Shown piece after piece: positions 1 through 20,000 of a stretch of DNA of 20,000 bases. The DNA comes from an uncultured bacterium (GTDB taxonomy: Bacteria; UBP4; UBA4092). The stretch spans positions 46,724-66,723 of the forward strand of contig CAZXWN010000015.1 of NCBI GenBank assembly GCA_964644695.1. The letters run 5' to 3'. The position numbers and the translations under genes were made by a program. Numbering within the stretch: the stretch's first letter is position 1; every line of letters begins with the position of its first letter. The notes below the pieces were generated by a model, which searched no databases, was not told the DNA's origin, and was given only the letters and a program-made list of their open reading frames with translations.

Positions 1-114
1 AGCATCGTTCCTACTTCGGATGCCTGTAATGTTTCGTATGCTACTGTTTATCCTTTAACAATGTTGTTGCGAGTCGTTTCAGCACAGTTGTTGATCTTAT
101 TCTTCCTGCAATAA
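1..114 (+). CDS. C-terminal end of a putative AspT/YidE/YbjL-family transporter (5'-truncated by the window)
   Basis: Frame 1 reads SIVPTSDACNVSYATVYPLTMLLRVVSAQLLILFFLQ* (TAA 112-114). The SYATVYPLxMxLR...QLL motif is typical of the YidE-family C-terminus. Not in the ORF track. Confidence 0.8.
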   Translation, partial: SIVPTSDACNVSYATVYPLTMLLRVVSAQLLILFFLQ

Positions 115-129
115 CCTTTTGTATCTAAG

Positions 130-171
130 AACGGCTTTTGGAAACTTCCTGTTTCTGAAAGCCGTTTTTTT
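130..171 (+). terminator. Intrinsic terminator of the transporter gene
   Basis: Stem AACGGCTTTTGGAAAC (130-145) / GTTTCTGAAAGCCGTT (151-166) with G-U pairs, ending in a T run (165-171). Confidence 0.8.
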
Positions 172-242
172 ATTTCCTTCTTTTTCCCAAATCTCTTTCC
201 CCCACAACCCTTTCCGTATCACTTAATATTCCATCTTCTAAA

Positions 243-281
243 CGAATCATCCACGGACCTGCTCGGAGCAGCTCCGTGGAT
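243..281. repeat. Dispersed palindromic element, copy 1 (REP-like or IS200/IS605-end-like hairpin)
   Basis: CGAATCATCCACGGACCTGCTCGGAGCAGCTCCGTGGAT, with arms ATCCACGGA/TCCGTGGAT and an inner CTGCT/AGCAG stem. 36/39 nt identical to 18444-18482. Confidence 0.8.
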
Positions 282-386
282 TCTTTGGTTTAATATAATG
301 AATTTGTTGTTTATGCCAAAGTATGGATACATCTATCATATGGAAATGATAAGTAGCTTGAAGGGATTTAGTTTGTACTGAGCAAT

Positions 387-427
387 AAAAAAAACCGGAG
401 TATCTTAGGCTAACAGACACTCCGGTT
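387..427 (-). terminator. Intrinsic terminator of the 444..1586 gene
   Basis: Stem AACCGGAGTATCT (393-405) / AGACACTCCGGTT (415-427); A run at 387-394 gives a U tail on the minus strand; 16 nt past the stop codon. Confidence 0.75.
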
Positions 428-443
428 ATGAAGGTTTAATATT

Positions 444-1586
444 TTATTTATTTAATGAATTCACTGGAATAAAGAAAAAGTCTGCTGGCAGGCAGGAAGA
501 TCCCGGAGGTGAGAATTCAAACTGGATGGTGCCTCCTTTGGGTTGTGCCTGATACAGCCCCACCAGACATCCTTTGGTGGCTTCAACTAAGTGATATTGG
601 TCAGCAGGTGTCAGATAGTATCCCGCTTTAGTTAGATTGTTTTCTGCCTTAGTTCCCACCACTCCCCCATATGAACAGTAATCAGCTCCCGCGGGTTGAG
701 ACATGACCACGACAGCCATCAACCGATTATCTGAACTGGTATAGGGAACCTCCACTGTATATAAAACGCCATAATTTCCAATGTTTTCTGTTTTGACATT
801 AACAGAACTGTCGTAACCTTTGACCCATTTATCAATCTGTCCATCAGCCATCCGTAATCGTTGAATTCCATTTTTGGTATCAATCGGGGATGTCTTTACA
901 TATCTGTCTGAAGTAACAAAAATGCCTCGTCCAGCATTCCTGTTATTGGGAGGTAATAGAGTCAACTGACTGTAAGTTTTTAGGGTGTTTTTGGTTTTAA
1001 CCATCCCTGCCATGATAATTTGGGTGGATTGGTGAGAGTAGATTTCATAGAACCCGTGAGCTAAATCCTGCCGTGCCGCCGGATTCTTCTCCCAAAAATC
1101 GTCCAGGAGTGCAGAACCCTTGGCGGGTATTTGAATGGTTTTTCGGTATGGCTTGGAATAAAAATCCAATAATCCAACTTTACCGATTCGACCGTAAGCT
1201 TGTGAAGGTTTGATGGCCGCGCGACGATATATGGTAACCTTACCTGGCTTATTGGTCAGATTTTTAAGAATGATGGCGAATTTATAGTGGTTGGTCGGTG
1301 AATCATTCACATTGTATAAATAAACACGAGCTGTTTCCTCTCCCAGTGTTTCAGAACAACAAATCCCTTCATCCTTGAGATATTCGGGATTGTCACTGAA
1401 AACAATCCGAGGCCCTGAATCCTTAACGGTGAAATTCATGAAGTTATGTTGTGTGGTGAGTTTTCCAATGTATAAAGTATTGCCGACGGAAGTATTCCAG
1501 ATGGCCTGTTCTAACTCAGCATTAGGCTCCATCGCCAAGGCCCCAACAGTTAATAACAATCCAGCCAATATGGATAGGTGTTTCAT
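444..1586 (-). CDS. Secreted hypothetical protein, 380 aa; possibly DUF3370-like or related to the C-terminal domain of copper-amine-oxidase-N-terminal/stalk proteins
   Basis: Long ORF; AAAGGAGA Shine-Dalgarno before ATG; Sec-type signal peptide MKHLSILAGLLLTVGALA; motifs FSDNPE and GNYGVLY recall those families. The family call is from memory and weak. Confidence 0.75.
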   Translation of the reverse strand: MKHLSILAGLLLTVGALAMEPNAELEQAIWNTSVGNTLYIGKLTTQHNFMNFTVKDSGPRIVFSDNPEYLKDEGICCSETLGEETARVYLYNVNDSPTNHYKFAIILKNLTNKPGKVTIYRRAAIKPSQAYGRIGKVGLLDFYSKPYRKTIQIPAKGSALLDDFWEKNPAARQDLAHGFYEIYSHQSTQIIMAGMVKTKNTLKTYSQLTLLPPNNRNAGRGIFVTSDRYVKTSPIDTKNGIQRLRMADGQIDKWVKGYDSSVNVKTENIGNYGVLYTVEVPYTSSDNRLMAVVVMSQPAGADYCSYGGVVGTKAENNLTKAGYYLTPADQYHLVEATKGCLVGLYQAQPKGGTIQFEFSPPGSSCLPADFFFIPVNSLNK

Positions 1587-1735
1587 GATTTCTCCTTTGT
1601 CCCTGATATATTTGAATACCCATAATTTTAACGGATATGTACTGAATCCGACAAAAAGAAGCCTGATTTAACTATATTCTTTAAATAACGTCAATAATTC
1701 CTTTACATAGATGTAATAAATGGACTTATGCCCTA

Positions 1736-1744
1736 TGTTACAAT
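1736..1744 (+). promoter_or_regulatory. Extended -10 promoter element (TGnTACAAT) of phoB
   Basis: TG-T-TACAAT ends 7 nt before ATG 1752. Confidence 0.5.
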
Positions 1745-1751
1745 CAAAATC

Positions 1752-2432
1752 ATGGCAAAAATATTAGTCATAGAAGACGAAAAACAAATCAGTGAGTTAC
1801 TGGAATATAACCTCCGTCAGGCTGGTTATTTTGTTGAGTGTGCTTTTGATGGGCAGGATGGATTACAAAAGGCCAAGACGATCAAACCTGACTTAATTGT
1901 TCTGGATTTGATGCTACCCAAAATTGACGGAATGGAAGTTTGTCGGAAACTGAAAAGTGAAGCTGACACAAAAACGATTTCGATTGTCATGTTGACTGCC
2001 AAATCCGAAGAAATAGACCGTATTGTCGGGTTAGAGATGGGTGCGGATGATTATGTCACCAAACCTTTCAGTGTCCGGGAATTGGTTTTGAGGATTAAAG
2101 CTATTCTGAAAAGAAATGATACTGTTTTACCTGAGAGTAAGAAAATTGATTTACCGGATTTACTTGTAGATCCTGAACAGCACCAAGTGTTTGTGAATGG
2201 TGAAGAAATTGTTCTGACGCATCTCGAATTCAATTTACTCCTGGCTTTGGCCAATGCCAATGGGCGAGTATTGACTCGTGACTTATTATTGAACAAAGTC
2301 TGGGGTTATGACTATTATGGCGATACTCGTACCGTTGATGTTCATGTTCGACGGTTGCGGCAAAAACTGGGTGTTGCCTGTGACCACATTCGGACTATTC
2401 GGGGTACTGGTTATCGGTTTGTAACTGAATAA
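1752..2432 (+). CDS. phoB: OmpR-family phosphate regulon response regulator (PhoB/PhoP)
   Basis: Receiver domain (ILVIEDE, LDLMLP with phospho-Asp, MLTAK, GADDYVTKPF) plus winged helix (TRTVDVHVRRLRQKL, TIRGTGY); sits next to phoR-pstSCAB-phoU. Start 1752 (MAKIL) is preferred over 1728. Confidence 0.93.
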   Translation: MAKILVIEDEKQISELLEYNLRQAGYFVECAFDGQDGLQKAKTIKPDLIVLDLMLPKIDGMEVCRKLKSEADTKTISIVMLTAKSEEIDRIVGLEMGADDYVTKPFSVRELVLRIKAILKRNDTVLPESKKIDLPDLLVDPEQHQVFVNGEEIVLTHLEFNLLLALANANGRVLTRDLLLNKVWGYDYYGDTRTVDVHVRRLRQKLGVACDHIRTIRGTGYRFVTE

Positions 2433-2450
2433 TGTAATATAAAGCAGATT

Positions 2451-4220
2451 ATGTTCAAAACACTTCGCCAGCGATGGCTGTTTTATTTTATTTTACTTCT
2501 GATTCTGACGACAATTGTATTAGATACGGTTGTCCAGAAATCCCTCCGTGATTTTCTTCGAAACCTGTCTTTAATTCAATTGGAACGGGATACAAATCTG
2601 GTTGCTTTGGTCGTGGATAAAGAATCCCTTATCCTAAAAGATGCGGTGGATTATAAGAGGCTGGCGGATGAACTTTCAATACGATTGAAAGCAAGGGTTA
2701 CCTTTATTGATGCAAAAGGAGTGGTATCCGGAGACTCAGATATTGCTCCTGAGAATTTGCGTGAAATTGAAAATCACGCCAATCGGCCGGAAGTAATAGC
2801 TGCCTATAAAGGTGTCCCCGGTCGAGGTATCAGATATTCCCATACCTTAAAAGTAGATATGGCCTATGTTGCCATTCCGATGAAAAAAGGGGAGCAAATC
2901 GTTGGAGTTATAAGGGTGTCTCGGCCCCTATTTATAATTGATTCTATTATTCGTGATGTTCGGAAAATCCTCTTTATTGGTTCTGTTCTTGCTATTACTC
3001 TTGCTTCATTAGTTGGTTTGTTTTTCATTAACCGGATGGTGAAACCGATTCGTCAGATGATTGAGGCGGCTCAACAAATATCACAGGAACGGTTCTTTCA
3101 TAAAATTCGTACTAATTCTCAGGATGAATTGCAGATTCTGGCAGATGCGCTGAATGTCATGTCGGATAAATTAGAGTCCCGATTCCGAAATATCCAGGAA
3201 GAGAAGCAGCAGTTGCAAACTATCTTGGCCAGTATGGCAGAGGGTGTCATGGTCATGGATAAACGGGGTCGAATTACTCTCACTAATGAGGCTTTTCGTC
3301 GGATTTTCATGGTAAATGATCCCATTATTGATAAAACTCCGATTGAAATTATTCGTAATCCAGAAGTGGCTCAGGCCTTGATTGATGGTGTCAACAGTGG
3401 TCAAATGATCAAAAAGGAAGTTACGTTGGCGGGCAATTCTCCCAAGGTGGTTCGACTATATGCAGCACCTCTCTGGGACGATGGAAAACAAGTGGGATTG
3501 GTGACTGTGTTCCATGATATTACGGATATTCGGAATTTGGAACAAGTAAGACGAGACTTTGTGGCCAATGTATCCCATGAATTAAGAACACCATTGACTG
3601 CAGTTCAGGGCTTCTCTGAAACGTTATTAGATGGTGCTTTAGACCAGCCTGATTTTGCTAGAAAGTTTGTTCAGAATATTTATACTCAGACACAGCGGAT
3701 GACAGCTTTGGTCCTGGATCTTTTGTGTTTGTCTCAAATTGAGTCCGGGAAAATCAGGATGGAGTTTATACCTACCGATGTCCGCGATATGATTCGCAGT
3801 GCTTTAGAGGTTGTTTCCAGTAAGGCACAAAAGCGGAATGTTACAGTAGATATTCAGATGCCTGATGAACCCGTTATGTTGAATCTGGATCGTAAGTATT
3901 TTTGTCAGGCACTGATTAATTTGTTAGACAATGCCATTAAATTCTCAGATTCGGGAATGATGGTGCAGTTACTGCTGAATGTGAAAGATGATGTCGTTAC
4001 TATTCAGTTGATTGATACGGGGTGTGGAATCCCACAAGAGGATTTGCCTCGTATCTTCGAACGGTTTTACCGGGTAGATAAATCAAGATCTGCTGAGACA
4101 GAAGGTACAGGCTTGGGGTTAGCCATCTGTCGTCATATTGTAGAAGTGCATCATGGAACTATTGCTGCTGAGAGTGTCCTTGGTAAAGGCACGTCTTTTA
4201 TTCTTTCTTTCAAGCAATAA
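2451..4220 (+). CDS. phoR: Phosphate regulon sensor histidine kinase (2 TM, extracytoplasmic domain, HAMP, PAS, HisKA, HATPase)
   Basis: H-box DFVANVSHELRTPLT, N-box NLLDNAIKF, DTGCGI, FERFYRVDKSRS, GTGLGLAI; ENHANRPEV motif typical of long PhoR proteins; operon context. Confidence 0.93.
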   Translation: MFKTLRQRWLFYFILLLILTTIVLDTVVQKSLRDFLRNLSLIQLERDTNLVALVVDKESLILKDAVDYKRLADELSIRLKARVTFIDAKGVVSGDSDIAPENLREIENHANRPEVIAAYKGVPGRGIRYSHTLKVDMAYVAIPMKKGEQIVGVIRVSRPLFIIDSIIRDVRKILFIGSVLAITLASLVGLFFINRMVKPIRQMIEAAQQISQERFFHKIRTNSQDELQILADALNVMSDKLESRFRNIQEEKQQLQTILASMAEGVMVMDKRGRITLTNEAFRRIFMVNDPIIDKTPIEIIRNPEVAQALIDGVNSGQMIKKEVTLAGNSPKVVRLYAAPLWDDGKQVGLVTVFHDITDIRNLEQVRRDFVANVSHELRTPLTAVQGFSETLLDGALDQPDFARKFVQNIYTQTQRMTALVLDLLCLSQIESGKIRMEFIPTDVRDMIRSALEVVSSKAQKRNVTVDIQMPDEPVMLNLDRKYFCQALINLLDNAIKFSDSGMMVQLLLNVKDDVVTIQLIDTGCGIPQEDLPRIFERFYRVDKSRSAETEGTGLGLAICRHIVEVHHGTIAAESVLGKGTSFILSFKQ

Positions 4221-4325
4221 GTTGTAAGTATTATTTCCATTCTTTCCTGTATTATTTATATCCTGCCTTTTGGTTTCGATCTCTCCTTTTTGAATGATTC
4301 ACAGAATGTTACAGAACTAACTCAG

Positions 4326-4370
4326 ATGCAATTATTCTGTAATCAGAATGTAATATGTAACACCTATTCT
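4326..4370 (+). promoter_or_regulatory. Pho-box-like 11-bp-period tandem and -10 element of the pst operon
   Basis: ATGCAAT (4326) - N4 - CTGTAAT (4337) - N4 - ATGTAAT (4348), then a 10-nt spacer and TATTCT (4365-4370). This matches the geometry of the E. coli Pho box (CTGTCAT-N4-CTGTCAY, 10 nt before the -10). Confidence 0.7.
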
Positions 4371-4399
4371 AATAATTGAAGACTTATAAAGGAGAAAAA

Positions 4400-5269
4400 A
4401 TGTATAAGAAAAATGTTGGTTTAATGAGAACTGTATTGATTTTGGCATGTTTGACGATGTCTGTTTCATGGGTTTTTGCAAAGGAAACTATTTCAATTAA
4501 AGGTTCTGATACTCTGGTCATCCTTGGACAACGCTGGGCTGAAGTGTACATGAAGAAAAATCCTGGTGTCCAGGTTCAGGTAACAGGCGGCGGTACAGGG
4601 ACTGGCATTGCGGCGCTCATTAATGGCACTACAGACATTTGTGAAGCATCAAGACCCATGAAAGATAAAGAAAAGGCCGATTTGAAATTAAAACGGAAAT
4701 CTGTTGCCAATGAGATCCCTGTTGCATTGGATGGTATTTCATTGTTTGTACATGCAAAAAATCCAATTAAGTCACTTACCTTAGCGCAAATTCGGGATAT
4801 CTATACCGGGGAAATCACAAATTGGAATCAGCTGGGTGGTCCTAATGCCAAGATTGTTTTATATGGTCGTGAGAACAACTCTGGGACCTATGCGTATTTT
4901 AAAGAACATGTGTTGCAGGATGATGATTTTGTTCCGCAAACCCAAACCCTTCCAGGAACGGCCGCCATTATTAATGCCGTTGCCCGGGATCCGAAAGGTA
5001 TTGGATATGGTGGGATTGCTTATGCCAAAGGGGTTCGTGCCGTAAGTGTAAGTAAGGATGCGAAGTCTCCTGCTTATGCTCCTAATGAAGCAAATGTTGA
5101 ATCAGGTATTTATCCTATTAGTAGATATTTGTTCTGGTACACTGCAGGAACACCAAAACCCAGTATTCAGAAGCTCGTTAACTGGGTCCAGACTTCCGAA
5201 GGGCAGGGCATCGTAAAGAATGTGGGTTATTATCCACTTCCCAAAAAACTGCACAAGAAATCCAAGTGA
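4400..5269 (+). CDS. pstS: Phosphate ABC transporter substrate-binding protein
   Basis: AAGGAG SD before ATG 4400; signal peptide; KGSDT, GGGTGTGI, ASRPMK, GRENNSGT and YPISRYL motifs. Confidence 0.95.
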   Translation: MYKKNVGLMRTVLILACLTMSVSWVFAKETISIKGSDTLVILGQRWAEVYMKKNPGVQVQVTGGGTGTGIAALINGTTDICEASRPMKDKEKADLKLKRKSVANEIPVALDGISLFVHAKNPIKSLTLAQIRDIYTGEITNWNQLGGPNAKIVLYGRENNSGTYAYFKEHVLQDDDFVPQTQTLPGTAAIINAVARDPKGIGYGGIAYAKGVRAVSVSKDAKSPAYAPNEANVESGIYPISRYLFWYTAGTPKPSIQKLVNWVQTSEGQGIVKNVGYYPLPKKLHKKSK

Positions 5270-5299
5270 TTAGATTAAAACTGGAAGGCCTTCCAAACC

Positions 5300-6247
5300 A
5301 TGGTTTTATTTAAAAAGAAGATTCGTTGGACCGAATTGGTAATTGAAAACACGATACGTCTGACAGCCTGGACATCAATCCTGGCAATTGTATTGATCTT
5401 TCTTTTTGTGGGGAGGGAGGCTATTCCCATATTTACAAGTTCGGAAGTAAAACAGGAAGCCAGTATCCAAAAGATGTTTTTGCCACAACAGTTTCGGCCT
5501 GATCGCCCACCTAAATTAGTGTGGCAGCCAGTCTCCACTGTCCCCAAGTATAGTCTTTACCCTCTTATAGTCGGAACTCTAAAAGTAACTTTAGTAGCTA
5601 TTTTATTTGCTGTGCCCTTGGCTATTGCTGCTGCTTTATATACAGCGGAATTTGCCAAACCCAGACTTAGAGAGATTATTAAGCCGGTGATTGAATTGTT
5701 GGCCAGTATTCCATCGGTGGTTATAGGTTTTTTCGCTCTTATGGTGTTGGCCAGCATTATCCAGAGTATATTACATCTGGATTACAGGCTGAATGGAATT
5801 AATGCAGGTATTGCTTTAGGCTTGGCAATTATTCCTGTAATTTATACTGTCTCTGAAGATGCTTTGAATTCAGTTCCCAGAAGTTATAAAGAAGCTTCGC
5901 TGGCAGTTGGAGCCACTCGATGGCAGACTGCATGGAAGGTTGTATTGCCTGCGGCATTTCCAGGGATTGCCGCTGCAGTCATCCTGGGATTTGGAAGGGC
6001 CTTCGGAGAAACAATGATTGTCTTGATGGCATCAGGAAACGCTGCTGTTGGCAACTGGGATTTTACTCAATCCGTCAGAACCTTATCTGCAACTATTGCC
6101 ACAGAACTAGCCGAAGTAGTTCATGGAAGTGCTCACTACCATGTACTGTTTTTCATAGGAGTCTTTTTGTTCATTATCACTTTTGGAATTAATTTCCTGG
6201 GCAGTTGGTTTATCTCAAAATTCAAATCGAAATTGTCAGGAGTTTGA
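5300..6247 (+). CDS. pstC: Phosphate ABC transporter permease
   Basis: Multi-TM protein with ELLASIPSVVIG, EAA loop (EASLAVGATRWQT) and GRAFGETM. Confidence 0.95.
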   Translation: MVLFKKKIRWTELVIENTIRLTAWTSILAIVLIFLFVGREAIPIFTSSEVKQEASIQKMFLPQQFRPDRPPKLVWQPVSTVPKYSLYPLIVGTLKVTLVAILFAVPLAIAAALYTAEFAKPRLREIIKPVIELLASIPSVVIGFFALMVLASIIQSILHLDYRLNGINAGIALGLAIIPVIYTVSEDALNSVPRSYKEASLAVGATRWQTAWKVVLPAAFPGIAAAVILGFGRAFGETMIVLMASGNAAVGNWDFTQSVRTLSATIATELAEVVHGSAHYHVLFFIGVFLFIITFGINFLGSWFISKFKSKLSGV

Positions 6248-6253
6248 TTCGTT

Positions 6254-7189
6254 ATGCTGTCAAAACGAATATCAAATTATAAAACCCGACTTTGGAGTGG
6301 GTTGTTTGAGAACCTGACCTTGGTGGCAACTCTGGTTATTTTAGCATTGTTGTTTATTATCCTGGGCAATGTTGTGTGGTTTGGTTGGAAGAGTATGACC
6401 TGGAGTTTTCTAACGACTTCACCTTCTGATGGAATGACAGGGGGAGGGATATTTCCCTGTATCGTCGGAACATTAGCTCTGGTACTGTTAATGACCGTTA
6501 TGGCTATTCCTTTGGGAGTTATGACAGCCATTTATTTGAATGAATATGCGGGAGATAATTCTCTAATAACTAAGGTTGTCCGGTTGGCTGTCAACAATTT
6601 GGCCGGCGTTCCCTCAATCGTATTTGGATTATTTGGTTTAGGTTTCTTTGTGTATTTTGTGGGGTCGCAGATTGATCAGCAAGTACTGCGCTTAGGTCCG
6701 GATGCCAGTCCAGTGTGGGGTCAACCTGCGCTGATATGGGCTGCCATGACAATGGCACTGTTAACTCTGCCTGTTGTTATTGTTACGACGGAAGAAGCTA
6801 TCCGAGCAATTCCCAGAGATATTCGTGAGGCCAGCTATGCTCTGGGTGCGACAAGATGGCAAACTATTTATAAGGTAGTTTTACCGCAGGCTCTTCCTGG
6901 TATTTATACAGGAGGGATATTAGCAGTAAGTCGTGGTGCAGGTGAGGTCGCTCCCATCTTATTCCTGGGTGCTGCCTATTTTTTACCAAACTTACCTTCT
7001 AAAGCGACAGATCAATTCATGGTATTGGGTTACCATGTTTTTATCCTTTCGACGCAGTCACCGGATGTTGAATTAACGAAACCTATTCTCTATGGGACGG
7101 TTTTAGTCCTGTTACTCCTGACATTCACACTGAATTTTATCGCCATAATAATCCGTAGCAAGATTCGCCGGAAACTGCATAATGCTTGA
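6254..7189 (+). CDS. pstA: Phosphate ABC transporter permease
   Basis: [27 protein letters not shown] and RGAGEVAP motifs; follows pstC. Confidence 0.95.
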
Positions 7190-7200
7190 GGAAATGCCTA

Positions 7201-8091
7201 ATGAATGAACTTTTGGTCCGCGATGATGAGGAAACTGAAATGAGCCAGAATACACCGGAAATTACTGAACAACGGAGTATGAATAGTGGGGCTTTGTCAC
7301 GACTCGTAAATTCTGTTGCCAGTGAATTGGCTGACTGTAAAATTAAAATGCAGACAAATGAGTTAGGTGTGTTTTATGGGAATAACCATGTTTTGCATAA
7401 GGTGTCCTTGCGGATTCCCGAAAAAATGATTGTGGCTCTTATTGGACCTTCAGGCTGTGGTAAATCAACTTATCTGCGAACATTAAACCGGATGAATGAT
7501 TTGGTGCCTGGTTTTCATAAGGATGGCAGTATTTTACTTGATGGAACGGATATCTATTCAAAAGAGATCGATGTTATAGAAATTCGCAGACGCGTAGGAA
7601 TGGTATTCCAAAGATCAAACCCCTTTCCAAAATCAATATTTGATAATGTAGCTTATGGGCTTCGTATCAACTACAAATTATCTGTGAGTGAACTGGAAGA
7701 TCGTGTGGAATACAGTTTGAAATCAGCTGCGTTGTGGGATGAAGTCCATGACCGGCTTCATCACTCGGCCCTAGGACTATCTGGCGGACAACAGCAGAGG
7801 CTTTGTATTGCCAGAGCTTTGGCAATTCAGCCGGAAGTGATATTGATGGATGAACCGGCATCAGCCCTGGATCCGATTGCTACGGCTAAAATTGAGGAGC
7901 TGGTTCTGGAGCTTAAGAAAGACTATACAATCGCCATCGTGACACATAACATGCAGCAGGCGGCCCGAATCAGTGATTATACGGCGTTTTTCTGGCTAGG
8001 GAAACTGATAGAATATGACCAGACTGAAAAGATATTTACCAATCCAACTCAGAAACTAACCGAAGACTATGTAACAGGGCGGTTTGGTTGA
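7201..8091 (+). CDS. pstB: Phosphate ABC transporter ATP-binding protein
   Basis: Walker A GPSGCGKS, signature [13 protein letters not shown], Walker [13 protein letters not shown]-terminal YVTGRFG. Start is uncertain: ATG 7201 and ATG 7240 both have an upstream GAGG. Confidence 0.95.
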
Positions 8092-8107
8092 TATAAAGGG
8101 AGTAAAG

Positions 8108-8764
8108 ATGCAAAGACATTTTGATGATGAACTGCAGCATTTAAAAGAACAACTCCTTTTGATGGGAGGAAGTGTCGAGACGGCTATCAATAAGAGTATT
8201 CGCGCACTGACAGACCGTAACTCCGACCTGGCACAAGATGTTATCGCCCATGATGAAGATATTGATCAGATGGAGATCTCCGTTGATAATGTCTGTCTTC
8301 GACTTCTTGCCTTGTATCAGCCGACGGCAGCAGATCTCAGATTCATTACAGCGAGCATTTTAATCAACAGTAATCTGGAGCGGATTGCTGATCAGGCGGT
8401 CAATATTGCGGAACGCGCACTGGAGCTGAATCTACAACCCATTTTAAAACCTTTGATTGATATTCCCCGCATGTCCAGAATTGCTGAGGAAATGACCATG
8501 AAGAGTCTGGATGCTCTTGTGCAGCGGGATGCCGACAAAGCCAGAGCTGTTCGGATGATGGATAATGAACTGGATGATCTCAATGAGCAGGTGTTCAGAG
8601 AATTGTTGACCTATATGATGAGTGATGGGAGTACGATTACTCGTGCGGTTCACTTGATATTGATTTCCAGGAGTCTGGAACGTATTGGAGATCACGCCAC
8701 GAATATCGCTGAGGAAGTAATATTTATGGTGGAAGGGGCTGTGGTCAAACATTCGGCCCGGTAA
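8108..8764 (+). CDS. phoU: Phosphate signalling complex protein PhoU
   Basis: GGGAG SD before ATG 8108; QPTAADLR, LERIADQAVNIA and LERIGDHATNIAE duplicated PhoU domains. Confidence 0.95.
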   Translation: MQRHFDDELQHLKEQLLLMGGSVETAINKSIRALTDRNSDLAQDVIAHDEDIDQMEISVDNVCLRLLALYQPTAADLRFITASILINSNLERIADQAVNIAERALELNLQPILKPLIDIPRMSRIAEEMTMKSLDALVQRDADKARAVRMMDNELDDLNEQVFRELLTYMMSDGSTITRAVHLILISRSLERIGDHATNIAEEVIFMVEGAVVKHSAR

Positions 8765-8780
8765 GTAAAATAGAAATAAT

Positions 8781-8812
8781 AAAGAAGCGGTCTTGTGAGG
8801 CCGCTTCTTTTT
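8781..8812. terminator. Probable bidirectional terminator between phoU and namZ
   Basis: AAAGAAGCGGTCT-TGTG-AGGCCGCTTCTTT hairpin with A-rich and T-rich flanks between convergent genes. Confidence 0.85.
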
Positions 8813-8825
8813 ATTTATCGCACGT

Positions 8826-10013
8826 TTAACTGTATATCAAAAAGGGTTTTCGGATCTCTTTGAACTGTTCACTGTCATGTACCCACTCATTCCAAACCGT
8901 CTCTATGGACACTCCGGAAGAAATAGCTGTTCGGACCCGGTCTGAACCTAACAGATTATCAATGAAAAACCGTTCATACTTGATCCATTCAAAATCATTA
9001 CTAAATAAATGATTAAGGGCATATAGGACATGAAGTCCTGTCAGTGTGGGGATAAATTGATTGCGGTCTAAGACATGAACCTGGATTCCATGACAAACCT
9101 TCTTTTCGTTTTTACTATAAAACGGCGTGAAGAAGGTATGGCGAAACTTCATGCCTGGAAGATTTTTCTCATTAAGATAATCGGTCAACAAATCCGCATC
9201 AATATAAGGAGCACCGACCCACTCAAAGGGTCGGACTGTGCCTCGGCCTTCAGAGAGATTCGTTCCTTCAATAAAACACATTCCGGGAAAAACAATTGCT
9301 GTTTCAAGAGTGGCAAAGTTGGGAGAGGGTGGGATCCAGGCAAGCCCCGTCTGGTCATACCACATGGAACGAGACCAATCCTTCATCGGAATAATGACCA
9401 GGTTTTCCCCGTTATAGTCTCCACTGACACCGGCGATATATTCCTTCATACCCAGGTTGAATTGGGCATTATAAAATCTGGCTAATTCCCCCTGTGTGAG
9501 GCCATAGCGGATAGGAATAGGACTGTATCCGACAAATGTTCGAAAGTTCATATCCAGAATACTACCTTCTATCTGATTCCCATTGATAGGATTTGGCCGG
9601 TCTAATACAATAAAAGTCTTATTTTCCTCAATGCAGGCCTCAGCTGTATCCAGCAGAGTTGAAATGAACGTGTAAAACCGAGCTCCGGAATCCTGCATGT
9701 CAATAATAACGACATCAACATGAGATAGCATCTCAGGGGAAGGTTTATGGTTATTTCCATAGAGAGAAAAAACAGGTATCCCTGTCTTTGCATCGGTGTA
9801 GGAATCGATCGATTCCCCTTCCTTTGCGGCGGCTCTGAATCCATGTTCCGGAGCAAAAATGGCAGTCAAATTGACCTTAGCGTTGACAAGCGCATCGACA
9901 TTTTGGATCAGGTCTCTTGTAACCCCACTGGGATTGGTAATGATTCCCACCCTTTTCCCTTCAACAATACTAAGATAAGAATTTAATAATTGTTCTAAAC
10001 CGGTCGTAACCAT
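8826..10013 (-). CDS. namZ: Exo-beta-N-acetylmuramidase NamZ family (DUF1343/YbbC)
   Basis: FAPEHG, SLYG, DMQDSGARFYT, LDRPNP, PIRYGLT-GELA, WIPPSPN and EGTNLSEGRGT motifs; AAGGAG SD. Confidence 0.9.
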   Translation of the reverse strand: MVTTGLEQLLNSYLSIVEGKRVGIITNPSGVTRDLIQNVDALVNAKVNLTAIFAPEHGFRAAAKEGESIDSYTDAKTGIPVFSLYGNNHKPSPEMLSHVDVVIIDMQDSGARFYTFISTLLDTAEACIEENKTFIVLDRPNPINGNQIEGSILDMNFRTFVGYSPIPIRYGLTQGELARFYNAQFNLGMKEYIAGVSGDYNGENLVIIPMKDWSRSMWYDQTGLAWIPPSPNFATLETAIVFPGMCFIEGTNLSEGRGTVRPFEWVGAPYIDADLLTDYLNEKNLPGMKFRHTFFTPFYSKNEKKVCHGIQVHVLDRNQFIPTLTGLHVLYALNHLFSNDFEWIKYERFFIDNLLGSDRVRTAISSGVSIETVWNEWVHDSEQFKEIRKPFLIYS

Positions 10014-10056
10014 GTTATCTCCTTATTTCGAAAGAGTGTTCATTAAAAACTCCATC

Positions 10057-10065
10057 ATTCTATCA
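10057..10065 (-). promoter_or_regulatory. Extended -10 element (TGnTAGAAT) upstream of namZ
   Basis: Minus strand reads TGATAGAAT about 44 nt upstream of the start codon. Confidence 0.45.
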
Positions 10066-10216
10066 AATCTTGCAAGTCTGTATCAGATAGTCGTCCATAC
10101 GCCGTTCGGGGCTTTAATATTCCCTGTTTTTTTTTGGTAAAAAAGCTGGCAGGGCTTGTCAAAGATGCGAAAATGTGTTATTTGTTTTACAACCTTAAAA
10201 TATGGGGGTAAGAATC

Positions 10217-10756
10217 ATGTTGTTTGGACCTAAGGTAAGGTTATTGGTGGTGCTTCCTCTTTCAGACTTCGATGAAGAGGAATACAGGGAGATATTAAGG
10301 GCCTGTAAAGAGGTAAAAATCGGCGTGGAGATCGCCGCATCTCAGGGGCAAACCTGTGTGGGTTCAGGGGGGACCCGGGTCAAACCTCACACATCGCTGG
10401 ATCGTGTGGATATGACTCGGTATGGTGGTTTGGCTTTTGTTGGAGGGTTGGGTGTCAGGGACTATTTCAATAATTTGTTATGCCATCAGTTGGTACGCCA
10501 GGCCTTGCAGATGAAGATGGTGGTCGGGGCTATTGATTATGGACCGATGATTTTAGCTCGAGCGGAGGTGTTACGGAATCGCCGGGCTACAGTCCATCCC
10601 ACGGAAGAAACCCATTTTGTTGCAACAGGGAGTATTTATGAGAATGCTCCGACGGTGATTGATGGGCAGCTCATTACTGCACAGGACCATCACGCGTCCC
10701 GTGAATTTGCGGATGTGATGGCGGGTGCAGTCTTAAAAACCAGCGTTTTAAAATAA
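10217..10756 (+). CDS. DJ-1/PfpI family protein with atypical active site (Cys to Asp)
   Basis: DFDEEEY, FVGGLG, GAIDYGPMILA (family consensus AIC-x-G/A-P), RRATVH and VIDGQLITA. Start is 10217 or 10202. Confidence 0.85.
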   Translation: MLFGPKVRLLVVLPLSDFDEEEYREILRACKEVKIGVEIAASQGQTCVGSGGTRVKPHTSLDRVDMTRYGGLAFVGGLGVRDYFNNLLCHQLVRQALQMKMVVGAIDYGPMILARAEVLRNRRATVHPTEETHFVATGSIYENAPTVIDGQLITAQDHHASREFADVMAGAVLKTSVLK

Positions 10757-10772
10757 TCTGAATTCGATTTGT

Positions 10773-10811
10773 AAGAGTTACTCAGGTATTAATTCCTGGG
10801 TAACTCTTTTT
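10773..10811 (+). terminator. Intrinsic terminator after the DJ-1/PfpI gene
   Basis: AAGAGTTACTCAGG (10773-10786) / CCTGGGTAACTCTT (10795-10808) followed by Ts. Confidence 0.8.
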
Positions 10812-10892
10812 ATTTAGAGTATCCGGGAAACTTTTATTTTTTCAATTTGTTATCATTAATAATGAAATAGATATCATTTTTAAATGTGAGTT

Positions 10893-11708
10893 ATGTCTAT
10901 GTTGAAAGATGTACAGAGTGAAATTGATGTCCGTGGACTGGCCATAGATCAGGTCGGTGTCAAAGGTGTGCGTTACCCCATTGTTGTTTTAGATAAGAAA
11001 AATGTGAAACAACATACCGTGGCGACGATTAATATGTATGTAAATCTACCGCGTGAGTTTCGCGGCACGCACATGAGCCGATTCATAGAAGTATTGGAAG
11101 CTCACCGGGGTGAAATTGCGATTGGACGGATTGAAGCCATCCTGATTGAAATGAAAAGTAAACTCAAAGCCAAGGATTCATTTATTGAGATTGAGTTTCC
11201 CTATTTCATTGAAAAGAAGGCGCCTGTTACCAAAGCTAAATCCCTCATGGAATACCAGTGCAAATTTATCGGAAAACATAACAGTAATATTGAGTTGTTG
11301 ATTGAACTCAAGATACCTGTATCGACATTATGTCCCTGTTCAAAATCTATCAGTGACCGGGGAGCTCATAATCAGCGCGGGATAGTGAAGGTGACCTATG
11401 AGTCCCGGGAACTGATCTGGTTGGAAGATATAATTCATGCGGTGGAAGGTTGTGCCAGCAGTGAACTCTATACACTTCTGAAACGACCGGATGAAAGATA
11501 TGTCACCGAATATGCCTATGATCATCCGACCTTTGTAGAAGATGTGGTCAGGAATGCGGCGACTGCATTGTCCAAATTTGAGGGAATTGATTGGTTCCAG
11601 GTAGAGGCTGAGAACTTTGAGTCGATCCATAACCATAACGCATACGCCATGATTTATACCCACAGTTCAAAGAAAAAAGATATTGCTGAACCCGAATCCA
11701 CAAAATAA
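10893..11708 (+). CDS. folE2: GTP cyclohydrolase FolE2 (type IB)
   Basis: DVQ, RGTHMSRF, TLCPCSK, GAHNQR, LLKRPDE, FVEDVVR and ESIHNHNAYA motifs. Confidence 0.96.
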   Translation: MSMLKDVQSEIDVRGLAIDQVGVKGVRYPIVVLDKKNVKQHTVATINMYVNLPREFRGTHMSRFIEVLEAHRGEIAIGRIEAILIEMKSKLKAKDSFIEIEFPYFIEKKAPVTKAKSLMEYQCKFIGKHNSNIELLIELKIPVSTLCPCSKSISDRGAHNQRGIVKVTYESRELIWLEDIIHAVEGCASSELYTLLKRPDERYVTEYAYDHPTFVEDVVRNAATALSKFEGIDWFQVEAENFESIHNHNAYAMIYTHSSKKKDIAEPESTK

Positions 11709-11723
11709 CAGTGAGCAAATCAG

Positions 11724-11754
11724 ATAACGGTTATTGTTCAACAATAGCCGTTAT
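11724..11754. terminator. Hairpin between the convergent folE2 and RACo-like genes (probable terminator)
   Basis: ATAACGGTTATTGTT-C-AACAATAGCCGTTAT, overlapping the stop codon of the minus-strand gene. Confidence 0.7.
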
Positions 11755-13391
11755 TTTATATCCAGGGGTTTGAACTGAGCCCCATCAACAAACAAATCAA
11801 AGAAGTCTTCTTCCTGTTCTAATTCGATATGTTCAATTTTTCGGACAAGATCCTCGACTTCCTGCCGTTTGTTCTGATTCAATAATACCTGTCGTGCACC
11901 TTCCAATGCGGCATTCCCGATTTTCTTGATCCGGTCAAGAGGGAACGGAGGAATCAATCCTATTTCAATAGCATGTTCTGGGTCGATATACCAGGCAAAT
12001 CCACCCGCCAGATAGAAAGTATGGATATCTGACAGATGAAGTCCATATCTTCTTAACAGGATCTTTTGTCCGGCAATATTGGCTGATTTGGCCTGAGCAA
12101 GCTCAGAGATATCCGCACGGGAAAAGGTGATTCCTCGATCTTTTACGACCATGAAATAGTTACTGCCATCATGGAAACGGCCTAACTCATCCATCAACGC
12201 GTTACTTTTGAGCTCAGCCAGAAGGTCAATCAATCCCGAACCGCAGAGGCCATAAGGTTTTCCCTCGCCGATAACATGATAATGTACCTGACCCTCTTTG
12301 ATGGAAACCTTCTCAATCGCACCTTCCACGCCAGACATTCCATAGGTAATTTTCCCGCCTTCAAAGGCCGGACCGGCTGGGCATGATGCGGCAATGATGC
12401 GGTCCTTATTCCCCAAGATAACTTCTGTGTTTGTTCCAATATCGATCATCATCAGGGGTTTGTCACTTTTATCTATCCCCAGTGTGAGAGCGACAGCGGC
12501 CGTATCTGCGCCAACATGACAACCAATCAAGGGCAGGCCATACACCTTTCCCTGAGGATGAATGAATAAGCGAAGGTCTTTAGCGGTCCGCAGGAGGGAT
12601 GTGGAAGAAATAACTCCATCTTCAAAATCATATTGAGTAAGGGATTTATAAGGACTGACTCCGATGGTCTCGACATCTAATCCAAAGAAGATGTCCCGCA
12701 TGGTGGCATTACCCGCCAGAACTACCTCATAGATTTGTCTTCGGTTCACCGGGAATTTACGGATCTCCTGATTCAGAAATGAAATAATGGTGTCGTGTAA
12801 TCGACCTTGATGATCGGATTGATGGTCATAAGATATTCGGTGGAGGACATCGGAACCGCCATATTTCTGAGGATTCTCAAAAGAGGATACGGCTATCGTT
12901 TGTCCCGTTTCCAAATCCACCAGGTTGATGACAACGGTTGTTGTTCCCAAATCTATGGCTAACCCGTATAAATGGCCCTCATAAGAATCAATCAATTCCT
13001 GACCCCAATACACATCATCACCTTTACGATGGGTCAGGGGGGTCAATTCAACTTCGGCGATATTTCCCTGTTGGACGATTTGTAATGAGCCCTTGAAAGT
13101 CTGGCAATGAATATCAACATTATTCCAGGCCACTTTCGCCTGACAGGCCAGCCGGAAGTATTGTGGATTGGAATCCGATGACATAGGTTTCAGGAAAGAT
13201 TCTCTCTCCGTATAGGGAGAGAGGGCTTCTATTCCCTGTTTGATTTCGATGAGGCATTCCCGGCAAGTCCCGACTCTGCCGCAGGAGGAGGAAATATGTT
13301 TATAAGCGGACTCTGTCTGGTCCGCATGGTCAAAGAGAGTCTTTCCGGGTTGCAGGTCTAGTATTTCATCATTGATATAGAGTTTAGCCAT
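11751..13391 (-). CDS. RACo-like ATP-dependent reductive activator of corrinoid proteins (2Fe-2S ferredoxin plus ASKHA/DUF4445)
   Basis: N-terminal CGRVGTCREC...RLACQ 2Fe-2S motif; DLGTTT, NPQ..YGGSDVLHRI, AGNATM, VGADT, DIGTNTE, AGPAFEG, GLCGSG, LAGGF and GNAAL motifs. Confidence 0.9.
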   Translation of the reverse strand: MAKLYINDEILDLQPGKTLFDHADQTESAYKHISSSCGRVGTCRECLIEIKQGIEALSPYTERESFLKPMSSDSNPQYFRLACQAKVAWNNVDIHCQTFKGSLQIVQQGNIAEVELTPLTHRKGDDVYWGQELIDSYEGHLYGLAIDLGTTTVVINLVDLETGQTIAVSSFENPQKYGGSDVLHRISYDHQSDHQGRLHDTIISFLNQEIRKFPVNRRQIYEVVLAGNATMRDIFFGLDVETIGVSPYKSLTQYDFEDGVISSTSLLRTAKDLRLFIHPQGKVYGLPLIGCHVGADTAAVALTLGIDKSDKPLMMIDIGTNTEVILGNKDRIIAASCPAGPAFEGGKITYGMSGVEGAIEKVSIKEGQVHYHVIGEGKPYGLCGSGLIDLLAELKSNALMDELGRFHDGSNYFMVVKDRGITFSRADISELAQAKSANIAGQKILLRRYGLHLSDIHTFYLAGGFAWYIDPEHAIEIGLIPPFPLDRIKKIGNAALEGARQVLLNQNKRQEVEDLVRKIEHIELEQEEDFFDLFVDGAQFKPLDIK

Positions 13392-13482
13392 AATATGTGA
13401 AGGTCCGAATAAAAAACAGGGGATCCACCCTGTGATACAGATTCAATTTCTTTCCATTATATAGCAGGAGAGGATAGGGGCC

Positions 13483-13516
13483 CAAAATGAAACCGGTCCC
13501 GTTGATACGGAACCGG
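13483..13516 (-). terminator. Probable terminator of the 13541..13984 gene
   Basis: Minus strand CCGGTTCCGT-ATCA-ACGGGACCGG followed by TTTCATTTT. Confidence 0.6.
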
Positions 13517-13540
13517 CGATAAATCGTTATGAAGGAAGGA

Positions 13541-13984
13541 TTATCTTTTCTTGCTTGTTTTGGCGGCGGCAGGTTTGGAGTTGGTTTTAGGCCGGCTTTT
13601 CTCTAACCATTTTTGATGCCGAATATAGAGGGCTTCAAGCTGGCTGTATAATTTGGGATTCCCATGAGAAACTCTTTCCTGGGAGATCCATGAAGCCATC
13701 TTGGTCCAAATCAGAGGGAAATTGGGTGTCGTCGCTTGATAAAATAACTCTTCATTGATAAGACCCTGATTCACAAAAGTGGCGGCCATTTCCCAGTAAT
13801 TGCCCGTTAACTGGATATAATACTCTTCCTCTGACTCCGCTGGATATTTTCGTACCTTATCTTCCCAGCTATGGGCTTCGAATTGATTGATATACCATAA
13901 GGAAGCCTTACGATAGAGCGGATCATTCCGTAATGTGTAGAGCTGTAAGAGTAACTCGGCATCTTTTACTGTAGGTCGAGCCAT
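13541..13984 (-). CDS. Hypothetical protein, DUF4760-like
   Basis: AAGGAGG SD; DAELLLQLYTLR and YWEMAATFVNQGLINEELF resemble DUF4760-type proteins; basic low-complexity tail. Confidence 0.7.
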   Translation of the reverse strand: MARPTVKDAELLLQLYTLRNDPLYRKASLWYINQFEAHSWEDKVRKYPAESEEEYYIQLTGNYWEMAATFVNQGLINEELFYQATTPNFPLIWTKMASWISQERVSHGNPKLYSQLEALYIRHQKWLEKSRPKTNSKPAAAKTSKKR

Positions 13985-14124
13985 GGGCGTTATGCCCTCC
14001 TTCCGATTGGAATTGGAGTTTTTTTATCATCTATTAAATTTTGAAAGATTACCGTTTTTATGACTGTTGGACTTATCTCGTGCACCGGGATGGACCCCAT
14101 CAGTCCTTCCTGGTCCTTAAAATT

Positions 14125-14616
14125 CTAAAACTGAGAATGACCTTCTAAAGCTAAAAGCTGTTTTTTGATAGATAACCCGGCACTGAAACCACCCAATGAA
14201 CCCGTACCGGAGATGACTCGATGACAGGGAACGACAATCAAGAGGGGATTCCGGCCTACCGCCCCTCCAACCGCTCTGGATCCCTTCGGATTTTTGACGC
14301 GAGCGGCCAACTCACCATAAGAGACTGTTTCTCCAAAGGGTACTTTGATCAACTGATTCCAAACTCTCTGTTGGAACGGAGTTCCTTCGGACAAATCCAG
14401 TGGAAAATCAATTTGACCGGAACATCCCTTAAAATATTGTTTCAGCCATTTTATGACAGGTTTGAAATGGGAAGGTGAATGAATCCCTCTAAACTCTTGA
14501 TTTTGAGACGGTTGAGGAATATGCTGGAGTTTATTAACTCCTTTTCCCAAGTCTTCCAAGAGAAGGACTCCTATTGGACTCTCCCATATTTCATACCTTA
14601 TTTTGGCTGTTGTCAT
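14125..14616 (-). CDS. ogt: Methylated-DNA--protein-cysteine methyltransferase (Ogt/MGMT)
   Basis: GTPFQQRVW, GETVSYGELA, RAVGGA, NP, active-site PCHRV and K..LL.LE. Start ATG 14616 (MTTAK) is preferred over 14679. Confidence 0.93.
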   Translation of the reverse strand: MTTAKIRYEIWESPIGVLLLEDLGKGVNKLQHIPQPSQNQEFRGIHSPSHFKPVIKWLKQYFKGCSGQIDFPLDLSEGTPFQQRVWNQLIKVPFGETVSYGELAARVKNPKGSRAVGGAVGRNPLLIVVPCHRVISGTGSLGGFSAGLSIKKQLLALEGHSQF

Positions 14617-14785
14617 ATTATTCCCAAAAGTTGAGTGAATCGTATAACAAAATCTGAAAAAAAGCAAGAGGTACAGCAATTTATTGAATTCTTCTAACTT
14701 TTATTAAATCAAAGACTCACCCCTGTTTTAATTTAGGCCGATTTGGATTAATCTATTTATGGAAAGGAAATGGGACTCAAAACCA

Positions 14786-15505
14786 ATGAATATATTTGTT
14801 TTTATACCTACTTATAACGAAAAAGAGAACCTGGAACTGTTGGTGCGGGATATCCTGACCCGGAATCCAGAATTTAATATCCTCATTGTAGATGATTTAT
14901 CACCCGATGGGACGGGGGATATTGCAGACCTTCTGGCCCGTGAATATCAAAATCAAGTCTATGTCCTTCATCGTGAGGGGCCCCGGGGCAGGGGATGGGC
15001 AGGAATGGCGGGGTTCCAGGAAGCAGTTCGGCTGGGTGCGGATGCGGTTATTGAAATGGATGCTGATTTTTCACACCAGCCCCAATATTTAGGTGCTATT
15101 GCGAAAGCATTGGAGACCCACGATATCGTCATCGGGTCTCGGTATATTCCCCAGGGTGGAACGGAAGGATGGGGATTGAATCGGAAAATCAACAGTTGGG
15201 TGGCGAACCAGCTGGCAAAAAGAGTCTTGAATTTACCTTTTAAGGATAATACTTCCGGATATCGTGGATTCCGGAAAGAAATCCTCAATAAACTTCCCTG
15301 GGATACTTTCATCTCCCCCGGTCCCTCCATCTTACAGGAGATGTTGTATAACGCCCTTCCTCATAAACCGAAATCAGTGGAGATACCGATTATTTTTATT
15401 GACCGGACTCGGGGTGAATCGAAAATCTCCCTGAAAGTCATTTTGAAATGGATCCAATCCATGATACAGGTCAAGAAGAATCGTAAGAAATATTTGAATA
15501 AATAA
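14786..15505 (+). CDS. Polyprenol monophosphomannose synthase-like GT2 glycosyltransferase (Ppm1/DPM1 type)
   Basis: IPTYNEKEN, VDDLSPDGT, EMDADFSH, IGSRY, DNTSGYR and EIPIIFIDRTRGESK motifs. Start is 14786 or 14759. Confidence 0.9.
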   Translation: MNIFVFIPTYNEKENLELLVRDILTRNPEFNILIVDDLSPDGTGDIADLLAREYQNQVYVLHREGPRGRGWAGMAGFQEAVRLGADAVIEMDADFSHQPQYLGAIAKALETHDIVIGSRYIPQGGTEGWGLNRKINSWVANQLAKRVLNLPFKDNTSGYRGFRKEILNKLPWDTFISPGPSILQEMLYNALPHKPKSVEIPIIFIDRTRGESKISLKVILKWIQSMIQVKKNRKKYLNK

Positions 15506-15516
15506 TCTCAAAACAG

Positions 15517-15554
15517 AAAACAGGGAGGTCCATTAAGGACTTCCCTGTTTTTTT
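15517..15554. terminator. Bidirectional terminator between the GT2 gene and hisA
   Basis: AAAACAGGGAGGTCC-ATTAA-GGACTTCCCTGTTTTTTT. Confidence 0.85.
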
Positions 15555-15580
15555 ATTCTCAGGTTATAAGGGATGAATAC

Positions 15581-16327
15581 TTATCGGCGGCAATACTGGA
15601 CGACTTCTTTATAACTCAAATCTCCACCGAAGATATCCAGAGCGCTGCCGATGGTAACATGGAGTTTCCCACCGGAAATCTCCTTGAATTTATCCAGGTC
15701 TTCGAGTGAACGAACGCCGCCGGCGTATGTGGTGGGGATAGAAACCCATTGAGTCAGATGATGAACGAGTTCCTCCTGCATACCACTGCGTTTTCCTTCG
15801 ACATCCACCGCATGAATCAAAAACTCATCACAATAGTTTTCCATTTGACGGATGGATTCAGCATTTACCTCGAAATTACTGATCTTTGTCCATTTATCGG
15901 TAACGACAAACCACTTGTCATTACATTTCCGGCAGCTTAAATCAATGACGATCCGCTTTTTCCCTACGCGGTCAATAAGTGCCTGTAACCGATCCATATC
16001 CAGTAACCCATTATAAAAAATATAAGAAGTTACAATGATGTGTGAAGCTCCCGCCTCAAGATAATCGTTGGCATTATCAAGATGGATGCCGCCCCCCACC
16101 TGCAATCCTCCGGGATAAGCCTGTAACGCTTTGATCGCCGCCTGCTCATTCCCCTGGCCCAGCATGATGATATGTCCACCCTTCAATCCATCTTCTTTGA
16201 AGAGTTGTGCAAAATAGGTAGAGTCCTGGGTCGCAACAAAGTTTTCCACTAATTGTTTTCCCAGAGTACTGCCGACAATTTGTTTTACTTTCCCATCATG
16301 TAAATCAATACAAGGCCTGAATTCCAT
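15581..16327 (-). CDS. hisA: ProFAR isomerase HisA, eukaryote-type (His6-like) subfamily
   Basis: FRPCIDLHDGKVKQIVGSTL, GGHIIMLG, LQVGGGI, GASHIIVTSY, DLSCR, EFLIHAVDVEG, TYAGG and TIGSALDIFGG motifs. Confidence 0.92.
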   Translation of the reverse strand: MEFRPCIDLHDGKVKQIVGSTLGKQLVENFVATQDSTYFAQLFKEDGLKGGHIIMLGQGNEQAAIKALQAYPGGLQVGGGIHLDNANDYLEAGASHIIVTSYIFYNGLLDMDRLQALIDRVGKKRIVIDLSCRKCNDKWFVVTDKWTKISNFEVNAESIRQMENYCDEFLIHAVDVEGKRSGMQEELVHHLTQWVSIPTTYAGGVRSLEDLDKFKEISGGKLHVTIGSALDIFGGDLSYKEVVQYCRR

Positions 16328-16370
16328 TTTTTATATTCCTTAAAGAAAACTTTTATCTGATGATGAATGA

Positions 16371-18341
16371 TTATTTCTTTTTATTTTGATATTCGATGAT
16401 AATACTTTCCAGCCAGTCAAACAGCCGGTCATACTCAACCAGAAGCACATCGACCAGGGGCCGTTTATTATAACGAAGCCATAAATGTTCGAAATCATTT
16501 TTAATTCGCTGTAATAAGTGTTGCTGTTCCCTCAGCGAGTGGATAAAGGCGGCCAGTTCCCGGTTACAAACTTCGGTATTGATTGAAGTGTCCGACAGGA
16601 GTTGATCCAGTTTTTCTTTCCGGGGGATGTATAAAATCCGTTCCGATAACAGTCTGGCGCGCAGCAGGGTCATTTGGAAGATGTCCAGATGGTCCTGATG
16701 ACGGGTAACGGCTTGATCTGCCTTCGCCAGCAGGGATTCACCCAGGTGATACTGTTCCATTAATCGTGATGCCAGTTTGTCTCTGTCTGTGATGAGTTTT
16801 GTACATTGCTCGTTAAATCCATCACGCCAGATAGAAATAGCAGTGGTCGCATAATAGAATTTGAAATCATGATTCAGGTCGCCCAGCAGGTGGGTCAACT
16901 GAACAGGAGTGGAGTCTTTTGCTCCATAAAACACCTGGGCAAAATGGGTATCCCAATGGTCTGGGATATCCCGGTCAGGATTCCATCCGGTTTCAGCTGA
17001 CAGGGCGTAGAGGTACAAGTTACTTTCCCGGAGGGATTCGCCGCCGAAGTCCGCCCAGGCGGATTGGATCATCCCCAGAGCCCCTTTTTTATATCCCTGT
17101 CGGACCAGTTTGAGGTTTGATAATGCTTCTTCAATATCGGGGAAGATTCGCCCCCAGCAGTGGACACCGGGACTGACGATTTGTTTAAATCCCCACTGGT
17201 TGAAAGAATCGACCCGGTCATAATTTTCCCGGGGGATATAATCCCAGTTCACCATTACGATGTCTTTGGGTAATTTGTCTTTTAAGTCAGGGTAGGCGGA
17301 CTCAAACAACATATCCCCATACATCCAGCAGGTTTTTCCGTATTTATTCAGGATCTGCCGGACTCTCCGGACATGCTGGGCAAAGACTCCATCAATCCCA
17401 ATTTCAGAAGCGAGGGCTTTTGACCGGTGATGGCCTAAATCAGCAGTTTCATCACACCCGATACAAAAATTAGAGCTGGGGAATACCTCCACCAGTTCCC
17501 GGATACAATGGTCCAGGAAAAGATAGGTCTCCTCATTACCGGGGAAGAAACTCCAGGGATTATCCGGCCGTTCTGCCAGTTTCAGGTTTTCGGAATATTT
17601 CAACATTCGGTCCTGATGCCCCAGACATTCAAAAACAGGAATGATGTCCACAAAATAGTCTTTGGCATAAGCGACGAGTTCCCGGACTTCCGATTTGGTC
17701 AAACGGCCCCGGTTTTCTCCCAGCCAGGGATAAGTTTCCCACTCGAACATATCTTCAATGTAGGGCAGGTAGGCGTTCATCTTAAATTCAGCTAATTGGC
17801 GGATGATGTTTTTGAAATCTTCCAGGGTGGAGATTTGTCCGCGGGATATATCATCAGAAAGTCCCCGTAATGCCATCAAGGGCCAATCCCGAATGGTCAC
17901 AGCGGAAAATTCCAGGGGTTCATGGAGAGTATCCAGCCATTGCAGGAAACTTTGGGTCCCGTAAAAAACGCCCCGTTCGGTCTCTGCCGCAATCAATATC
18001 TGATTATTCCCGACATGGAGAAGATATCCCTCATCTCCGGTTTTTAATTCAAGTTCCAGTTTGGATTCACGGAGCGCATCTCTGAGCATTTTGAATTGAT
18101 AAGGGATACCCAGGATAATTTCAACCGGAGTTGTCGGGGGCTCATTCTCTATCTTCAGGGGGTTGGCCGTTCCCCCGGTCATAAACTGAATTTTATCGGA
18201 TATCATCCGGGCACATCGGTGGTAACAGAGGGAAGGGTCCGCATCGTTGATACGAATCGCAGTAGATGAATTGATGGTGACGGTTCCAACTCCCGGAGTG
18301 ATTTCCCGGGGATGGGGAATTATAGGTAAGGATAATGTCAT
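16371..18341 (-). CDS. Glycoside hydrolase family 20 beta-N-acetylhexosaminidase
   Basis: N-terminal zincin-like domain (IIPHP, EGYLL, GVFYGTQS, IRDWP); RGLSDDISRG; LGH; catalytic IGCDE pair; GGA/GAGG SD. Confidence 0.88.
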   Translation of the reverse strand: MTLSLPIIPHPREITPGVGTVTINSSTAIRINDADPSLCYHRCARMISDKIQFMTGGTANPLKIENEPPTTPVEIILGIPYQFKMLRDALRESKLELELKTGDEGYLLHVGNNQILIAAETERGVFYGTQSFLQWLDTLHEPLEFSAVTIRDWPLMALRGLSDDISRGQISTLEDFKNIIRQLAEFKMNAYLPYIEDMFEWETYPWLGENRGRLTKSEVRELVAYAKDYFVDIIPVFECLGHQDRMLKYSENLKLAERPDNPWSFFPGNEETYLFLDHCIRELVEVFPSSNFCIGCDETADLGHHRSKALASEIGIDGVFAQHVRRVRQILNKYGKTCWMYGDMLFESAYPDLKDKLPKDIVMVNWDYIPRENYDRVDSFNQWGFKQIVSPGVHCWGRIFPDIEEALSNLKLVRQGYKKGALGMIQSAWADFGGESLRESNLYLYALSAETGWNPDRDIPDHWDTHFAQVFYGAKDSTPVQLTHLLGDLNHDFKFYYATTAISIWRDGFNEQCTKLITDRDKLASRLMEQYHLGESLLAKADQAVTRHQDHLDIFQMTLLRARLLSERILYIPRKEKLDQLLSDTSINTEVCNRELAAFIHSLREQQHLLQRIKNDFEHLWLRYNKRPLVDVLLVEYDRLFDWLESIIIEYQNKKK

Positions 18342-18378
18342 TTTGTCCTGTCCTCGCTATGGGATGTGCTTTACTGAC

Positions 18379-18407
18379 AATTTACCACGAATCTGACTCC
18401 TATCCAA
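18379..18407 (-). promoter_or_regulatory. Putative sigma70 promoter of the GH20-hisA unit
   Basis: Minus strand TTGGAT-N17-TAAATT, with TG at the extended -10 position. Confidence 0.45.
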
Positions 18408-18443
18408 TACCATACGGAGACCCCTCGAAAAATCCCTTCCTAT

Positions 18444-18487
18444 CGAATCATCCACGGACCATCTCCGAGCAGCTCCGTGGATGATTC
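18444..18487. repeat. Dispersed palindromic element, copy 2
   Basis: Perfect 14-bp inverted arms GAATCATCCACGGA (18445-18458) / TCCGTGGATGATTC (18474-18487); 36/39 identical to 243-281, same orientation. Confidence 0.8.
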
Positions 18488-18537
18488 AGTGAGGATGAGT
18501 AATTGACCTGATAGTTGAATAGGGATAACAAATCTTC

Positions 18538-18566
18538 TTGATTATTGATTATAAAAAGTTTAATAT
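18538..18566 (+). promoter_or_regulatory. Putative sigma70 promoter of the SIR2-TPR gene
   Basis: TTGATT (18538-18543) - N17 - TAATAT (18561-18566); GGAGG SD at 18592-18596. Confidence 0.5.
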
Positions 18567-18600
18567 GTTCGCTAATGAGAACCTATCTATTGGAGGCATT

Positions 18601-20000
18601 ATGGAATGTAGTTTTGGGTCTGTTGTAGAAACAATCAGACATGCTAAAAAGGAAAATGGGGTAACTTTATTAATTGGGTCTGGTTGTTCTGTTACTGCAG
18701 GGATTCCAGCATCCGAAGGAATTATTGAACGGATTAAAAAGACTTTCCCAGAAAAAGCGAAGAAAGCTGAAAGTGAACACTATTCTTCATATATGAAGGT
18801 TTTAGAAGAAAATTTCCGAAATGATTTAATTGCTGAATATATAGAAAACGCTAATCTAAATTGGGCTCATATTGGTATAGCGCAATTAATCAAGGAGGGG
18901 TATGTTACCCGAGTCCTGACTACGAATTTTGATCCGTTGGTTATTCGTGCCTGTGCTTTAGTAAATAAATATCCTGCTGTTTATGATATCCCTTCCATGT
19001 CTAGTTTTGATCTCGAAAGAATTGCTGATCTTTCAGTGCATTATTTACATGGACAGCATACAGGAATGACTCTGGTTCATACGGATGCTGATGATGAGCC
19101 AATCAGGGATATTATTGATTCACTAATTAAAGATTCAATTTCAAAGAAACCGATTATTATTGTGGGATATAGTGGGGATTCTGATCCCGTATTTGAAAGC
19201 CTATGTAAAATTAAAAAGTTTAAAAGTGGTTTATATTGGATATGTTATCAAAAGGAACTTCCTCATCCTAAGGTAAAGTCTGGATTGTTTAATAAAGATA
19301 ACGGTGCTTATTATTGTTTAAACTATGATGCAGACTCCTTTTTTATTAAGTTATCCCGCGAACTGGGAATATTCCCTCCCCAAATCATGAAAAGGCCCTT
19401 TTCTCATTTACTTGAAATATTTGAATCAATTACGGACTTCCCCCTTGAAAAGGATAACACTCCGATACCATTAACTGCATACTACAAACGGATCATAAAA
19501 GATGCAGATGAGAAATATGGTGATTTAGACCAAATTGAGGAGAGTAATAATCCTAATGTGATAGCCATGAAAATGGCCTATTTGTTTGCTTCGGAAAGAT
19601 ATGAGGACATTGTTTTACTGGATTCTAAAATAATTGAGAAATTAAAAGATGATCAGAAGGATTCTTTGATTTGGACATATATTATCTTGGGGAATTCGTT
19701 ATCTGAGCAGGCAAAATGCAAGCAGAGAGAAGAAGCGGACCGATTATATCGAGAGTCCTATGAGAAATATAGGAAGGCCGTAGAGCTTAAACCTGATATG
19801 TATGTAGCCTACTACAACTGGGGAAATGTGTTATCTGAACAAGCCAGTGGCAAGCAGGGAGAGGAAGCGGACCGATTATATCGAGAGTCGTATGAAAAAT
19901 ATGGGAAGGCCGTAAAGCTTAAATCTGATATGTATGTAGCCTACTACAACTGGGGCCTAGCGTTATCTAAACAAGCCAGTAGCAAGCAGGGAGAGGAAGC
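18601..20000 (+). CDS. SIR2-like (sirtuin/NADase) domain protein with C-terminal TPR-like repeats; 3'-truncated, more than 466 aa; candidate anti-phage protein
   Basis: Translated by hand, open from ATG 18601 to the window end: LLIGSGCSVTAGIP, NWAH, VLTTNFD (TTNFD 18919-18933), YLHG (LHG 19045-19053), IVGYSG (GYS 19165-19173), LYWI, DADSFF, then 44-aa repeats YYNWGxxLSxQAxxKQGEEADRLYRESYEKYxKAVxLKxDMYVA. Confidence 0.9.
   Translation, partial: MECSFGSVVETIRHAKKENGVTLLIGSGCSVTAGIPASEGIIERIKKTFPEKAKKAESEHYSSYMKVLEENFRNDLIAEYIENANLNWAHIGIAQLIKEGYVTRVLTTNFDPLVIRACALVNKYPAVYDIPSMSSFDLERIADLSVHYLHGQHTGMTLVHTDADDEPIRDIIDSLIKDSISKKPIIIVGYSGDSDPVFESLCKIKKFKSGLYWICYQKELPHPKVKSGLFNKDNGAYYCLNYDADSFFIKLSRELGIFPPQIMKRPFSHLLEIFESITDFPLEKDNTPIPLTAYYKRIIKDADEKYGDLDQIEESNNPNVIAMKMAYLFASERYEDIVLLDSKIIEKLKDDQKDSLIWTYIILGNSLSEQAKCKQREEADRLYRESYEKYRKAVELKPDMYVAYYNWGNVLSEQASGKQGEEADRLYRESYEKYGKAVKLKSDMYVAYYNWGLALSKQASSKQGEE
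19681..20000 (+). repeat. In-frame 132-bp tandem repeat (44-aa TPR-like units), at least 2.4 copies, continuing beyond the window
   Basis: GAAGCGGACCGATTATATCGAGAGTC occurs at 19732 and 19864. 19732-19868 versus 19864-20000 differ at 12 of 137 nt by hand count. Confidence 0.92.

What the first reader, a model, noticed from the sequence alone, without database searches (positions are those of the whole stretch)
18601..20000. SIR2-NADase plus TPR-array protein missing from the ORF track: candidate single-gene immune sensor-effector
Seen: a long ORF with an SD and a candidate promoter, an N-terminal SIR2-like domain with GSGCSxxxGIP, TTNFD, LHG and GYSG, a roughly 100-aa linker, then helical repeats. 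No Walker A/NTPase module is visible in the part present. Known: defence-associated SIR2 domains (Thoeris ThsA, DSR1/DSR2, SIR2-HerA, SPARSA, some Avs) use the Asn of TTNxD and the His of LHG to deplete NAD+ and abort infection, and they lack the zinc-binding Cys pairs of CobB deacylases; no such CxxC pairs are seen here. Inference: this is an NLR-independent sensor-effector in which a TPR array directly detects a phage protein and activates the NADase. I cannot match the visible architecture to a named system, but the C-terminus and downstream genes are outside the window.
Basis: partly seen in the sequence, partly recalled or inferred. Interest (0 to 1): 0.8.

Follow-up and report, generated by a model that had tools for sequence, protein, structure and literature searches.

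The report
Stand-alone SIR2 enzyme with variable TPR array
This is a real but assembly-truncated gene for a defence-type SIR2 (NAD-degrading) enzyme fused to a fast-evolving array of 44-residue TPR repeats, from a widespread uncharacterised family that probably acts as a one-protein sensor and cell-suicide switch, although its target is unknown.

Summary
An ORF starts at ATG 18601 (GGAGG SD 18592-18596) and runs open to the window end, which is also the end of contig C15. It encodes a SIR2_2 domain with S30/N109/D111/H150 and no zinc CxxC pairs. A conserved helical linker and 44-aa TPR units follow. The gene's 3' end (one more unit, a 'TPR end-of-group' cap and the stop) lies at the end of contig C1, so the full length is at least ~589 aa.

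The SIR2+linker head defines 632 representative clusters, spread patchily across phyla. No partner gene is conserved, there is no NTPase, and no PADLOC model covers the full length. The fold is closest to the NADase sirtuins of SPARSA, ThsA and DSR2.

The array evolves faster than the head. It changes unit number between close kin and varies mainly on the canonical TPR binding face beside a conserved Asn ladder. One member lies in a (pro)phage next to the terminase gene, and another lies between Hachiman and Qat genes.

However, only 5 of 75 loci have defence-type neighbours, and no function has been tested. My best reading is a DSR2-like, NTPase-independent sensor-NADase (confidence ~0.5). 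I class it as a new variant of a known kind.

The parts
18592..18596 (+). Shine-Dalgarno GGAGG, 4 nt upstream of the start codon
   Evidence: Read directly from the sequence.
18601..20000 (+). 5' part of the SIR2-TPR gene (aa 1-466 plus 2 nt). It is cut by the end of contig C15. The 3' end is G000:C1:838052-838387 on the minus strand (111 aa plus stop), outside the window.
   Evidence: ORF listing and sequence. Contig ends. C1 tail translation. The C1 end is in the same repeat register, and in frame if the gap is 32+132k nt. The C1 tail is the only clear full-length end-of-group match in the genome (40.6 bits).
18601..19365 (+). SIR2_2 (SIRim-type) catalytic domain, aa 1-255: Rossmann fold, GSGCS NAD loop (18676-18690), TTNFD with N109/D111 (18919-18933), LHG with H150 (19045-19053), GYSG (19165-19176)
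19366..19716 (+). Conserved helical linker (aa 256-372): FPP...PF motif, helices at 261-347, then a degenerate first repeat. It forms part of the predicted homodimer interface.
   Evidence: Invariant F258, P259, P260, P266. Helices and pLDDT. Interface residues 262-306 of each copy touch residues 85-91, 32-33 and 112-154 of the other copy.
19717..20000 (+). Canonical 44-aa (132-nt) TPR units: unit 1 at 19717-19848, unit 2 at 19849-19980, and the start of unit 3 at 19981-20000. The array continues beyond the contig end.
   Evidence: TRF: period 132, 2.1 copies, 90% matches. Unit extraction. Profile match to consensus TPR and plant TOM20, with a 10-residue insertion per unit. Pfam TPR_11 and TOM20_plant in relatives.

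Best explanation
The gene encodes a stand-alone protein of at least ~589 aa with three modules: a SIR2_2/SIRim-type NAD+-consuming head, a conserved helical linker that mediates head-to-head dimerisation, and a superhelical array of 44-residue TPR units closed by a 'TPR end-of-group' cap.

Proposed mechanism, all steps inferred: the array is the sensor. Its concave groove carries one conserved Asn per unit (an Asn ladder, as in O-GlcNAc transferase), flanked by hypervariable residues. The groove would bind an extended segment of a specific foreign protein, most likely of a phage or another mobile element. Ligand binding would change the arrangement of the SIR2 dimer or a higher oligomer, open the active site (S30, N109, D111, H150), hydrolyse NAD+ and arrest the infected cell. 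This is how DSR2 works, but with a different sensor and no NTPase.

Shown here: the anatomy, conservation of the catalytic residues, the defence-type fold, absence of a partner gene, horizontal mobility, and faster evolution and unit turnover of the array. Inferred: NADase activity, the identity of the ligand, and a defence outcome.
For: Head:
- SIR2_2 is above Pfam's cut-off. N109, D111 and H150 are invariant and S30 is >=90% conserved in 46 sequences. These match DSR2's catalytic S51/N133/D135/H171 (PMC11850899, passages).
- There are no CxxC pairs.
- The best PADLOC hits are pAgo-associated SIR2 (1.8e-22) and PDC-S65, over the SIR2 part only.

Stand-alone design:
- The largest neighbour cluster occurs in 6 of 75 loci at varying positions, and flank orientation is random.

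Sensor signature:
- Units recur at 44 aa in 480 of 580 successive spacings.
- 19 of 49 genes have a unit pair with >=85% nt identity.
- With one pair per gene (35 genes), pN/pS is 0.79 at the 7 most variable positions vs 0.32 at the other 34. It is ~0.93 for the TPR concave-face positions defined a priori.
- Asn at unit position 34 occurs in 773 of 888 units found with an Asn-independent anchor. The OGT Asn-ladder precedent is in PMC11145291 (passages).
- In all 59 pairs of complete genes with >=70% head identity, the array is more diverged than the head. Unit number changes between close kin, e.g. 5 vs 2 and 2 vs 9.

Modularity:
- The same array plus cap is also fused to a KGGVGR-motif ATPase (9 of 88 new hits, plus 1 that looks like a truncated copy), a second SIR2_2 subtype (4) and an apparently transmembrane N-terminus (1).
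- The same head is fused to other, Pfam-less C-termini (25 of 150).

Mobility and conflict context:
- The gene is 35% GC vs 45-48% in its flanks.
- No orthologue was found in the 40 relatives searched.
- Phyla are intermixed in starred clades of the tree.
- A full family member with ~18 units lies ~2 kb upstream of a large-terminase gene in a 36-kb viral contig seen three times.
- The L070 copy lies between a Hachiman HamB fragment and QatB/C/D.
- A Bacillus megaplasmid relative lies beside full-length PDC-S65 and PDC-S41 candidates.

Self-association:
- The homodimer model scored ipSAE 0.73 (best of 3 controls 0.00). That mark was reached by 20 of 30 solved pairs and 1 of 23 single chains. 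The runs agree in >=48% of contacts and the partner pLDDT is >=80.
- The interface uses the family-invariant N87-W88-x-H90 and linker motifs and touches the NAD loop (32-33) and residues 151-154, next to H150.
Against: - Defence-island association is weak. Among 368 neighbours (+-3 genes) of 75 loci, only L004 (TIR-TM), L005 (TIR-WD40), L011 (PDC-M05B), L032 (PDC-S02/YhcG nuclease plus a Cas4-like gene) and L070 (HamB, QatBCD) carry defence-type genes. L004 and L005 are close kin. Two further PADLOC hits turned out to be FtsH and topoisomerase I. No control set was run, so enrichment is formally untested, but 5 of 75 is low.
- Immediate neighbours are mostly housekeeping genes, as in the window itself.
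- pN/pS on the binding face stays below 1 overall; only positions 37 and 40 exceed 1. Relaxed constraint on exposed residues is therefore not excluded. The seven-position set was chosen from the same data.
- The dimer pass may reflect memory of solved SIR2 oligomers.
- Only 6 of ~2.9 million viral contigs encode relatives.
- No member has been tested experimentally as far as my searches show.
- The window's own copy is incomplete in the assembly, so its intactness across the gap is not proven.
Confidence: 0.5

Rival explanations
1. It is a conflict or programmed-death module that does not sense phages. The TPR array would recognise an endogenous or competitor-derived peptide (stress signal, kin or non-kin marker, secreted effector). 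The SIR2 head would then kill or arrest the cell, or modify a target by ADP-ribosylation.
For: The same anatomy and evolutionary signatures apply as for the main reading. Most loci lie outside recognisable defence islands. The family is richest in Acidobacteriota, Chloroflexota, Planctomycetota, Myxococcota and Alphaproteobacteria. The same array is fused to a non-toxic-looking KGGVGR-motif ATPase. One neighbour is a T6SS Tle1-like lipase (L078).
Against: One member is carried next to the terminase gene of a (pro)phage, another lies inside a Hachiman/Qat island, and a plasmid relative sits beside PDC candidates. All three placements are typical of anti-phage cargo. All of the closest solved SIR2 folds act against phages or invading DNA.
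Confidence: 0.22
2. It is a housekeeping or regulatory NAD-dependent enzyme (protein deacylase or mono-ADP-ribosyltransferase) that uses TPRs to recruit host substrates.
For: The genomic contexts are mostly housekeeping. A few neighbours act in NAD metabolism: an isochorismatase-family gene at -1 in L003/L004/L005 and the NAD synthase NadE at +1 in L063. There are weak NCBIfam similarities to CobB over the first ~100 aa. The OGT analogy shows that TPR Asn ladders can recruit many substrates.
Against: CobB-type models score 15-27 bits against cut-offs of 221-395. There are no zinc-binding Cys pairs. Pfam files the domain under SIR2_2, not SIR2 (18 bits vs cut-off 24). The gene was not found in the 40 relatives searched, is compositionally foreign and is horizontally scrambled across phyla. 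The array turns over rapidly between close kin, which is unexpected for a housekeeping recruiter.
Confidence: 0.13
3. The window's copy is a broken or decaying gene, and the C15 and C1 pieces do not form one intact reading frame.
For: The assembly breaks inside the array. Public contigs also fragment there and none bridges the gap. The window protein sits on a long branch (0.95) with unusual composition.
Against: The 466 aa in the window contain no stop and keep every invariant family residue. The C1 end continues in the same repeat register and frame and ends in a cap that passes NF047558 (40 bits vs 32). The genome has exactly one orphan head and one orphan tail. Near-identical 132-nt repeats are a standard cause of short-read assembly breaks.
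Confidence: 0.07

Closest known systems
DSR2 (defence-associated sirtuin 2, Bacillus subtilis)
   Different: DSR2's sensor is a HEAT-like solenoid of ~700 aa with no detectable sequence similarity. Here the sensor is an array of homogenised 44-aa TPR units with an Asn ladder and an end-of-group cap. No DSR model appears among the PADLOC hits. The ligand (tail tube protein for DSR2) is unknown here.
SPARSA Sir2 subunit (SIR2-APAZ of short pAgo systems)
   Different: There is no APAZ domain and no Argonaute partner; no neighbour is conserved at all. Sensing there goes through guide RNA and target DNA. Here a protein-binding TPR array is attached.
Avs/STAND sensors with TPR arrays (e.g. SIR2-STAND Avs5)
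   Same: Both combine a SIR2 effector head with a C-terminal repeat sensor (Avs5 9nc9/9jap appear in the fold list).
   Different: Avs proteins need a central STAND NTPase for oligomerisation. None is present here or in any full-length relative examined.
O-GlcNAc transferase TPR superhelix
   Same: Both have a long TPR superhelix with one conserved Asn per repeat on the concave face. OGT TPRs are hit by the family profile at ~1e-12. Asn is present in 87% of units here. In OGT the ladder binds extended peptide backbones and neighbouring residues give selectivity (PMC11145291 passages).
   Different: The enzyme head and the biology are unrelated, and the units here carry a 10-residue insertion (44 vs 34 aa). 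The analogy concerns only how the array may bind its ligand.
PADLOC candidate PDC-S65
   Same: Its SIR2 domain is related (1.6e-15 to 1e-22). A full-length PDC-S65 gene sits beside a family relative on a Bacillus albus megaplasmid.
   Different: Only profile positions ~32-294 (once to 407) of 592 are matched. The C-terminal halves are unrelated.

Membership tests
SIR2_2 / 'SIRim' (immunity-type) sirtuin domain | Matches Pfam SIR2_2 (PF13289) above the gathering score rather than canonical SIR2 (PF02146) | tested here: met
   SIR2_2 scores 33.2 bits vs cut-off 24.5. SIR2 scores 18 bits vs cut-off 24.
SIR2_2 / 'SIRim' (immunity-type) sirtuin domain | NAD pocket residues: Ser of the GxGxS loop, Asn and Asp of TTNxD, His of LHG | tested here: met
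   N109, D111 and H150 are invariant and S30 is >=90% conserved in 46 sequences. They correspond to DSR2 S51/N133/D135/H171.
SIR2_2 / 'SIRim' (immunity-type) sirtuin domain | No zinc-binding module (no paired CxxC) | tested here: met
   No CxxC occurs in the 466 aa. Canonical sirtuins align over only ~200 aa, vs 240-256 aa for defence sirtuins.
SIR2_2 / 'SIRim' (immunity-type) sirtuin domain | NAD+ hydrolase activity | not testable with these tools
   This needs an enzyme assay.
SIR2_2 / 'SIRim' (immunity-type) sirtuin domain | Genomic neighbourhood enriched in antiphage systems (criterion used by Bonhomme et al., +-20 genes) | tested here: inconclusive
   5 of 75 loci have defence-type genes within +-3 genes. 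I used a narrower window and ran no control set.
DSR2 | Sequence membership (PADLOC DSR models, HEAT-like C-terminal domain) | tested here: not met
   No DSR model is among the PADLOC hits at E<=0.1 for the window protein or at E<=1e-10 for 6 full-length relatives. The C-terminus is TPR/TOM20-like.
DSR2 | Activation by direct binding of a phage protein to the repeat domain | not testable with these tools
   The ligand is unknown. Only evolutionary signatures of a binding face are available.
SPARSA (SIR2-APAZ + short pAgo) | APAZ domain after SIR2 and an adjacent Argonaute gene | tested here: not met
   PADLOC Aga_SIR2 models match only their SIR2 part. No neighbour is conserved.
Thoeris ThsA | C-terminal SLOG (or Macro) signal-binding domain and a ThsB/TIR partner | tested here: not met
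   ThsA1 matches only at E 0.0034, over the SIR2 part. The C-terminus is TPR and there is no conserved partner.
Avs5 / SIR2-STAND | Central STAND NTPase (Walker A/B) | tested here: not met
   No NTPase family is found by Pfam or NCBIfam in the window protein or in full-length relatives.
PADLOC PDC-S65 | Full-length match to the 592-position profile | tested here: not met
   Only profile positions ~32-294 are matched, and 126-407 in one relative. A true PDC-S65 protein covers positions 16-588 at 2e-204.
TPR end-of-group domain (NCBIfam NF047558) | C-terminal cap domain above the curated cut-off, at the end of a TPR series | tested here: met
   The C1 tail (P0121) scores 40 bits vs cut-off 32, at residues 52-106 of 111. 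The whole-genome scan gives 40.6 bits. The domain sits at the same place in relatives P0004, P0006, P0018 and P0071.
Canonical sirtuin deacylase (CobB) | Equivalog-level match and zinc-binding Cys pairs | tested here: not met
   CobB-type models score 15-27 bits vs cut-offs of 221-395. There is no CxxC.
Variable-effector TPR + GreA/B-C + PIN conflict system (Kaur et al. 2021) | Constant C-terminal region with GreA/B-C and PIN domains | tested here: not met
   Pfam finds neither domain in 4 full-length relatives or in the C1 tail. The system is described in PMC8195603 (passages).

The most novel reading that the evidence does not exclude
The 44-residue TPR array with its Asn ladder may be a bacterial and phage 'cassette' receptor. 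A homogenised scaffold would have its units duplicated, lost and recombined, while a handful of groove residues diversify, giving quickly re-targetable recognition of extended peptides. The logic resembles LRR-based variable receptors. The same receptor is plugged onto interchangeable heads (two SIR2 NADase subtypes, a KGGVGR-motif ATPase, an apparently transmembrane N-terminus) and works without any STAND NTPase. That would make it a distinct, widespread class of NLR-independent immune sensors that defence-island methods miss.
Probability: 0.25. Interest if true: 0.8.

Novelty: new variant of a known kind. Interest (0 to 1): 0.55.

Why it matters
If the reading is right, this family is a large, untested group of one-protein immune sensors: 632 clusters at 50% identity for the head alone. 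Its members live mostly in environmental phyla and mostly outside defence islands, so guilt-by-association screens would have missed them.

The sensor is also unusually easy to interpret. It is a regular TPR superhelix in which the scaffold, the probable backbone-binding Asn ladder and the specificity positions can be told apart from sequence alone. Ligand prediction, array swapping and re-targeting are therefore directly testable.

The family also shows that a SIR2 NADase can apparently be coupled to a TPR sensor without the NTPase switch that Avs/NLR-type proteins need. The phage-borne member offers a natural system for testing phage-against-phage exclusion.

Tried and rejected
- translated one base out of frame. 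I corrected this from then on (start at 18601).
- Promoter: the sigma-70 scan found none in 18300-18700. The organism's promoter type is unknown, so this says little.
- Closing the gap with public data: Logan contigs of runs X1-X4 also break inside the array and none bridges it. Extra unit variants at 7-8x depth (unique part 5.45x) only hint at more units, and summed depth is not a copy number.
- Searching with the 111-aa tail alone had little reach: 93 candidates and 2 hits, both SIR2-TPR. I replaced it with the profile A2.
- The precomputed PF15648 (toxin nuclease) label on P0163 suggested an effector swap. BLASTP shows that P0163 has the ordinary SIR2 head, so I dropped it.
- The PADLOC 'IetA' (L007) and 'DpdF' (L021) neighbours are FtsH and topoisomerase I by Pfam. 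I removed them from the defence count. PD-T4-6, mad2/3, RtcR, ZorB and LmuB hits were treated as generic kinase, HATPase, sigma-54, OmpA and SMC similarities.
- Strict positive selection is not shown: pN/pS is 0.79-0.93 on the binding face.
- Five of the 80 genome loci (L029, L034, L037, L060, L077) gave no head-containing ORF with my simple ORF caller and were left out of all neighbourhood and pair counts.
- The second SIR2_2 gene of this genome (C11) is unrelated by BLASTP.
- Earlier scan notes returned nothing.
- Literature: no paper holds 'SIR2-TPR', 'TPR-SIR2', 'Sir2 TPR' or 'sirtuin-TPR', and none holds 'KGGVGR'. Broader searches found no functional study of this architecture. One figure legend mentions SIR2_2 tree leaves labelled TPR (PMC12700824), and eukaryotic SIRim proteins fused to a TPR-like domain are mentioned in 10.1101/2024.09.18.613514.
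- I did not see the supplements of these papers (bioRxiv supplements are closed). They may list members of this family. DefenseFinder was not available, and PADLOC-DB is the 2023 version.
Full report
**What is in the window.** An ORF on the + strand starts at ATG 18601, preceded by GGAGG at 18592-18596, and runs without a stop to the last base. An in-frame TTG at 18538 would add 21 residues, but relatives align from residue 1-8 of the ATG form. The window is G000:C15:46724-66723 and C15 is 66,723 bases long, so the window end is a contig end. The last 283 bases are a 132-nt tandem repeat with 2.1 copies at 90% match. Repeats of that kind are an ordinary cause of short-read assembly breaks.

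**The missing 3' end.** The only other place in the genome that resembles the repeat is the last ~130 bases of contig C1, on the opposite strand.
- Read in reverse complement, C1's end gives one more unit, a 60-residue tail and a stop: 111 aa in all.
- The tail passes NCBIfam NF047558, 'TPR end-of-group' (40 bits vs cut-off 32).
- It is the only clear full-length match to that model in the genome (40.6 bits; two weaker matches pass the cut-off only when summed with neighbouring hits in the same frame).
- The C1 end is in the same repeat register as window position 19901, and the frame is kept if the gap is 32+132k nt.
- The full protein is therefore at least 466+12+111 = 589 aa.
- Public contigs of four coded runs break at the same place. 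One run holds extra unit variants at 7-8x depth, against 5.45x for the unique part. That hints at, but does not prove, more units in the gap.
- With the two pieces joined, the gene stands alone. It is divergent from a GH20-like gene upstream and convergent with the genes that follow on C1.

**The head.**
- Residues 1-255 match Pfam SIR2_2 above its cut-off and canonical SIR2 below it.
- In an alignment of the window protein with 45 relatives, N109, D111, H150, G151 and Q152 are invariant and S30 is at least 90% conserved. These correspond to the catalytic S51/N133/D135/H171 of DSR2 (PMC11850899, passages).
- There is no CxxC pair.
- CobB-type NCBIfam models score 15-27 bits against cut-offs of 221-395.
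- An AlphaFold2 model built on the alignment is confident (pLDDT 91.2, pTM 0.88).
- Foldseek ranks DSR2, the SPARSA Sir2 subunit and ThsA first.
- By profile against PDB sequences, the SPARSA Sir2 is again the nearest (4.8e-11).
- PADLOC models match only over the SIR2 part: pAgo-associated SIR2 at 1.8e-22, and PDC-S65 at 1.6e-15 over positions ~34-290 of 592. The same is true for six full-length relatives.

**The linker.** Residues ~256-360 are conserved (invariant F258, P259, P260, P266) and fold as helices. A two-copy prediction with controls scored ipSAE 0.73 (runs 0.80, 0.73, 0.68), and the best of 3 controls scored 0.00.
- The mark was reached by 20 of 30 proteins solved as pairs and 1 of 23 solved as single chains.
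- The runs agree in at least 48% of contacts, and the partner pLDDT is at least 80.
- The symmetric interface joins the linker (262-306) of one copy to residues 85-91 of the other, which hold the family-invariant N87-W88-x-H90. It also touches the NAD loop (32-33) and residues 151-154, next to H150.
- This would explain why these motifs are invariant, and it places the interface where it could control the active site.
- Solved SIR2 oligomers exist, so the pass may partly be from memory.

**The array.** The repeat profile matches consensus TPR proteins with a 10-residue insertion per unit, and also plant TOM20. Pfam finds TPR_11 and TOM20_plant, and in some relatives 'TPR-S'.
- Across 185 proteins I extracted 765 units. 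Successive units are 44 residues apart in 480 of 580 cases, and proteins hold 1-11 canonical units.
- The scaffold is strikingly uniform across phyla. The variable positions are 28, 30, 33, 37, 40, 41 and 44.
- Through the alignment, positions 30/33/37/40/41 correspond to TPR helix-A positions 2/5/9/12/13. I recall these as the concave, ligand-contacting face; this comes from memory and was not checked here.
- Sister units within one gene are often near-identical in DNA: 19 of 49 genes have a pair at >=85% identity.
- Taking one most-similar pair per gene (35 genes), pN/pS is 0.79 at the seven variable positions and 0.32 at the other 34. It is about 0.93 for the five positions defined a priori. 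This shows strongly reduced constraint on one face. It does not prove positive selection, and the seven-position set was chosen from the same data.
- With an anchor that does not involve it, Asn occupies unit position 34 (TPR position 6) in 773 of 888 units. In O-GlcNAc transferase, such an Asn ladder binds the backbone of extended peptides while neighbouring residues give selectivity (PMC11145291, passages).
- Among 64 complete genes, all 59 pairs with >=70% head identity have a more diverged array than head. Unit number differs between close kin: L003/L005 show 97% vs 66% identity with 5 vs 2 units, and L009/L046 have 2 vs 9 units.

**The family.**
- The word-indexed search found 431 relatives among 8000 scored candidates. 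The best 120 are 480-816 aa long and 30-43% identical over nearly the whole query.
- An exhaustive phmmer search with the head plus linker (300 aa) against 1.84 billion representatives gave 2359 hits at E<=1e-3, 1001 at <=1e-10 and 632 at <=1e-30. The best is 47% identical.
- Of the best 150, 122 carry the 44-aa units, 25 have another C-terminal region and 3 are short. Sixteen of the 'other' proteins match no Pfam family beyond SIR2_2.
- Conversely, a profile of the array plus cap found 1180 proteins. Of 88 new ones among the top 120, 73 have this SIR2 head.
- The remaining 15 comprise 9 with a KGGVGR-motif ATPase (NF047398, 120-150 bits vs cut-off 90), 1 that looks like a truncated copy of it, 4 with another SIR2_2 subtype and 1 with an N-terminus that looks transmembrane.
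- Head and array are therefore separable modules.
- ESM Atlas clusters with SIR2_2 plus TPR families (51-261 members) are the nearest by features.

**Distribution and context.**
- In one genome per species, 218 stretches encode a relative. They span Acidobacteriota, Chloroflexota, Planctomycetota, Alphaproteobacteria, Myxococcota, Actinomycetota, Nitrospirota and a Methanosarcinaceae MAG.
- A tree of the head (76 rows, quick IQ-TREE) needs 24 phylum changes where 11 is the minimum. It has starred clades that mix phyla, and near-identical copies in Bradyrhizobium and Mesorhizobium.
- The window's gene is 35% GC against 45-48% around it. No orthologue was found in the 40 relatives searched, although only four of these are in the same family or class.
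- No neighbour is conserved: the largest cluster is in 6 of 75 loci.
- I ran PADLOC on 368 neighbours (+-3 genes) and Pfam on 118 immediate neighbours. These leave defence-type genes in 5 of 75 loci: L004, L005, L011, L032 and L070. L070 is a clear island with a HamB fragment and QatB/C/D. The rest are housekeeping genes.
- I ran no control set, so enrichment is formally untested, but the figure is low.

**Mobile elements.**
- A relative with the same head but another C-terminus lies on a Bacillus albus megaplasmid between full-length PDC-S65 and PDC-S41 candidates.
- A distant SIR2+TPR analogue is carried by the temperate Haloferax pleolipovirus Halfgib1, next to its integrase region.
- Six of ~2.9 million IMG/VR contigs encode relatives.
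- One 36-kb element, seen three times, carries a 1185-aa member with the head motifs, the linker, about 18 homogenised units and the cap. It lies ~2 kb upstream of a large terminase that is 58-59% identical to those of known phages.

**Reading.** The anatomy, the fold, the invariant catalytic set, the separable modules, the fast-changing array and the mobile, partly phage-borne distribution fit a DSR2-like single-protein sensor-NADase. It would work without an NTPase and through a new kind of sensor. The weak defence-island signal, the lack of any experiment and the unknown ligand keep my confidence near one half. The main alternative is a conflict or death module with a non-phage trigger. A housekeeping role is less likely, and a broken gene is unlikely.

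**Novelty.** Public sources already name these proteins ('SIR2 family protein', 'TPR end-of-group domain-containing protein'). One paper's figure legend mentions TPR-labelled SIR2_2 leaves. I found no functional description in four phrase searches and four broader ones, and no PADLOC-DB v2 model covers the architecture. I could not see the supplements of the SIR2 phylogeny papers, and DefenseFinder was not available. I rate the finding a new variant of a known kind.

Noticed in passing
window 18445-18487: A near-palindrome (21-nt arms, 86% complementary, 1 nt apart) lies in the divergent intergenic region between the GH20-like gene and the SIR2-TPR gene. It has no T-run after it, so it may be an operator or an RNA hairpin.
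   Followed up: partly
G000:C11:7145-9145 (L095:1117-3117): The same genome has a second SIR2_2 gene (666 aa; Pfam 34.4 bits). It is unrelated to the first by BLASTP, has no other Pfam domain, and is ~30% GC against ~50% in the adjacent ComM/YifB-like gene. It is another probably acquired SIR2 protein.
   Followed up: partly
P0129, P0137, P0141, P0143, P0151, P0152, P0174, P0195, P0202: This is a family in which the same 44-aa TPR array and end-of-group cap are fused to an N-terminal KGGVGR-motif variant ParA/MinD-like ATPase (NF047398) instead of SIR2. No paper in the library holds 'KGGVGR'.
   Followed up: partly
L098 7989-11546 (also L099, L100): A 36-kb viral contig, recovered three times, carries a 1185-aa SIR2-TPR family member with ~18 near-identical units. 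It lies ~2 kb upstream of the large terminase gene.
   Followed up: yes
L070 8783-15011 (Bradyrhizobium australafricanum): The family member sits between a 297-aa fragment of the Hachiman helicase HamB and a QatB/QatC/QatD cluster. Near-identical copies in Mesorhizobium and another Bradyrhizobium (L076, L078) lack these neighbours.
   Followed up: partly
L003/L004/L005 gene -1; L063 gene +1: An isochorismatase-family gene (the family that includes nicotinamidases; recalled) lies directly upstream, on the other strand, in three related Pyrinomonadaceae loci. A glutamine-dependent NAD synthase lies next to the L063 copy. These are possible links to NAD metabolism, or chance.
   Followed up: no
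L087 (Bacillus albus plasmid NZ_CP128151.1, 430870-449697): This is a cluster of candidate defence genes. It holds a full-length PDC-S65 SIR2 protein, a PDC-S41 helicase-domain protein and a 661-aa protein with this family's SIR2+linker head but a different, Pfam-less C-terminus. A small alarmone-synthetase-like gene is nearby.
   Followed up: partly
window 19310-19611 vs run X3: A contig from another study's sludge metagenome is ~96% identical over 19310-19611 (11 differences). It then runs on with unlike sequence exactly where the TPR-like helices begin. This may be a strain with a different array.
   Followed up: no
window 13541-13984 (-): A DUF4760 gene (147 aa) sits between a RACo-like ATPase gene and an Ogt methyltransferase gene. 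Its function is unknown.
   Followed up: no
G002:C2:358161-358952 (L084): A genome of the same family holds an 881-aa ORF whose N-terminus is a distant SIR2 (30% identity over residues 20-260, E 5e-8). It is not an orthologue, and its architecture was not examined.
   Followed up: no
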